A stretch of 59,420 bases of DNA from Chloroflexota bacterium. GTDB lineage: Bacteria; Chloroflexota; Dehalococcoidia; UBA2979. The stretch spans positions 1-59,420 of the forward strand of contig VXTU01000140.1 in NCBI GenBank assembly GCA_009837285.1. The letters run 5' to 3'. Below, piece after piece: positions 1-59,420 of this stretch (its first letter is position 1; every line of letters starts with the position of its first letter). The notes under the pieces were generated by a model, which was not told the origin of the DNA, did no database searches, and worked only from the letters and a program-made list of their open reading frames with translations. Position numbers and translations under genes: made by a program.

Positions 1-60
1 GGGACGCTTGAGGCAGTTCTGCGGAGCCGCAGCGCGTTCCGCTACTTCGACCGCGAGTGA
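1..60 (+). CDS. Partial CDS: last 19 codons of a second HicB-like/UPF0150 paralog entering from the left edge
   Basis: Frame 1 reads GTLEAVLRSRSAFRYFDRE-stop. This matches the C-terminus of the minus-strand ORF 299..553 except for one residue (R instead of P). It lies in the left arm of the inverted duplication. Confidence 0.5.
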   Translation, partial: GTLEAVLRSRSAFRYFDRE

Positions 61-87
61 CGCTGCGAGCACACGTCCACGGGCGGG
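1..87. repeat. Left arm of an inverted duplication of at least 87 bp (pairs with 272..358; 86/87 identical)
   Basis: Base-by-base reverse-complement comparison: position p pairs with 359-p, with a single mismatch at position 53/306. The arm reaches the window edge, so it may be longer. Confidence 0.9.
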
Positions 88-143
88 GTTAGTGGGGTCT
101 GCTCGATACGCAACTATGGCGTGCAGTCGGAGACGAGCGGCCG

Positions 144-317
144 ATGGCCCGGTTCATGGAGCGGTTTGAGCGGCATCTGGCGAACGACCCGGAACTGCGG
201 GCCGAGTACGAACGCCTCCGGCCCTGCTTCCGCGTGATCAGCGACGCCATTTCAGCGCGATCTCCAGCGAACCCGCCCGTGGACGTGTGCTCGCAGCGTC
301 ACTCGGGGTCGAAGTAG
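144..317 (+). pseudogene. Possible truncated N-terminal fragment of an XRE/HTH-type antitoxin-like gene
   Basis: The ATG at 144 gives MARFMERFERHLANDPELRAEYERLRPCFRVISDAISAR. This resembles the N-terminal leader that normally precedes the HTH in XRE-family antitoxins. At position 272 the ORF runs into the repeat arm and continues as unrelated sequence to a stop at 315..317 (57 aa). No HTH follows. Confidence 0.3.
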
Positions 318-358
318 CGGAACGCGCTGCGGCTCCGCAGAACTGCCTCAAGCGTCCC
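272..358. repeat. Right arm of the inverted duplication (pairs with 1..87)
   Basis: It is the reverse complement of 1..87. It covers the last 19 codons plus stop of the 299..553 gene and 27 bp downstream of it. Confidence 0.9.
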
Positions 359-553
359 GAGCTCGCGACACGACTCAACGAACAGGCGAGCAGCCTCGCT
401 TAGGTTCTCGCGAGCCTCCGCCGGGGTGTCGCCCTGGCTATACACCTCGAGCGTCGGCCAGAAGGAGACATAGGCATCGTCCTCGCGCCAGACTCGGCCC
501 TCCGGGCCCACCGAGGCCAATAGTCGTTGGAGTAGCTGGTCAGTCTCGCTCAA
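299..553 (-). CDS. HicB-like (UPF0150) antitoxin-family small protein, with no adjacent HicA
   Basis: The 84-aa ORF contains FWPTLEVYSQGDTPAEARENLSEAARLFVESC, typical of the HicB/UPF0150 fold. Only 12 nt separate its start from the acyP stop, so there is no room for a hicA partner. Confidence 0.6.
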   Translation of the reverse strand: MSETDQLLQRLLASVGPEGRVWREDDAYVSFWPTLEVYSQGDTPAEARENLSEAARLFVESCRELGTLEAVLRSRSAFRYFDPE

Positions 554-565
554 CGCGCTGATCTC

Positions 566-904
566 CTATATGACCGCCTCGAAGCCGGCGAACTCGCCCG
601 TCGGCTCCTCCCAGCGGTACTCCAGGTTGTGCACCATCGCCAGCGGCGGGCCCTCGCGCAGGCGGGTGATGAAGCTGCGCAGCGTCGGCTCGTCGGCCTC
701 CGCCTGCACCTCGACGGTGCGGCCGTCGGGGAGGTTGCGGGCGTAGCCGTCGACCTGCAGGCGCTGCGCCTCGTACACGCAGAACGCGCGGTAGCTCACG
801 CCCTGCACCCGCCCAACCGCCTTCGCCACGATGCGGCGACGCCGGCGTGGGTCGACGATGGGTCGCGGTTCCTCGGTGTCGCCGTTCTCGCCGAAGCCGA
901 TCAT
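566..904 (-). CDS. acyP: Acylphosphatase
   Basis: Both acylphosphatase signatures are present (VGRVQGVSYRAF and GYARNLPDGRTVEV). An ATGA start/stop overlap joins it to the aroKB stop at 901..904. Confidence 0.9.
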   Translation of the reverse strand: MIGFGENGDTEEPRPIVDPRRRRRIVAKAVGRVQGVSYRAFCVYEAQRLQVDGYARNLPDGRTVEVQAEADEPTLRSFITRLREGPPLAMVHNLEYRWEEPTGEFAGFEAVI

Positions 905-2601
905 GACGCGACGAGACCGCGCACGATCTCGCGCACCAGGTCTTCGGGCACGTCATTGCGGACCACCGGGCGGCCGATCTCCTCGAGCAACACAAAGCGG
1001 AGCCGACCGCGCTCGACCTTCTTGTCGAGGCGCATCGCACCGAGCACGGCCTCGGGGTCGACGCCGGGAGCGGACAGCGGGAGGCCGAGTGCGCGCAGCA
1101 CGTCCCCCTGGCGGGCGATGATCTCGCGGTCGTGGAGGCCGAGGCGTTCGCCGATGCGGGCGGCGCCCATCATGCCGGCCGCGATCGCCTCGCCGTGCAG
1201 GTATTCCGTGTAGCCCGTGGCCGCCTCGATGCCGTGGCCGATGGTGTGGCCGTAGTTGAGGATGGCGCGCAGTCCCTGCTCCGTCGGATCGGCCGAGACG
1301 ACGAGGGACTTGAGACGCGCCGAGCGCGCGGTGACGCGCGTCAGCAGTTCGGTGTCGAGCGGCGGTGCGACGAGCGCCCCAGCGTGGCGCTCGATCTCGT
1401 CCATGAGGCCCGGGTCGAGGATGAGCGCGTGCTTGACCACCTCGGCCAGGCCCTCGGCCAGTGCGCGGCGGGGCAGCGTGGTCAGCAGCTCGACATCCGA
1501 GATGACGGCGCGAGGCTGGTGGAACGCGCCGACGAGGTTCTTGCCCTGCGGCAGGTCGACGGCGACCTTGCCGCCGATCGACGCGTCGTTCATCGCCAGC
1601 ACGGTCGTCGGCACCTGCACGAGCGGCATGCCGCGCAGGTACGTCGCCGCGACGTGGCCGGCGAGGTCGCCGACGACGCCGCCGCCGAGCGCCAGGATCG
1701 TGTCGCGCCGCTCCGCGCGCGACTCGGCGAGCCACGCGTAGATCTCCTCGGCGACACGCAGCCGCTTCGACGGCTCGCCCGAGGGGACGACGTACGAGGC
1801 GCCCTGGAACCCGCCCGCATCGAGGGCTTCGATCAGCACCTCGCCGTGGGCGTTCATCACGTTCTCGTCGACGATGAGGTAGACGGTGCCGTCGAGTCCG
1901 AGCTGGTGGAGCCGGTCCGGTACGCGCGCGAGCTCGCCCGCGCCGACCCAGATGGGGTAGCGGTCCTTGCCGGTGTCGACGATCGCAGCGGGTCCGACGG
2001 CGGGCGGGTGCATGCCGAGCCGTTCGAGGCGGCGCTCGCCGCCCGCGAGGGCCGACGCGCCGCCGCCCCACGCGCGCAGGATGCGTTCCGCAACGTCCTC
2101 GGGCGCCAGCCCCTGCGTCGGCACCCACAGGTCGGCGTGCGAGTAGGCGACGCGGCGCTCGTCGTCGAGCTCTTGTAGCCGCGCCTCGAGGTCCCCAGCG
2201 AGCAGCGGGCGCTCGCTGCCGTCGACCGCGTCCCGGACGCGGCGCGCGATCTCGGTGGGCGTCGCGTCGAGCCAGCACAGCAGTGCGCGCTCGCCGAGCG
2301 TGCGGCGCGAGCGGGCGCTGAGGAACACGCCGCCCCCCGTCGCGATCACGGCGGGCACGCGCTTCGCGGCCTCGGCGACCACGCGCTCCTCGATCTTGCG
2401 GAACGCCGGTTCGCCGTCCTCGGTGATGAGTTCGGCGGGCGTGCGGCCTTCGGCTTCGGTGACGAGGTCGTCGGTGTCGATGAGCGGCCAGCCAAGCCGG
2501 TCGGCGAGGATCGCGCCCGTCGAGGACTTGCCGACGCCGCTCAGGCCGACGAGCACGATCTGGCGCACGGCGCCGCGGGCGGCCTCGTTGGCTGGACTCA
2601 C
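901..2601 (-). CDS. aroKB: Bifunctional shikimate kinase / 3-dehydroquinate synthase (AroK-AroB fusion)
   Basis: The N-terminus has the P-loop GLSGVGKSSTG and DTDDLV (shikimate kinase). The C-terminal ~360 aa carry GGGVVGDLAGHVAATYLRGMPLVQVPTT and GHTIGHGIEA (dehydroquinate synthase). It is a single uninterrupted 566-aa ORF. Confidence 0.92.
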   Translation of the reverse strand: MSPANEAARGAVRQIVLVGLSGVGKSSTGAILADRLGWPLIDTDDLVTEAEGRTPAELITEDGEPAFRKIEERVVAEAAKRVPAVIATGGGVFLSARSRRTLGERALLCWLDATPTEIARRVRDAVDGSERPLLAGDLEARLQELDDERRVAYSHADLWVPTQGLAPEDVAERILRAWGGGASALAGGERRLERLGMHPPAVGPAAIVDTGKDRYPIWVGAGELARVPDRLHQLGLDGTVYLIVDENVMNAHGEVLIEALDAGGFQGASYVVPSGEPSKRLRVAEEIYAWLAESRAERRDTILALGGGVVGDLAGHVAATYLRGMPLVQVPTTVLAMNDASIGGKVAVDLPQGKNLVGAFHQPRAVISDVELLTTLPRRALAEGLAEVVKHALILDPGLMDEIERHAGALVAPPLDTELLTRVTARSARLKSLVVSADPTEQGLRAILNYGHTIGHGIEAATGYTEYLHGEAIAAGMMGAARIGERLGLHDREIIARQGDVLRALGLPLSAPGVDPEAVLGAMRLDKKVERGRLRFVLLEEIGRPVVRNDVPEDLVREIVRGLVAS

Positions 2602-3791
2602 GCGCGTGGCTCCCTCGGGCCGACCGTCTCGACGTAGGCGGCGGCATTGCGCTTGAACTCGTCGATGTGGTCGCCGCCGAACTTCTCGAGCGCGGCGTCG
2701 GCGAGCACGATGCAGAGCACGGCCTCACCGATCACGCCCGCCGCCGGCACGACGCACTGGTCGGCACGCTCGTAGAACGCCTCGGCGGCCTCGCCGGTGA
2801 GCAGGTCGGCGGTGGGGAGTCGGCGCGGCAGCGTGGAGATCGGCTTCAGCGCGCCGCGCACCACGATGTCCTGGCCGTTACTCATGCCGGCCTCGATGCC
2901 GCCCGCGCGGTTGGTGGGACGCTCCCACTTGCGGTCGTCCTCCCACTCGCTGGCCGGGAGTAGCGCGTCGTGGACCTCGGAGCCCGGCTTGTGCGCGTTC
3001 TCGAACGCGGGCCCGATCTCGACGCCCTTCACGGCGTTGATGCCGAGGATTGCCGCGGCAATGCGCGCGTCCAGCCGGCGGTCCCACTGCACGTGCGCAC
3101 CGAGGCCGATCGGCAGCCCGCGGGCGCGCACCTCGAAGATGCCGCCGAGGCTGTCGAGCGCTTCCTTCGCCGCGTCGATGGCCGCGATCATGTGCGGCTC
3201 CGCGTCGGGGTCGCCGACGCGGACGGGCGACCGCTCGATCGCATCCCACTCGACGCCGTCCCAGTCGTCCGCGGTCTTCGCCACGACGTCGCCAATGGCG
3301 ATGGTCTGCGAGCGCACCTCGATGCCGATCTCGGCGAGCAGCGCGCGCGCCACCGAGCCGGCAGCGACGCGCGCCGCCGTCTCGCGGGCGCTCGACCGCT
3401 CGAGGATCTGCCTGACGTCGTCGAGGCCGTACTTCTGCGTGCCGGCGAGATCGGCGTGGCCGGGGCGCAGCAACGTGACGCGGTCGACCTCCTCGTCGAC
3501 CGGCTCGACGGCCATGCGCACGCGCCAGTTGGCGTTGTTGTGATCCTTGTTCTCCAGCCACAGTGCGATGGGTGAACCGATGGTCCGGCCGTGCCGGACG
3601 CCCGAGGTGATCTCGGCGCGGTCCTTCTCGATCTGCTGCCGCTTGCCGCGGCCGTAGCCGCCCTGGCGGCGCACCAGGTCCGCGGCGATCCAGTCCTCGC
3701 TGAGCTCCATGCCGGCCGGGACGCCCTCGATCACAGTCGTCAGGCCCTTGCCGTGCGACTCGCCCGCGGTGAGGAAACGGAAGTTGGTCAT
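2598..3791 (-). CDS. aroC: Chorismate synthase
   Basis: MTNFRFLTAGESHGKGL, RPGHADL and ERSSARETAARVAAG are present. It overlaps the downstream aroKB start through GTGA. Confidence 0.95.
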   Translation of the reverse strand: MTNFRFLTAGESHGKGLTTVIEGVPAGMELSEDWIAADLVRRQGGYGRGKRQQIEKDRAEITSGVRHGRTIGSPIALWLENKDHNNANWRVRMAVEPVDEEVDRVTLLRPGHADLAGTQKYGLDDVRQILERSSARETAARVAAGSVARALLAEIGIEVRSQTIAIGDVVAKTADDWDGVEWDAIERSPVRVGDPDAEPHMIAAIDAAKEALDSLGGIFEVRARGLPIGLGAHVQWDRRLDARIAAAILGINAVKGVEIGPAFENAHKPGSEVHDALLPASEWEDDRKWERPTNRAGGIEAGMSNGQDIVVRGALKPISTLPRRLPTADLLTGEAAEAFYERADQCVVPAAGVIGEAVLCIVLADAALEKFGGDHIDEFKRNAAAYVETVGPREPRA

Positions 3792-4453
3792 GGCCCCGCA
3801 TCTCCGGCCGGAGTCGCGCCGTTGGCGCGCGTGGCGGCCTCCGCTTCCCCCGCCGTGATCAGCGCCCCGACACCTGGGTCGAGGTCACGCGTGGGCGTCG
3901 CCTCGCGCGTCGACCACGCTTTCAGGATCGCAGGTGCGGCGTCATCGTCCCAGTCCGTGATCACCGCCTCCCCGCGGCTCAGCTGCGTCGTGAGCAGGCA
4001 TTCGGACTCGACCTCGCCCTCGGCGCTGCGGTACTCGGCGTACACGTCGACCTGCACCGCCTCGAAACGGGCGAGGGGAATGTCGTAGAGCAGCCGCTCG
4101 GCCATGCGCACGGCAGAGCGCCGTGCGACGTCCGACGGCGGGCCCACCTGCTCGCGCACGCCGTCGACGACACGGATGTCGGGCTCGGCCAGCAACGAGA
4201 CGCGGCAGCGCTCGGTGTCCGCCGCGATCAGCTCGGCCGACACGAGCGCGCGCCAGTCGGCGGGTGGCACGTCAGGCGGCGGCCGCATCCGGCGCCACGT
4301 CTCGAACGCTTCGAGGACCGAAGCCTGGAGCGCGTCGAGGTCGCCCTCGGCGATGATGCGCCGCCAGTGACGCTGCGAGAAGAACGACTGCGTGATGACA
4401 AGGCCGAGGAAGCCGCCGACGACCAGCATGAGGAGTACGCCGAGCTCGATCAC
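3788..4453 (-). CDS. Hypothetical protein with an N-terminal TM anchor, embedded in the shikimate operon
   Basis: The GTG at 4453 overlaps the aroE TGA (GTGA), and its own TGA overlaps the aroC ATG (ATGA). The N-terminus is the hydrophobic IELGVLLMLVVGGFLGLVI, followed by a soluble ~190-aa domain with no motif I recognise. Confidence 0.55.
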   Translation of the reverse strand: MIELGVLLMLVVGGFLGLVITQSFFSQRHWRRIIAEGDLDALQASVLEAFETWRRMRPPPDVPPADWRALVSAELIAADTERCRVSLLAEPDIRVVDGVREQVGPPSDVARRSAVRMAERLLYDIPLARFEAVQVDVYAEYRSAEGEVESECLLTTQLSRGEAVITDWDDDAAPAILKAWSTREATPTRDLDPGVGALITAGEAEAATRANGATPAGDAGP

Positions 4454-5322
4454 TGCGCTGTCTCCTCCGCGCTCCGGGCGGAAAGCGCCGCCCGCGCGGC
4501 CGCGAACATCGTCTCGGTCGGCGGCTGCAGGCCCGTCCACATGCGGAACGACTCGGCCCCCTGGTACACGAGCATCCCGAGTCCGCCGATGGGTTGCGCG
4601 CCCGCGGCCTCGGCTGCCCGCAGGAAGGGCGTGTGCTCCGGGATGTAGACGAGGTCGAGGGCCGCCTGCCCGGCGGCGAACAACTCGGCTGGAATGGGCG
4701 TCGCCGACTCGTCCGGGCCATGCCGCATCCCGAGCGTCGTCGAGTGTATCACCAGCCGGGCGCGCTCCATCGCCCCGCGCAGCAGCGGCGAACCACTGTC
4801 CAGCGGCGCGATCCGCACCTCCATCCCGTCGCCGCCGAGGTCGGTCAACGCCGCGGCGTTCTCAGGCGTGCGGTTCGCGATCGTGAGCCGCGCGGCGCCC
4901 TCGGCGCGCATCGCGACGACCGCTGCGCGAGCCGCCCCGCCCGCTCCGATCAGGACCACCTCGGCGTCCGCAACCTCGACGCCCGCGTCCGCGAGCGTGC
5001 GTAGCACGCCGGCGACGTCCGTGTTCGCGCCGTGCAGTCGTCCCTCGCGCGGTACCACCGTGTTGACGGCCCCGACCTGCTCCGCAAGCGAATCGACCTG
5101 GTCGGCGCGCCCGAGCAGCTCGACCTTGTGCGGCACGGTGACGTTCGCGCCGAGCACGCCCTCCCCGCGCAGGCGTTCGACCGCCGGCGCGACCTCGCCG
5201 GGGGCCACGTCCCACGCCTCGTACCGCGCGTCGACGCCCAGCGCGTCGAGCGCGGCCTGCTGCATGGGCGGCGAGATCGAGTGCGCCACCGGGTGGCCCA
5301 GCAGCGCAATGGTCGCGGTCAC
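4450..5322 (-). CDS. aroE: Shikimate dehydrogenase
   Basis: GHPVAHSISPPMQQAA, NVTVPHK, NTD and GAGGAARA are present. The start is set at GTG 5322 (VTATIALLGHP). The longer track ORF extending to 5649 is an Arg/Ser-rich extension that overlaps mltG. Confidence 0.9.
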   Translation of the reverse strand: MTATIALLGHPVAHSISPPMQQAALDALGVDARYEAWDVAPGEVAPAVERLRGEGVLGANVTVPHKVELLGRADQVDSLAEQVGAVNTVVPREGRLHGANTDVAGVLRTLADAGVEVADAEVVLIGAGGAARAAVVAMRAEGAARLTIANRTPENAAALTDLGGDGMEVRIAPLDSGSPLLRGAMERARLVIHSTTLGMRHGPDESATPIPAELFAAGQAALDLVYIPEHTPFLRAAEAAGAQPIGGLGMLVYQGAESFRMWTGLQPPTETMFAAARAALSARSAEETAQ

Positions 5323-5338
5323 TGGGCGTCCACGCAGC

Positions 5339-6439
5339 TCATGGCCGGGCGTAGCGCTCGACGTTCGCCTCGTGCTCGGCGAGCGTCTCGGCGAAGGCGT
5401 GCGATCCGTCGCCCTTCGCGACGAAGTAGAAGAAGTCCGATTCCGCGGGCCGCAACACGGCGAGGATTGCGCCGAGACCCGGATTCGCGATCGGCCCGGG
5501 CGGCAGGCCGGGAACGAGGTAGGTGTTGTACGGCGAGTCGAACGCGAGGTCATCGAGCGTGAGTTCGACCTTCCACCACCCGTCCGCGGGCTCCTCCTCG
5601 GCCCCCTCGGTGATGGCGAACTGCACCGTCGGGTCCGCGTACAGTGCAATACCGGAGTCGAGCCGGTTCAGGAACACCGAGGCGATCAGCGGGCGCTCCT
5701 CGGGCAGGACCGCCTCCCGCTCGATGATCGAGGCGAGCGTGACCACCTCGTGCAGCGTCATGCCGCGCGCCTCGATCTGCGAGCGGATGGCGGGGCTGAC
5801 GGCGTCGCTGAACGCGTCCACCATCGCCTCGACGATGCTCTCGGCCGTCGTGTCGTTTTCGAGCGGGTAGGTCGCCGGGTACAGGTAGCCGGTCAGGTCC
5901 GCGCCGGGCGGGCGGGCCCGGAGGAGCGGCTCCAGACGCGGGCGCGCGAGCGCCTCCCCCCACTCCTCGTCGGTCGCGATACCGAGGGCGACGACGATCT
6001 CACCCACCTCCTCGACACGCAGTCCTTCCGGGATGATGAGCACGACCTCGCGTGTGAGGCCGAGGCGCATCTTGCGGATGACCTCCGGCGCCGGCGTGTT
6101 GGGCGCAAACTCGTAGCGCCCGGACCGCAGCTGCGAGCCCACGCCGGTGTAGCCGAGCAACGTGTGGAACCGTCCCGTCTCGGCGAGCACGCCGCGCGCG
6201 AACAGCTGCGTCGCGATCGCGTCCGCACCCGAGCCGGGGAGGACCTCGACGGCGAGGGCGCCGTCGCGCTCGACAGTCGCCGCGGTGATAGCGACGGCGG
6301 CGCCGCCGCCCTCGCTCGCGTCCACCGCTATGACGCCCTGTGTGCCTTCGAGGTTCGATGACGCGACGGAGCCGACGAACAGCGCCCAGGCCGCGAGCAG
6401 TGCGTAGACGAGGAGGATCGGGTCCAGGAGCCGCGTCAT
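5339..6439 (-). CDS. mltG: Endolytic murein transglycosylase MltG (YceG family)
   Basis: There is an N-terminal TM segment. LASIIEREA and NTYLVPGLPPGPIANPG are YceG hallmarks. An ATGA overlap joins it to the ruvX stop. Confidence 0.9.
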   Translation of the reverse strand: MTRLLDPILLVYALLAAWALFVGSVASSNLEGTQGVIAVDASEGGGAAVAITAATVERDGALAVEVLPGSGADAIATQLFARGVLAETGRFHTLLGYTGVGSQLRSGRYEFAPNTPAPEVIRKMRLGLTREVVLIIPEGLRVEEVGEIVVALGIATDEEWGEALARPRLEPLLRARPPGADLTGYLYPATYPLENDTTAESIVEAMVDAFSDAVSPAIRSQIEARGMTLHEVVTLASIIEREAVLPEERPLIASVFLNRLDSGIALYADPTVQFAITEGAEEEPADGWWKVELTLDDLAFDSPYNTYLVPGLPPGPIANPGLGAILAVLRPAESDFFYFVAKGDGSHAFAETLAEHEANVERYARP

Positions 6440-6867
6440 GGGTCTCCACCACCGCTTCGTGCGCGCTCGCCGCGCCGTCGGTCGATGAACTGCTGGAGTA
6501 GTAGCGCGGCCGCGATATCGTCTGCGGACTCACCGCGCGGCGCCCCTCGCTCGGCGGCCACGGACGTCAGGCGCTCGTCCTCGTACTCGATCGGCAAATC
6601 GAGCCGCGCGAGGCGGTCGCCAAGCTTTCGGGCGGCGCGCGCCGCCTCGCCCTCGATGCCTTCGAGCGTGCGCGGGAGGCCGATCACGATGCCCCCGATC
6701 TGCTCGCGGCGCACGATCGCTCGGATCGCCGGGAACGCCGCGGCCGCCGGGACGATCTCGATCGGGACCGCGACGCGCTCCTCGGGATCGCAGGCGGCCA
6801 GGCCCACGCGGACGCTGCCCGGGTCCACGCCGAGCCAGCGCATGGCCTCGTCGCCGCGCTCACTCAT
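6436..6867 (-). CDS. ruvX: Holliday junction resolvase-like RuvX (YqgF)
   Basis: WLGVDPGSVRVGLA and IVIGLPRTLEG are present. The start is ATG 6867 (MSERGDEAMRWLG) or ATG 6843. Upstream track residues are low-complexity. Confidence 0.85.
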   Translation of the reverse strand: MSERGDEAMRWLGVDPGSVRVGLAACDPEERVAVPIEIVPAAAAFPAIRAIVRREQIGGIVIGLPRTLEGIEGEAARAARKLGDRLARLDLPIEYEDERLTSVAAERGAPRGESADDIAAALLLQQFIDRRRGERARSGGGDP

Positions 6868-8614
6868 CCCCGGTGTCCTCGCCCTCTGTGTCTTCTTCGT
6901 CGTCCGGGAGTCCGGCGATCTCGGCGGCGAGGTCCTCCTCGCTGAGGAACACGACCGAGATGCGGTCCTCGCGCTGCGGCATCCGCACGGCGGGGAGCCA
7001 CGTGGGGTGGACGCGGATGAGCGGTTCGACGTCGAGCTCGAGTTGCCCACGCAGCCGCTCCGCCGCCGTCGCCGGCGCGACGCCGGTGAGGAGGCCTCGC
7101 AGCGTCGTGGGGTCGAACAACTCGGTCGCGAGCCCGGTCGCGGTCAGCGTGGCCACCAGCCGGCTGCCGTCGAACGTCGGATCATCAGCCACCATCTCGG
7201 CGCTGCCCGGGATGAGCGCCATGCCGTCCGGCAATACGCTCACGAGGATTTGCTCCGCGGCGCGCTCGGCGGCGGCGTCGGGCAGGACGACCGCGGAGAC
7301 GATGGCCGTGTACTCCATCAGGAACGTTTCGGCCGGCTCACCTATCTCCACCAGGGGTTCCTGGCTCAAGATGGCGACGGTCACGCTCTCCTGAAACACC
7401 GTCCCATCCTCAATGATCCGTTCGAGCGCACGCGTACCGGCCCGTCGTAGCACGTCCTCGGCGATCCCGCTCACGCGCACCCTGTCGTCGGCAGCCGCGG
7501 CCGGCACCTCGATGTCCGCACCCCCCTCGGCGGCGACCGGGTTGGTGACAGCCAGCGTGGTCGGGAAGCCGATCATGAACCGCAGCGTGCTGGCCTCGAC
7601 GTTGCCGACGGTCCCGGGCTGGATGGCCGTGGCCCCGATGTACGCCGTCTCGCCGGCGGGGACCGTCACAGCCTCGTCGGTGGTGAACGTGAGCTCGTCG
7701 GGGTCCTCGACGGCCGTGCCGACAGGCAGCCGCACGTCGGCCGCGCCGCTGTTGGTGAACTCCAACTCAACGGTCGCCGGCAGGTCGCCGACGCTGGTGG
7801 TACCCGTCGTGACCGTCGACGCCACCGCCACGATCGTCTCACTGACCGAGGTCGCCCCCACGACGCCCTCGGCAATGTTGGTCTCGCCGACGGGGCTGAT
7901 GTGGACCCGCACGGACGTCGTGAGCGGCTCGCCCGGCGGCGCGATGAAGATGTCCGCCGAGGGCACGTAGTACGCGATGGCGCCGAACGCGAGGATGGGG
8001 ATGGCCGCGAATGCGGCCAGGCGCAGCAACGGCGTCAGCGGCGGCGGACGCAGCGTCAGCTCGCGCGGCCCGAGCGGGATGCGCAGCGTGGGCATGTCGC
8101 GCAGGCCGGTCGACGTGCGTGCGGCCCGGAGGCCCGCGTTCAGTGCGTGCTGGCGGACATCGCGCCGGCTCGCCAGCACGTGCACGGTGAGGCCGCGCTG
8201 CCGCGCGTAGGCCGCGATGCGCGGCCACGCCATCGCCTCGCGCAGCCCGCGCGCCCGGCGCGGCACCACCAGCAGCACCTCCACCTCGCTCGCGGTGTCG
8301 ATGCGGCCGATGATCGAGCTGGCGTCGTCCTCGCGGCGTGCGACGACCGTGGCCGCGCCCGCCATGTACGGCACGCTGCGCGGGACGTTGCGAGGCCGCC
8401 TGCGTCGTCGGGTCCTGGGCGGCGCGGCCGCCTCGCCTCGACGCGAGGCGCGCCAGTCCGCGACGAACTGCCTCCACTCGTCGCGCAGGCGGCCCGGTAT
8501 CTCGCGTGCCGACGCAGCCCAGCGGTCGAGCAACGAGCCCCCGTCGGTCCTGCCGGGGCGGGTGTCCGAGGGTTCGGATTCGCGCGCGCTGTCGTCCGGT
8601 TCGTGCGATGTCAC
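6860..8614 (-). CDS. Membrane-anchored protein with a baseplate J (gp47)-like C-terminal region; function unknown
   Basis: A 584-aa ORF. It has an Arg-rich cytoplasmic N-terminus and one TM segment (LLRLAAFAAIPILAFGAIAYYV). The extracytoplasmic part contains AGETAYIGATAIQPGTVGNVEASTL...LAVTNPVAAEGGAD, which resembles the conserved motif pair of baseplate J family proteins. Recognition-based only. Confidence 0.45.
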   Translation of the reverse strand: MTSHEPDDSARESEPSDTRPGRTDGGSLLDRWAASAREIPGRLRDEWRQFVADWRASRRGEAAAPPRTRRRRRPRNVPRSVPYMAGAATVVARREDDASSIIGRIDTASEVEVLLVVPRRARGLREAMAWPRIAAYARQRGLTVHVLASRRDVRQHALNAGLRAARTSTGLRDMPTLRIPLGPRELTLRPPPLTPLLRLAAFAAIPILAFGAIAYYVPSADIFIAPPGEPLTTSVRVHISPVGETNIAEGVVGATSVSETIVAVASTVTTGTTSVGDLPATVELEFTNSGAADVRLPVGTAVEDPDELTFTTDEAVTVPAGETAYIGATAIQPGTVGNVEASTLRFMIGFPTTLAVTNPVAAEGGADIEVPAAAADDRVRVSGIAEDVLRRAGTRALERIIEDGTVFQESVTVAILSQEPLVEIGEPAETFLMEYTAIVSAVVLPDAAAERAAEQILVSVLPDGMALIPGSAEMVADDPTFDGSRLVATLTATGLATELFDPTTLRGLLTGVAPATAAERLRGQLELDVEPLIRVHPTWLPAVRMPQREDRISVVFLSEEDLAAEIAGLPDDEEDTEGEDTGDE

Positions 8615-8620
8615 TGCCGG

Positions 8621-11290
8621 CTACGCCCCGCCGAGGCGATCCCGCGCCGCCTGGCGCGCCACATCGAGCGCTTCGTCCAGTCGCGACGCATCGCGGCCGC
8701 CCGCCTGGGCCATCACGGGGCGGCCGCCGCCGCCACCACCGACGACTGCGCCGGCCTCCTTCACCACCTCGTCGGCGCGCAGACCGCGCTCGGCCACGTC
8801 ATCGGTGGCGAGCGCGAGCAACACCGGACGGTCGTTGAGCACGGCAGCGAGCATCACGAACGCGCTGTCCAGGCGCTCGCGCAGGCGGTCGCCCATGCCG
8901 CGCAGGGCGTCCTGTGACTCCGCCTCCACGCGCGCCACGACGACGCTCACGCCGTCGATCTCCTCAGCCTGCCCCGCAAGGTCGTCTGCCGCGCCGAGCG
9001 AGCGGCTCGCGGACTGCTGGCGCGCCCGGCGGCGCTCCTCCGCCAGCTGCTCCTCGAGGCCGTCGATGCGCGCGCCCAGCTCCTCGGGGGGCGCCTTGAA
9101 GCGCTGCGACAGCTCGGTCACGAGGTCCAGGCGCTCCTCGATGTACTGCTCGGCCTCCGGCCCGCTCAGCGCCTCGATGCGTCGCAGCCCCGCGCCGATG
9201 CTGGAGTCGGCGACGATCACGAAGTTGCCCAGCGCGCCCGTCGAATGAAGATGCGTGCCGCCGCACAGCTCGCGGCTGAAGCACTCTGGCGTGTGCTCGT
9301 GGCCGTGTCCGCGCGCCACGCAGTACTCGACCATCCGCACGTCCGCCGAGTAGCGGTCCTCGAAGAACGCGATGGCGCCGCGGTCGATCGCCTCCTCGTA
9401 CGGCAGGATGAACGTCTCCTGCGCGATGTCCTCACGCACCTTCGCGTTGACGATGCGCTGCGCCTCGCGCAGCTCGTCCGCCGAGGGCGCCTGGGGGTGC
9501 GAGTAGTCGAAGCGCAGCCGGTCGGGCGCGACCAGCGAGCCGGCCTGGCGGACGTGCTGGCCGAGCACCTGGCGGAGTGCGGCGTGCAGCAGATGCGTCG
9601 CTGTGTGGTTGCGGCGACAGCCCGCGCGCCACGTCGCGTCGACGCGCGCCTCGGCGGCCTCGCCGACCGCGATCGCGCCGTCGGCGACCTCGCCGCGATG
9701 CACGATCGCCCCGCCCAGCTCCTGCGTGTCCTCGACCACGAAGCGGCCCGATGGCGTCACGATCTCGCCGCGGTCGCCGACCTGCCCGCCGCTCTCCGCG
9801 TAGAACGACGTGCGCGGCAGCACCACCTCGCCGCCCTGCCCGGCCTCTAGCCGGTCCACAGCGTTCCCGTCGGCGACGATGGCGGCAACGACCGACTCGG
9901 TCGTGAGTGCGTCGTAGCCCACGAACTCGCTCGCGATGCCGAGGTCGGCATAGCGGCCCGCATCCTCGTCGCCATAGACGGCGAATGTGCCCTCGCCCTT
10001 GGAGCGCTCTCGCTGCGCCTCCATCTCGGCGTCGAAACCCTCCTGGTCGACCTCGTAGCCCCGTGCGGCGGCGACCTCGACGGTGAGCTCGGGCGGCAGG
10101 CCGTGCGTGTCGTAGAGGACGAACATGTCGCGGCCGGGTACACGGCGGCTCGCCGCCTCGCGCTCGATGACCTGCTCCAGCAGCTCGAGGCCGCGGGCGA
10201 GCGTGCCCTGGAAGCGTCGCTCCTCCTCGGCGATGACACCGGCGATGAAGTCGTGGTGCTCGCCGAGCGCGGGGTGCGCCGCCCGGGATGCCTCGATCGC
10301 CGCGTCGACCACGCCGCCGAGGAATGCGTCGCGCACGCCGAGCATGTGGCCGAAGTAGACGGCTCGGCGCAGCACCCGACGCAGCACGTAGCCGCGCCCC
10401 TCGTTGCCCGGCAGCACGCCGTCCTCGATCAGGAACGCAGCGGCACGCGTGTGCTCGGTGATGACGCGCAGGGCGCGGGCCTCCTCGGCCGCGCCGTCGG
10501 GGTCGTACGCGCGCCCGGTCGCCTCCTCGGCGGCGGCGAGGATGCCGCGCAGCTGGTCGGTCTCGTACGCGGAGCCCGCGTCCTGGAGCACCCACGCGAC
10601 GCGTTCGAGGCCGGCGCCCGTGTCGATGTTCTGCGCGGGCAGCGGCTCCATGGTCCCGTCCGGCTTGAGGTCGAACGCCATGAAGACCAGGTTCCAGATC
10701 TCGAGGAAGTTCCCGGAGTCGAGGTCCACCTGCCCGTCGGGCAGCTTCGGCTCGCCGGCGGCGTCGTCGCCGAAGTAGTAGTGCAGCTCGGAGCACGGGC
10801 CGCATGGCCCGGCCTCGCCCGAGTACCAGAAGTTCCCCTGCTCGGAGGTGTAGCGCAGGATGCGCTCGGCGGGGACGCCCTGCTCCAGCCACAGGTCGTG
10901 CGCCTCGTCGTCGTCGGTGTAGACCGTGATCCACAGCCGGCCAGGGTCGATGCCAAGCACCCCGGTGAGGAACTCCCACGCCTGGCCGATGGCGTCGGCC
11001 TTGAAGTAGTCGCCGAGCGAGAAGTTGCCGAGCATCTCGAAGAACGTGAGGTGCGACTCGTCGCCGACCTCCTCGATGTCAGTGGCGCGGAAGCACTTCT
11101 GGACCGAGGTCAGGCGGTTCGCTGGGGGCTGCTCGAGGCCGAGGAAGTACGGCTTGAACTGCACCATCCCGGCCGAGGTGAACAGCAGCGACGGGTCGCC
11201 GTAGGGGATCAGCGACGAGGACGGGATGCGGCGATGCCGACGCTCCTCGAAGTACTGGAGGAACGCCGCGCGGAGTTCTTCGACGGTCAA
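8621..11290 (-). CDS. alaS: Alanine--tRNA ligase
   Basis: FTSAGMVQFKPYF, KCFRATDIEEVG, the editing-domain motifs HTATHLLHAALR and CGGTHL, and a C-terminal DHHA1-like GGGGGG are present. The start codon is TTG at 11290. Confidence 0.97.
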   Translation of the reverse strand: MTVEELRAAFLQYFEERRHRRIPSSSLIPYGDPSLLFTSAGMVQFKPYFLGLEQPPANRLTSVQKCFRATDIEEVGDESHLTFFEMLGNFSLGDYFKADAIGQAWEFLTGVLGIDPGRLWITVYTDDDEAHDLWLEQGVPAERILRYTSEQGNFWYSGEAGPCGPCSELHYYFGDDAAGEPKLPDGQVDLDSGNFLEIWNLVFMAFDLKPDGTMEPLPAQNIDTGAGLERVAWVLQDAGSAYETDQLRGILAAAEEATGRAYDPDGAAEEARALRVITEHTRAAAFLIEDGVLPGNEGRGYVLRRVLRRAVYFGHMLGVRDAFLGGVVDAAIEASRAAHPALGEHHDFIAGVIAEEERRFQGTLARGLELLEQVIEREAASRRVPGRDMFVLYDTHGLPPELTVEVAAARGYEVDQEGFDAEMEAQRERSKGEGTFAVYGDEDAGRYADLGIASEFVGYDALTTESVVAAIVADGNAVDRLEAGQGGEVVLPRTSFYAESGGQVGDRGEIVTPSGRFVVEDTQELGGAIVHRGEVADGAIAVGEAAEARVDATWRAGCRRNHTATHLLHAALRQVLGQHVRQAGSLVAPDRLRFDYSHPQAPSADELREAQRIVNAKVREDIAQETFILPYEEAIDRGAIAFFEDRYSADVRMVEYCVARGHGHEHTPECFSRELCGGTHLHSTGALGNFVIVADSSIGAGLRRIEALSGPEAEQYIEERLDLVTELSQRFKAPPEELGARIDGLEEQLAEERRRARQQSASRSLGAADDLAGQAEEIDGVSVVVARVEAESQDALRGMGDRLRERLDSAFVMLAAVLNDRPVLLALATDDVAERGLRADEVVKEAGAVVGGGGGGRPVMAQAGGRDASRLDEALDVARQAARDRLGGA

Positions 11291-11363
11291 CCTGATGCCC
11301 TTGCTGCGGAGTCTGGCCGCTGTGGATCGAGGGCCTTCCAGTGGAGACAGGGCCGGGGGCGAG

Positions 11364-11371
11364 TGTAGAAT
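11364..11371 (+). promoter_or_regulatory. Candidate extended -10 element (TGTAGAAT) in the alaS/glmU divergent region
   Basis: TGTAGAAT is read directly, 66 nt upstream of the first glmU start candidate. No convincing -35 was seen. Confidence 0.3.
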
Positions 11372-11436
11372 GAGGCTCGGCAGGGGGTCAATTTCCGGAC
11401 CTCCGAAATCACACCGTACGGGCTCATGCCCGGCGG

Positions 11437-12954
11437 TTGCGGCCGTGGAGCGCCACGATCGACACCTCCGACACTCAGCCGTCCGCGGACAGCGACCAAC
11501 CTCCGTCGCCCAGCCGGCATACGTCGGCGCGCACGACGCACGTGCGCGCCACCGGGACCACCCCCGACCGGTCCGCCGATGGCTGGACGGCCATCGTGCT
11601 CGCCGCCGGGCGCGGCACGCGCATGCGCTCGCGCACCCCGAAGGTGCTGCACGCCGTCGCGGGCCGCCCGATGCTCCACCTGGTCCTCGACGCCCTCGCG
11701 GCGGCCGGCTTTGATCGCCGCGTCATCGTCGCAGCGGACGCCGACGACGACGTAGCCGAGGCCGGCCGTTCGCACGCCACTATCGCCGTCCAGGACGCAC
11801 CGCTTGGGACCGGCCACGCTGTGCTCGCTGCCCGTGAAGCTGTGGGCAGCGCCGAGCGTGTGCTCATCGTGAACGGCGACCTGCCGCTGCTGACCCCCGG
11901 CGCCCTCGCCACGCTCGCCGACGCGCACTGCGCCGAGCGGGCGGTGCTCTCGTTCCTCACCGTCGAGGTAGACGACCCGACCGGCTACGGCCGCATCGTG
12001 CGCGACGGCGAGGGCGATCGCATCGCCGGCATCGTCGAGGAGGCGGACACAGACGAGCAGACCCGCGCGATCCCTGAGGTCAACGCTGGGGTCTACACTG
12101 CCGAGGCCGCCTGGCTCTGGAGCGCCCTCGAGGCACTGGCGCCCGCGCCGAACGGCGAGATCTACCTCACCGACGCCGTCCGCACCGCCGTCTCCTCGGG
12201 CTGCCGCGTCCGCGCGCAGCGGCTGGCGGACGCGACCGAGGCGCAGCAGGTCAACACGCGGGCCGAGCTCGCCGCCGCCGACACGGCGATGCGCGACCGC
12301 ATCCGCGAGTCGCTCATGGCGAACGGCGTCACGCTCGTGGGCCTCGAGACGATTTATGTCGACGCAGGCGTCGAGGTCGGCGAGGACACGACGCTGCTCC
12401 CCGGCACGCACCTCATGGGTGACACCGTCGTCGGCCGCGAGTGCGAGATCGGCCCCAACGCCGTGCTGCGCGACATGCGCGTCGGCGACCGGTGCACCAT
12501 CGGCGGCTCGACGCTGGAAGGCTCGACGGTGGCGGACGGCGTCGACATCGGCGCGTACTGCCGCGTGCGCCCCGGCTCGGTGATCGAGGCGGACGTGCAC
12601 CTCGGGACGTACGCCGAGGTGAAGGCGTCCCGCATCGGCGCGCGCACACAGATCGGGCACTTCTCCTACACGGGCGACGCCGACGTGGGAGAGGACGTGA
12701 ACATCGGCGCAGGCGCCATCACCGCCAACTACGACGGCACGTCGAAGCACCGCACCGAGATCGGCGACGGCGCGTTCATCGGCAGCGACACGATGATGAT
12801 CGCGCCGGTCCGCGTCGGCGCGGGAGCACGCACCGCCGCGGGCGCCGTCGTCACGCACGACGTACCGGACGGCGCACAGGTCATCGGCGCCCCGGCCCGC
12901 ATCCGCGATGCCGAGGGCGACACCACGGAATCACGACAGCGAGAGGAGCAATAG
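11437..12954 (+). CDS. glmU: Bifunctional UDP-N-acetylglucosamine pyrophosphorylase / glucosamine-1-phosphate N-acetyltransferase
   Basis: LAAGRGTRMRS and NGDLPLL are present, followed by a C-terminal left-handed beta-helix of hexapeptide repeats. The start is uncertain (TTG 11437 or GTG 11542). Confidence 0.92.
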   Translation: MRPWSATIDTSDTQPSADSDQPPSPSRHTSARTTHVRATGTTPDRSADGWTAIVLAAGRGTRMRSRTPKVLHAVAGRPMLHLVLDALAAAGFDRRVIVAADADDDVAEAGRSHATIAVQDAPLGTGHAVLAAREAVGSAERVLIVNGDLPLLTPGALATLADAHCAERAVLSFLTVEVDDPTGYGRIVRDGEGDRIAGIVEEADTDEQTRAIPEVNAGVYTAEAAWLWSALEALAPAPNGEIYLTDAVRTAVSSGCRVRAQRLADATEAQQVNTRAELAAADTAMRDRIRESLMANGVTLVGLETIYVDAGVEVGEDTTLLPGTHLMGDTVVGRECEIGPNAVLRDMRVGDRCTIGGSTLEGSTVADGVDIGAYCRVRPGSVIEADVHLGTYAEVKASRIGARTQIGHFSYTGDADVGEDVNIGAGAITANYDGTSKHRTEIGDGAFIGSDTMMIAPVRVGAGARTAAGAVVTHDVPDGAQVIGAPARIRDAEGDTTESRQREEQ

Positions 12955-12976
12955 GGCCGCCCCCGGTCCTGCAGGT

Positions 12977-14260
12977 TTGAGTACCGACGCAATCATCGGC
13001 CTGGTCGTCGCGGTCGCCGCGGGCGCCATGCTGCTACTCGTCTCGGCAGCCGAGGGAGGTGTGACGGCCATCAGCCGCCGCCGCACCCGCGCACACGCAG
13101 GCAACGGCGTCGCCGGGCTGCTCGACAGCTACATCCGGCAGCGCCAGCGCCTGTTGCGCGCGCTCAGCGCCGCCGCAACATTCGCAACCGTCGCGCTGAC
13201 GCTCGGCCTCACCGTGCTGTTCCTGAACGGCCGCGAGGTCGGAGTCGCGGCGGCCGTGGTTGCCGGCCTCGCAGTGCTGATCGTCGCCGGCGTGCTCCGG
13301 GAGAACGCACGCGCCATCGCGCTCGTGAGCCCGGAGACCACCGGGCTACGGCTCGCCAGCATCATCGCGGTGCTGCACCTGGCCCTCGAACCCCTCGCGT
13401 GGCTCCTCAGCACGCCATCGCGTGGCCTGCTCCGGCTCGTCGGCCGTAGCCCCGAGATCGCCGACGAGGACCCGGCCAGCGAGCTCCTCGGCGTCCTCGA
13501 AGCGCCCGCGGACCCGGAGGCGCAGGAGTCGCTCTCCGAGGAGCGCCGCATGATGCGCGGCATCCTCGACATGTCCGACCAGACCGTGCGCGAGGTGATG
13601 TCCCCTCGGATCGACATCGTCGCCGTCTCCGTGGACGCCTCGATAGGCGACGTGATGAAGCTGATCATCAGCTCCGGCTTCAGCCGTATCCCGCTCTACG
13701 AGGAGACCATCGACCGGATCGTCGGCGTCATCTACGCCAAGGACCTGCTCGCCTACCTGCAGACCGGAGCGGCGACACCGAGCCTGGAGAACATCGCTCG
13801 CCCGCCCTACTTCGTGCCCGAGACCAAGCGCGCCGACCAGCTCCTCGCGGACCTCCGCCGCGACCAGACCCACGTCGCCATCGTCGTCGACGAGTACGGC
13901 GGCACGGCGGGCGTGGTCACGGTCGAGGACGTGCTTGAGGAGATCGTCGGCGAGATCGTCGACGAGTACGACACCGACGAGGTGGAGGTCGAGCGCGTTT
14001 CCGCCGACGAGGCCATCGTTGACGCGCGCCTCGCGATCGACGACCTCAACGAGATGTTCGGCTCGGACATCGAGAACGAGGACTTCGACACCGTCGGCGG
14101 CCTCGTGTTCTCGCTGCTTGGGCGCCTCGCTACGCCGGGAGACCGGGTCGAAAGCGACGAACACGGGCTGGCGCTCCAGGTGCTGTCCGTGCAGGGCCGA
14201 CGCATCCGCCGCGTGCGGATATCGAGCCTGAATGCGGCAAGCGAGGCGGCCGCGGTCTGA
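12977..14260 (+). CDS. CNNM/HlyC-CorC family transporter (DUF21 + CBS pair + CorC_HlyC)
   Basis: There is an N-terminal multi-TM region, a CBS pair (VREVMSPRIDIV..., IPLYEETIDRIVGVIYAKDLL), VVDEYGGTAGVVTVEDVLEEIVGEI and a CorC C-terminal domain. The start is set at TTG 12977, just after the glmU stop. The track start at 12908 would overlap glmU. Confidence 0.85.
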   Translation: MSTDAIIGLVVAVAAGAMLLLVSAAEGGVTAISRRRTRAHAGNGVAGLLDSYIRQRQRLLRALSAAATFATVALTLGLTVLFLNGREVGVAAAVVAGLAVLIVAGVLRENARAIALVSPETTGLRLASIIAVLHLALEPLAWLLSTPSRGLLRLVGRSPEIADEDPASELLGVLEAPADPEAQESLSEERRMMRGILDMSDQTVREVMSPRIDIVAVSVDASIGDVMKLIISSGFSRIPLYEETIDRIVGVIYAKDLLAYLQTGAATPSLENIARPPYFVPETKRADQLLADLRRDQTHVAIVVDEYGGTAGVVTVEDVLEEIVGEIVDEYDTDEVEVERVSADEAIVDARLAIDDLNEMFGSDIENEDFDTVGGLVFSLLGRLATPGDRVESDEHGLALQVLSVQGRRIRRVRISSLNAASEAAAV

Positions 14261-14292
14261 CGCTCCGGGCCGCCTCAACGGGCGCCGAGCAC

Positions 14293-14320
14293 TTGCCTTC
14301 TTGCGAACGCCTGCTACGCT
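14293..14320 (+). promoter_or_regulatory. Candidate sigma-70-type promoter for dprA, possibly producing a leaderless mRNA
   Basis: The -35-like TTGCCT is at 14293..14298. After a 16-nt spacer, TGCTACGCT provides an extended -10 ending at 14320, which is 7 nt before the in-frame GTG at 14328. Confidence 0.35.
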
Positions 14321-14327
14321 TGTGCCC

Positions 14328-15503
14328 GTGGACGACGTACGAACAAATGAGCTTCCTTACTGGGTCGGCCTGCACCGTATCAGCCGCCTCGGCGCGGCGC
14401 GCTTCGCGCTCCTCGAAGCCGCCTTCGACTCCATGGAGGAGGCCTGGTATGCCGGGGCCGAGGAGCTCGTAGCCGCCGGTCTGGACTCCCGCACCGCCGA
14501 GGAGGTCGTTCGGCGGCGCCCCGAGATCGATGTGCGAGTGGAGTGCGAACGCCTGGCCGAGGCCGGGGTGCGCGCGCTGCATCGTCCGCACCCCGCCTAC
14601 CCTGCCCGCCTCCGCGAGATCGACGACGCGCCGCCCGTCATCTACATACGCGGCTCGTGGGAGGCGCAGGACGAGTGGTCCGTCTCGGTCGTCGGCACGC
14701 GGCGAGCCACCGCCTATGGCCGCGAGGCCGCCGACGAGCTCGCGCGTGGCCTCGCCGTGCACGGTGTGACGGTGGTGTCCGGCCTCGCGCGCGGCGTCGA
14801 CACCATCGCCCACCGGGCCGCCCTCGATGCCGGTGGGCGCACGGTCGCCGTGCTCGCGAACGGGCTCGACACCATCTACCCACCGGAGAACCGCGGCCTC
14901 GCCGCCGAGATTGCCGAGCGCGGCGCGCTCATCACCGACTACCCGCTCGGGACCAAGCCGCGCGCCGAGTTCTTCCCTCGCCGCAACCGGATTATGTCGG
15001 GATTGTCGCTCGGAACGCTCATCGTCGAGGGCGACGTGAAGAGCGGCGCAATGATCACGGCGCGTCTCGCGGGAGAGCAGAACCGAGAGGTCTTCGCCGT
15101 CCCCGGCTCGATCTTCTCCCCGCAGTCGCGCGGGCCGCTGTCGCTGCTGCGCGACGGCGCGACCCCGGTGACGGGCGTCGAGGATGTCCTCGAAGCGCTG
15201 AACCTGACAATGATCGGCGCGCAGATGGACTTCGGCCGGGCGGCGCCCGCGACCACGCCCGCGGAGCAGTCGCTGATGGACGAATTGACCCGCGAGCCGA
15301 GGCACATCGACGAGGTCGCGCGGGGGGCGGGTTTGGCGGCAGCCGAGGTGTCGGCTACGCTCGCACTGCTGGAATTGAAGGGTCTGGTGCGCGATGTCGG
15401 GGGCATGCACTACGTGCGAGTCCGCGAGTTACCGGCGCAATATGACCCGGACACGGGGGCGGAACCGGCCGCCGAACAGGCCGAGGAAAGCGAACTGCGT
15501 TGA
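14328..15503 (+). CDS. dprA: DNA-processing protein DprA (Smf)
   Basis: VSGLARGVDTIAHRAAL and GTKPRAEFFPRRNRIMSGLS are present, with a C-terminal winged-helix-like tail. The start is GTG 14328 (or 14322). Confidence 0.9.
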   Translation: MDDVRTNELPYWVGLHRISRLGAARFALLEAAFDSMEEAWYAGAEELVAAGLDSRTAEEVVRRRPEIDVRVECERLAEAGVRALHRPHPAYPARLREIDDAPPVIYIRGSWEAQDEWSVSVVGTRRATAYGREAADELARGLAVHGVTVVSGLARGVDTIAHRAALDAGGRTVAVLANGLDTIYPPENRGLAAEIAERGALITDYPLGTKPRAEFFPRRNRIMSGLSLGTLIVEGDVKSGAMITARLAGEQNREVFAVPGSIFSPQSRGPLSLLRDGATPVTGVEDVLEALNLTMIGAQMDFGRAAPATTPAEQSLMDELTREPRHIDEVARGAGLAAAEVSATLALLELKGLVRDVGGMHYVRVRELPAQYDPDTGAEPAAEQAEESELR

Positions 15504-18289
15504 CCACTGACGCCGCCACACGGCGGGGCCGAAACGGCGAGGGCTCCCGCCTCGTCATCGTCGAGTCGCCCGCGAAGGCGCGCACCATCGAGCGCTTCCT
15601 GAACCGCGCGGACACGGGCCCGGAATGGGTCGTCGAGTCCTCGATCGGCCACATCCGCGACCTGCCGGAGCGCGCCGCGCAGGCGCCCGACGAAGTGAAG
15701 GCGCTGGCCAAGGAGCGCAACGAGCCGTGGTTCCGGCTCGCCGCGGGCGTCGAGCGCGACTTCGAGCCGCTCTACATCATCCCCGCCGACAAGCGGCAGC
15801 AGGTCACCAAGCTCCGCAAGCTCTCCCGCGACGCCAGCGAGATATACCTCGCGACGGACGAGGACCGTGAGGGCGAGGCGATCGCCTGGCACCTCAAGGA
15901 GGTGCTCAAGCCGCGCGTGCCGGTGCGCCGCATGGTCTTCCACGAGATCACCGAGCAGGCCATCCAGGAAGCCCTCGACCACCCGCGCGAAATCGACGAC
16001 GACCTCGTCTCCGCGCAGGAGGCGCGACGCGTCCTCGACTACCTCTACGGCTACGAGGTCTCGCCGGTGCTGTGGAAGAAGGTCCGCCCCCGGCTCTCCG
16101 CCGGCCGCGTGCAGTCCGTCGCCATCCGGCTGATCGTCGAGCGCGAGCGGGAGCGCATGCGCTTCGTCAGCTCGTCGTTCTGGGACGTACGCTCGCTCGT
16201 CCGCAGCGACGAGGGCGGCGCGCCGCCGGACCCGTTCGCCGCGCGACTCGTCGAGCTCGACGGCTCGCGCGTTGCCACCGGGCGGGACTTCGACGCCGAG
16301 ACAGGCCAGCTCTCCGCGCGCGGCAACGTCGTGCAGCTCGGCGAGGAGCGCGCGACGGCCGTCGCGAGCGCGGTGGCCGAGGCCGACTACACGGTCGCCG
16401 AGGTCAACGAGCGCCCCTACACGCAGCGGCCGCCCGCGCCGTTCATCACGTCGAGCCTGCAACAGGAGGCGGCGCGCAAGCTCCGTTTCACCGCGCAGCG
16501 CACGATGGGCGTGGCGCAGAACCTCTACCAGAACGGCTACATCACCTACATGCGGACGGACTCGACGAACCTGTCCCAGCAGGCGCTGAATGCCGCCCGC
16601 CGCCAGGCGAGCGACCTCTACGGCCCCGAGTACGTCCCCGACAAGCCTCGCTTCTACCGGGCCCGTGCGAAGGGCGCCCAGGAGGCGCACGAGGCGATCC
16701 GGCCCGCGGGTGACATCTTCCGCACGCCGGACAGCCTGCGAGGCGAGCTCAGCTCGGACGAGGCGCGCCTGTACGACCTGATCTGGAAGCGCACCGTCGC
16801 CTCGCAGATGAAGGACGCGAGCGGGCTGCGCACGAACGCGCGCCTCGAGGCCGCCGCGGGCTCGGACGGCAAGGCCGCCTTCTCCGTCTCCGGCAAGGTC
16901 ATCACGTTCCCCGGCTTCCTCCGCGCATACGTGGAGGGCTCCGACGACCCGGACGCCGAGCTCGAGGACCAGGAGCGCATCCTCCCGCCGCTCCGCGAAG
17001 GCCAGGTGCTGCGCGGCGTCTCCGCCGAGGCCGAGGGCCACGAGACGCGGCCGCCCGCCCGCTACACCGAGGCGAGCCTGGTGCGCGAGCTGGAGCAGCG
17101 CGGCATCGGCCGCCCCTCGACGTACGCGACGATCCTCCAGAAGGTGCAGGAGCGCGACTACGTCTGGAAGAACGGCACGGCGCTCACGCCCACGCTTACC
17201 GCGTTCGCCGTCGTGAATCTGCTGGAGCAGCACTTCCCGAACCACGTCGACTTCGACTTCACCGCGCGCATGGAGGGCGACCTCGACCGCGTCGCCGAGG
17301 GCGACATGGAGGCGCAGCCGTGGCTGCGACGCTTCTACTTCGGCAACGACGAGATGCCCTCGATCGACCCGTCCGACGGCGGGCTCGTACAGCTCATCGA
17401 GTCGGCGCTGGAGGAGACCGATGCGCGAGCGATCTCCTCGATCCCGCTGGGCGAGGACTCAGATGGCAACACAGTCGTGGCGCGCGTCGGTCGCTACGGC
17501 GCCTACGTGCAGCTCGGCGACGACGGGGCACGCGCCTCGCTCTCCGACGACCTCCCACCCGACGAGCTGACGCTCGATCACGCGCTCTCGCTGCTGGCCG
17601 AGGCGGCGCTCGGTGACCGCGTCGTGATGCAGGACGAGGCGAGCGGGCGGTCCGTGTACGTGAAGAGCGGCCCCAACGGCCCGTACGTGCAGGTCGGCGA
17701 GAACGACGACGACAAGGGCAGGCCGAAACGCGCCAGCCTCTGGCCCGGAATGACGATCGAGTCGCTCACGCCCGAGCAGGCCACCGAGTTGCTCTCGTAC
17801 CCGCGTGCGCTTGGCGCGCACCCGGAGTCCGGCGACGAGATCGTCGTGCAGGACGGCCGCTACGGCCCGTACGTCAAGGCCGGCAAGGAGACGCGCAGCC
17901 TCCGCGACCACGAGCACTTGCGTGGTATCGACCTCGACGAGGCGGTCGCGCTGCTCGCCGCGCCGAAGCGGCGCGGACGCGCGGCGCAGGCCGCACTCGC
18001 CACGCTCGGCAAGCACCCGGACAGCGCTGCACCCATCGAGGTACGCAGCGGCCGCTGGGGCCCGTACGTGACCGACGGCACCGTGAACGCCTCGCTTCCG
18101 CGCGGCCGCGACCCGTCGACCGTCACGCTCGACGAGGCGGTGGACCTCATCGCCGCGCGCGAGGCGCGCCTGCGCGAGCAGGGCAAGGACCCGCGCGCAC
18201 CGAAGCCCGCGCGCGGCCGTTCGAGAGGCGGATCCGGCAGCCGGTCGCGCTCGACGGGCGGCCGCGGGAGACGACGCCGCTCCGCCTGA
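15500..18289 (+). CDS. topA: DNA topoisomerase I
   Basis: TOPRIM LVIVESPAKARTIERFL, DEDREGEAIAWH and the active-site motif YITYMRTDS are present. Four C-terminal GRYGPYV-type repeats and a basic tail follow. The TTG start overlaps the dprA stop (TTGA). Confidence 0.97.
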   Translation: MTTDAATRRGRNGEGSRLVIVESPAKARTIERFLNRADTGPEWVVESSIGHIRDLPERAAQAPDEVKALAKERNEPWFRLAAGVERDFEPLYIIPADKRQQVTKLRKLSRDASEIYLATDEDREGEAIAWHLKEVLKPRVPVRRMVFHEITEQAIQEALDHPREIDDDLVSAQEARRVLDYLYGYEVSPVLWKKVRPRLSAGRVQSVAIRLIVERERERMRFVSSSFWDVRSLVRSDEGGAPPDPFAARLVELDGSRVATGRDFDAETGQLSARGNVVQLGEERATAVASAVAEADYTVAEVNERPYTQRPPAPFITSSLQQEAARKLRFTAQRTMGVAQNLYQNGYITYMRTDSTNLSQQALNAARRQASDLYGPEYVPDKPRFYRARAKGAQEAHEAIRPAGDIFRTPDSLRGELSSDEARLYDLIWKRTVASQMKDASGLRTNARLEAAAGSDGKAAFSVSGKVITFPGFLRAYVEGSDDPDAELEDQERILPPLREGQVLRGVSAEAEGHETRPPARYTEASLVRELEQRGIGRPSTYATILQKVQERDYVWKNGTALTPTLTAFAVVNLLEQHFPNHVDFDFTARMEGDLDRVAEGDMEAQPWLRRFYFGNDEMPSIDPSDGGLVQLIESALEETDARAISSIPLGEDSDGNTVVARVGRYGAYVQLGDDGARASLSDDLPPDELTLDHALSLLAEAALGDRVVMQDEASGRSVYVKSGPNGPYVQVGENDDDKGRPKRASLWPGMTIESLTPEQATELLSYPRALGAHPESGDEIVVQDGRYGPYVKAGKETRSLRDHEHLRGIDLDEAVALLAAPKRRGRAAQAALATLGKHPDSAAPIEVRSGRWGPYVTDGTVNASLPRGRDPSTVTLDEAVDLIAAREARLREQGKDPRAPKPARGRSRGGSGSRSRSTGGRGRRRRSA

Positions 18290-18350
18290 CGCACGCCCTC
18301 CGGGCTCCGCGTGCTACGCTCGACATTGGCGGGGGGATGGGTGGACGCCC

Positions 18351-19343
18351 ATGTCCCGGGCACACACAGACCCACGCACCGAACTGGACGAGCGCGCTTC
18401 GCTCGCGCTCGAAGACTATCTGCACGACATCGAAGCCGTGCGACGTCGCTCCGCGCACACGGTGCGCAACTATCGCCGCGACCTCGAGGGCTTCTTGCAC
18501 TTCCTGGCCGAGCGCGGCGTCGCGTTCGATGAGGCGGGGCGCGAGCTGGCCCGCGAGTACCTCGGCGTGCTGCGCATCGAACAGGAGCGTGCGCCCGCGT
18601 CGGTGAAGCGCGTCGCCTCGACGATCCGCACGTTCTACGGCTGGCTGGCCAACGAGGGCCGCCTGCCGCCCGCAAAGCCCGGCGACTCGATCCTGCGGCT
18701 GCGCTACCCGAAGGCCCCGAAGCGCCTCCCCCACTTCCTCACCGAGGACGAGACCGAGGCACTGATGCGCGCCCCCGAAGACGCTGAGGCCGACTCGGAC
18801 GCCGACCGCGCGCGAGCGTTGCGCGATACCGCCCTGCTCGAGCTGCTATACGGCGCGGGCCTGCGCGTGAGCGAGGTTGCATCACTCGACAGTCGCGACC
18901 TCGACCTCACCAACCGGCAGGTCTCCGTGATGGGCAAGGGTGACCGCCCGCGCGTCGCGCTCTTCGGGCTGCCGGCGCGCGACGCCCTCCGCACGTGGCT
19001 CGACGATGGCCGCCCGCTGATGGCGAAGGGCGCCGAGGAGGCACTGTTCCTCAACCGCTCCGGCGGTCGGCTCTCGGCTCGGTCGGTGCAGCGCATCGTG
19101 CGCGACGCGGGCGTGGCCGCGGCCATCCGCCAGCGCGTGCATCCGCACCGGCTGCGTCACAGCTTCGCGACGCATATGCTGGAACACGAGGCAGATCTGC
19201 GCATCGTGCAGCAGCTGCTCGGGCACGCCTCCGCAGACACGACGCAGATCTACACGGCGGTCACGAGCGCGCGGCAGCACGAGTTGGTCTCGACGGCGCT
19301 CGAACGCTCGCGCGAGGTGGAGCGCGACCGCGAGGCGGACTGA
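18351..19343 (+). CDS. xerC: Tyrosine recombinase XerC/XerD family
   Basis: RNYRRDL, LLYGAGLRVSE, HRLRHSFATHML and LGHASADTTQIYT (catalytic Tyr) are present. XerC and XerD cannot be distinguished here. Confidence 0.88.
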   Translation: MSRAHTDPRTELDERASLALEDYLHDIEAVRRRSAHTVRNYRRDLEGFLHFLAERGVAFDEAGRELAREYLGVLRIEQERAPASVKRVASTIRTFYGWLANEGRLPPAKPGDSILRLRYPKAPKRLPHFLTEDETEALMRAPEDAEADSDADRARALRDTALLELLYGAGLRVSEVASLDSRDLDLTNRQVSVMGKGDRPRVALFGLPARDALRTWLDDGRPLMAKGAEEALFLNRSGGRLSARSVQRIVRDAGVAAAIRQRVHPHRLRHSFATHMLEHEADLRIVQQLLGHASADTTQIYTAVTSARQHELVSTALERSREVERDREAD

Positions 19344-19370
19344 ACGCACGACGACACTCCGGGGAGCCAC

Positions 19371-19808
19371 ATGCGCATCCTGATCCTGAACGGGCCCAAC
19401 CTGAACCTCCTCGGGCAGCGCGAGCCGGAGATCTACGGACGCGAGACACTGCGCGATATCGAGCTGTTATGCGAGGGCCGCGCCGAGGAGCTCGGCATCG
19501 AGATCGCCTGCGTGCAGTCCAACTCCGAGGGCGCCCTTGTCGACGCCCTGCACGCGCACCGCGACTGGGAGGGCGTGGTCATCAACGCCGCCGCCTACAC
19601 CCACACCTCGCTCGCCATCGCGGACGCCATCGCCGCCATCCAGGTCCCGACGATCGAGGTGCACTTGAGCAACGTGCACGCCCGCGAGGAGGTCCGGCAC
19701 ACCTCGCTCATCTCCCCCGTCGTATGGGGCCAGGTGAGCGGCTTCGGGTACCGCGGCTACCTCGCCGCGCTCGACCTGCTGCACAGCGTGCTCAGCGAGA
19801 CGGAGTAG
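19371..19808 (+). CDS. aroQ: Type II 3-dehydroquinate dehydratase
   Basis: MRILILNGPNLNLLGQREPEIYG and NAAAYTHTSLAI are present. Confidence 0.95.
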   Translation: MRILILNGPNLNLLGQREPEIYGRETLRDIELLCEGRAEELGIEIACVQSNSEGALVDALHAHRDWEGVVINAAAYTHTSLAIADAIAAIQVPTIEVHLSNVHAREEVRHTSLISPVVWGQVSGFGYRGYLAALDLLHSVLSETE

Positions 19809-19813
19809 CACGC

Positions 19814-20932
19814 GTGACGGACGCGACGGGCACCGGCGCACGCCTCGCGCGGCTGCGCGAGCGCCTCGACGCCCTCGACGTCGACGCGCTGCTCGTGAGC
19901 GCACCCTCGAACCGGCGCTGGCTGTCCGGCTTCACCGGCTCGGCGGGCGTGCTCGTCGTCGACGCGCAGCGCGCGCGCATCGCCACCGACGGCCGCTACC
20001 ACGAGCAGGCGCAGCGCCAGTCGCCGGACTTCGAGCTGATCCCGGCGCCCTTGCGCAGCGTGGCGAGCTTCGTGGCCCCGCTCCTCGACGGCCTCGGCGG
20101 GGCACGGCTCGGCTTCGAGCCCGCCGGTCTGACCGTCGCTGAGCACATGGAGTGGGTGGATACGATCGAGGGGCTCCCGACCAGCGACCGCCCACGGCTG
20201 GTCCCGGCTCCCGGCGCGGTCGAGCCGCTGCGCGCGATCAAGGACGCCGCGGAGATCGAGGCGCTGAGCGTGGCCGTGCACCTCGGCGACGAGGTCTGGG
20301 CGCACGCGGCCTCGTGCCTGCGTGCAGGCGTGACCGAGCGCGAGATCGCGTGGGAGGCGCAGCGCCACGCCTACGAGCACGGCGCGGACGGGATGGCGTT
20401 CGAGACGATCATCGCCGCCGGCCCCAACGGCGCGATGGCGCACCACCGCCCCAGCGACGCGGCGATCGAGGCGGGTCAGCCGGTCGTGATGGACCTCGGA
20501 GTCATCGTCGGCGGGTATCGGTCCGACCTCACGCGCACGGTGTGTGTCGGCGAACACGACGAGACGTTCCCGCGCGTCTACGACGCGGTCCTGGCCGCGC
20601 AGGAGATGGCCGAGGAGCGCATCGAGGCGGGGATGACCGGCGGACAGGCGCACGCAATCGCTGCTACGGTGCTGGCGGAGGCTGGCTACGGCGACCTGTT
20701 CACGCACGGGCTGGGCCACGGCGTCGGCCTCGACATCCACGAGGCGCCGCGGCTGTCGGCGGACTCCGGGGACCTGCTCGCCGACGGGCAGGTCGTCACC
20801 GTCGAGCCAGGGGTCTACATTCCGGGGTGGGGAGGCGTACGCATCGAGGATCAGTGCGTGATGGAGGACGGCAGGCTGCGCGTAATCTCGCGCGCCCGGA
20901 AGCTGGACCTGGAAGTCGGGGGTGGCTCGTGA
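19814..20932 (+). CDS. Xaa-Pro aminopeptidase (M24 family, PepP-like)
   Basis: There is a creatinase-like N-domain, then the metal ligands in [13 protein letters not shown] and VEPGVY. The start is GTG 19814. The upstream part of track ORF 18995..20932 is an Arg-rich shadow over xerC and aroQ. Confidence 0.88.
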
Positions 20933-21492
20933 TCGGTACCGGAGACATCAAGCGCGGCGTGTCGGTGGAAGTCGACGGCTCGCTCTACCAGGTCGTCGAC
21001 GTCCACCACGTCAAGACGAAGAAGTCAGCCGTCTACCGCGTCAAGATGCGCGACCTGCGCGGCGGCCACATCATCGAGCGCACCTTCAACGCCGGCGAGA
21101 AGCTGACCGCGGCCCGCGTCGAGCGCCGCGAGATGCAGTACCTCTACGCAGACGGCGACGCCTACACGTTCATGAACACCGAGACGTACGACCAGATCAT
21201 GGTCCCGCACGACGCCATCGCGGAGGCCCTGCCGTACCTCAAGGAGGGCGACCTGGTGCAGGTCCAGCTCTACGGCGAGGAAGCGCTCGGCATCGAGCTG
21301 GCAGCCGCCGTCAACCTCGAGATCGTGCAGTCCGACCCCGGCGTGAAGGGCGACACCGCCACCGGCGCGACGAAGCCGGCGACGCTCGAGACCGGCCTCA
21401 TCGTCGACGTGCCGCTGTTCATCAACCCCGGCGACACCATCAAGGTCTCGACCTCGACCGGGACCTACATCGAGCGGTCCTCGACCCGCTAG
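20929..21492 (+). CDS. efp: Elongation factor P
   Basis: IKRGVSVEVDGSLYQVVDVHHVKTKK... and DPGVKGDTATGATKPATLETG are present. The GTG start overlaps the pepP stop (GTGA). The aroQ-pepP-efp order matches that in Firmicutes. Confidence 0.93.
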   Translation: MIGTGDIKRGVSVEVDGSLYQVVDVHHVKTKKSAVYRVKMRDLRGGHIIERTFNAGEKLTAARVERREMQYLYADGDAYTFMNTETYDQIMVPHDAIAEALPYLKEGDLVQVQLYGEEALGIELAAAVNLEIVQSDPGVKGDTATGATKPATLETGLIVDVPLFINPGDTIKVSTSTGTYIERSSTR

Positions 21493-21514
21493 GTCCGCCA
21501 CCGGAGCGAGCACG

Positions 21515-22699
21515 ATGCCGCCCGAGGTCTACCCGGTCCGCCAGGTCACCCGCTACCTGCGGGAGCTGATCGAGGCCAACCGCCACCTCTCCGACATCTG
21601 GGTCTCCGGCGAGGTCTCGAACCTCACGCGCGCGTCGTCCGGCCATGTCTACTTCACACTCGGCGACGGCGCCGCCGCGCTGCGTTGCGTGCTGTTCCGC
21701 AGCCGCAACGTCGGGCAGGCGCAACGCATCGACGAGGGCCTGTCGGTGGTCGTCTACGGCTCGCTGTCGCTCTACGAGCAGCGCGGCGACCTCTCCTTCA
21801 TCGTCGACTTCGTGCAGCCGGAGGGCGTCGGCGCGCTGGCTGCGGAGTTCGAGCGCCTGCGCGCGAAGTTCGAGGAGGAGGGGCTGCTCGCGGTCGAACG
21901 CAAGCGGCCGCTGCCCGCGTTCCCTCAGCGCGTCGGCCTCGTCACCTCCCCGACAGGCGCCGTGCTGCACGACGTGACCGACGTGCTCGGCCGGCGCTGG
22001 CCGCTGGCGCGGCTTGTCGTCGCCCCCGCGCGCGTCCAGGGCGAGGGAGCGGCGGCGCTCATCGCCGACGCGCTGCGGCGGCTGGGCGAGGAGCACCTCG
22101 ACGCGATCATCCTGGCGCGCGGCGGCGGGGCCGCCGAGGACCTGTGGCCGTTCAACGAGGAGCCCGTGAGCCGAGCCATCTACGCCTCACCGGTCCCCGT
22201 CATCTCCGCCGTCGGCCACGAAACCGACACCACGCTCGCCGACCTCGTCGCCGACGTGCGCGCGCCCACACCATCGGCAGCAGCCGAGCTCGTCGCACCC
22301 GACCGCGCCGAGGTGTCGCAGCGCGTCGGCGTCCTCGCGCGCCACGCCGACACCGCAATGTCCCGCCGCATCGACGCCACCACCAATCGCACCGACGGCT
22401 TCGCCACGGCGCTCGCCGCGGCGCTCCCCGACCTCGCGGCAACCTCCCGCCGTATCGAGGAACGCGCCACCGCGGGCGGGCGGGCCCTCGAACTCGCCAT
22501 CGCCCGGGCCGCCGAGCGCACCGGTGCACTCGGCGGGCGCCTCGCAGCCCTCTCGCCGCTCGCGACGCTCGACCGCGGGTACGCGGTCGTGACGCGCGAA
22601 GACGGCTCGGTGGTGACCTCGGCGGCGGCCCTGCATCCCGACGACGCGGTACAGTTGCGGCTGCGCGACGGCACGCGCTCCGCGCGCGTCACCGGCTAG
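21515..22699 (+). CDS. xseA: Exodeoxyribonuclease VII large subunit
   Basis: There is an N-terminal OB fold (VSGEVSN), VTSPTGAVLHD and ARGGGAAEDLWPFNEE. Confidence 0.92.
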   Translation: MPPEVYPVRQVTRYLRELIEANRHLSDIWVSGEVSNLTRASSGHVYFTLGDGAAALRCVLFRSRNVGQAQRIDEGLSVVVYGSLSLYEQRGDLSFIVDFVQPEGVGALAAEFERLRAKFEEEGLLAVERKRPLPAFPQRVGLVTSPTGAVLHDVTDVLGRRWPLARLVVAPARVQGEGAAALIADALRRLGEEHLDAIILARGGGAAEDLWPFNEEPVSRAIYASPVPVISAVGHETDTTLADLVADVRAPTPSAAAELVAPDRAEVSQRVGVLARHADTAMSRRIDATTNRTDGFATALAAALPDLAATSRRIEERATAGGRALELAIARAAERTGALGGRLAALSPLATLDRGYAVVTREDGSVVTSAAALHPDDAVQLRLRDGTRSARVTG

Positions 22700-22719
22700 C
22701 CGCGCGACGAGGAGCCTCG

Positions 22720-22965
22720 ATGCCCGACGGCGTATCCGAACCGAACGCAGGCGACGCAGACGAGTCGTTCGAGGCGCTCTTCATGCGGCTCGAGGCCATC
22801 ACGGCGCAGCTCGAAGCAGGCGACCTCCCGCTCGAACGCTCCGTCGAGCTGTACGCCGAGGGGATGCGCATCGCCGAGCGCTGCCAGCGGATGCTGGCGG
22901 ACGCGTCGCAGCGCGTCGAGCGGCTGCGCGAGGCGTACGACGAGGCGCAGAGCTCGCTGCTGTGA
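22720..22965 (+). CDS. xseB: Exodeoxyribonuclease VII small subunit
   Basis: An 81-aa protein with FEALFMRLEAITAQLEAGDLPLERSVELYAEGMRIAERC, located directly after xseA. Confidence 0.9.
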   Translation: MPDGVSEPNAGDADESFEALFMRLEAITAQLEAGDLPLERSVELYAEGMRIAERCQRMLADASQRVERLREAYDEAQSSLL

Positions 22966-23780
22966 CACTGCGCATCGGCTGGTTCACGACGGCACGCGGC
23001 CCGGGCTCGCGCGGCATGTTCGAGTACGTCGAGCGCGCCGTGCGCTCGGGGGACCTCGATGCTGAGTTCGCCTTCGTCTTCTCGAACCGCGAGCGCGGCG
23101 AGTCCGATGCGACCGACTCGTTCTTCGACCTGGTCGAGGGCGCCGGGATCCCGCTCTTCACCTGCTCATCGGTCGGCTTCCGGCGGGCGGTCGGCGGCGA
23201 GCGGTCGCGGCCCGGTGAGCCCCTGCCGGACTGGCGGCTGGCGTACGACCGCCGCGTCGCCGAGGCCATCGAGGAGCACCCGTTCGACCTCGGTGTGCTC
23301 GCCGGTTACATGCTGATCGTGGAACGTGAGCTGGTGACACGGCACGCGCTGCTCAACCTCCACCCGGCGCTGCCGGACGGCCCCTCGGGCGTGTGGCAGG
23401 CGGTGATCCGCCAGCTCATCCGCGAGGGCGCCGACGAGAGCGGCGTGATGGTCCACCTCGCCATCCCCGAGGTAGACGAGGGCCCCGCCGTTGCCTACTG
23501 CCGCTACCCGCTGCGCGACGCCGAGCTCGAAGCGCTGCGCGAGGCACTCCCCGGGCCGCCGGACGACCTCGACGACGAGACCCTCGACGAGACCGCGCTG
23601 TTCGCGGCGATCCGCGCGCGGGGCGTGGAGCGCGAGGCGCCGCTGCTCGCGGCTGCGATCGCCGAGTTCGCGAGCGGCGCACTCCGCGTCGACGGCCCGC
23701 GCATCGTGGACGCCGAGGGGCGCCCCGCGCCGCCTGCCGACGTCACGGAGCGCGTCAACGCGCAGCTCGCCGCGCGCTGA
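22962..23780 (+). CDS. Formyltransferase-domain protein (PurN-like) with a C-terminal extension
   Basis: LLNLHPALP and GVMVHLAIPEVDEGP match the formyl_trans_N catalytic motifs. The GTG start overlaps the xseB stop (GTGA). Confidence 0.6.
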   Translation: MTLRIGWFTTARGPGSRGMFEYVERAVRSGDLDAEFAFVFSNRERGESDATDSFFDLVEGAGIPLFTCSSVGFRRAVGGERSRPGEPLPDWRLAYDRRVAEAIEEHPFDLGVLAGYMLIVERELVTRHALLNLHPALPDGPSGVWQAVIRQLIREGADESGVMVHLAIPEVDEGPAVAYCRYPLRDAELEALREALPGPPDDLDDETLDETALFAAIRARGVEREAPLLAAAIAEFASGALRVDGPRIVDAEGRPAPPADVTERVNAQLAAR

Positions 23781-23850
23781 CGGGCGGGCGCTGGCGGCGC
23801 AACCGCCGAACCGGGTAGGCTGTCGACACTCCCCGAGACGAGGACCGCGC

Positions 23851-24183
23851 GTGCCGGACTCCACACCTCCAGGCAGCGCCCCCGTGCCGCGCGAGCGTGC
23901 GCTTGCACGCATCGAGCGCCAACTACCGATGCCGCTCGCCGTGCGCGTCCGCGCCCTCTCCCTCGTCGGGTCGCGCGCCCTGGTCGCCACTGCCGAGTCG
24001 GCGTTGCCCGTGGTCGCGCGCTCGGTTGCCGTCGCCGTCGTCGCGTTGGCGGCCGAGCAGGCACTGCGCGCGAGCCTCGGCGGGGTCATCGAGCGGTTCG
24101 TCGGCCGTATGGGGCGCACGGGGCCCGCAACGCGGGTCGACATCACCGAGTGGATCATGATCGAGCGGATGCGCCGCCGCTAA
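23851..24183 (+). CDS. Hypothetical protein (110 aa)
   Basis: An in-frame GTG follows a GAGGAC Shine-Dalgarno-like sequence. The protein is Ala/Val/Arg-rich and has no motif I recognise. It could be non-coding. Confidence 0.3.
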   Translation: MPDSTPPGSAPVPRERALARIERQLPMPLAVRVRALSLVGSRALVATAESALPVVARSVAVAVVALAAEQALRASLGGVIERFVGRMGRTGPATRVDITEWIMIERMRRR

Positions 24184-24195
24184 GGACGGCCCCGC

Positions 24196-24948
24196 GTGAC
24201 CACCGATCCCCCCACCAGCACACCCGGCGAACGCCTCCAGAAGATCCTCGCGCGACGGGGCTACGGCAGCCGCCGCAAGGCCGAGGAGCTGATCCGCGCG
24301 GGCCGCGTCCACGTCGACGGCCGCCCCGCGACCATCGGGCAGCGCGCCGACCCCTCGGCGCGCATCACCGTCGACGGTGCGCCGATCGACGCCGAGCACG
24401 CTGCGCTCACGCTGATGCTGCACAAGCCTCCGGACGTGATCGTCGCCGCCTCGGACGGCCGTGGACGGGCCACGGTCTTCGACCTGCTGGGCGACGTCCC
24501 ACCCGGGCTGCGCCACGTTGGCCGCCTCGACCGCGACAGCGAGGGGTTGCTGCTGCTCACCACCGACGGCGAGCTGGCGCACCGCGTCGCGCACCCGCGG
24601 TTCGAGGTCGCGAAGACGTACGAGGCGCTGGTCGAGGGCCGCCCCGGCGAGGACTCGCTGGCGCGCCTGCGCGGCGGCATCGAGCTCGACGACGGCCCGA
24701 CCAGCCCCGCGGAGGCCGAGCGGCTGCGCCACGATGCCAACGGCTGGTGGGTGCGGCTTGTGCTGCACGAGGGCCGCAAGCGGCAGGTGCGGCGGATGCT
24801 GTCGGCGGTCGGTCACCCCGTGCGCCGCCTGGTGCGCACGCGCCTCGGTCCGCTCGAACTCGGCGACCTCGCGCCCGGGGCGTCGCGCCCGCTCGACGCC
24901 GAGGAACTGTCCGAGTTGCGCGCACTGTGCGGCCTCGACACTGCGTAG
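24196..24948 (+). CDS. rluB: Pseudouridine synthase, RsuA/RluB family
   Basis: There is an S4 domain (RLQKILARRGYGSRRKAEELIRAGRV) and the catalytic motif GRLDRDSEGLLLLTTDG. Confidence 0.9.
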   Translation: MTTDPPTSTPGERLQKILARRGYGSRRKAEELIRAGRVHVDGRPATIGQRADPSARITVDGAPIDAEHAALTLMLHKPPDVIVAASDGRGRATVFDLLGDVPPGLRHVGRLDRDSEGLLLLTTDGELAHRVAHPRFEVAKTYEALVEGRPGEDSLARLRGGIELDDGPTSPAEAERLRHDANGWWVRLVLHEGRKRQVRRMLSAVGHPVRRLVRTRLGPLELGDLAPGASRPLDAEELSELRALCGLDTA

Positions 24949-25007
24949 GTGGACGCCGCCGAGCGCCCGTTCCTATCATCGCAACGCCACTGAGGGGCGG
25001 TGCGGCG

Positions 25008-25742
25008 GTGGAGCGCGCAATCCCGACCGACGCACCGGAGTCCGACGCGCCCGCAGGCTCGATCGCCCGCAGCGTCGCGATTGACGGCCCCACGGCGTCG
25101 GGCAAGAGCGCCGTCGGCCGCGCACTGGCCCGGCGACTCGCCTACGGCTTCCTCGACACCGGCCTGATGTACCGCGCCTGCACGCTGGCGGTCCTCGAGT
25201 CGCCCGTCGACCCGGACGACGAGGACGCAGTCGCCGAACTCGTGCGCGGGCTCGACCTCGACGTGCAGTGGCCCGATCCCGAGACCCCCCGCGTGGTCAT
25301 CGCGGGCAGCGACGTGAGCGACCGGCTGCGCGAACCGCAGATCGAGGCGACGGTCTCGCTCATCTCCCGCGTCCCGGCGGTACGCGACGAGCTCGTACGC
25401 CGGCAGCGCGCCTTCGCCGAGCGCAGCCCGATCGTGATGGCGGGCCGTGACATCGGCACGCGCGTGCTCACGGAGGCGCGCACCAAGCTGTTCCTCGACG
25501 CCTCGCTCGAGGTGCGCGCGGCGCGCCGTCTCGCCGAGGAGCAGGCGGCCGGGCGCAGGAGCGACCTCGGCCGCGTCAGCGATGAGACGGACCGCCGAGA
25601 CCAGCTCGACTCGACGGGACACCGCGCGATCCGCCCGGAGCAGGCGGCCGACGACGCCGTCGTGATCGTGACCGACGACCTCGACATCGACGGCGTCGTG
25701 GCCCGCGCCGTCGAGGCGTACGAACGGGCGAACGCGTCGTGA
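25008..25742 (+). CDS. cmk: Cytidylate kinase
   Basis: IDGPTASGKSAVGR and DTGLMYR are present. The start is set at GTG 25008. Confidence 0.9.
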   Translation: MERAIPTDAPESDAPAGSIARSVAIDGPTASGKSAVGRALARRLAYGFLDTGLMYRACTLAVLESPVDPDDEDAVAELVRGLDLDVQWPDPETPRVVIAGSDVSDRLREPQIEATVSLISRVPAVRDELVRRQRAFAERSPIVMAGRDIGTRVLTEARTKLFLDASLEVRAARRLAEEQAAGRRSDLGRVSDETDRRDQLDSTGHRAIRPEQAADDAVVIVTDDLDIDGVVARAVEAYERANAS

Positions 25743-26458
25743 GGCGGCTCTGGCTCCTCTGGGGCAGGCTGTTCTACGGCTTCAGCCGCATCGCGCTGCC
25801 GCTCGCGCTGCGCCTCGCCGGCAGCCTCAAGATTGAGCACGCCGACCGCGTCCCCCTCGATGGCGGGGTCGTGATCGTCGCGAACCACGCGGCGCTGGTC
25901 GATCCGATCCTCGTCTGCGCCGCCGCTCCCCGACGACTGCGCCCCATCGCGAAGCGCGAGCTGTTCGAGACGCCGCTCATCGGGTGGACCGTGTGGCTCT
26001 ATGGCGCATTCCCCGTCCGCCGCCACTCCGGAGACCTTGGCGCGCTCCGGGCCGGGCGCAACCACCTCCGGGCCGGCCGGGCCGTGCTCGTGCACCCCGA
26101 GGGGACGAGGTCGCCTGACGGTCGGCTGACGCCGGGGCTGCCGGGCTCGGCCGTGATGGCGCTGCTCGGCGGCGCGCCGATCGTCCCGTGCGCGGTCACC
26201 GGCACCTCACCCATCAAGGGGCCTCGATCGATCCTCCGCGCGCTGATGACGCGCAGCCTGTCGATCCGCGTCGTCTTCGGCGAGCCCTTCGATCTCGACG
26301 AGGGCCGACCCACGGCCGAGCGTGCCGAGGTCGCGACAGACCTGATCATGCGGCGCATCGCCGAGCTCATGCCGGAGGAGTATCGAGGCGCCTACGGACC
26401 GGACTCCGAGGGCCAGGTCGTCGTCGCCCGCCACCGCGACGACGACGCCCGCGAGTAG
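25739..26458 (+). CDS. plsC: 1-acyl-sn-glycerol-3-phosphate acyltransferase
   Basis: The HX4D motif NHAALVDP and HPEGTRS are present. The GTG start overlaps the cmk stop (GTGA). Confidence 0.88.
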   Translation: MRRLWLLWGRLFYGFSRIALPLALRLAGSLKIEHADRVPLDGGVVIVANHAALVDPILVCAAAPRRLRPIAKRELFETPLIGWTVWLYGAFPVRRHSGDLGALRAGRNHLRAGRAVLVHPEGTRSPDGRLTPGLPGSAVMALLGGAPIVPCAVTGTSPIKGPRSILRALMTRSLSIRVVFGEPFDLDEGRPTAERAEVATDLIMRRIAELMPEEYRGAYGPDSEGQVVVARHRDDDARE

Positions 26459-26545
26459 CCGCCGGGCCGCCCCCGTGCGCTAGCCATCGCTCGGGTAGCC
26501 GCGCTACGCTGGGTGTCGGCGGGGCCGAAGACGGGGACTGCGCGC

Positions 26546-28399
<1,854 letters not shown>

Positions 28400-28418
28400 C
28401 CGTCGTCAACCCATCTGC

Positions 28419-28427
28419 TGCTACAGT
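28419..28427 (+). promoter_or_regulatory. Candidate extended -10 (TGCTACAGT) for the DUF262/DUF1524 gene
   Basis: Read directly in the 67-nt glmS-downstream spacer, 40 nt before ATG 28467. GGAAGG at 28455..28460 could serve as the Shine-Dalgarno sequence. Confidence 0.3.
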
Positions 28428-28466
28428 GTCGCGCGACTCAGTCCGTTGTTGGTGGAAGGCTCCCTC

Positions 28467-30320
28467 ATGAGTATCACGGCTTATGGGATCGAAAAGGAAG
28501 CGCTCGAAGACTTGCTTCGTGAAGCGCACAACGGCAGCTCACAACTGCCCGATTTCCAACGCGGCTGGGTCTGGGACGATGACCATGTACGCAGCCTCCT
28601 AGCGAGCATCTCGTTGGGCTATCCAATCGGCGCTGTCATGATGCTCAGGACGGGCGGCGATGGGCTGCGTTTCAAACAGCGAGCCATCGAGGGCGCTGCG
28701 GAGACGGCTACTGGCACAGCCGATCGCTTGATCCTCGACGGTCAGCAGCGGCTGACATCGCTCTTTCAGTCCCTGCAGTTGAACCGGCCCGTACTCACTC
28801 GCGACCAGAGAGGGCGTGAGATCGAACGCTGGTACTACATCGACATGCAGCAGGCGCTCGATCCCCTCGGTGACCGCGAGGAGGCAGTCGTCTCGCTGCC
28901 CGCCGACCGGCAGATCAGGCGTTTCGGTCGTGATGTCATCGAAGACTACTCGACGCCCGAGCGCGAGTACGAGTCAATGCTCTTCCCGCTCAGCAAAGCG
29001 TTTGACTCGCGCCGGTGGCGCGTGGGCTTCGAGCGCTTCTGGGAGTACAACGAGGAGAAAATCGAACTCTGGAACGAGTTTGATGAGCAGATCGTGACGC
29101 GGTTCGAGCAGTACCAGGTACCAGTAATCGAACTCGGAAAGGACACTCCGAAAGAAGCTGTCTGCCAGGTCTTCGAAAAGGTAAACACCGGCGGCGTCAC
29201 CCTCACCGTGTTCGAGTTGCTCACCGCTACCTACGCTGCTGACGATTTCCAACTGCGGCCGGACTGGGAGGCGCGAGAACGGGAGATTCATCAGCACTCG
29301 ATCCTCGCAGGCGTCTCAAACACAGACTTCCTGCAGGCGGTGACGCTCTTGGCGACGATGGAGCGCCGTGAGGCAGCCCTGGCTGGTGGAACGGACGAGG
29401 ACCGCGCGCCCGGAGTGGGATGCAAGCGGGCCGACATGTTGCGCCTGGAACTCTCCGAGTACCGGCGCTGGGCGAACCCGCTCGTGGAAGGGTTCAAGGT
29501 GGCGGCGAGATTCCTGCATGGGCAGCATCTCTACGACGCCAAGTTCTTGCCCTACGGGAGTCAATTGGTGCCGCTCGCCGCGATCCTCACGACCGTTGGG
29601 CGCGACTGGGAGCCACACGCCGCACGGGAGAAGCTGGCGCAATGGTACTGGTGCGGCGTGCTCGGCGAGTTGTACGGCGGATCCACTGAGACCCGCTTCG
29701 CCCGTGATCTTCCAGAGGTGGTGGACTGGATTCGTAACGAGGGCCCAGAGCCCACCACCGTCTACGACGCTGAGTTCGCCGAAGCGCGGCTACTTACACT
29801 TCGGACGCGGAACAGCGCCGCCTACAAGGGCATCTACGCGCTGCTGTTGCGCGAAGGCGCGTGCGACTGGATGACAGGCGAGGAAGCAACAGTACAAACA
29901 TACTTCGACGAACGGATCGACATCCACCACATCTTCCCACAGAAGTGGTGCGGCGAGAATGAAGTTGAGCCCGCTCGCTGCGACTCCATCGTCAACAAGA
30001 CGCCACTTACCGCGGCAACTAACCGGAGCATCGGAGGGGATGCCCCGCGCGAGTACCTCGACCGAATCGTGACCAAGAAACAGGTTCCACACGACGATCT
30101 GGACCGGTTCCTCCGTTCACATCTGATCGATCCCACCGGGCTGTACGCCGACGACTTTGAGGGGTTCTTCGCCACCCGCCGGGCGGCCCTGCTCGAGGCC
30201 ATCCGAAAGGCGATGGGCAAGCAGACAGCCGCAGACACTGTCGAAGATGCCGAAGAGGTGCCCGCGCAGTACGAGCTCGTGCACGGCGACAGCCTCGTAT
30301 CTGAGGATCTTGCCGAGTAG
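28467..30320 (+). CDS. DUF262 + DUF1524 two-domain protein (GmrSD/BrxU/SspE-like putative type IV, modification-dependent nuclease)
   Basis: The N-terminal domain carries LPDFQRGWVW, LILDGQQRLTSL and FEKVNTGGVTLTVFELL (DUF262 ParB-like NTPase motifs). The C-terminal domain carries IDIHHIFPQKW and NKTPLTAATNRSIG (DUF1524 His-Me finger). G+C is clearly lower than in the flanking genes. Confidence 0.8.
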   Translation: MSITAYGIEKEALEDLLREAHNGSSQLPDFQRGWVWDDDHVRSLLASISLGYPIGAVMMLRTGGDGLRFKQRAIEGAAETATGTADRLILDGQQRLTSLFQSLQLNRPVLTRDQRGREIERWYYIDMQQALDPLGDREEAVVSLPADRQIRRFGRDVIEDYSTPEREYESMLFPLSKAFDSRRWRVGFERFWEYNEEKIELWNEFDEQIVTRFEQYQVPVIELGKDTPKEAVCQVFEKVNTGGVTLTVFELLTATYAADDFQLRPDWEAREREIHQHSILAGVSNTDFLQAVTLLATMERREAALAGGTDEDRAPGVGCKRADMLRLELSEYRRWANPLVEGFKVAARFLHGQHLYDAKFLPYGSQLVPLAAILTTVGRDWEPHAAREKLAQWYWCGVLGELYGGSTETRFARDLPEVVDWIRNEGPEPTTVYDAEFAEARLLTLRTRNSAAYKGIYALLLREGACDWMTGEEATVQTYFDERIDIHHIFPQKWCGENEVEPARCDSIVNKTPLTAATNRSIGGDAPREYLDRIVTKKQVPHDDLDRFLRSHLIDPTGLYADDFEGFFATRRAALLEAIRKAMGKQTAADTVEDAEEVPAQYELVHGDSLVSEDLAE

Positions 30321-30350
30321 CTCATCCGCCCGGGTGCGGGGGCGTGGCGC

Positions 30351-31946
30351 GTGACGGGCCCCGATCTGACGTTCGCGAACTGGCTGCTCGCGGCCGTGCC
30401 GGTCGCGTTGCTGATGGTCGCCATCTTCTTCGCGGGGTGGAGTGCGCCGAGGGCGGGCGCGACTGCGTGGGCGCTCGCCCTCGGGTTGGCTTTCTTCGTC
30501 TTCGGCGCTGCGAGCGACCACGTCGCGATCGCCAGCGCCAAGGGACTGAGCCTCGCCGTCTTCGTGCTCACGATCGTCTGGACGTCCGTCTACATGTTCA
30601 ACCTCGTCGACCGCCTCGACGGCATCGACGCCATCGGGCGGGCGATGGCGAGGCTGTCGGAGGACCGGCTGGCGCAGGCCCTGCTCATCGGGTGGGGGTT
30701 CGCGAGTTTCGTCCAGGGCGTGACGGGCTTCGGCGTCCCTATTGCCGTGGCCGCGCCGGTGCTGATCATGCTCGGCTTCTCGCCCGCGCGGGCGGCCGGC
30801 ATGGCGCTGGTCGGTCACGGCTGGGCCGTGACCTTCGGCTCCATGGGCTCCTCGTACTACACGATCCAGCTCGTCACGGGCATCGAGGGCCACGTCATCG
30901 CTCCGCACATGGCCCTGCTGTTCGCGCCGGTCATCATCGCGAGCGGCGCGCTGGTCGCGCACATCTACGGCGGGTTCGGGGCCGTGCGACGCAGCCTGCC
31001 GCTCGTCATCGTCGCCGGCTCGGTGATGGCCGCGGGGATGTACGCCCTCGCCGAGGTCGACGCGCCGCAGATCGCGTCGAGCGTGCCGGCAATCCTCGGT
31101 ATGGCGACGATGGCGCTGCTGGCCCGCACGCGCCTGCTGGTGAGCGAGCAGGGCCGCGTGGTCCCCGCCGTGCCCGAGGAAGCCGAGGGCGCGAACCCGA
31201 TGCCGTTCTGGCTCGCGTTCCTGCCATACACGTTGCTGATCTCGCTCAGCGTGGTCGCGCAGATCGGCCCCATCAAGGAGGCGTCGTCGGGCCTGCGGTG
31301 GGCGCTCGACTACCCGGGCTTCGTGACCGGCGAGGGTTTCGTGGTGGCCGCCGTCAGCGACTACGCGCCGATCCGGCTCCTCAACCACCCCGCGCCGCTC
31401 ATCGTGATCTCGCTGATCATCAGTACGGCGCTCTACGTCGCAACCTCGCGGTGGCGGCGCGGCGTGGCGGCCGAGGCGCTCCGGCTGACGTACTCGCAGT
31501 GCCTCGCGACGAGCATCGGGGTTGCGACCATGGCCATGATGGCCGTCGTCATGGCCGACTCCGGCATGACGGTGCTGCTCGCCCGCGGGCTGGCCGACGC
31601 GTCCGGGCCGGTGTTCCCGGTGGTGTCGCCGTTCATCGGGATGCTGGGCGCGTTCATGAGCGGCAGCAACACCAACTCGAACGTCATGTTCGGCCTGCTG
31701 CAGCTCGAGACCGCGCGGGCGCTCGACATCGGGCCTGTGACGATCTCGAGCATCCAGTCGGTCGGCGCCTCGGTCGGCAGCGCGATGGCGCCGGCGAAGG
31801 TGCTGGTCGGCGCGGCAGTCGTCGGGTTGTCGGGCAGCGAGCGCGACATCTTCCGTATCGTCACGCCGTACATCTTGCTGCTCGTGCTGCTCGCCGGAAT
31901 CGAGGCGTGGATCGTGGTCGAGCTGCTCACCGGACTGTCGAGGTAG
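30351..31946 (+). CDS. lctP: L-lactate/glycolate permease family transporter
   Basis: It is polytopic. LIGWGFASFVQGVTGFGVPIAVAAPVLIMLGFSPARAAG aligns with the LctP/LldP signature region ([20 protein letters not shown]...LGF.P..AAG). Confidence 0.8.
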   Translation: MTGPDLTFANWLLAAVPVALLMVAIFFAGWSAPRAGATAWALALGLAFFVFGAASDHVAIASAKGLSLAVFVLTIVWTSVYMFNLVDRLDGIDAIGRAMARLSEDRLAQALLIGWGFASFVQGVTGFGVPIAVAAPVLIMLGFSPARAAGMALVGHGWAVTFGSMGSSYYTIQLVTGIEGHVIAPHMALLFAPVIIASGALVAHIYGGFGAVRRSLPLVIVAGSVMAAGMYALAEVDAPQIASSVPAILGMATMALLARTRLLVSEQGRVVPAVPEEAEGANPMPFWLAFLPYTLLISLSVVAQIGPIKEASSGLRWALDYPGFVTGEGFVVAAVSDYAPIRLLNHPAPLIVISLIISTALYVATSRWRRGVAAEALRLTYSQCLATSIGVATMAMMAVVMADSGMTVLLARGLADASGPVFPVVSPFIGMLGAFMSGSNTNSNVMFGLLQLETARALDIGPVTISSIQSVGASVGSAMAPAKVLVGAAVVGLSGSERDIFRIVTPYILLLVLLAGIEAWIVVELLTGLSR

Positions 31947-31948
31947 TC

Positions 31949-32119
31949 GTGCTGCCCGAGGAGACGCGTCGCCGGCTACAGCACGTGGCCCTCGCGGGCA
32001 TGGCCGCGAGCCTGCCGCTGCTCTACGCGGGCGCGGTGACGCTGGAGAGCGAGGTGGTCACGGTCGTGGGCCTCGGCGTGGCCGGGGTCCCCGCGGTCCT
32101 GGCGTGGGTGGCGTTCTAG
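31949..32119 (+). CDS. Possible small membrane protein (56 aa)
   Basis: The GTG lies 2 nt after the lctP stop. There are two hydrophobic stretches (LAGMAASLPLLYAGAV and VVGLGVAGVPAVLAWVAF). It may be spurious. Confidence 0.25.
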   Translation: MLPEETRRRLQHVALAGMAASLPLLYAGAVTLESEVVTVVGLGVAGVPAVLAWVAF

Positions 32120-32131
32120 CGAAGCACGCGC

Positions 32132-35100
32132 TCAGTCGCCGGTGGTAATCGCCACGATGGTGAGGACGGGCGCGAGCGGCGTGAGCAGCGCAAGCAGGGG
32201 GACGCCGTCCTCGGTGTCAGCGCCGACGGCGCCCTGGCGCCAGCGCCGCACCAGGCGGAGGCGGGAACGGTCCCACCACTCGCGCTGCAGCAGCACGGTC
32301 ATCCCGATGGCGAGCAGGACGAAGCCGGCGACCGCCAGCATCACCCAGTACGGCACGAGGTCCGTGTTGCGGTTCACCCAGAGGAAGCGCAGCGCGACCC
32401 CGGAGATCGTCGCGACGGCGGAGACCGCGAGCCAGCGCGTGTTGAGCACGATCGCAACGCCGAGCAGTGCGATCCCTTCGATGAGCAGCACGAGCCCCCA
32501 GCGCGCTCCGCCCGGCTCGAACCCCTGCTCGGCCTGCGGGAGCACGAGCAGCCCCGCAGCGACCACCTGCAGCACCTCGTGCCAGCCGATGTCGTCGCTC
32601 AGCCGCTCGCTGCTGCGCGTCATGAGTCCGACCAGCGCGACGTAGACCGCGGCCGGCAGCGTGTAGAACTGCACGTTGCCCGGCTCCTGCGTCGCGATCG
32701 CGAGCTCCAGCGAGACCATGACCAGCGCCGACGCCGGGAGCAGCGCCCAGCGCACGCCGAACCGGCGCCCCTCGAACACCACGGCCCCGGCCACCGGGAG
32801 GAGCAGCAGCGTCAGCGCCCGGAATTCGACCAGCGTCGGTGCGTCGACTCGCAGTGTGTCCACGCGTTCGCCCAGCGCCATCAGCGCCGCGACGGGGCCA
32901 AGTGCGAGGCCGCTCCAGGCGATGATCTGGATGGCGATGTCCGCGCCGTCGAGGCCAGGGCGTCGCCACCTCGTGAGCACCCCGAACACCACCGCGCCGA
33001 TGGCCGAGTAGGTGACCGCGAGCATCCACGGCGTCCAACCGAAGACCGGCCAAGACCCTGCGACCACAACCAGCACGAGCGCCCAGGCCGCGACCGCGGG
33101 CTCCCACCGTCGCAGCCGCCGTGCCTCGATGGCGATGAGTGCACCGAGCCCGAGCAGCAGCAGGACGAGGGCGCGGTACTCCGGCGTGGCGACGGACTCG
33201 ATGGCGGGATCGCGGATCAACGGGATCAGCGCCGCGTACGCGACGCCGATGGCCGTCAGCGCGGGAGCCCACGAGAGCACCTGCGCGGCGGTCGGCGTCT
33301 CTGGTTCGGGCGCCGACACCACCCGGTCGTAGCGCCGCATCGGAGCGAGCAGGCCGAACAGCACGGCCCCGCCCGCCGCGTACGACGCCGCGAGGATCCA
33401 CCACGCCCAGGCCTGCGCTTCCCAGAGCACGGCCATCGCGGCCATCCCGAGCGCGACCCCAACGACCACGAGGCTCCAGCGTCGCAGCACCACGAAGGCT
33501 CCAAGGACGTGCCCGGCGCCAAGTGCGAGCAGGGCAGCGTCGTGCCCCACGAACTCCTCGAGGGGGTGCAGCGACGCGCCGATGGCGAGGAGCGGGACGG
33601 GCAGGACCGCGAGGAGTAGCTGCGGCCGGGCGCGGGCGATCAAGACCATGACGCTGGAGCCGCCGACGGCCATCGCGGCCGGTACCCAGCCGGTGTCCGG
33701 CGGGCTCAGCCCCTCCGCGCGCTGCGCGAAGCCGACCGCGATGAGGACCGCGCCGAACGCAAGCCAGCCGAAGACCACCCGCTCCCGGTCGGGAGTCGCG
33801 CGCGTGTCCTCCTCGGGGTCTTCGCCGACTCCGGTCCACGTCGCGATGCCCTCGGTGGTGTTCGCCCACGCGATCGCGGCGAGGAGGGCGCCCGCGCCGA
33901 GGAACGCGGCCGCGGCAATCCAGCTGTCACCATCCAGATGCGTGTCGAGCAGCAGCAGGGGCCAGAGCCCGGCGCCCGCCGCGAGCAGGAGCGCGCCGAA
34001 TCCGAGTTGCGGGATCGATGTGATCCAGCTGGGCCTCGCGGTGAGGAGGAGCGCCCCGGTCACGAGCGGCGGGAAGCTGTACCACCCGGTTTCGGCGCCC
34101 CCGGCCCACAGCCCGGCGATGGCGGCAGCCGTTGCGAGCACGGCAGCGCCGAGGACGGCCATCGGCTCGCGCTGCGACGCGCCTCCCATCCCGACGACTG
34201 CCGTCAGCAGCAGCAACGTGACCGGCAGTTGCCAGTGATGCGCGTCCGCGAACGAGGCCGCGAGGAGCGCGAACAGCGTCGCGAGTGTGGCGATCACGGT
34301 CACTACGACGGCTACCGCGTTGCTCCATCGGCGCGCCGCCACGACAGCGTCCGGCCCGACGGCGGCGAACGCCAGCCACCATGCACCGCCCCACTCGATG
34401 GGAATCCCCATGGTGACCGCGAGCGAGCCCCATGCGCTCAGCACAGCGAGGCCCGCGGGAATGGCGTACAGCCGCCCGGCGCCCGTGCTGAAGAGCAGAG
34501 CGTAGAACCCTGCGCTGTAGACGGAGGCGATGAACCAGACGAGCGCACCCGACACCTCGCGGTCGCTGAGCACCGCGTCGTGGAGGAGCACGAAGTTGAG
34601 TGGCGTCATCAGGGCGCCGATGGCGAGGAACACCGGGCCCGCCTCGCGCACCCTCGGCCAGCGCTGGAGGAGTAGGCCGGCGGCCATGAATGCGACGGTG
34701 TAGGCCGCGAGGATCGCGACGCGCCACCCGCCGCCGAGCGCCTCGTCCTGACTCGACACGAAGATCAGCGCGGAGATGACGAGCAGGAACGCGCCCACAT
34801 AGAGCAGTACGTCGGCCTGCCGTCGCGCTGCCCACTCGCCGACCGTCCCCGCGGAGGCCGAGACCGGGGGGCGTCGCCTGGCGGGCGGAACGCGAGGAGC
34901 CGCGGCCGCAGTGGCCGCGGGTTGCGGCCCGGTCGTCGAAGGTTGCTGTGCCGGGGCAGCCGACGGCTCGCCCGCCGGCGCGAGAAGCGCGGCGCGGCGC
35001 GCCTCGTAGTGCTCTCGCAGTCGTCGCGCCGAGGCGTTGTCGATCAGGCCGTCGAGGCGCCATCCCTCGATGGCGTTGAGCAGCGTCGCTATCGACTCCG

Positions 35101-35224
35101 GATCATCGGCGAGGCCGGCTGGCTCCCACCGTGCTCCGCACTGCGGGCACACGTCCGCCCCGGGGGGACGGATCGCGCCACAGGCCGCGCAGTACTGCGG
35201 ACGTGTTCCCCTCGGACCGGTGAT
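32132..35224 (-). CDS. Very large polytopic membrane protein with an N-terminal zinc ribbon (DUF2157-like N-terminus); proposed ATC start
   Basis: About 1030 aa and almost entirely hydrophobic helices (more than 20). The N-terminus would read YCAACGAIRPPGADVCPQCG, followed by IEGWRLDGLIDNASARRLREHY. The track ORF starts at GTG 35152, but that start cuts the CxxC...CxxC motif in two. An in-frame ATC at 35224 lies 6 nt downstream of GGAGG. Confidence 0.6.
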   Translation of the reverse strand: MTGPRGTRPQYCAACGAIRPPGADVCPQCGARWEPAGLADDPESIATLLNAIEGWRLDGLIDNASARRLREHYEARRAALLAPAGEPSAAPAQQPSTTGPQPAATAAAAPRVPPARRRPPVSASAGTVGEWAARRQADVLLYVGAFLLVISALIFVSSQDEALGGGWRVAILAAYTVAFMAAGLLLQRWPRVREAGPVFLAIGALMTPLNFVLLHDAVLSDREVSGALVWFIASVYSAGFYALLFSTGAGRLYAIPAGLAVLSAWGSLAVTMGIPIEWGGAWWLAFAAVGPDAVVAARRWSNAVAVVVTVIATLATLFALLAASFADAHHWQLPVTLLLLTAVVGMGGASQREPMAVLGAAVLATAAAIAGLWAGGAETGWYSFPPLVTGALLLTARPSWITSIPQLGFGALLLAAGAGLWPLLLLDTHLDGDSWIAAAAFLGAGALLAAIAWANTTEGIATWTGVGEDPEEDTRATPDRERVVFGWLAFGAVLIAVGFAQRAEGLSPPDTGWVPAAMAVGGSSVMVLIARARPQLLLAVLPVPLLAIGASLHPLEEFVGHDAALLALGAGHVLGAFVVLRRWSLVVVGVALGMAAMAVLWEAQAWAWWILAASYAAGGAVLFGLLAPMRRYDRVVSAPEPETPTAAQVLSWAPALTAIGVAYAALIPLIRDPAIESVATPEYRALVLLLLGLGALIAIEARRLRRWEPAVAAWALVLVVVAGSWPVFGWTPWMLAVTYSAIGAVVFGVLTRWRRPGLDGADIAIQIIAWSGLALGPVAALMALGERVDTLRVDAPTLVEFRALTLLLLPVAGAVVFEGRRFGVRWALLPASALVMVSLELAIATQEPGNVQFYTLPAAVYVALVGLMTRSSERLSDDIGWHEVLQVVAAGLLVLPQAEQGFEPGGARWGLVLLIEGIALLGVAIVLNTRWLAVSAVATISGVALRFLWVNRNTDLVPYWVMLAVAGFVLLAIGMTVLLQREWWDRSRLRLVRRWRQGAVGADTEDGVPLLALLTPLAPVLTIVAITTGD

Positions 35225-35251
35225 GGGTCACCTCCGGCCGAGCGAGGCCGA

Positions 35252-37978
<2,727 letters not shown>

Positions 37979-38083
37979 CGTTGGGGTCTCCCGCCGCTCG
38001 CCGCGCGCGAGTTCCTCCGCCGGACCCCGGGGAGAGGGCGGTCGAGGCCGCACTGGCGATGGGCCGGAGCGCGCGCTGCGAGG

Positions 38084-38089
38084 ATTATA
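38084..38089 (-). promoter_or_regulatory. Candidate -10 box (TATAAT) upstream of ppdK
   Basis: A perfect TATAAT on the minus strand, about 105 nt upstream of the ppdK ATG. The -35 is weak. Confidence 0.3.
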
Positions 38090-38148
38090 CGGCAGCCGCG
38101 TCCGACTGAATCGCCGCAACGTCCGGGCGACCGGGCCCCGGCGCGCTC

Positions 38149-38532
38149 TCAGTACGGAGCTTCGAGGTCCGGGAACATGGGGAAGTGGCGCACATTGCGC
38201 GTCCACAGCCGCGCAGCAAGATGCTCGGCCGTCGCGGCGATGACGTAGTCGACCGGATCGATGCCCGGATGCGAGCGGAGATACCGGTTGGCCAGGACAC
38301 CGGCGCGCTCGGCGAGGTCGGTATCGACCTCGATCCAGTCGAGGCTGTCGAGCAGCCGGCGCGTGGCGGCCTCTTCGTGCGCGCGCATGCCGGCCAGTAC
38401 CTCGACCCGCGTGAGCACGGAAGCGGCGAGACGTTCGCCGGTGGCCGCCGCGTCGCGCAGCGCGTGGCGGGCCGCTTCGTCGCCCCGCAGGTGGTCGATC
38501 AGCACGGAGGTGTCGACGACGATCGCCATCAC
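38149..38532 (-). CDS. vapC: PIN-domain toxin VapC
   Basis: IVVDTSVLIDHL (first acidic residue), a mid-protein E, and IAATAEHLAARLWTRNVRHF are typical of a PIN domain. The start overlaps the stop of the upstream antitoxin. Confidence 0.88.
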   Translation of the reverse strand: MMAIVVDTSVLIDHLRGDEAARHALRDAAATGERLAASVLTRVEVLAGMRAHEEAATRRLLDSLDWIEVDTDLAERAGVLANRYLRSHPGIDPVDYVIAATAEHLAARLWTRNVRHFPMFPDLEAPY

Positions 38533-38780
38533 TCTGGCAGCCGCCGCGACATGCCACGACGAAGCTCGTCGACGTAGCTCGCGCCGTCGAAGTCGCGGTC
38601 ACCCCATGAGGCGAAACTCGCGTCGAGGGCGCTCCGCATCTCGGCGTCGGAAGCAGTTCCGTAGCTCCGATCGAGCGCGCGCCGTACGAGTTCGGCGAGG
38701 CCGAGGCCGGAGCGCCGGGACTCCTCGCGCAGTCGCGCGTACTGCTGATCGGTCAACGTGATCTGCGTGCGGTGACTCAT
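38529..38780 (-). CDS. vapB: Ribbon-helix-helix (CopG-like) antitoxin VapB
   Basis: MSHRTQITLTDQQYARLREESRRSGLGLAELVRRAL is an RHH N-terminus. The gene sits directly upstream of the PIN gene. Confidence 0.85.
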   Translation of the reverse strand: MSHRTQITLTDQQYARLREESRRSGLGLAELVRRALDRSYGTASDAEMRSALDASFASWGDRDFDGASYVDELRRGMSRRLPE

Positions 38781-38797
38781 GATGTAAGTCTACATCA
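38780..38797 (-). promoter_or_regulatory. Inverted repeat TGATGTA-N4-TACATCA overlapping a TAGACT -10-like hexamer and abutting the vapB ATG (candidate operator; leaderless transcript)
   Basis: The minus strand reads GTGATGTAGACTTACATCATG. The TAGACT hexamer ends 6 nt before the ATG, and no Shine-Dalgarno sequence is possible. Confidence 0.4.
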
Positions 38798-38840
38798 CGT
38801 TGCTGGCCTCGAAGACGCGGCTCCTGGAGGGCGAAGGGCC

Positions 38841-39845
38841 TCAGTTCACGTTCGGGAGGCTCGACCACTCGCCCTGCCGCTCGAAGAGCAGGTCATGCAT
38901 CTCCCAGAACTTGCCCTGGCTACCCGCGCACTCGGCCGCCGCGTGCGCCATCGCAGCGTTGGGGTGGATCTGCGTCAGGGGGAAGTGGAAGAAGGCGATG
39001 GCGACGTCCTCCCCGACAAGAGCGCGGATCCCGGGCAGCGTGTCGACGTACCAGCGCTGGCAGAACGGGCACTCGAAGTCGCTGAACTCCAGCACCACCA
39101 CCGGCGCGTCCGGGCTGCCCTCGATGGGCGCGCCACTCGCGTCGGGACGTTCAGGAAGGATGGCGAGGCGCGGTGGGACGCTGTCGGCGAGGGCACGGAT
39201 AGCCTCCGGGTACTCGTCGATGCTGGTCGGACTGCCGTCGAGCTCGGCATCGATGATCGCTGCGAAGAGCGCGGCGGGCTGCGCACCCGAGATCATCTTG
39301 TTGTTCACGAAGAACGTCGGCGTCCCGCTCACGCCGAGATCGATGCCCCGCTGGAGCTGCTCGCGGATGGCGTCGAACGTGCCCTCGTCGCCGAGGCACG
39401 CGTCGAAGCGTTCGGCATCGAGGTCAAGCGACGTGGCGTAGGCGCTGAGCGCATCGCGGAGCGTCCGAGGGCCCGACGGAGCGGCCGGCGCCCGGTCGAC
39501 TGCGCCCGACAGCTCGACCTCCAGTGCCAGGAGCTCGACTTCGTCGGACAGCGACTCGACCTCCGCGGAGAGCGACTGCACCTCGGCGGACAGCGACCCG
39601 ACGGCCGTCGTGAGGTCGTTGAGCGCGGGCGTGGCGGACTCGGTGGGGGCAGAGCGTGTGTCAGCCGCGAGGATGGCAGCGACGATCACGGCGGCGCCGA
39701 TCAGGACGGAGATCGGCAGCAGGAACGCCGTCCAGAGGGGCGTGCTGTCCGCGCGGGGATCCGGGGACGACTCGACGGGCTCTGCGTCGCCGGCCGTCTC
39801 GGCCGGTTCCGCCTCGGGCTCCTGCGGGTCGGCGTCCTCGTTCAC
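38841..39845 (-). CDS. Membrane-anchored DsbA-family thioredoxin-fold oxidoreductase
   Basis: The CPFC active site is present (FSDFECPFCQRWY). There is an N-terminal acidic tail, a TM segment (LWTAFLLPISVLIGAAVIVAAILA), and then the heptad-like repeat LSAEVQSLSAEVESLSDEVELLALEVELS. Confidence 0.85.
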   Translation of the reverse strand: MNEDADPQEPEAEPAETAGDAEPVESSPDPRADSTPLWTAFLLPISVLIGAAVIVAAILAADTRSAPTESATPALNDLTTAVGSLSAEVQSLSAEVESLSDEVELLALEVELSGAVDRAPAAPSGPRTLRDALSAYATSLDLDAERFDACLGDEGTFDAIREQLQRGIDLGVSGTPTFFVNNKMISGAQPAALFAAIIDAELDGSPTSIDEYPEAIRALADSVPPRLAILPERPDASGAPIEGSPDAPVVVLEFSDFECPFCQRWYVDTLPGIRALVGEDVAIAFFHFPLTQIHPNAAMAHAAAECAGSQGKFWEMHDLLFERQGEWSSLPNVN

Positions 39846-39930
39846 CCCGCGATGCTAGAGCGGCGGCGGCGGCACGGGCAAACGAGGCCTGGCGCTTGCC
39901 GCACTCCCCACCCCGGCGGACACTCAGTAC

Positions 39931-40980
39931 ATGGTCTCACCCGCCACGGCCCGCGTCCGCGCCGCCCTCGAGGCACGCGAGGCGCTGCTCGCGCCGGGCG
40001 CGGCGCGCGAGGGCGACTCAGCGGGGCGGGAGCGCCCCGAGCCCCCCGACCCGCTGCGCCTCGCCTGGCAGATCGACCGCGACCGCATCATCCACACGCG
40101 CGCGTTCCGGCGGCTCAAGCACAAGACCCAGGTCTTCGTCGCGCCGGACTCCGACCACGTCGTCACGCGCATGACCCACACCATCGAGGTGCAGCAGATC
40201 GCGCGCACCATCGCCCGCGCGCTCGCTCTCAACGAGGACCTGACCGAGGCGATCGCCCTCGGCCATGACCTTGGTCACACGCCGTTCGGCCACGCCGGCG
40301 AGGAGCAGCTGGGCGAGCTGCTGCCGGACGGCTTCCGCCACAACGCGCAGTCGCTGCGCATCGTGGAAGTCCTCGAACGCGACGGGCGCGGCCTCAACCT
40401 CATGCCCGAGACGCGCGAGGGCATCGTCAAGCACTCCAAGGTGCTGTCGTCGGTGGCTGCCGAGGGCTGGGGCGTCGCCTCGACGCTCGAGGGGCAGGTG
40501 GTGAAGCTGGCCGACTCGATCGCGTACCTCAACCACGACATCGGCGATGCCGTGCGCGCCGGGTTGCTGCACGAGGCCGACCTGCCCGACGCCGTACACG
40601 ACACGCTGGGCACGACCCACTCGCAGCGCATCGACCGACTGGTGACGGACTGCGTCGAGACGTCGCAAGCAGCGGCCATGGCCCCGCCTGGCGCAGACGA
40701 GCGGATCGAGTTGAGCGGGGCAGTGCTGCACGCCACCGACGAGCTGCGTGCCTTCCTCTTCGACCGTGTCTACCTCGCGCCCCCCGTGATGGCGGCGGCC
40801 GAGCACGGCCAGCGGGTGATCGAGGCGTTGTTCACGCACTACGAGCGCCACCCCGAACAGATCGAGGGGTTCTCGTTGCCGGACGATCCCGCCTGGCGTC
40901 GCGCCGCCGACTACGTGTCGGGCATGACCGACGGGTACGCCCTGCGCCGTGCAGCTGACCTCGGACTGGCCGGGGAGTGA
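39931..40980 (+). CDS. dgt: dGTP triphosphohydrolase-like HD-domain protein
   Basis: DRDRIIHTRAFRRLKHKTQVF, HTIEVQQIAR and GHDLGHTPFGH are present. Confidence 0.9.
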   Translation: MVSPATARVRAALEAREALLAPGAAREGDSAGRERPEPPDPLRLAWQIDRDRIIHTRAFRRLKHKTQVFVAPDSDHVVTRMTHTIEVQQIARTIARALALNEDLTEAIALGHDLGHTPFGHAGEEQLGELLPDGFRHNAQSLRIVEVLERDGRGLNLMPETREGIVKHSKVLSSVAAEGWGVASTLEGQVVKLADSIAYLNHDIGDAVRAGLLHEADLPDAVHDTLGTTHSQRIDRLVTDCVETSQAAAMAPPGADERIELSGAVLHATDELRAFLFDRVYLAPPVMAAAEHGQRVIEALFTHYERHPEQIEGFSLPDDPAWRRAADYVSGMTDGYALRRAADLGLAGE

Positions 40981-41012
40981 CCGCGGCGGGGGCGAGACCT
41001 GCGAGGCCGTAG

Positions 41013-42098
41013 ATGGCGCGCGCCCGATCGTGCCTCGTCCGCCTCCTGTTCACGCTCCTCGCGTTCGCGATCGCCGTCGCTGTGACCGCGGGCGCCGCGA
41101 TCCTGTTCCTCGACGGCAACGAGGCGGACGCACCGACGGCGCCGGCCGAGCCCACCGATCCCGCCTCGCCATCGGCCGCGCGGCCCGAGACGGCGAGGAC
41201 CGCCGATGTGCTGGATGCGCCCGGGAGCGCCGGACGGCCGCGCGGCACGCTCGACGCGGGTACGCCACTGCGCATCGAGGGGCGGTCGGCGGACGGCATG
41301 TGGCTCGCCGTCGCCGCGCTCGCCGTCGATGGCCCCGACACACCCTCGCCGGTGACAGGCTGGGTGCCCGCCGGGGCGGTCGCCAGCGCCGGCGACATCA
41401 ACGCGCTGGAAATCGTCGACGCGCGTGCCTACCGTCTGCCCGTCGAGACGCCCACAGCACCACCCGGGCCCGAGGCCACTCCAACTCCGCCACCCGACCG
41501 GCCGGACCTCGTGGTGCGCGAGGTGTTCGCCCGTGAGAACCACCTCGTGGTGGTCGTCGCGAACGAGGGCAGCGCCAACGCCGACGCGGGCGGCGTGATC
41601 GAGGTGAGCGTCAACGGCGGCCCGTTCATACGCATCGACACCGGCAAGGCCCTTCGGCCGGGCGACGAACTCGAACGCGTCGTCGCGGGCGAGTCTGTGC
41701 AGCTACGCTCCCACGTTGCGGTCACGCTCCGCGCCTGGGGGCTCATCGAGGAGGACACCGACAACAACACCTTCGAGAGCGACGTCGCGCCGGACACCTT
41801 CAATGACATCGAGGTCTCCCGCGTCGCGATCGACCCCGACGGCGGTCACGTCGTGGTCGAGGTGCGCAACAACAGCCCGATCCCGCTCGCGGGGAACGTG
41901 ACGCTTGCGGTGCGCGAATCGGGGCCGGGCGGGGCGCCGCTGTTCAGCGCTGAGTTCACGCTCGAGGTAGCGGCAGGCGCGACAAGCCGCTATGACCTGA
42001 GGGAGCTCACGGGCGTCGAGGACGGCTCGGTGTCCGTGACCGTCTCCACCGACGCGATCAGCGACGCGGACAGCGCCAACAACACCTACCCGCGATGA
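41013..42098 (+). CDS. Secreted or anchored hypothetical protein with an SH3b-like segment and CARDB-like repeats
   Basis: There is a signal/anchor (LLFTLLAFAIAVAVTAGAAILF) and GTLDAGTPLRIEGRSADGMWLAV (SH3b-like). Two segments begin PDLVVREV.../DIEVSRVAI... with NEGSA/NNSPIP, resembling CARDB domains. Confidence 0.45.
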   Translation: MARARSCLVRLLFTLLAFAIAVAVTAGAAILFLDGNEADAPTAPAEPTDPASPSAARPETARTADVLDAPGSAGRPRGTLDAGTPLRIEGRSADGMWLAVAALAVDGPDTPSPVTGWVPAGAVASAGDINALEIVDARAYRLPVETPTAPPGPEATPTPPPDRPDLVVREVFARENHLVVVVANEGSANADAGGVIEVSVNGGPFIRIDTGKALRPGDELERVVAGESVQLRSHVAVTLRAWGLIEEDTDNNTFESDVAPDTFNDIEVSRVAIDPDGGHVVVEVRNNSPIPLAGNVTLAVRESGPGGAPLFSAEFTLEVAAGATSRYDLRELTGVEDGSVSVTVSTDAISDADSANNTYPR

Positions 42099-42499
42099 CC
42101 ACCAACCCCGACACCGCCGCACTCCGAGCCCGCCTCGAGGCCTCGCGCGCCGAGCTGCTCGACGCCATTGCACGGCTGACCGAGCAGGACTTCGCCTCCG
42201 ACCTCGGCAACGGAGAGAGCGTCGTCGAGACCCTCGCCGCGCTCGCTGCGGAGGAGCGCGCGACCGCTGCCGAGGTGGGTGGCGAGGCCGCCGTGCTGCC
42301 GGGCCGCGAGTCGACCGCCTCGCTCGCTCCGCAGGCGGTCCACGACCTCGCGGGCGCACGCTTCGAGACGCTCCGCGTCCTCGACGCCATCGAGGGCTCA
42401 GACCAGCGCGACGACGTGGCGCTGGCGGCGATCGCCGCGACGGCCGGGCGCGAGGAGGCCGCCGCGGGGCGGATTCGCGAGAGATTCGCGACTGATTGA
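42095..42499 (+). CDS. Hypothetical helical protein (DinB-like?)
   Basis: A 134-aa ORF whose ATG overlaps the upstream stop (ATGA). The N-terminus LRARLEASRAELLDAIARLTEQDF resembles DinB_2 family proteins, but the assignment is weak. Confidence 0.35.
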   Translation: MTTNPDTAALRARLEASRAELLDAIARLTEQDFASDLGNGESVVETLAALAAEERATAAEVGGEAAVLPGRESTASLAPQAVHDLAGARFETLRVLDAIEGSDQRDDVALAAIAATAGREEAAAGRIRERFATD

Positions 42500-42547
42500 C
42501 GCCTGCCCGTAACGATCCGGCCGGTCTGGTGTCTTAACAGACAGAGC

Positions 42548-44618
42548 ATGAGCACCATCGAAGACGTCAAGGCGCGACTCGACATCGTCGAGACCGTCGG
42601 GAGTTACGTCCCCAACCTCAAGCGCAGCGGGCGCACGTGGAAGGCCAACTGCCCCTTCCACAACGAGCGCACGCCCTCCTTCATCGTCGACCCCTCGCGC
42701 GGGAGCTGGCACTGCTTCGGCGCCTGCTCGACCGGCGGCGACGTGATCGAGTTCGTGCGCCGCATCGAGGGGCTCGACTTCCGCGAGGCGCTGGGCCGCT
42801 GCGCCGAGCGCGCGGGCGTCGAGCTGCGCCCGCCCACGCGCCGCGAGGTCGAACGCCGCGAGGAGCACGAGCGCCTGCTGGCCGCCAACGACGCGGCGAC
42901 GCTGTTCTACCAGGCGCAGCTCGCCGGGCCTCGCGGCGCCGAGGCGCGCGCCTACACCGAGCGTCGCGGCCTGGACGCCGCCACGCAGCGCGAGTGGCAG
43001 CTCGGCTACGCGCCCGACGAGTGGAGCGCGCTCACCGACCACCTCACCGCGCGCGGCTTCCAGGACCGCGAGCTCGTCGCGGCCGGCCTCGCGATCGAGG
43101 GCTCGCGCGGCCTGTACGACCGCTTCCGCGGCCGCCTGATCTTCCCCACCCGCGACGTGCGAGGCCGCATGGTCGGCTTCGGCGGACGTGCGCTCGGCGC
43201 GGACCAGGAGCCGAAGTACCTGAACACGCCTCGCACGCCGCTCTTCGACAAGAGCGGCACCATGTACGGCCTCGACCGCGGCGGCATCGAGGCGCGCCGC
43301 CAGGACCGCCTGATCGTCGTCGAGGGCTACATGGACGTGATCGCCTGCCACCAGGCGGGCATCGAGAACGTCGCGGCCTCGATGGGCACGGCCATCACCG
43401 AGGCGCAGATGCAGCTGATCAAGCGCTTCACGCCGAACGTCGTGCTCGCCCTCGACGCCGACAACGCCGGCTCCGAGGCGACGATCCGCGCGGTCGAGGT
43501 GGCCTCGGGCGCGGCGGACCAGGACACCGTCGCGACCATCGACTGGCGCGGCCTCGTCTCGTTCCAGAACGTGCTGCAAGCGGACATCCGCATCGCGGCG
43601 CTGCCCGAGGGGGAGGATCCAGACTCGCTCGTACGCTCCGACCCCGCGCGGCTGCGCGCGCTCATCGACGACGCGAAGCCCGTCGCCGACCACCTCTTCG
43701 AAGCGGTCGCCGAGCGCGCCAACCTGGACGACCCGCGGGCACGTTCCCAGGCCGTCGAGGCGATCGTGCCGACGGTAGCGGCCATGGCCGACCCGATCGT
43801 GCAGGCGGAGTACGTGCAGCGCCTCGCGCGCCTCGGCCGCGTCGACGAGCGGACGGTGCTCGGCCTGCTCGCCCGGCGAAGTCCCACGCAGCGGCGCGCG
43901 CGCCGCGGCGGCGATGAGCCGCCACCGCCACCAGATCCCGACGGCGGGGCCGCCCGCCCGACGCCCGTGCCGTCGGCGCGCGAGGAAGCGGCAGCCCGGC
44001 GCACCTCGAGTGCCGCGCAATCCGATCCGGCGCTCACCGACGTACACCCAGGAGAGGCGCAATTGCTGCGGCTGCTGCTGCTCCGTCCCGAGTGCCGCGA
44101 GGCCGGCCTCGAACTCGATCCCGACACGTTCGAGCACGGCCTCAACCGACAGCTGTTCGAGGCGTGGGCCGAGACCGGCGGCCTCGATGACGGCGCGTTC
44201 GAGGACGATGAGGACCTGCGCGCGCATCGCGCGGCCATCGAGGGCTCGGGACTGTCCGAGGCGTACGGGGCCATGACCGGGCCGCAGCTCGCCGAGGCGG
44301 TGCGCGGCACGGCGCGGACCCTGCGCGCGCGGCGCCAGCAGGAGCGCCTTCGGGCCGCGGCCTCGGCCGCCGCGCACGAGATCTCCGAGGGCCGCCGCAA
44401 CGGAGACGGTGACGAGCAGCACGACCTGGCCGAGAGCCTCGCAGGCATGGCCGAGCGGCAGCGCGAGCTGGTCCACGTGTTCCGGAACGGCGGCGAGGTC
44501 GCGGACGGCCTCGAGAACGGCGATAATGGGTCTGCCACCTGGACCCACGAGACAGCACAAGAGCAGGCGCACGTCGGCGCGCCCTCACGGGCAGCGCCGG
44601 AAGTGATGGAGGAGCCAG

Positions 44619-44635
<17 letters not shown>
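42548..44635 (+). CDS. dnaG: DNA primase
   Basis: There is a zinc-binding [11 protein letters not shown]...[12 protein letters not shown], the TOPRIM motifs EGYMDV and [10 protein letters not shown], an Arg/Pro-rich linker and a C-terminal helical domain. Confidence 0.95.
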
Positions 44636-46136
<1,501 letters not shown>

Positions 46137-46181
46137 CTCAGGTAGACTCGTCCCGAACGCGGGACCGGAAAGGGAGCCACC

Positions 46182-46430
46182 GTGCCGATCTACGAGTACC
46201 GCTGCGTCGAGGACGGCTGCGACGCGGAGTACGAGGAGCGCCGCTCCATCTCCGCCATGGACGAGAAGCGCGCCTGCCCGACCTGCGGTTCGACCTCGAC
46301 CGAGCGCAAGCTCAACATGAGCTTCGCCTACGTCGGCAGCTACAACACCGGCGACGTCGGCCCGCCGCTCGGCGACGGGTTCGACCCCGAGGGCGGGCTC
46401 GACGACGACTTCGAGTTCGACGACTTCTAG
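46182..46430 (+). CDS. FmdB-family zinc-ribbon protein (CxxC_CxxC_SSSS), paralog 1
   Basis: MPIYEYRC...C and ACPTCGS are present, with an acidic C-terminal tail (DDDFEFDDF). The start is GTG after AAAGGGAG. Confidence 0.8.
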
Positions 46431-46452
46431 CAGGGCGGCACGGAGGCCGACC

Positions 46453-46722
46453 ATGCCCATCTACGAGTACCGCTGTAACAGCTGTGGGACCGAGTACGAC
46501 CAGATCCGGTCGATGTCCACGATGGACGAGGTCCGGGCGTGCCCCGAGTGCGGGTCGATGGAGACCGAGCGCCTGCTCCCCTCGCGCTTCGCGGTCCCTT
46601 CGGGCGCCCAGCGCGACGACCGCGGGGCGTACGACCCGGGCGTGGCATCGGAGTACGCACGTATCCAGCAGCAGCCCGACCCCGACGCCATGACGGTCGA
46701 GGAGTGGTTCCACGACCCGTAG
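46453..46722 (+). CDS. FmdB-family zinc-ribbon protein, paralog 2
   Basis: [12 protein letters not shown] and ACPECGS are present, 22 nt downstream of paralog 1. Confidence 0.8.
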
Positions 46723-46738
46723 GCCGCGCGTTCCGGCC

Positions 46739-46777
46739 CCCTCTCCCGCAGTGCGGGAGAGGGCGGGGGGTGAGGGT
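46739..46777. repeat. REP-like GC-rich palindromic element (hairpin CCCTCTCCCGC-AGT-GCGGGAGAGGG followed by a GGGGTGAGGG tail), a likely bidirectional terminator
   Basis: An 11-bp perfect stem read directly, between convergent genes. The same motif family recurs at 59273..59420. Confidence 0.7.
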
Positions 46778-46818
46778 CCGGCGTCGGTCAACCCGCGGTC
46801 ACACCCCGCAGACAGTTC

Positions 46819-47571
46819 CTAGCCTCCGGACTCCGCCATCGCGTCGGCATCCACGACCGGCGCAGCGGTCGTCGGCGTCTCGGGAGCAGCGCGGCGCACG
46901 TAGCTCTGGTAGCCGAACGCGGCGAGCCACAGCAGACCGCCGCAGGCAGCCGAGAACAGGCCGACGGCAAGCGTGACGGTGAACCAGAACCCCTGCGGGT
47001 ACATCTGCACCAGGTGGTCGCGCTTCGGGTCCAGCTGCCAGAAGTCGTTCGCGAACGACAGCACGTGGAACTGGCGGAACAGCGCGTCGAACCCCACCAC
47101 CACCGCCGACGCAGCGACGACGAGGAGTACGACGGTGGCGATCCCGGCGACCCGCACGTCCCGCGCCAGCTCGGCCATCGGCCGCTCGCGGTTCCAGGCG
47201 AGGACGGCAACGACGAACCCCACGAGGTACACGAAGGTGAGCTCGTGGACGCCGAACGCGAGGCGGATCAGCGCCTTCACGTCCTTCATGTGCAGCACCT
47301 CGCGCTCGTTGAACAGCTCCCGTTCCTGCCCGTCGACGGTGACGGCGATGGCGAGGAACTCATCGTCGTTGCGGAAGTAGCGGATGATCTCGCGCGCGGC
47401 CCGGTCGAGCTGGGGGCGGTCGATGCCGGTGCGCTGCTCGGCGTCGTAGCGGGTGAAGCCGTACTCGTGCACGCGCGGCTCGACGGCGGCGATGCGGACG
47501 AAGCTGAGCACGAGGAACACGGGCACCGCGACGATGAAGAGCGCGGTCGCGAGGCGGCGGAGTACCAGCAC
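46819..47571 (-). CDS. Integral membrane protein of the TIGR01906/DUF1461 type
   Basis: The N-terminal TM is LRRLATALFIVAVPVFLVLSF, followed by EIIRYFRND, LFNEREVLHMKDVK and QFHVLSFANDFWQLDP. The start is GTG 47571. Confidence 0.6.
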   Translation of the reverse strand: MLVLRRLATALFIVAVPVFLVLSFVRIAAVEPRVHEYGFTRYDAEQRTGIDRPQLDRAAREIIRYFRNDDEFLAIAVTVDGQERELFNEREVLHMKDVKALIRLAFGVHELTFVYLVGFVVAVLAWNRERPMAELARDVRVAGIATVVLLVVAASAVVVGFDALFRQFHVLSFANDFWQLDPKRDHLVQMYPQGFWFTVTLAVGLFSAACGGLLWLAAFGYQSYVRRAAPETPTTAAPVVDADAMAESGG

Positions 47572-47624
47572 CTCGCGAGTATACTGCCGGGCATGGCGGA
47601 AGCCCCCGCGACCCGGTACGCATC

Positions 47625-48632
47625 GTGACGCCAACGGACCGCGGCGCCCCATCCCTCGACGCCGTCATCACGGCGTTCGGCCTCAGCCCGAGCCAGGTCC
47701 AGGCCTTCGACCCCGAGCACCCGCGCATCGACGCGCAGCGCCCGCTGCTCGTGCTTGCCGCGCAGTGCGAGGAGGCCGCCAGCGTCGTGGCGGAGCGATA
47801 CCCGCCCGGGCATCGGGTGATGTCGCTCACCGCCGCCGGGGTCACCGAAACCACCGTGGACGCCCTTCCCGCGCACCACGAGGCCCACGCGTGGCTCATC
47901 GCCCCGCTCGCCCCCGAGCAGGATGCGCGCTCCCTGGACGGGCTGCGCGGCATCATGGAGCGGCTCTACAGCCCCGACGGCTGCCCGTGGGACTACGACC
48001 AGACACACGAGTCGCTCCGCAGCTACCTCATCGAGGAGACCTACGAGGCCATCGAAGCGATCGACCGCGGCGACCTGGAGGGGCTTCGCGAGGAGCTGGG
48101 CGACATTCTCTTGCAGGTCTTCTTCCACGCCGTCGTCGCCCAGACCAGCGGCGCGTTCACCCTGGACGACGTGGCCGAGACCATCGTGCGCAAGATGGTG
48201 CGCCGCCACCCGCACGTCTTCGCGGACGCGGATCACGGCTCAACGGCCGACGAGCAGTGGGAGCGCTGGGACGCGATCAAGGCCGCCGAACGCGCCGAGG
48301 CCGGCAAGAGCGGCGAGGACGACTCCCCGTTCGCGTCGCTGCCCCTCGCGTTGCCCGCGCTGCAGCGCGCGCAGTCGGTCATCGGGCGCGCCGCGCGAGC
48401 GGACCTCGGAGACGCTCCATCGGTCGACGCCGCCCTCCCAGCGCTGGCTGAGGCCGCCGACGCGCTCGCGGATGCGCCTCCCGGGGATCGCGGCGCGCGA
48501 CTGGGCGCGCTGCTGTGGGCCGTCGCGGCGTACGCGCGAGCCGAGGACCTGGACGCTGAGAGCGCACTGCGTGAGCAGACGGCCCGATTCATCGACAGGG
48601 CGGCCTCGAAGGCCGCGAACGGCAACGAGTAG
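47625..48632 (+). CDS. mazG: Nucleoside triphosphate pyrophosphohydrolase MazG with an N-terminal extension
   Basis: CPWDYDQTHESLRSYLIEETYEAIEAI is followed by a second MazG-type EEXXE region. Confidence 0.88.
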   Translation: MTPTDRGAPSLDAVITAFGLSPSQVQAFDPEHPRIDAQRPLLVLAAQCEEAASVVAERYPPGHRVMSLTAAGVTETTVDALPAHHEAHAWLIAPLAPEQDARSLDGLRGIMERLYSPDGCPWDYDQTHESLRSYLIEETYEAIEAIDRGDLEGLREELGDILLQVFFHAVVAQTSGAFTLDDVAETIVRKMVRRHPHVFADADHGSTADEQWERWDAIKAAERAEAGKSGEDDSPFASLPLALPALQRAQSVIGRAARADLGDAPSVDAALPALAEAADALADAPPGDRGARLGALLWAVAAYARAEDLDAESALREQTARFIDRAASKAANGNE

Positions 48633-48724
48633 GCAACAATCGGGATACCGGGGGGTGGTACACTCCCCGCAGTCAGTGGGCACACGCCGCGCGGAGCGCG
48701 GCTTCGACCAGGAGGACAGCATCG

Positions 48725-49309
48725 ATGGCCAGTGAGACGTCCGTAGTCACACCCGAGCGCTTCGCCGAGGGAATCCCGACGTTCGAGGAGTGGATGGACC
48801 AGATCGAGGTGCGCCAGGCCGAGTTCCGGCGCCACTACGAGGAGTTCGACCCCGACTCTGCCGACATCGCGGCGATCACGACGCTGGTCCAGGAGCGCGG
48901 CGTGAAGGCGCTGTGCCTCGGCGAGGACTGGTGCCCGGACGTGTGGCGCGGCCTGCCGGTGATCGCAAAGGTCGCCGAGCAGACCGGCATGGAGCTGCGG
49001 ATCTTCTTCCGCGACAAGAACAAGGACATCATGTCCGAGTTCCTCAACCAGGGTGAGTTCGAGTCGATTCCGACGATCGTCTTCTACGATGGCGACCACA
49101 ACTACCTCGGGCACTGGATCGAGCGCCCGGTGGTCGCCAACGAGGAGATGGATGGCCTGCGCCACATCCTCAGCGGCGTCGAGCGCAACACGCCGGAGTT
49201 CGACGAGGCGCGCGCCCGCTACAACGAGGAGACCTGGAAGCTCGCCCCGAACTGGCGGCACGCCTCGGTCACCGAGATGCGCACGCTGATCGAGGAGGGG
49301 CTCTCCTAG
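48725..49309 (+). CDS. Thioredoxin-fold family protein
   Basis: GEDWCPDVWRGLPV (WCPD motif) and IPTIVFYD are typical of thioredoxin-like proteins. Confidence 0.6.
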   Translation: MASETSVVTPERFAEGIPTFEEWMDQIEVRQAEFRRHYEEFDPDSADIAAITTLVQERGVKALCLGEDWCPDVWRGLPVIAKVAEQTGMELRIFFRDKNKDIMSEFLNQGEFESIPTIVFYDGDHNYLGHWIERPVVANEEMDGLRHILSGVERNTPEFDEARARYNEETWKLAPNWRHASVTEMRTLIEEGLS

Positions 49310-49339
49310 CTCGTCGCGGCCCGGATGGGAGTACCTGCC

Positions 49340-49516
49340 ATGACGCTCGGGCCCTTCGGCCCCATGTCGCAGCAGCACGCGGACGAAGAGGTCCGGCGTG
49401 TGGGCGAGCGCGAGCAGATGCGCGGACAAGGGCGCACGTTCGCGCACGACCTGCTCAACGTCGCGTTCCTGGTCCGGCGCATCGGGCGACGCCTGCTGCG
49501 CGTGGTCAGGCGCTGA
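49340..49516 (+). CDS. Small basic protein (58 aa), paralog A of a tandem pair; unknown family
   Basis: MTLGPFGPMSQQHADEEVRRVGEREQMRGQGRTFAHDLLNVAFLVRRIGRRLLRVVRR. It is preceded by GGGAG, and it has the same length and column-by-column similarity as the next ORF. Confidence 0.5.
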   Translation: MTLGPFGPMSQQHADEEVRRVGEREQMRGQGRTFAHDLLNVAFLVRRIGRRLLRVVRR

Positions 49517-49545
49517 GGAGCGGCGTCGAGACGAAGGAGGTCGCC

Positions 49546-49722
49546 ATGGCCTTCGGACCCGGCGGATCGATGTCGGAGTTGCACGCCAACGCGAGCGCGA
49601 GGCGCGCCCGCGAGCGTCACGAACTCCGCGGGCAGCATCGTACGTTCATGTACGACATGCTGAACGCTGTGTTCCTGGTGCGCCGGCTCACCCGACGCCT
49701 GCGGCGCGTGCTCAGGCGCTAA
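49546..49722 (+). CDS. Small basic protein (58 aa), paralog B of the tandem pair
   Basis: MAFGPGGSMSELHANASARRARERHELRGQHRTFMYDMLNAVFLVRRLTRRLRRVLRR. A strong Shine-Dalgarno sequence (GAAGGAGG) ends 5 nt before the ATG. At 58 aa this ORF is too short to appear in the supplied track. Confidence 0.55.
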   Translation: MAFGPGGSMSELHANASARRARERHELRGQHRTFMYDMLNAVFLVRRLTRRLRRVLRR

Positions 49723-49766
49723 ACGACAACCAACGACAACCAACGACAACCAACGACAACCAACGA
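49722..49766. repeat. Tandem 10-bp repeat (CAACGACAAC, about 4.5 copies)
   Basis: Read directly. AACGACAAC, three copies of CAACGACAAC and CAACGA begin at the last base of the stop codon of paralog B. Confidence 0.95.
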
Positions 49767-49788
49767 GGCGGCCCGGGCGGGCCGCCTC
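49765..49788. terminator. GC-rich hairpin (GAGGCGGCCC-GGGC-GGGCCGCCTC) between convergent genes, a candidate bidirectional terminator
   Basis: A perfect 10-bp stem with a 4-nt loop. It is followed by TT on the plus strand, and the repeat supplies T-rich sequence on the minus strand. Confidence 0.6.
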
Positions 49789-49823
49789 TTGCTCGGGGCG
49801 GGAGTGTCTCGGAGCCCGAACGC

Positions 49824-50504
49824 CTAGCCCGGACGCCTGCCCGACGAACCCTGGCCTGGGCGGGCCGAGATGGGCATGGTCTCCGTCGCCCGTGGCCGCC
49901 GTGAGGGCTCTGTGACGTCCTCGCCCTGTGCGCCGTCGCCGTCCGCGTCCAGCGGGCGTTCCGCCTCCTCGGGCGAGCGCGTCTTCGACATCGAACGCGC
50001 CCGCGGGTGTGTGGCCGAGCAGTACGGACAGTGACGCCAGGCGTTCTGGAGCAAGCGCCCACACTCGACGCACGGCTCCTTCAGCTGGTAGCTGCAGAAG
50101 GCGCAGAGCGCCCAGTCCTGGTCGACGGGTCGCTGGCATTCCGGGCATGTCGGCACGGCGTGGAGGTCGGACAGGATCGCTTCCTGCTCCAGCTGGCGGT
50201 CGTACGCCTCGCGCAGCGTCTCGCGTGGCCGCGCGATGAGGTACGCGGGCACCCCGACCAGCGGCAGCACGATGATGATCGACATGCCGATGACCTGCGA
50301 GGCAATGTCGCGCGTGCGGCTGCGGATGTCGCGATACGCCCACAGGATCGACGCGACCCAGATCAGGAAGAGGTACGAGCCGATGATGAGCCCGACGAGC
50401 CGCGCGGTCGTCTGCCAGTCGCCGCCGGGCCAGCCGAAAGGTAGCTCCACGTCCGCCTCGCAGTCCGCTTGGGGGAGCCCGCAAGTGAGCGTACCATGAG
50501 CCAC
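49824..50504 (-). CDS. Membrane protein with a PLD-nuclease-N-like TM domain and a double zinc ribbon
   Basis: LIWVASILWAYRDIRSR...IIIVLPLVGVPAYLIARP is followed by CPECQ...CAFC...CVECG...CPYC. The start is GTG 50504 (or 50450). The longer track ORF would overlap pcrA. Confidence 0.6.
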   Translation of the reverse strand: MAHGTLTCGLPQADCEADVELPFGWPGGDWQTTARLVGLIIGSYLFLIWVASILWAYRDIRSRTRDIASQVIGMSIIIVLPLVGVPAYLIARPRETLREAYDRQLEQEAILSDLHAVPTCPECQRPVDQDWALCAFCSYQLKEPCVECGRLLQNAWRHCPYCSATHPRARSMSKTRSPEEAERPLDADGDGAQGEDVTEPSRRPRATETMPISARPGQGSSGRRPG

Positions 50505-50556
50505 CGGGACGGTCGCCGAAGCCGTCCCACCGTCCTCCCCGCATCGCCGGACGCTA

Positions 50557-52785
50557 ATGACCGCGACGCATGACGTGCTGCAGGGCCTGAACGACGCGCA
50601 ACGGCGCGCCGTCGAGGTGCCCGGCGGGGCGCTGCTGATCCTCGCCGGCCCCGGCTCCGGGAAGACCCGCGTGATCGCGCACCGCATCGCCTACCTCGTG
50701 CGCGAGCGCGACGTCGCGCCGTGGCGCGTGCTGGCCGTGACCTTCACCAACAAGGCCGCAAACGAGATGCGCGAGCGCGTCGAGGACCTGCTGGGTACCG
50801 AGGGCCTCGATGTGGCGATGGGAACGTTCCACTCGTTCTGCGCACGCGTGCTGCGTCGCGACGGCGAGGCCATCGGCGTCCCCTCGGACTACGCGATCTA
50901 CGCCACCGACGACCAGCTCGCCGTGGTGCGCGAGGCGATGGAGACGCTCAACGTCGACCCGAAGCGCTGGACGCCGCGCACGGTGCTGTCAGCCATCTCG
51001 CGCGCGAAGAACGAGCGCCGCGACGCCTCGGCCACGCTGCGCGACGCCGGGTCGTACTTCGAGGAGATCGTGGGGCGCGTCTTCGAGCGCTACCAGGCGG
51101 TGCTGCGCGAGTATGGCGCGCTCGACTTCGACGACCTGCTCGGCGAGGCGCTGCGGCTGTTCGAGGAGCACCCGGACGTCCGCGAGCGCCACGGCGACCG
51201 CTACCGCCACATCCTCATCGACGAGTTCCAGGACACCAACCTCACCCAGTACCAGCTCGCAGGGCTGCTCGCCGACGTACACGGCAACATCACCGCGGTC
51301 GGTGACCCGGACCAGTCGATCTACTCGTGGCGCGCGGCCGACCTGCGCAACCTGCTGCACTTCGAGCGCGACTTCCCGGACGCGCAGGTGATCCTGCTGG
51401 AGCAGAACTATCGCTCGACCGGCCGCATCCTGCGCTCCGCACACTCCCTCATATCCGGGGCGAAGGACCGCCGCGAGCGCTCGCTGTGGACCAACAACCC
51501 GGACGGCGAGCCGGTGGTCGTCGAGGAGCTCTTCGACGCCGACGAGGAGGGCCACTTCGTCGCGCTCGAAATCGGGCGGCTGATGGGCGAACAGCGGCGC
51601 GAGTTCGCCGACTTCGCGGTGATGTACCGCACCAACGCCCAGTCACGCGCCTTCGAGGAGGCCTGCATTCAGCAGGGCATCCGCTACCGCATCGTCGGCG
51701 GCACGCGCTTCTACGACCGTCGCGAGGTGCGGGACCTGCTCGCGTACCTGCGGCTGATCCGCAACCACGCCGATGGCGTCGCCTTCCGCCGCATCGTCAA
51801 CGTCCCCGGCCGCGGCATCGGCGACCGCACGCTGGAGCGGCTACGCGAGGCGTCGGAGCAGCTCGAGCTGCCGCTGCTGGCCGTCGCTGCGCGCATCGCG
51901 CGAGGCGACGAGGATCCGGCGCTGCCGCAGCTGCGAGGCGACATCCGCCTCGCCCTGCGCGACTTCGTCGCCCTCGTCGACCGCCTCACCGACGCCGCCG
52001 AGGAGCAGTCCGTCGCCACGCTGCTGGAGACGGTGCTCGCCGAGACGCGCTACCACCAGTACCTCGAACGCAACGACGAGGACCACGCCGAGGTGCGCTG
52101 GGAGAACGTGCAGGAGCTCGTCAACGTCGCCTCGCAGTACCAGGACCTCGAACCCGCCGCCTCACTCGCCTCGTTCCTTGAGGAGGTGGCGCTCGTCGCC
52201 GATGTCGACGACCCCTCGGCGGATGCCCCGGACGCGGTGACGCTGACGACGCTCCACGCCGCGAAGGGCCTCGAGTTCCCGGTGGTGTTCATGCCCGGCA
52301 TGGAGGAGGGGCTGCTCCCGCACTCGCTGTCGATGGACGAGCCGGCGCAGATGGAGGAGGAGCGCCGCGTCTGCTACGTCGGCATGACGCGGGCGCGCGA
52401 GCGGCTCTACCTCACCCACGCGCGCCGGCGCATGCGACAGGGCCGCTACTCCGGCGCGATCGCGTCCAGGTTCCTCGACGACCTGCCGATCGAGGACACC
52501 GCGCGCGCCCGCACCACCCGCGGGACGCGCCCGGCCGAGACGGCGCGCGAGCGGCGCGCGGCGTACGCCGCCCGCCAGGCCGAGGGCTGGGGCGATGACG
52601 ATACCGCCGGGGACGAGGAGCCGCGCTACAGCCCGGGCGACCGCGTACGTCACGCCACCTTCGGCGTCGGCGTTGTCGTCTCGTGCGAGGTCGAGCGCGG
52701 CGACCAGCGCGTCACGGTCGCGTTCGAAGGGCAGGGCGTGAAGAAGCTGCTGCTGTCGATCGCGCCGCTGGAGCCGGCCGAGTAG
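50557..52785 (+). CDS. pcrA: ATP-dependent DNA helicase PcrA/UvrD
   Basis: GPGSGKT, DEFQDTN, QNYRST, TLHAAKGLEFPVVF and VGMTRAR are present, with a C-terminal Tudor-like GDRVRHATFGVGVV. Confidence 0.95.
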   Translation: MTATHDVLQGLNDAQRRAVEVPGGALLILAGPGSGKTRVIAHRIAYLVRERDVAPWRVLAVTFTNKAANEMRERVEDLLGTEGLDVAMGTFHSFCARVLRRDGEAIGVPSDYAIYATDDQLAVVREAMETLNVDPKRWTPRTVLSAISRAKNERRDASATLRDAGSYFEEIVGRVFERYQAVLREYGALDFDDLLGEALRLFEEHPDVRERHGDRYRHILIDEFQDTNLTQYQLAGLLADVHGNITAVGDPDQSIYSWRAADLRNLLHFERDFPDAQVILLEQNYRSTGRILRSAHSLISGAKDRRERSLWTNNPDGEPVVVEELFDADEEGHFVALEIGRLMGEQRREFADFAVMYRTNAQSRAFEEACIQQGIRYRIVGGTRFYDRREVRDLLAYLRLIRNHADGVAFRRIVNVPGRGIGDRTLERLREASEQLELPLLAVAARIARGDEDPALPQLRGDIRLALRDFVALVDRLTDAAEEQSVATLLETVLAETRYHQYLERNDEDHAEVRWENVQELVNVASQYQDLEPAASLASFLEEVALVADVDDPSADAPDAVTLTTLHAAKGLEFPVVFMPGMEEGLLPHSLSMDEPAQMEEERRVCYVGMTRARERLYLTHARRRMRQGRYSGAIASRFLDDLPIEDTARARTTRGTRPAETARERRAAYAARQAEGWGDDDTAGDEEPRYSPGDRVRHATFGVGVVVSCEVERGDQRVTVAFEGQGVKKLLLSIAPLEPAE

Positions 52786-52796
52786 GCGGAGTGGCG

Positions 52797-53633
52797 CTAC
52801 CCGCCGAGGAGCGCGGCGAGCGCTGCATCGTCGACGGCCGCGGCCATCAGCTCTCCGATGCGCTCGACCTTCGCCTCGTGGCCGAACGGCGAGCGCCCGA
52901 AGCTACCCTCGATGTCTCGCACCGTCTCGACCGTACCCTCGGGCGCGACGAGCAGCGTCGTGCCGCGCGAGGCGGCGACGCGGTCGAGCAGGTAGGGGCT
53001 CGGCTCGGAGCCGCCGCTCAGGATGAGGCACACCGGGTCGACACGCATCGCCGCGAGGGCCACGTCGACCTTCTCGGCGCGCGTGACCACGGCGCTGTCG
53101 GGGTAACGCCCGAAGTAGTCGTCACCCTCGACCGGCGCGATCGGCCCGACGACGATGTGCTGGCAGATGGCCGCGTCGCCTTCAGTCGAGCGCACCACGA
53201 CCTGCGCGCGGCTGGCCTCCACGAGCTCCCCAACCATCGGCGCGGCGAGCGTGCGGTCCTCGGGGATGCGCAGCGGGCCCGCGTCGTCGGCATGCGTCGT
53301 GAGGTGCAGGACGCCGCCGCCCGGCGCGTCAGAGCCCTCGCGGCCCACGGTCACGAGTCGAGCGCCCTGTTGCGCGGCGAGCGCGCCCGCGTCGGCGCCG
53401 GCGGGCGCCTCGACGACGGTCACGGCGGCGCTACCCGCGGCGATGTCCGCCCCGTCGACGGCCTCGGCGAAGTCGAGCATGCCGAAGGTGGCAGCGTCGG
53501 CCGCCGCGCGGTCGTCGCTGCCCAGGCGGGCGATGCGCACGGCGCGGCCGGAGTACGCGATGCGGTGCGCGAGGCCGACGGCGACCGTCGTCGCGCCCGC
53601 ACCCGGCTGCCCCGCCACCACGATCACCGGCAT
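52797..53633 (-). CDS. Pta-N-terminal-like protein (P-loop-like AAA_26 region plus a DRTGG-type domain)
   Basis: MPVIVVAGQPGAGATTVAVGLA is at the N-terminus. The C-terminal half carries VVTRAEKVDVALAAMRVDPVCLILSGG, as in DRTGG domains. Recognition is moderate. Confidence 0.5.
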   Translation of the reverse strand: MPVIVVAGQPGAGATTVAVGLAHRIAYSGRAVRIARLGSDDRAAADAATFGMLDFAEAVDGADIAAGSAAVTVVEAPAGADAGALAAQQGARLVTVGREGSDAPGGGVLHLTTHADDAGPLRIPEDRTLAAPMVGELVEASRAQVVVRSTEGDAAICQHIVVGPIAPVEGDDYFGRYPDSAVVTRAEKVDVALAAMRVDPVCLILSGGSEPSPYLLDRVAASRGTTLLVAPEGTVETVRDIEGSFGRSPFGHEAKVERIGELMAAAVDDAALAALLGG

Positions 53634-53655
53634 GTCAGCATCCCGTCGAAATGGT

Positions 53656-53731
53656 TGGTGCCGAGGGGCAGAGTCGAACTGCCGACACCACGATTTTCAG
53701 TCGTGTGCTCTACCAACTGAGCTACCTCGGC
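53656..53731 (-). tRNA. tRNA-Phe (anticodon GAA) with an encoded CCA
   Basis: The cloverleaf was folded by hand. The acceptor stem is GCCGAGG/CCTCGGC and the D stem is GCTC/GAGC. The anticodon stem is CACGA/TCGTG with loop CTGAAAA. The T stem is GGCAG/CTGCC with loop TTCGACT. The discriminator is A, followed by CCA. Total length is 76 nt. Confidence 0.95.
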
Positions 53732-53854
53732 ACAGCCCGGACAGCGTAGTTTACGGCGATCTCGCGGACAACAGCGGACGGTCGCGAGGGCGTACCATGG
53801 ATCGTGCAACAGCGCGTGTCCGCGCCCGCTCCCGCCGAGTGATCGGAGACCGTC

Positions 53855-54511
53855 ATGGTGTGGTTCTACCAGAAGCAGATCGAGATGCCCTCGCCCGAGG
53901 AGGCATTGCGAGGCCGCGAGGTGCGGATCCCGGTGCCGGAGATGCACTTCGTCAACGGCAACCCCCTCGAGCCGCCCTTCCCGGAGGGGCTGGAGATGGC
54001 CATGTTCGGCATGGGCTGCTTCTGGGGCGCCGAGCGCGTCTTCTGGCAGGCGCCGGGCGTCTACACCACGGCCGTCGGCTACGCGGCCGGCTACACGCCG
54101 AACCCGACGTACGAGGAGGTCTGTAGCGGCCGCACGGGCCATAACGAGGTCGTGCTCGCCGTGTGCGACCCCTCGGTCATCAGCTACGACGAGATCCTGA
54201 AGCTGTTCTGGGAGAACCACGACCCCACGCAGGGGATGCGCCAGGGCAACGACGTCGGCACGCAGTACCGCTCCGGCATCTACTGCTACTCGCCGGAGCA
54301 GTTCAAGGCAGCCGAGCGCTCGCGCGACATGTTCCAGGAGGTGCTGAGCGCCCACCGCTACGGCCCGATTACCACGGAGATCATCGACGCGCCGGAGTTC
54401 TACTACGCCGAGGACTACCACCAGCAGTACCTGGCGAAGGTGCCGAACGGCTACTGCGGCCTCGGCGGCACCGGGCTGAGCTGTCCCGTCGGCGTGGCCG
54501 AGATGGGGTAG
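53855..54511 (+). CDS. msrA: Peptide methionine (S)-sulfoxide reductase
   Basis: The active site [22 protein letters not shown] and the C-terminal YCGLGGTG are present. Confidence 0.95.
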
Positions 54512-54535
54512 CGCCTCGTCCACGCCCTCGCGCCC

Positions 54536-54570
54536 TGCTAGAATGCACGCAGTGATTGCAATGCAATCAC
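54536..54570 (+). promoter_or_regulatory. Extended -10 (TGCTAGAAT) followed by a perfect 9-bp inverted repeat GTGATTGCA-A-TGCAATCAC (candidate promoter and operator of the second vapBC module)
   Basis: Read directly. TGCTAGAAT is at 54536..54544 and the palindrome at 54552..54570. GAGGAGGG follows and then GTG 54588. Confidence 0.5.
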
Positions 54571-54587
54571 GTACGTGAGGAGGGCGC

Positions 54588-54833
54588 GTGGCCAGCATCA
54601 CCATCCGCAACCTCGACGATGAGGTGAAGCAGCGGCTGCGCGTACGCGCCGCCGAGCATGGGCGATCTATGGAGCACGAAGCGCGCGAAATCCTCCGGGC
54701 TGCGCTCGCACAGACGCCCCAAACCGGAGAAGAGTTGTATCGCGCGATTCGCGCTCGGGTGGAGCCTATCGGTGGGATCGAACTCGAGCTGCCGCCACGT
54801 GAACCGATGCGCGAGCCGCCCACCTTCGACTAA
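54588..54833 (+). CDS. vapB: FitA/VapB-type antitoxin (Arc/RHH-like)
   Basis: MASITIRNLDDEVKQRLRVRAAEHGRSMEHEAREILRAAL is the typical FitA/StbC-like N-terminus. Confidence 0.85.
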   Translation: MASITIRNLDDEVKQRLRVRAAEHGRSMEHEAREILRAALAQTPQTGEELYRAIRARVEPIGGIELELPPREPMREPPTFD

Positions 54834-54844
54834 GCAGTCGCGGG

Positions 54845-55264
54845 ATGATCATCCTTGATACGAATGTCGTCTCGGACATTATCGGTCCCGCGCCCTCGCC
54901 GACTGTAGCCGCCTGGCTCGGCAGGCAGCCAGCGGACGACGTATTCGTGTCCGCAGTGACTGAAGCCGAGTTGCGGTATGGGGCAGAGATTCTCCCGGCG
55001 GGTCGGCGGCGAGACAGGCTGCTTTCCGAGATCGAAGACATCCTCGGCAGGGACTTCGCCGGCCGCATTCTCCCGTTCGGCTCCATCGCTGCCCAAGCGT
55101 ACGCGGCCATCGTCGCCGCGCGGAGGGCCGCCGGGCGCCCCATAACCCCGTTCGACGCACAGATCGCAGCGATCGCGCGCTCCCTCGGCGCGTCCGTAGC
55201 GACGCGTGACAGAGGAGGCTTCGAGGGGACCGGCGTCGACATCATCGACCCCTGGGGCGACTGA
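54845..55264 (+). CDS. vapC: PIN-domain toxin VapC/FitB type
   Basis: MIILDTNVVSD, AVTEAELRYG, PFD..AAQ and IAAIARSLGASVATRD are present. Confidence 0.9.
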   Translation: MIILDTNVVSDIIGPAPSPTVAAWLGRQPADDVFVSAVTEAELRYGAEILPAGRRRDRLLSEIEDILGRDFAGRILPFGSIAAQAYAAIVAARRAAGRPITPFDAQIAAIARSLGASVATRDRGGFEGTGVDIIDPWGD

Positions 55265-55265
55265 C

Positions 55266-56246
55266 CTACGGCGCGAGCGCGTCCGCGACCTCCTCGAAGT
55301 CCGGCAGGCGCGGCAGTAGCAGTGGGTGGTCGACGCCCGCCTCGCGGTACTCCTCGGTGCGCTCGCGGATGCGCCCGGCATCGCCGACGAGCGTGCACGC
55401 CTCGGCCACCTCGTCGCCGATGAGCTGAGCGCCTGCGTCGCGGTCGCCCGCGGCGTCCGCCGCCCGCAGGGCATCGAGGTTCCCGAGGTCGAGGCCGCCC
55501 CATTCGGCCATCAGCTCGCCGACGTGCGGCTCGGCCATGATGCCCGCGAGCCGCGCGCGCAACTGCGGCAGCATCGAGGCAGGGTCATCGGTCAGCCGCA
55601 CCACGAGCATGCATGCGATGTCGATCGCGTCCGGGTCGCGGCCGGCCTCCTCGGCGCCCGCGCGCACCTCGGCCACCGCGCGTGGGATGTAAGCCGCCGG
55701 AACGTAGGCGTTGAGGAGCACGCCGTCGGCAACAGCGCCCGCCAGTCGCAGCGCGCGAGGCCCGATCGCGGCCACGTAGATCGGCGTCGGGCGCAGCGGC
55801 CTCACGGCGAGAGCCGCCTCGCGCAACGCGAACGGGCCCTCGTATTCGACAGTCTCGCGCGCGAGCAATCGACGGATCACGTCGACGGCCTCGCCGAGCG
55901 TCTCGCGTGGACGCTCGTACGGGATGCCGAACGTGCCCTCGATCACGCCCGCGTCGCTGCGTCCCAGGCCGAGCAGCAGCCGCCCCGCCGAGAGCCGATC
56001 CACGGTCGCGGCGCCCATCGCGACGAGGCCGGGGTGCCGCGTGTACGGGTTCACCACGCCCACGCCCAGCTCGATGCTTTCGGTCGCAGCGGCGAGGAAG
56101 CCGAGGAGTGAGAACGTCTCCTCCTGGAAGTAGCGCTCCGTCACCCACAGGGAGTCGTAGCCGCGGTACTCGGCGAGCCGGGCGCGTCGCGCCAGCGCGG
56201 TGCCACCCTCGATGCCGTGGTGCAGGACCATCCCAATTTGAGCCAC
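55266..56246 (-). CDS. Luciferase-like monooxygenase (LLM) class oxidoreductase, possibly F420-dependent
   Basis: YDSLWVTERYF, VGVVNPYTRHP and RLLLGLGRS are present. The cofactor is not determinable from sequence. Confidence 0.8.
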   Translation of the reverse strand: MAQIGMVLHHGIEGGTALARRARLAEYRGYDSLWVTERYFQEETFSLLGFLAAATESIELGVGVVNPYTRHPGLVAMGAATVDRLSAGRLLLGLGRSDAGVIEGTFGIPYERPRETLGEAVDVIRRLLARETVEYEGPFALREAALAVRPLRPTPIYVAAIGPRALRLAGAVADGVLLNAYVPAAYIPRAVAEVRAGAEEAGRDPDAIDIACMLVVRLTDDPASMLPQLRARLAGIMAEPHVGELMAEWGGLDLGNLDALRAADAAGDRDAGAQLIGDEVAEACTLVGDAGRIRERTEEYREAGVDHPLLLPRLPDFEEVADALAP

Positions 56247-56320
56247 GCCGCCTCCCGCCGAGCGCTCGCAGCGTCGGGCAGGCGCGGGCGCACGTCAACG
56301 CCGAGCGGTGCGCCGAGGGC

Positions 56321-56923
56321 TCAGCGGCGAATGAGGCTACCGCCGACGTCAGGAGCGGGCCGGTCGAACGGCTCGTAGTCCGCGCGCGGCCGTCCCAGCG
56401 CGACGAGGGCTTGCGGTCGCCAACCGTCGGGCAGGTCGAGCACGTCGCGGACAGCGTCCTGCGCGTAGAGCGGGGCGGCCATCCAGTACGCGCCGAGGCC
56501 GCGCGCGCTCGCTTCCAGCAGCAGGTTCTGCAGCGCCGCACCGAACGAGTGCGCCGCCATCGTCCACTCCGCGCGGTCGCGGCGCTCATCCGGGTATACG
56601 GCGAGCCCGTCGCCGACGATGCAGCCGAGCAGCAGCGTCGGGGCGCCCTCGACGCGGCGGCGCGAGCGTTCGAGGGCGCGCGCCTGCTGCGCCTCCGGGA
56701 CGCCGTCGGAGGTCATGTCCGCACGCCACACCTCGCCCATCGCCCCGGCAAGCGCGGCGCGCCGCGCGTGCGTGACCTCGGCGAAGCGCCACGGCGTGGT
56801 GTGGTGCGGGGCAGGCGCGAGCAGCGCCAACTCGACGAGTGCCTCGACTTCCTCAGCCGACAGCGGAGGGCCATCGAGGCCGCGAATGGAGCGGCGCGCG
56901 CGGATGCCGTCGGCGAGGCTCAT
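56321..56923 (-). CDS. Nitroreductase-family protein
   Basis: IRARRSIRG, APAPHHTTPWRF and a C-terminal GYW-type region are present. Confidence 0.8.
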   Translation of the reverse strand: MSLADGIRARRSIRGLDGPPLSAEEVEALVELALLAPAPHHTTPWRFAEVTHARRAALAGAMGEVWRADMTSDGVPEAQQARALERSRRRVEGAPTLLLGCIVGDGLAVYPDERRDRAEWTMAAHSFGAALQNLLLEASARGLGAYWMAAPLYAQDAVRDVLDLPDGWRPQALVALGRPRADYEPFDRPAPDVGGSLIRR

Positions 56924-56995
56924 GGCGCGAATCTACACCGCTGCTTGCTCAGTGGGTCGCTGCCGCCCCCTGCTGGTACGATCCGTGCCGTCGCT

Positions 56996-57442
56996 ATGAC
57001 GCATCGAGGAGGCCCCGTGCCAGTACCAGACCTCGACGAGTGGCGCAGCAACCTGGAGACCCCTGCGCACCGCGCGCTCGGGTTGCGCGCCGACCGGATC
57101 GAGTCGGGCTACGCCAGCTTCGTCGTGGAGCGCCCCGAGGGCGGCGACGACCTTTTGGTGCGCAGCGCGATCAACATCGCCGCCGACATCGCCGCGATCT
57201 CGGCGGTCCGCGCGCGCATCGACGACGACCTGCAGTTGCCGAACGGCACCGCCGAGCTCCACCTCTCGTTCATCGGTGACCCGCCCGACGTCACCACAGT
57301 CGACGCGCAGGTGATCCACTGGACCGACTACACGGCGCACCTCGAACTCCAGGCGCGCACGCCGGACGGCGAGCTGGCGGCCGTCGGCCTCACGACCTAC
57401 TCGCTGCGCCCGCTCCCGCCGGGCGGCGGTCAGTCCTCGTGA
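56996..57442 (+). CDS. PaaI-family hotdog-fold thioesterase, copy 1
   Basis: It has the typical length and layout, including HRALGLRADRIESGYASFVV. The start is ATG 56996, after TGGTACGAT at 56964..56972. Confidence 0.6.
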   Translation: MTHRGGPVPVPDLDEWRSNLETPAHRALGLRADRIESGYASFVVERPEGGDDLLVRSAINIAADIAAISAVRARIDDDLQLPNGTAELHLSFIGDPPDVTTVDAQVIHWTDYTAHLELQARTPDGELAAVGLTTYSLRPLPPGGGQSS

Positions 57443-57894
57443 CTTCCTCGCCCGAGCCACGCTGGCCGGCCGACCCGATCGAGGCGGTCGCCGCCCACTG
57501 GCAGCGAGAGCCGTTCTTCGCGCTGTTCAAGGTCGCCGTCGAGGCACTCGACGAGGGCTACGCACGCATCGGCGTGGACCGCGACGACATGCCGCTGCGC
57601 GGCGTGCGCGACTCCATCAACGGCGGCGTTGTTGGCTCGCTCGGCGAGGCGGCGGCGCGGCTCTGCCTGACCACGCAACTCGCGCCCGAAGAGAGCCTCG
57701 GCGCGACACACGAAGTGAGCGTCTCCTACCTCACCTCGGCGCGCGGCGAGCACACCACCGCCGAGGCGCGTCTGCTGCGTCGCGGCAGGCGCATCGCCGT
57801 CGCCGACGTCGAGCTGCGTGACACGATGGACGGCGCGATCAACGCCAAGATCCGCGTCTCGATGGGCATCGAGCGCGCCGAGGCCTCCTCGTAA
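57439..57894 (+). CDS. PaaI-family hotdog-fold thioesterase, copy 2
   Basis: PFFALFKVAVEALDEGYARIGV, NGGVVGSLGEAA and GRRIAVADVELRD are typical of PaaI. The GTG start overlaps the stop of copy 1 (GTGA). Confidence 0.7.
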   Translation: MTSSPEPRWPADPIEAVAAHWQREPFFALFKVAVEALDEGYARIGVDRDDMPLRGVRDSINGGVVGSLGEAAARLCLTTQLAPEESLGATHEVSVSYLTSARGEHTTAEARLLRRGRRIAVADVELRDTMDGAINAKIRVSMGIERAEASS

Positions 57895-57975
57895 GCACTT
57901 CCACCGCTCAGCGGGTGTCGCGCGCGGTCGGGGCGTCATGCGGTACGATCGCTGCATAACGTGGAAGGTGGGCGC

Positions 57976-58812
57976 ATGCCCCGCTACCTGATCGTGGCAG
58001 ACCAGACCGTGACGAGCCCGGACCTCGTCGCACGCGCCTCACAGCTCCAGCGGGCCGAGCCCGACTCGACGTTCTCGCTGCTGCTGCCCGCCCTCCTGCC
58101 CTCGCACATCCGCGGCGGGCCGTTCGACGCGGTCACGCGCGGCCGCGCCGAGCAGGCGAAGCGGCTGCTGGGCGCCGCCGGCATTGAGGTCGCGCGCACT
58201 GCCGTGGGCGATGCTGCCCCATTGCTCGCGATCGAGGACGAGCTCTCCGAGCATTCCGATTCGTACGACACGATCATCCTGTGCACCCTGCCGGAGGGCA
58301 TCTCGCGCTGGCTGCGCATGAACGTCCACGGCGAGGCCGCCGAGCGCTTCGGCCTGCCCGTCATCCACGTCGAGGCGCGGATGGCGACGCGGCTCGAGTT
58401 CCGTCGCGCTACGCTCCACGACCACGAGCGCATCCAGGCGCTGTGGGACGAGTCCCGCCTCGACACCGTCGACGAGCACGAGTGGGACACGCTCATCACC
58501 AGTCCCGGCGCGATCGTGCTCGTGGCCGAGGAGGAGGGCGCGCTCGTCGGCGCGATCGTCGCGACCTTCGACGGGTGGCGGGCGTACGTCTACCACGTCG
58601 CCGTCGTGCCAGGGCGGCGTCGCCGCGGCGTCGCCAAGGCCCTGTTCGACGAGGCGCAGGCGCACCTCGCGCGCGAGGGCAACCGCATCGTCTACGTGAT
58701 GGTGAACGAGGAGAACGAGGGCGGCATGGCCTTGCTCCACTCGCTCGGCTACCGCCAGCAGGGCGACATCGTCATGGTCAACGAGATCGGCGACGAAGCC
58801 GACGCCGACTAG
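57976..58812 (+). CDS. Fusion of a USP-like alpha/beta domain (~135 aa) to a GNAT N-acetyltransferase
   Basis: The N-terminal part reads MPRYLIVADQTVTSPDL...IILCTLPEGISRWLRMNV...GLPVIHV. The C-terminal part reads HVAVVPGRRRRGVAKALF (the GNAT acetyl-CoA motif). No stop codon separates the two parts, and there is an internal in-frame ATG at 58381. Confidence 0.7.
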   Translation: MPRYLIVADQTVTSPDLVARASQLQRAEPDSTFSLLLPALLPSHIRGGPFDAVTRGRAEQAKRLLGAAGIEVARTAVGDAAPLLAIEDELSEHSDSYDTIILCTLPEGISRWLRMNVHGEAAERFGLPVIHVEARMATRLEFRRATLHDHERIQALWDESRLDTVDEHEWDTLITSPGAIVLVAEEEGALVGAIVATFDGWRAYVYHVAVVPGRRRRGVAKALFDEAQAHLAREGNRIVYVMVNEENEGGMALLHSLGYRQQGDIVMVNEIGDEADAD

Positions 58813-58836
58813 CAGCGTCGAGGCTTACTCGGCGGC

Positions 58837-59205
58837 TTACTGCCGCGCGAGCGTCTGCCCCACCCACACCGCCGCGAGCGCGCCCGTCACGCTCAGCACG
58901 ACATTGAGCGCCGCGTAGGTCCACTCGCCGTCCTGCGCCAGCCGCAGCGTCTCGATGCTGAACGTCGAGAAGGTCGTGTACGAGCCGAGCAGACCGACGA
59001 GCAGCGCGGTGCGCAGCTCGGCGGGCATGCCAGTGCGCTCGGCGAGGAACGTGGCGAGGAAGCCGATGGCGAACGAGCCGGTGACGTTCACGGTGAGCGT
59101 CGCGGCCGGGAACGTCTCGGGCTGCACGACGCGGCCCACCCCGTAGCGCAGCAGCGCCCCGGCCGCACCAGCCACCGCGATCAGCGCGAGTTGCATCGCC
59201 GCCAC
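58837..59205 (-). CDS. crcB: Fluoride ion channel CrcB/FluC
   Basis: LLRYG, VNVTGSFAIGF and GSYTTFSTFS are present in a 122-aa protein with four TM segments. Confidence 0.92.
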   Translation of the reverse strand: MAAMQLALIAVAGAAGALLRYGVGRVVQPETFPAATLTVNVTGSFAIGFLATFLAERTGMPAELRTALLVGLLGSYTTFSTFSIETLRLAQDGEWTYAALNVVLSVTGALAAVWVGQTLARQ

Positions 59206-59272
59206 GCTACGAGCCGCGCGGCGTCTGGGCCAGCATGCTGTGGGCCTACCGACACCGAGCGAGCCTCCCGAA

Positions 59273-59420
59273 CCCTCACCCCAGCCCTCTCCCGCCCCGC
59301 GGGGTATCCCCGCGTCGCGGAGAGCCGAGATCGGCCTCGGCTCTCCGACCCAGCCGTGCTGCGGGAGAGGGGGCCAGATCTGATTCTCTCTCCCCCCGGC
59401 GGGGGGAGAGGGTGAGGGTG
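59273..59420. repeat. Cluster of nested REP-like palindromes of the CCCTCACCCC...CCCTCTCCCGC / GCGGGAGAGGG...GGGTGAGGG family
   Basis: Read directly. CCCTCACCCCAGCCCTCTCCCGC (59273..59295) pairs with GCGGGAGAGGG (59361..59371). The inner hairpins are CGCGGGG-TAT-CCCCGCG and CGGAGAGCCGAG-ATCGGC-CTCGGCTCTCCG. CTCTCCCCCC-GGC-GGGGGGAGAG plus GGTGAGGGTG lies at the window edge. Confidence 0.8.

Follow-up and report, generated by a model that had tools for sequence, protein, structure and literature searches.

Two core genes of an uncultured, high-GC Chloroflexota chromosome, glmS and lctP, enclose a gene whose composition departs from that of its surroundings. How did the gene come to occupy this junction, and what does its product do? 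The preliminary description of the DNA had called the segment a foreign, low-GC islet. In the window (the whole 59,420-nt stretch that was analysed), the G+C content of the gene, 61.5%, is the minimum of all 1854-nt segments of the 59-kb sequence, and lies at z = -7.0 relative to non-overlapping segments (mean 71.7%, sd 1.4%). The cassette as a whole (28400..30325) is 61.9% G+C vs. 71%. GC3 is 75.9% in the gene, 93.8% in glmS and 95.3% in lctP, and is at least 0.85 in all the other window ORFs judged true coding frames by composition. The codons AAA, GAA and TTT, described earlier as frequent in the gene, occur there 5, 20 and 4 times (0, 4 and 0 times in glmS; 0, 1 and 0 times in lctP). The hand counts of single 60-nt lines, on which the earlier claim was based, were reproduced exactly: 29/60, 30/60, 31/60 and 39/60 for lines inside the gene, and 47/60 and 46/60 for flanking lines. 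The features of the locus are as follows.

26546..28399, + strand: glmS (glutamine-fructose-6-phosphate aminotransferase), the native gene on the left; the insert has its left boundary at the glmS stop codon (28397-28399).
28400..30325, + strand: inserted cassette of about 1.93 kb, in which a promoter-like block and a Shine-Dalgarno sequence precede the DUF262-HNH gene and a few nt of 3′ spacer follow it.
28418..28434, + strand: upstream block CTG-N-TACAGT-N-TCGCGC, resembling an extended -10 (TGn plus TACAGT at 28422-28427).
28454..28459, + strand: Shine-Dalgarno-like GGAAGG, 7 nt before the ATG, read from the sequence.
28467..30320, + strand: CDS of the 617-aa GmrSD-family (BrxU-like) protein.
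28503..29234, + strand: DUF262/GmrSD_N (ParB/Srx-like NTPase) domain, aa 13-256, placed by PF03235, the BrxU alignment and conservation in 150 representatives.
28737..28751, + strand: DGQQR motif, aa 91-95, predicted to position the gamma-phosphate of the NTP and to hydrolyse it.
29247..29876, + strand: alpha-helical linker or middle domain, about aa 261-470, from the AF2 model.
29877..30056, + strand: predicted HNH/His-Me finger nuclease core, aa 471-530.
29919-29942, + strand: D485-I-H487-H488-I-F-P491, within the HNH core.
29994-29996 and 30021-30023, + strand: N510 and N519, residues of the HNH core.
30321..30350, + strand: 30-nt spacer ahead of lctP, with a G-rich element (GGGGGCGT) and no terminator.
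30351..31946, + strand: lctP (L-lactate permease), the native right flank; PF02652 is found in the syntenic loci.

The reading frame is as first described. It runs on the + strand from the ATG at 28467 to 30320, encodes 617 aa and fills the gap between glmS and lctP. An alternative upstream start exists (TTG at 28446); the homologs all begin at the ATG. All the motifs quoted earlier were found in the product (aa 30-36, 91-98, 236-246, 249-252, 485-492 and 510-521). The identity of the flanking genes is clear: the glmS of the syntenic locus L001 has GATase_6/7 and SIS domains, and a 98% homolog of lctP is named 'L-lactate permease [Chloroflexota bacterium]'.

The gene had also been credited with a promoter and a Shine-Dalgarno sequence of its own. 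Both sequences are present, TGCTACAGT at 28419-28427 and GGAAGG, but a two-hexamer sigma-70 scan returned no promoter site at the locus. The block CTG-N-TACAGT-N-TCGCGC is invariant at 5/5 glmS-linked loci and is also found upstream of a paralog (L088), where the remaining spacer is different. Its conservation suggests an extended -10-like promoter. A LexA-type operator was considered for the TACAGT block and dropped, since the extended -10 element fits better. At the Shine-Dalgarno position, relatives keep a purine-rich GGAAGG, GAGGG or GAGAG. No + strand terminator was found between glmS, the gene and lctP, and an Rfam scan of 26000-32500 gave nothing meaningful. The GGGGGCGT element, also present at empty sites, is probably the ribosome-binding region of lctP.

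The N-terminal half of the protein is readily assigned. Pfam matches PF03235 (DUF262) with E = 3e-31 over aa 13-256, and the domain includes FQRGWVW (aa 30-36), S47 (aligned to BrxU S42) and FEKVNTGG...FELL (aa 236-252). LILDGQQRLTS at aa 88-98 agrees with the N-terminal motif of the GmrSD family, (I/V)(I/V)DGQQRLT. Of the PADLOC matches that span DUF262 from end to end, HEC-05 is the best (E = 7e-20), and the HEC-05 homolog that was tested shares 99.2% identity with BrxU (Payne et al., 2024 preprint). No PADLOC model covers the protein in full length, an NCBIfam scan gave no match to it, and no close homolog bears a functional name.

The C-terminal half is less simple. The protein had been described as DUF262 plus DUF1524, and the second part of this claim does not hold at the level of Pfam: PF07510 (DUF1524) reaches 13.9-15 bits where the cutoff is 23 (E = 0.02-0.05), also in a scan restricted to the C-terminal part, and GmrSD_C and HNH_4 are both sub-threshold on the HNH core. 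The C-terminal assignment therefore rests on motif, profile and structure predictions. A family profile of 49 sequences matches BrxU (7p9k) with E = 3e-8 in three collinear segments, the nuclease motif included, and this is the only significant PDB profile match. The profile was needed for significance; a direct PDB sequence search returned BrxU only, at a marginal E = 0.067. In the profile alignment HHvFP pairs with DHIYP of BrxU, and NKTP with NKLP. H488, N510 and N519 align with BrxU H475, N505 and N518/N519, H487 occupies the acidic slot, and D485 lies two residues upstream.

Structure prediction points the same way. BrxU is the sole significant match in a fold search with the full-length model (E = 1e-8, probability 1.0), a mediocre model with a pLDDT of 66.5 and a TM of 0.36-0.40 to BrxU. 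The C-terminal domain modelled alone has a pLDDT of 84-96 over aa 471-530 and matches HNH nucleases only: Cas9 HNH and the C-terminal domains of BrxU and SspE. Foldseek E values for the isolated domain are 2e-3 to 7e-3 (best 2.4e-3), and TMq to the BrxU C-terminal domain is 0.49-0.51. Between the two ends, the AF2 model is largely helical at aa 267-443, which matches the 200-400-residue helical linkers of GmrSD fusions (Machnicka, 2015). GmrSD proteins are defined by DUF262 with DGQQR, a linker, and a His-Me/HNH domain with two conserved Asn (Machnicka, 2015). DGQQR, D485, H487, H488, N510 and N519 do not vary among 49 close homologs and are kept in 120-132 of approximately 140 aligned distant representatives; DGQQR is essentially invariant in 150 distant ones. 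Family profile, fold searches and the near-invariant D-x-H-H-x-F-P...N...N support a predicted GmrD-type HNH domain at the C-terminus. By sequence, profile and fold the protein is nearest to BrxU, and its description as a stand-alone DUF262 plus His-Me nuclease of a known, GmrSD/BrxU-like family was sound.

Is the gene foreign by anything other than composition? The informative relatives come from ENA assemblies, reached through exact-protein matches. In GTDB species representatives the top glmS, from a Dehalococcoidia MAG, has 61% identity, and in JGI metagenomes the top one has 51%; neither was of use for an empty-site test. The gene is not strain-specific: five sampled lineages have it at the glmS-lctP junction, with glmS identity between them down to 77% at the protein level, and the glmS-linked copies form one clade. 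In two further loci, L174 and L175, which share the synteny cmk-plsC-glmS-lctP-PPDK with the window, lctP follows glmS directly with no gene between. The glmS of L174 is 0.924 identical to that of the window in nucleotide sequence, that of the carrier L001 0.930, and those of the carriers L002 and L169 0.889-0.898. The empty locus L174 thus nests among carriers, and the gene is accessory at this junction, present in some lineages and absent from others. When occupied and empty sites are aligned, homology stops at the glmS TAG and the ancestral spacer is found replaced, not split. The right edge is approximate, with homology to the empty sites picking up again some 25-30 nt upstream of the lctP start.

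The gene is under purifying selection and functional (dN/dS 0.08-0.19 across five alleles). Its synonymous divergence departs from that of its flanks in both directions: between the window and L001, dS is 0.12 in the cassette and 0.28-0.30 in the flanks, whereas against L169 and L002 it is 0.9-1.4 in the cassette and 0.37-0.47 in the flanks. Such discordance, an imperfect measure between genes of very different codon bias and drawn from seven loci only, suggests that homologous recombination, by way of the conserved flanks, has exchanged alleles. Together with the empty junctions, it argues for a foreign origin beyond what composition indicates; the comparison of the junction in relatives, proposed in the preliminary description, thereby upholds its view of the gene as acquired. 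Amino acid differences between alleles are moderately enriched at aa 181-210 and 526-617, and a hypervariable specificity module was set aside, the enrichment being only moderate. At L175, glmS has on its opposite side a different gene of defence type, also with low GC3. A 2.5-kb uncalled stretch between plsC and glmS of L169 has no Pfam match and no similarity to the L175 ATPase.

The same data bear on whether this is simply an old housekeeping gene of DNA metabolism, inherited vertically, with an odd composition that is intrinsic. The common junction in five lineages, the monophyly of the glmS-linked copies, the strong purifying selection and the exclusively housekeeping neighbours would all be expected of such a gene, and its G+C content stays near 62% in six different high-GC hosts. 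Against it, the empty junctions of L174 and L175 are nested among carriers, and the dS of the gene disagrees with the flanks both ways. Conjugative plasmids, phages and defence islands all harbour homologs, and in L005 (Dehalococcoidia UBA6627), the nearest genome among species representatives, glmS is not followed by an ORF of matching size. We consider vertical inheritance very improbable.

The position directly 3′ of glmS raises another possibility, that of a remnant of a Tn7-type (attTn7) insertion with the gene as transposon cargo. The 3′ flank of glmS is the classical Tn7 target, and the defence-type gene on the opposite side of glmS at L175 could be taken as a further sign of a hot spot. 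The idea had been raised in the preliminary description and is not supported by the junction. Neither the main ORFs of the window nor the syntenic loci yielded a tns, transposase or integrase gene. A repeat search across the junctions gave only imperfect matches in coding sequence at chance level; it found no inverted repeats at the ends, no recurrent end motifs of the TnsB-binding kind and no target-site duplication, which for Tn7 would be 5 bp. The spacers are just 67 and 30 bp. Homology to the empty site ends at the glmS stop codon itself, not some 25 bp downstream, and the ancestral spacer was replaced rather than split. Moreover, other family members are at unrelated sites. A Tn7 remnant is accordingly a remote prospect, and an accessory gene exchanged through its flanks appears to describe the junction better.

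The neighbourhood offers little by way of partners. As reported earlier, the main ORFs of the window yielded no gene of BREX or Ssp/Dnd and none for a methyltransferase, integrase or transposase; apart from a PIN-domain ORF (38152-38598), they are housekeeping. Across eleven homolog contexts no partner gene recurs, and no BREX gene was found in any of them or in the scanned ORFs of the window. Lone GmrSD-type enzymes are the norm in the family. A functional link between DUF262 and lctP was rejected, since family members elsewhere have no lctP neighbour.

The D-x-H-H-x-F-P subfamily is large: 960 clusters (50% identity) at E <= 1e-30, from Chloroflexota, Actinomycetota, Proteobacteria, Cyanobacteria and Halobacterium. 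Its members are found on 58 plasmid records, 18 of them conjugative, and on four phage records. One homolog (48%) sits in a plasmid island with the order HTH, DUF262, RelE-HigA, two methylases, DEAD helicase and AAA ATPase; another (78%) is near an N6_N4 methylase + ResIII pair and HicAB. Some relatives carry C-terminal fusions to Schlafen/AlbA_2, DUF4357, DUF4268, DUF5655 or protein kinase domains, and a weak, sub-threshold match to an OLD-type TOPRIM is also seen among such fusions. Against a defence role, most close homologs lie among housekeeping genes, not in defence islands, and the top 120 matches are at least 70% identical, unusually alike for a defence gene.

On balance, we favour the view, with a probability of roughly 70%, that the locus is a single-gene accessory cassette encoding a BrxU-like, GmrSD-family modified-DNA restriction enzyme. 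By analogy with the characterised enzymes, it would probably serve as a defence against modified phage DNA. The DUF262 domain would bind NTP and hydrolyse it via DGQQR, gating a conformational or oligomeric cycle; this role of DGQQR comes from the BrxU mutants Q101A and R102A (Picton, 2021). The long helical linker would couple the NTP cycle to the C-terminal HNH (beta-beta-alpha-metal) nuclease, in which H488 may be the general base, supported by H487, N510 and N519. BrxU mutants at residues equivalent to the conserved ones lose defence (Picton, 2021). The nuclease is expected to cut incoming DNA bearing a base modification absent from the host, most likely a modified cytosine, and would restrict phages or other mobile DNA as a type IV enzyme. 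Expression would be from the gene's own putative extended -10-like promoter, with no need for a partner gene. Within this lineage, the glmS-lctP spacer appears to hold a presence/absence allele, exchanged by homologous recombination via the conserved flanks. Two substitutions do not sit easily with this scheme: the dyad is H-H, not the (D/E)-H of the family, and RLFDS, the motif with which BrxU binds nucleotide, has become SLLAS.

These substitutions, which mark a distinct subfamily, are among the reasons to ask whether the same fold responds to another trigger. The protein would then be an NTP-gated HNH nuclease independent of DNA modification, for example an abortive-infection or anti-plasmid nuclease cued by another infection signal, or a nickase. 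Modification dependence is extrapolated from BrxU and GmrSD only, and SspE, of the same architecture, can nick instead of cut and answers a different signal. DUF262 also operates with other effectors, in Menshen, Dazbog and PD-T4-2. The PADLOC NsnA model, which we take to be the DUF262 component of Menshen, matches with E = 4.8e-15, and some relatives have fused sensor-like domains (AlbA_2 and protein kinase). On the other hand, the sole significant full-length structural and profile match is a type IV enzyme, BrxU, and a DUF262-linker-HNH in a single polypeptide is exactly the architecture of the characterised type IV enzymes. A different trigger thus seems unlikely, and modification-dependent restriction is the reading we retain.

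On that reading, the gene is ordinary as accessory defence genes go and belongs to an uncharacterised branch of a well-known family. It introduces no new principle; type IV enzymes of the GmrSD type encoded by a single gene are established (Eco94GmrSD, BrxU, HEC-06). Its interest lies in the size and phylogenetic breadth of a subfamily with no characterised member, one that three of the libraries searched capture incompletely: Pfam DUF1524 misses the nuclease, NCBIfam has no model and PADLOC no full-length model. A single biochemical characterisation would let thousands of "DUF262 domain-containing proteins" be annotated, and would reveal any effect of the H-H dyad and of the loss of RLFDS on cofactor use or substrate range. 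The locus is also a clean natural case of a present/absent, recombining defence gene between two core genes in an uncultured phylum, and, with its empty sites defined, it lends itself to work on the turnover of defence genes beyond model organisms. A bolder proposal, rather doubtful at present, is that the D-x-H-H-x-F-P subfamily is a functionally distinct GmrSD branch, maybe with a target other than the known cytosine adducts, and that glmS-lctP in this lineage is a fixed chromosomal slot in which divergent alleles and the null are swapped by recombination under balancing or frequency-dependent selection. If true, the slot model would explain both the persistent low GC and an allele divergence above that of the backbone.

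How, finally, does the protein compare with known systems? The enzymes of Enterococcus and Vibrio cholerae resemble it in that they are reported to be DUF262/DUF1524 type IV restriction enzymes. SspE combines a DUF262 NTPase having DGQQR with a DUF1524-type HNH, and nicks DNA when triggered by phosphorothioate (PT) on host DNA. It had been named with GmrSD and BrxU as a possible model, and is the poorest fit of the three. The shared domains, and the presence of the SspE C-terminal domain among the fold matches of our C-terminal model (E = 0.07), would allow an SspE-like effector that senses PT on host DNA and nicks invading DNA. The PADLOC SspE models match only weakly, with E = 1e-4 to 3.5e-3, and only over the N-terminal 90 or so residues (aa 10-100). 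They are also larger (about 770 positions vs. 617 aa), SspE is missing from the full-length fold matches, where BrxU has E = 1e-8, and no SspABCD or Dnd genes were found in the scanned ORFs of the window or the called genes of the eleven homolog contexts. An SspE-like role is highly improbable.

The GmrSD-type enzymes are closer. HEC-06 is likewise a GmrSD-like lone gene with DGQQR and an HNH motif, and its QR and EH mutants lose defence (Payne et al., 2024 preprint); the PADLOC HEC-06 models reach only E ~2e-4, N-terminally, and the nuclease motif is EHICP instead of HHIFP. With GmrSD proper (E. coli CT596 GmrS/GmrD; Eco94GmrSD), compared here by family definition, the protein shares DUF262, a linker and HNH, and GmrSD is usually a lone fused gene. 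Relatives of the present gene carry DUF4268 and DUF4357, as GmrSD homologs do (Machnicka, 2015). The differences are a C-terminal domain under the Pfam DUF1524 threshold and a His in place of the acidic residue that comes first in the (E/D)-H-N-N motif. BrxU remains the nearest relative in spite of an identity of only about 15-19%. The gene here is not embedded in BREX, Hma or type I R-M, the protein has an extra variable insert (about aa 131-215), and RLFDS is changed to SLLAS (serine kept) and DHIYP to HHIFP (D474 to H487), with DGQQR present. Against these differences, S42 of BrxU, the dimer-switch residue (Picton, 2021), is kept as S47; BrxU forms an intertwined dimer that comes apart when nucleotide binds. 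Both proteins are single polypeptides of similar size (587 vs. 617 aa), with an N-terminal DUF262 bearing DGQQR, a helical linker and a C-terminal HNH, and the match between them is collinear over the full length.

The space between glmS (26546..28399) and lctP (30351..31946) is occupied by a gene whose first 256 residues form a DUF262/GmrSD_N domain (PF03235, E = 3e-31). The gene and the element conserved ahead of it are as follows.

28446 (TTG) or 28467 (ATG) to 30320, forward strand: DUF262-HNH gene, the sole long ORF of the region
28418-28434, upstream of the gene: CTG-N-TACAGT-N-TCGCGC, a 17-nt block invariant in the five glmS-linked copies

The ATG is the start in all homologs and gives a product of 617 aa, the length proposed in the preliminary description, whose peptide motifs are also all present (aa 30-36, 91-98, 236-252, 485-492, and 510-521). 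Its two Pfam assignments fared differently: DUF262 holds, whereas DUF1524 (PF07510) stays below its gathering score of 23, at 13.9-15 bits, also in a scan restricted to the C-terminal part. The HNH_4 match is likewise marginal, and no NCBIfam model matches the protein.

That the C-terminus is a GmrD-type HNH domain is supported by four independent lines: a profile, a full-length model, a C-terminal model, and residue conservation. The profile, built from 49 homologs, matches BrxU (PDB 7P9K) in three collinear segments (E = 3e-8), of which the third aligns DIHH(I/V)FP to VDHIYP and NKTP to NKLP of BrxU. With a mean pLDDT of only 66.5, the full-length AlphaFold model still matches BrxU chains, and nothing else in the PDB, significantly (E = 1e-8, probability 1.0, over about 650 aligned columns). 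Residues 421-617 modelled by themselves adopt a beta-beta-alpha arrangement, with pLDDT of 84-96 over the motif region, and retrieve HNH/His-Me nucleases only: Cas9 HNH (best E = 2.4e-3), the C-terminal domains of BrxU (E = 3.8e-3, TMq 0.49-0.51) and SspE, Vvn, and Gme-HNH. Several of the same templates (Cas9 HNH 4OGE, Vvn 1OUP, Gme-HNH 4H9D) were obtained for GmrD (Machnicka et al.). Finally, D485, H487, H488, P491, N510, N519, and DGQQR are invariant in the 49 close homologs and near-invariant in 150 representatives with identity down to 33%. Among PADLOC models, HEC-05 is the best one covering the whole DUF262 domain (E = 7e-20); the HEC-05 homolog that was tested is 99.2% identical to BrxU (Payne et al.). 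The SspE and HEC-06 models match weakly and only at the N-terminus, and reading the protein as an SspE, whose C-terminal domain is among the retrieved folds, is highly improbable. The profile, fold, motif, and PADLOC evidence therefore places the protein among the GmrSD-family enzymes, with BrxU as its nearest relative, at about 15-19% identity. The subfamily has deviations of its own: its catalytic dyad is H-H where the BrxU/GmrSD family has (D/E)-H, and the RLFDS motif of BrxU is SLLAS, although the dimer-switch serine is kept as S47.

The gene stands out in composition. Its GC content of 61.5% is the minimum among all equal-size windows of the 59-kb sequence; those not overlapping it average 71.7% (sd 1.4%), which places the gene at z = -7.0. 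GC3 is 75.9%, compared with 93.8% in glmS and 95.3% in lctP. The G+C counts of single 60-nt lines reported earlier are exact (29, 30, 31, and 39 in the gene; 47 and 46 in the flanks), and the codons AAA, GAA, and TTT, described as frequent here, occur 5, 20, and 4 times, against 0, 4, and 0 in glmS and 0, 1, and 0 in lctP. The remainder of the window is core chromosome: AroKB, AroC, MltG, AlaRS, GlmU, CorC, DprA, TopA, EF-P, exonuclease VII, cytidylate kinase, PlsC, GlmS, LctP, PPDK, DsbA, a dGTPase-like HD protein, DnaG, RpoD, MazG, UvrD/PcrA, and tRNA-Phe. As the preliminary description had it, methyltransferase, BREX, Ssp/Dnd, integrase, and transposase genes were not found among the window's main ORFs.

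A few other features of the window should be noted. A PIN-domain (VapC-like) ORF of 149 aa lies between PPDK and DsbA (38152-38598, reverse strand; PF01850, E = 1e-13). A PIN gene occupies this position in the related loci L001 and L174 (in the latter with an RHH partner) and is not called there in L002 and L175, so the position looks like a further small variable toxin-antitoxin slot. A 586-aa ORF between MltG/YceG and AlaRS (6863-8620, reverse strand) has a Baseplate_J-like match (PF04865, E = 3.8e-10, aa 281-373), unexpected amid otherwise housekeeping genes. The only tRNA, tRNA-Phe (GAA) at 53656-53731 (reverse strand), adjoins a secondary GC dip (65.8%) in the kilobase 54001-55000.

Four relatives, L001, L169, L002, and L088, carry the gene at the very same glmS-lctP junction, and their copies share 98, 85, 81, and 79% identity with the window's. 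A neighbor-joining tree of 120 family members groups the glmS-linked copies in a single clade that excludes copies from other contexts. Taken by themselves, these copies suggested the reverse of a recent islet. Using the permease as a probe for syntenic loci, we found two empty junctions, with spacers of 109 bp (L174) and 157 bp (L175). By nucleotide identity of glmS to the window, empty L174 (92.4%) stands beside carrier L001 (93.0%), followed by carriers L002 and L169 (88.9-89.8%), empty L175 (87.3%), and carrier L088 (78.4%). L174 is no outgroup to the carriers; presence and absence are interleaved on the host backbone. A housekeeping role, with which the gene's occurrence at five loci might be squared, appears most improbable. 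In both empty-site contigs glmS is called as two ORFs (L174:5036-6891, L175:5003-6843), probably because low coverage (11x according to the name of the L174 contig) left frameshift errors in the assemblies, the alternative being real pseudogenization.

Divergence of the cassette is discordant with that of its flanks in both directions: dS to L001 is 0.12 in the cassette and 0.28-0.30 in the flanks, whereas to L169 and L002 it is 0.91-1.37 against 0.37-0.47. At the nucleotide level the cassette is 96.5% identical to that of L001 (L001:8001-9854), the flanking glmS and lctP 91.5-93.0%, which suggests transfer or a sweep after the two backbones split. The earlier reading of an acquired segment is borne out by this discordance and by the nesting of empty junctions among carriers. 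A dN/dS of 0.08-0.19 within the cassette shows the gene to be functional.

In the alignment of empty and occupied junctions, the glmS stop codon is the left limit of homology; on the right, homology returns some 25-30 nt ahead of the start of lctP, at the GGGGGCGT...GTGACGGG element. The ancestral spacer has been mostly replaced, not split. The right junction is identical in four carriers, and L169 retains more of the old spacer. The junctions show no target duplication or terminal repeat, and the empty spacers of L174 and L175 hold no gene remnant. The location beside glmS had prompted the proposal of attTn7 insertion. We see no support for a Tn7 origin, now a very remote prospect: tns genes were not found among the window's main ORFs or in the syntenic loci, nor end repeats at the junctions, and the cassette boundary is misplaced for Tn7. 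The simplest reading is a single original insertion into the spacer, after which related lineages would have swapped the cassette, divergent alleles of it, and the null allele, with glmS and lctP serving for homologous recombination.

Low GC by itself does not date the acquisition. In six different hosts, whose own GC is 70-73%, the gene has 61-63% GC and GC3 of 0.76-0.82, and the anomaly is therefore a trait of the gene pool; the copies compared include those of the window, L001, L002, L004, L085, L087, and L088; the L086 copy, at 68.7% GC, is the exception and is partly ameliorated. The low GC persists although allele dS is about 1, either because alleles keep arriving anew from a pool of lower GC or because GC3 is held down.

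Other sites vary in these relatives. In L088 a second DUF262-HNH paralog, P0054 (L088:11574-13583, forward strand; 669 aa), directly follows lctP, so that the permease is bracketed by two copies. P0054 shares 79% identity with the window protein across 94% of the latter and branches beside the glmS-linked clade. In L175 a different gene (L175:2329-4794, reverse strand; 67.5% GC, GC3 0.77) lies between plsC and glmS, where the window has only an 87-bp spacer; both glmS flanks thus vary in the lineage. Its product, an 821-aa ABC/SMC-type ATPase, matches the defense models MADS mad3 (9e-22), Lamassu LmuB, PARIS AriA, and GajA. At the same position L169 has a 2.5-kb stretch (L169:1512-4087, 68.5% GC) with no called gene, only fragmentary ORFs, no Pfam match, and no resemblance to the L175 ATPase. 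This stretch may represent an insert that has decayed or undergone a frameshift.

The preliminary description gave the gene a promoter and a Shine-Dalgarno sequence of its own. Both elements are there: TGCTACAGT at 28419-28427 and GGAAGG 7 nt upstream of the ATG. A two-hexamer consensus scan finds no promoter upstream of the gene, so it is conservation that argues for one: TGnTACAGT, about 40 nt before the ATG, fits a putative extended -10 promoter. The 17-nt block containing it also precedes the second L088 paralog (CTGCTACAGT...TCGCGCG), where the spacer is otherwise unrelated. No terminator was found between the gene and lctP, which makes read-through into lctP likely.

The family is large. 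In an exhaustive search the number of cluster representatives falls from 7761 at E <= 1e-3 to 3678 at E <= 1e-10 and 960 at E <= 1e-30. The best 120 matches each have an identity of 70% or more and a length of 584-669 aa; the only source names they bear, 'DUF262 domain-containing protein' and 'hypothetical protein', belong to Actinomycetia and Chloroflexi MAGs. Longer relatives have additional domains at the C-terminus (Schlafen/AlbA_2, DUF4357, DUF4268, DUF5655, Ser/Thr protein kinase; an OLD-type TOPRIM match is weak and sub-threshold), of which DUF4268 and DUF4357 were previously noted as accessory domains of GmrSD homologs (Machnicka et al.). Many of the representatives P0133-P0196 are 770-1100 aa with C-terminal fusions, and several extensions, in P0133, P0141, P0142, and other long members, have no Pfam match. 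Plasmid records with full-length members, at 42-48% identity, number 58, of which 18 are conjugative; they come from Sphingomonads, Rhodococcus, Paenarthrobacter, Nostoc, Burkholderia, Thermus, and Halobacterium. Members are also present on four phage records. A Sphingopyxis plasmid member lies within an evident defense island (HTH regulator, DUF262, RelE/HigA, two methylases, DEAD helicase, AAA ATPase), a 78% homolog is near an N6_N4 methylase + ResIII pair and HicAB, and a Rhodococcus plasmid member has an integrase a few genes away. In four further chromosomal contexts the gene is alone, never with a defense gene immediately adjacent, and no partner recurs across the contexts examined.

By homology, the protein would be an NTP-gated, metal-dependent HNH endonuclease that cuts DNA bearing a modification the host lacks. 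BrxU forms an intertwined dimer that splits when nucleotide binds at the DUF262 site; cleavage needs hydrolysis through the QR of DGQQR and then re-association, and mutations of D474, H475, or DGQQR residues abolish defense. Known substrates are DNAs with 5mC, 5hmC, glucosyl-hmC, or arabinosyl-modified cytosine. The corresponding residues are all present and conserved here, except the acidic one. The architecture, the conservation, and the selection on the gene are matters of observation; we infer the activity, the NTP gating and, above all, the modification dependence. The main rival, that the H-H subfamily has a different trigger or merely nicks DNA, has precedents in SspE and in the DUF262 components of Menshen and Dazbog; we consider it rather unlikely, though weightier than any other. 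We prefer the view of a modification-dependent endonuclease, from a very large, uncharacterized subfamily that current domain models recognize only in part. The population genetics of the locus are tidy and unsurprising for a defense gene. Lone fused enzymes are the usual form of the family (Machnicka et al.), and several of these have been characterized or reported. Against these known lone fused enzymes, the window gene adds a member from an uncharacterized branch.
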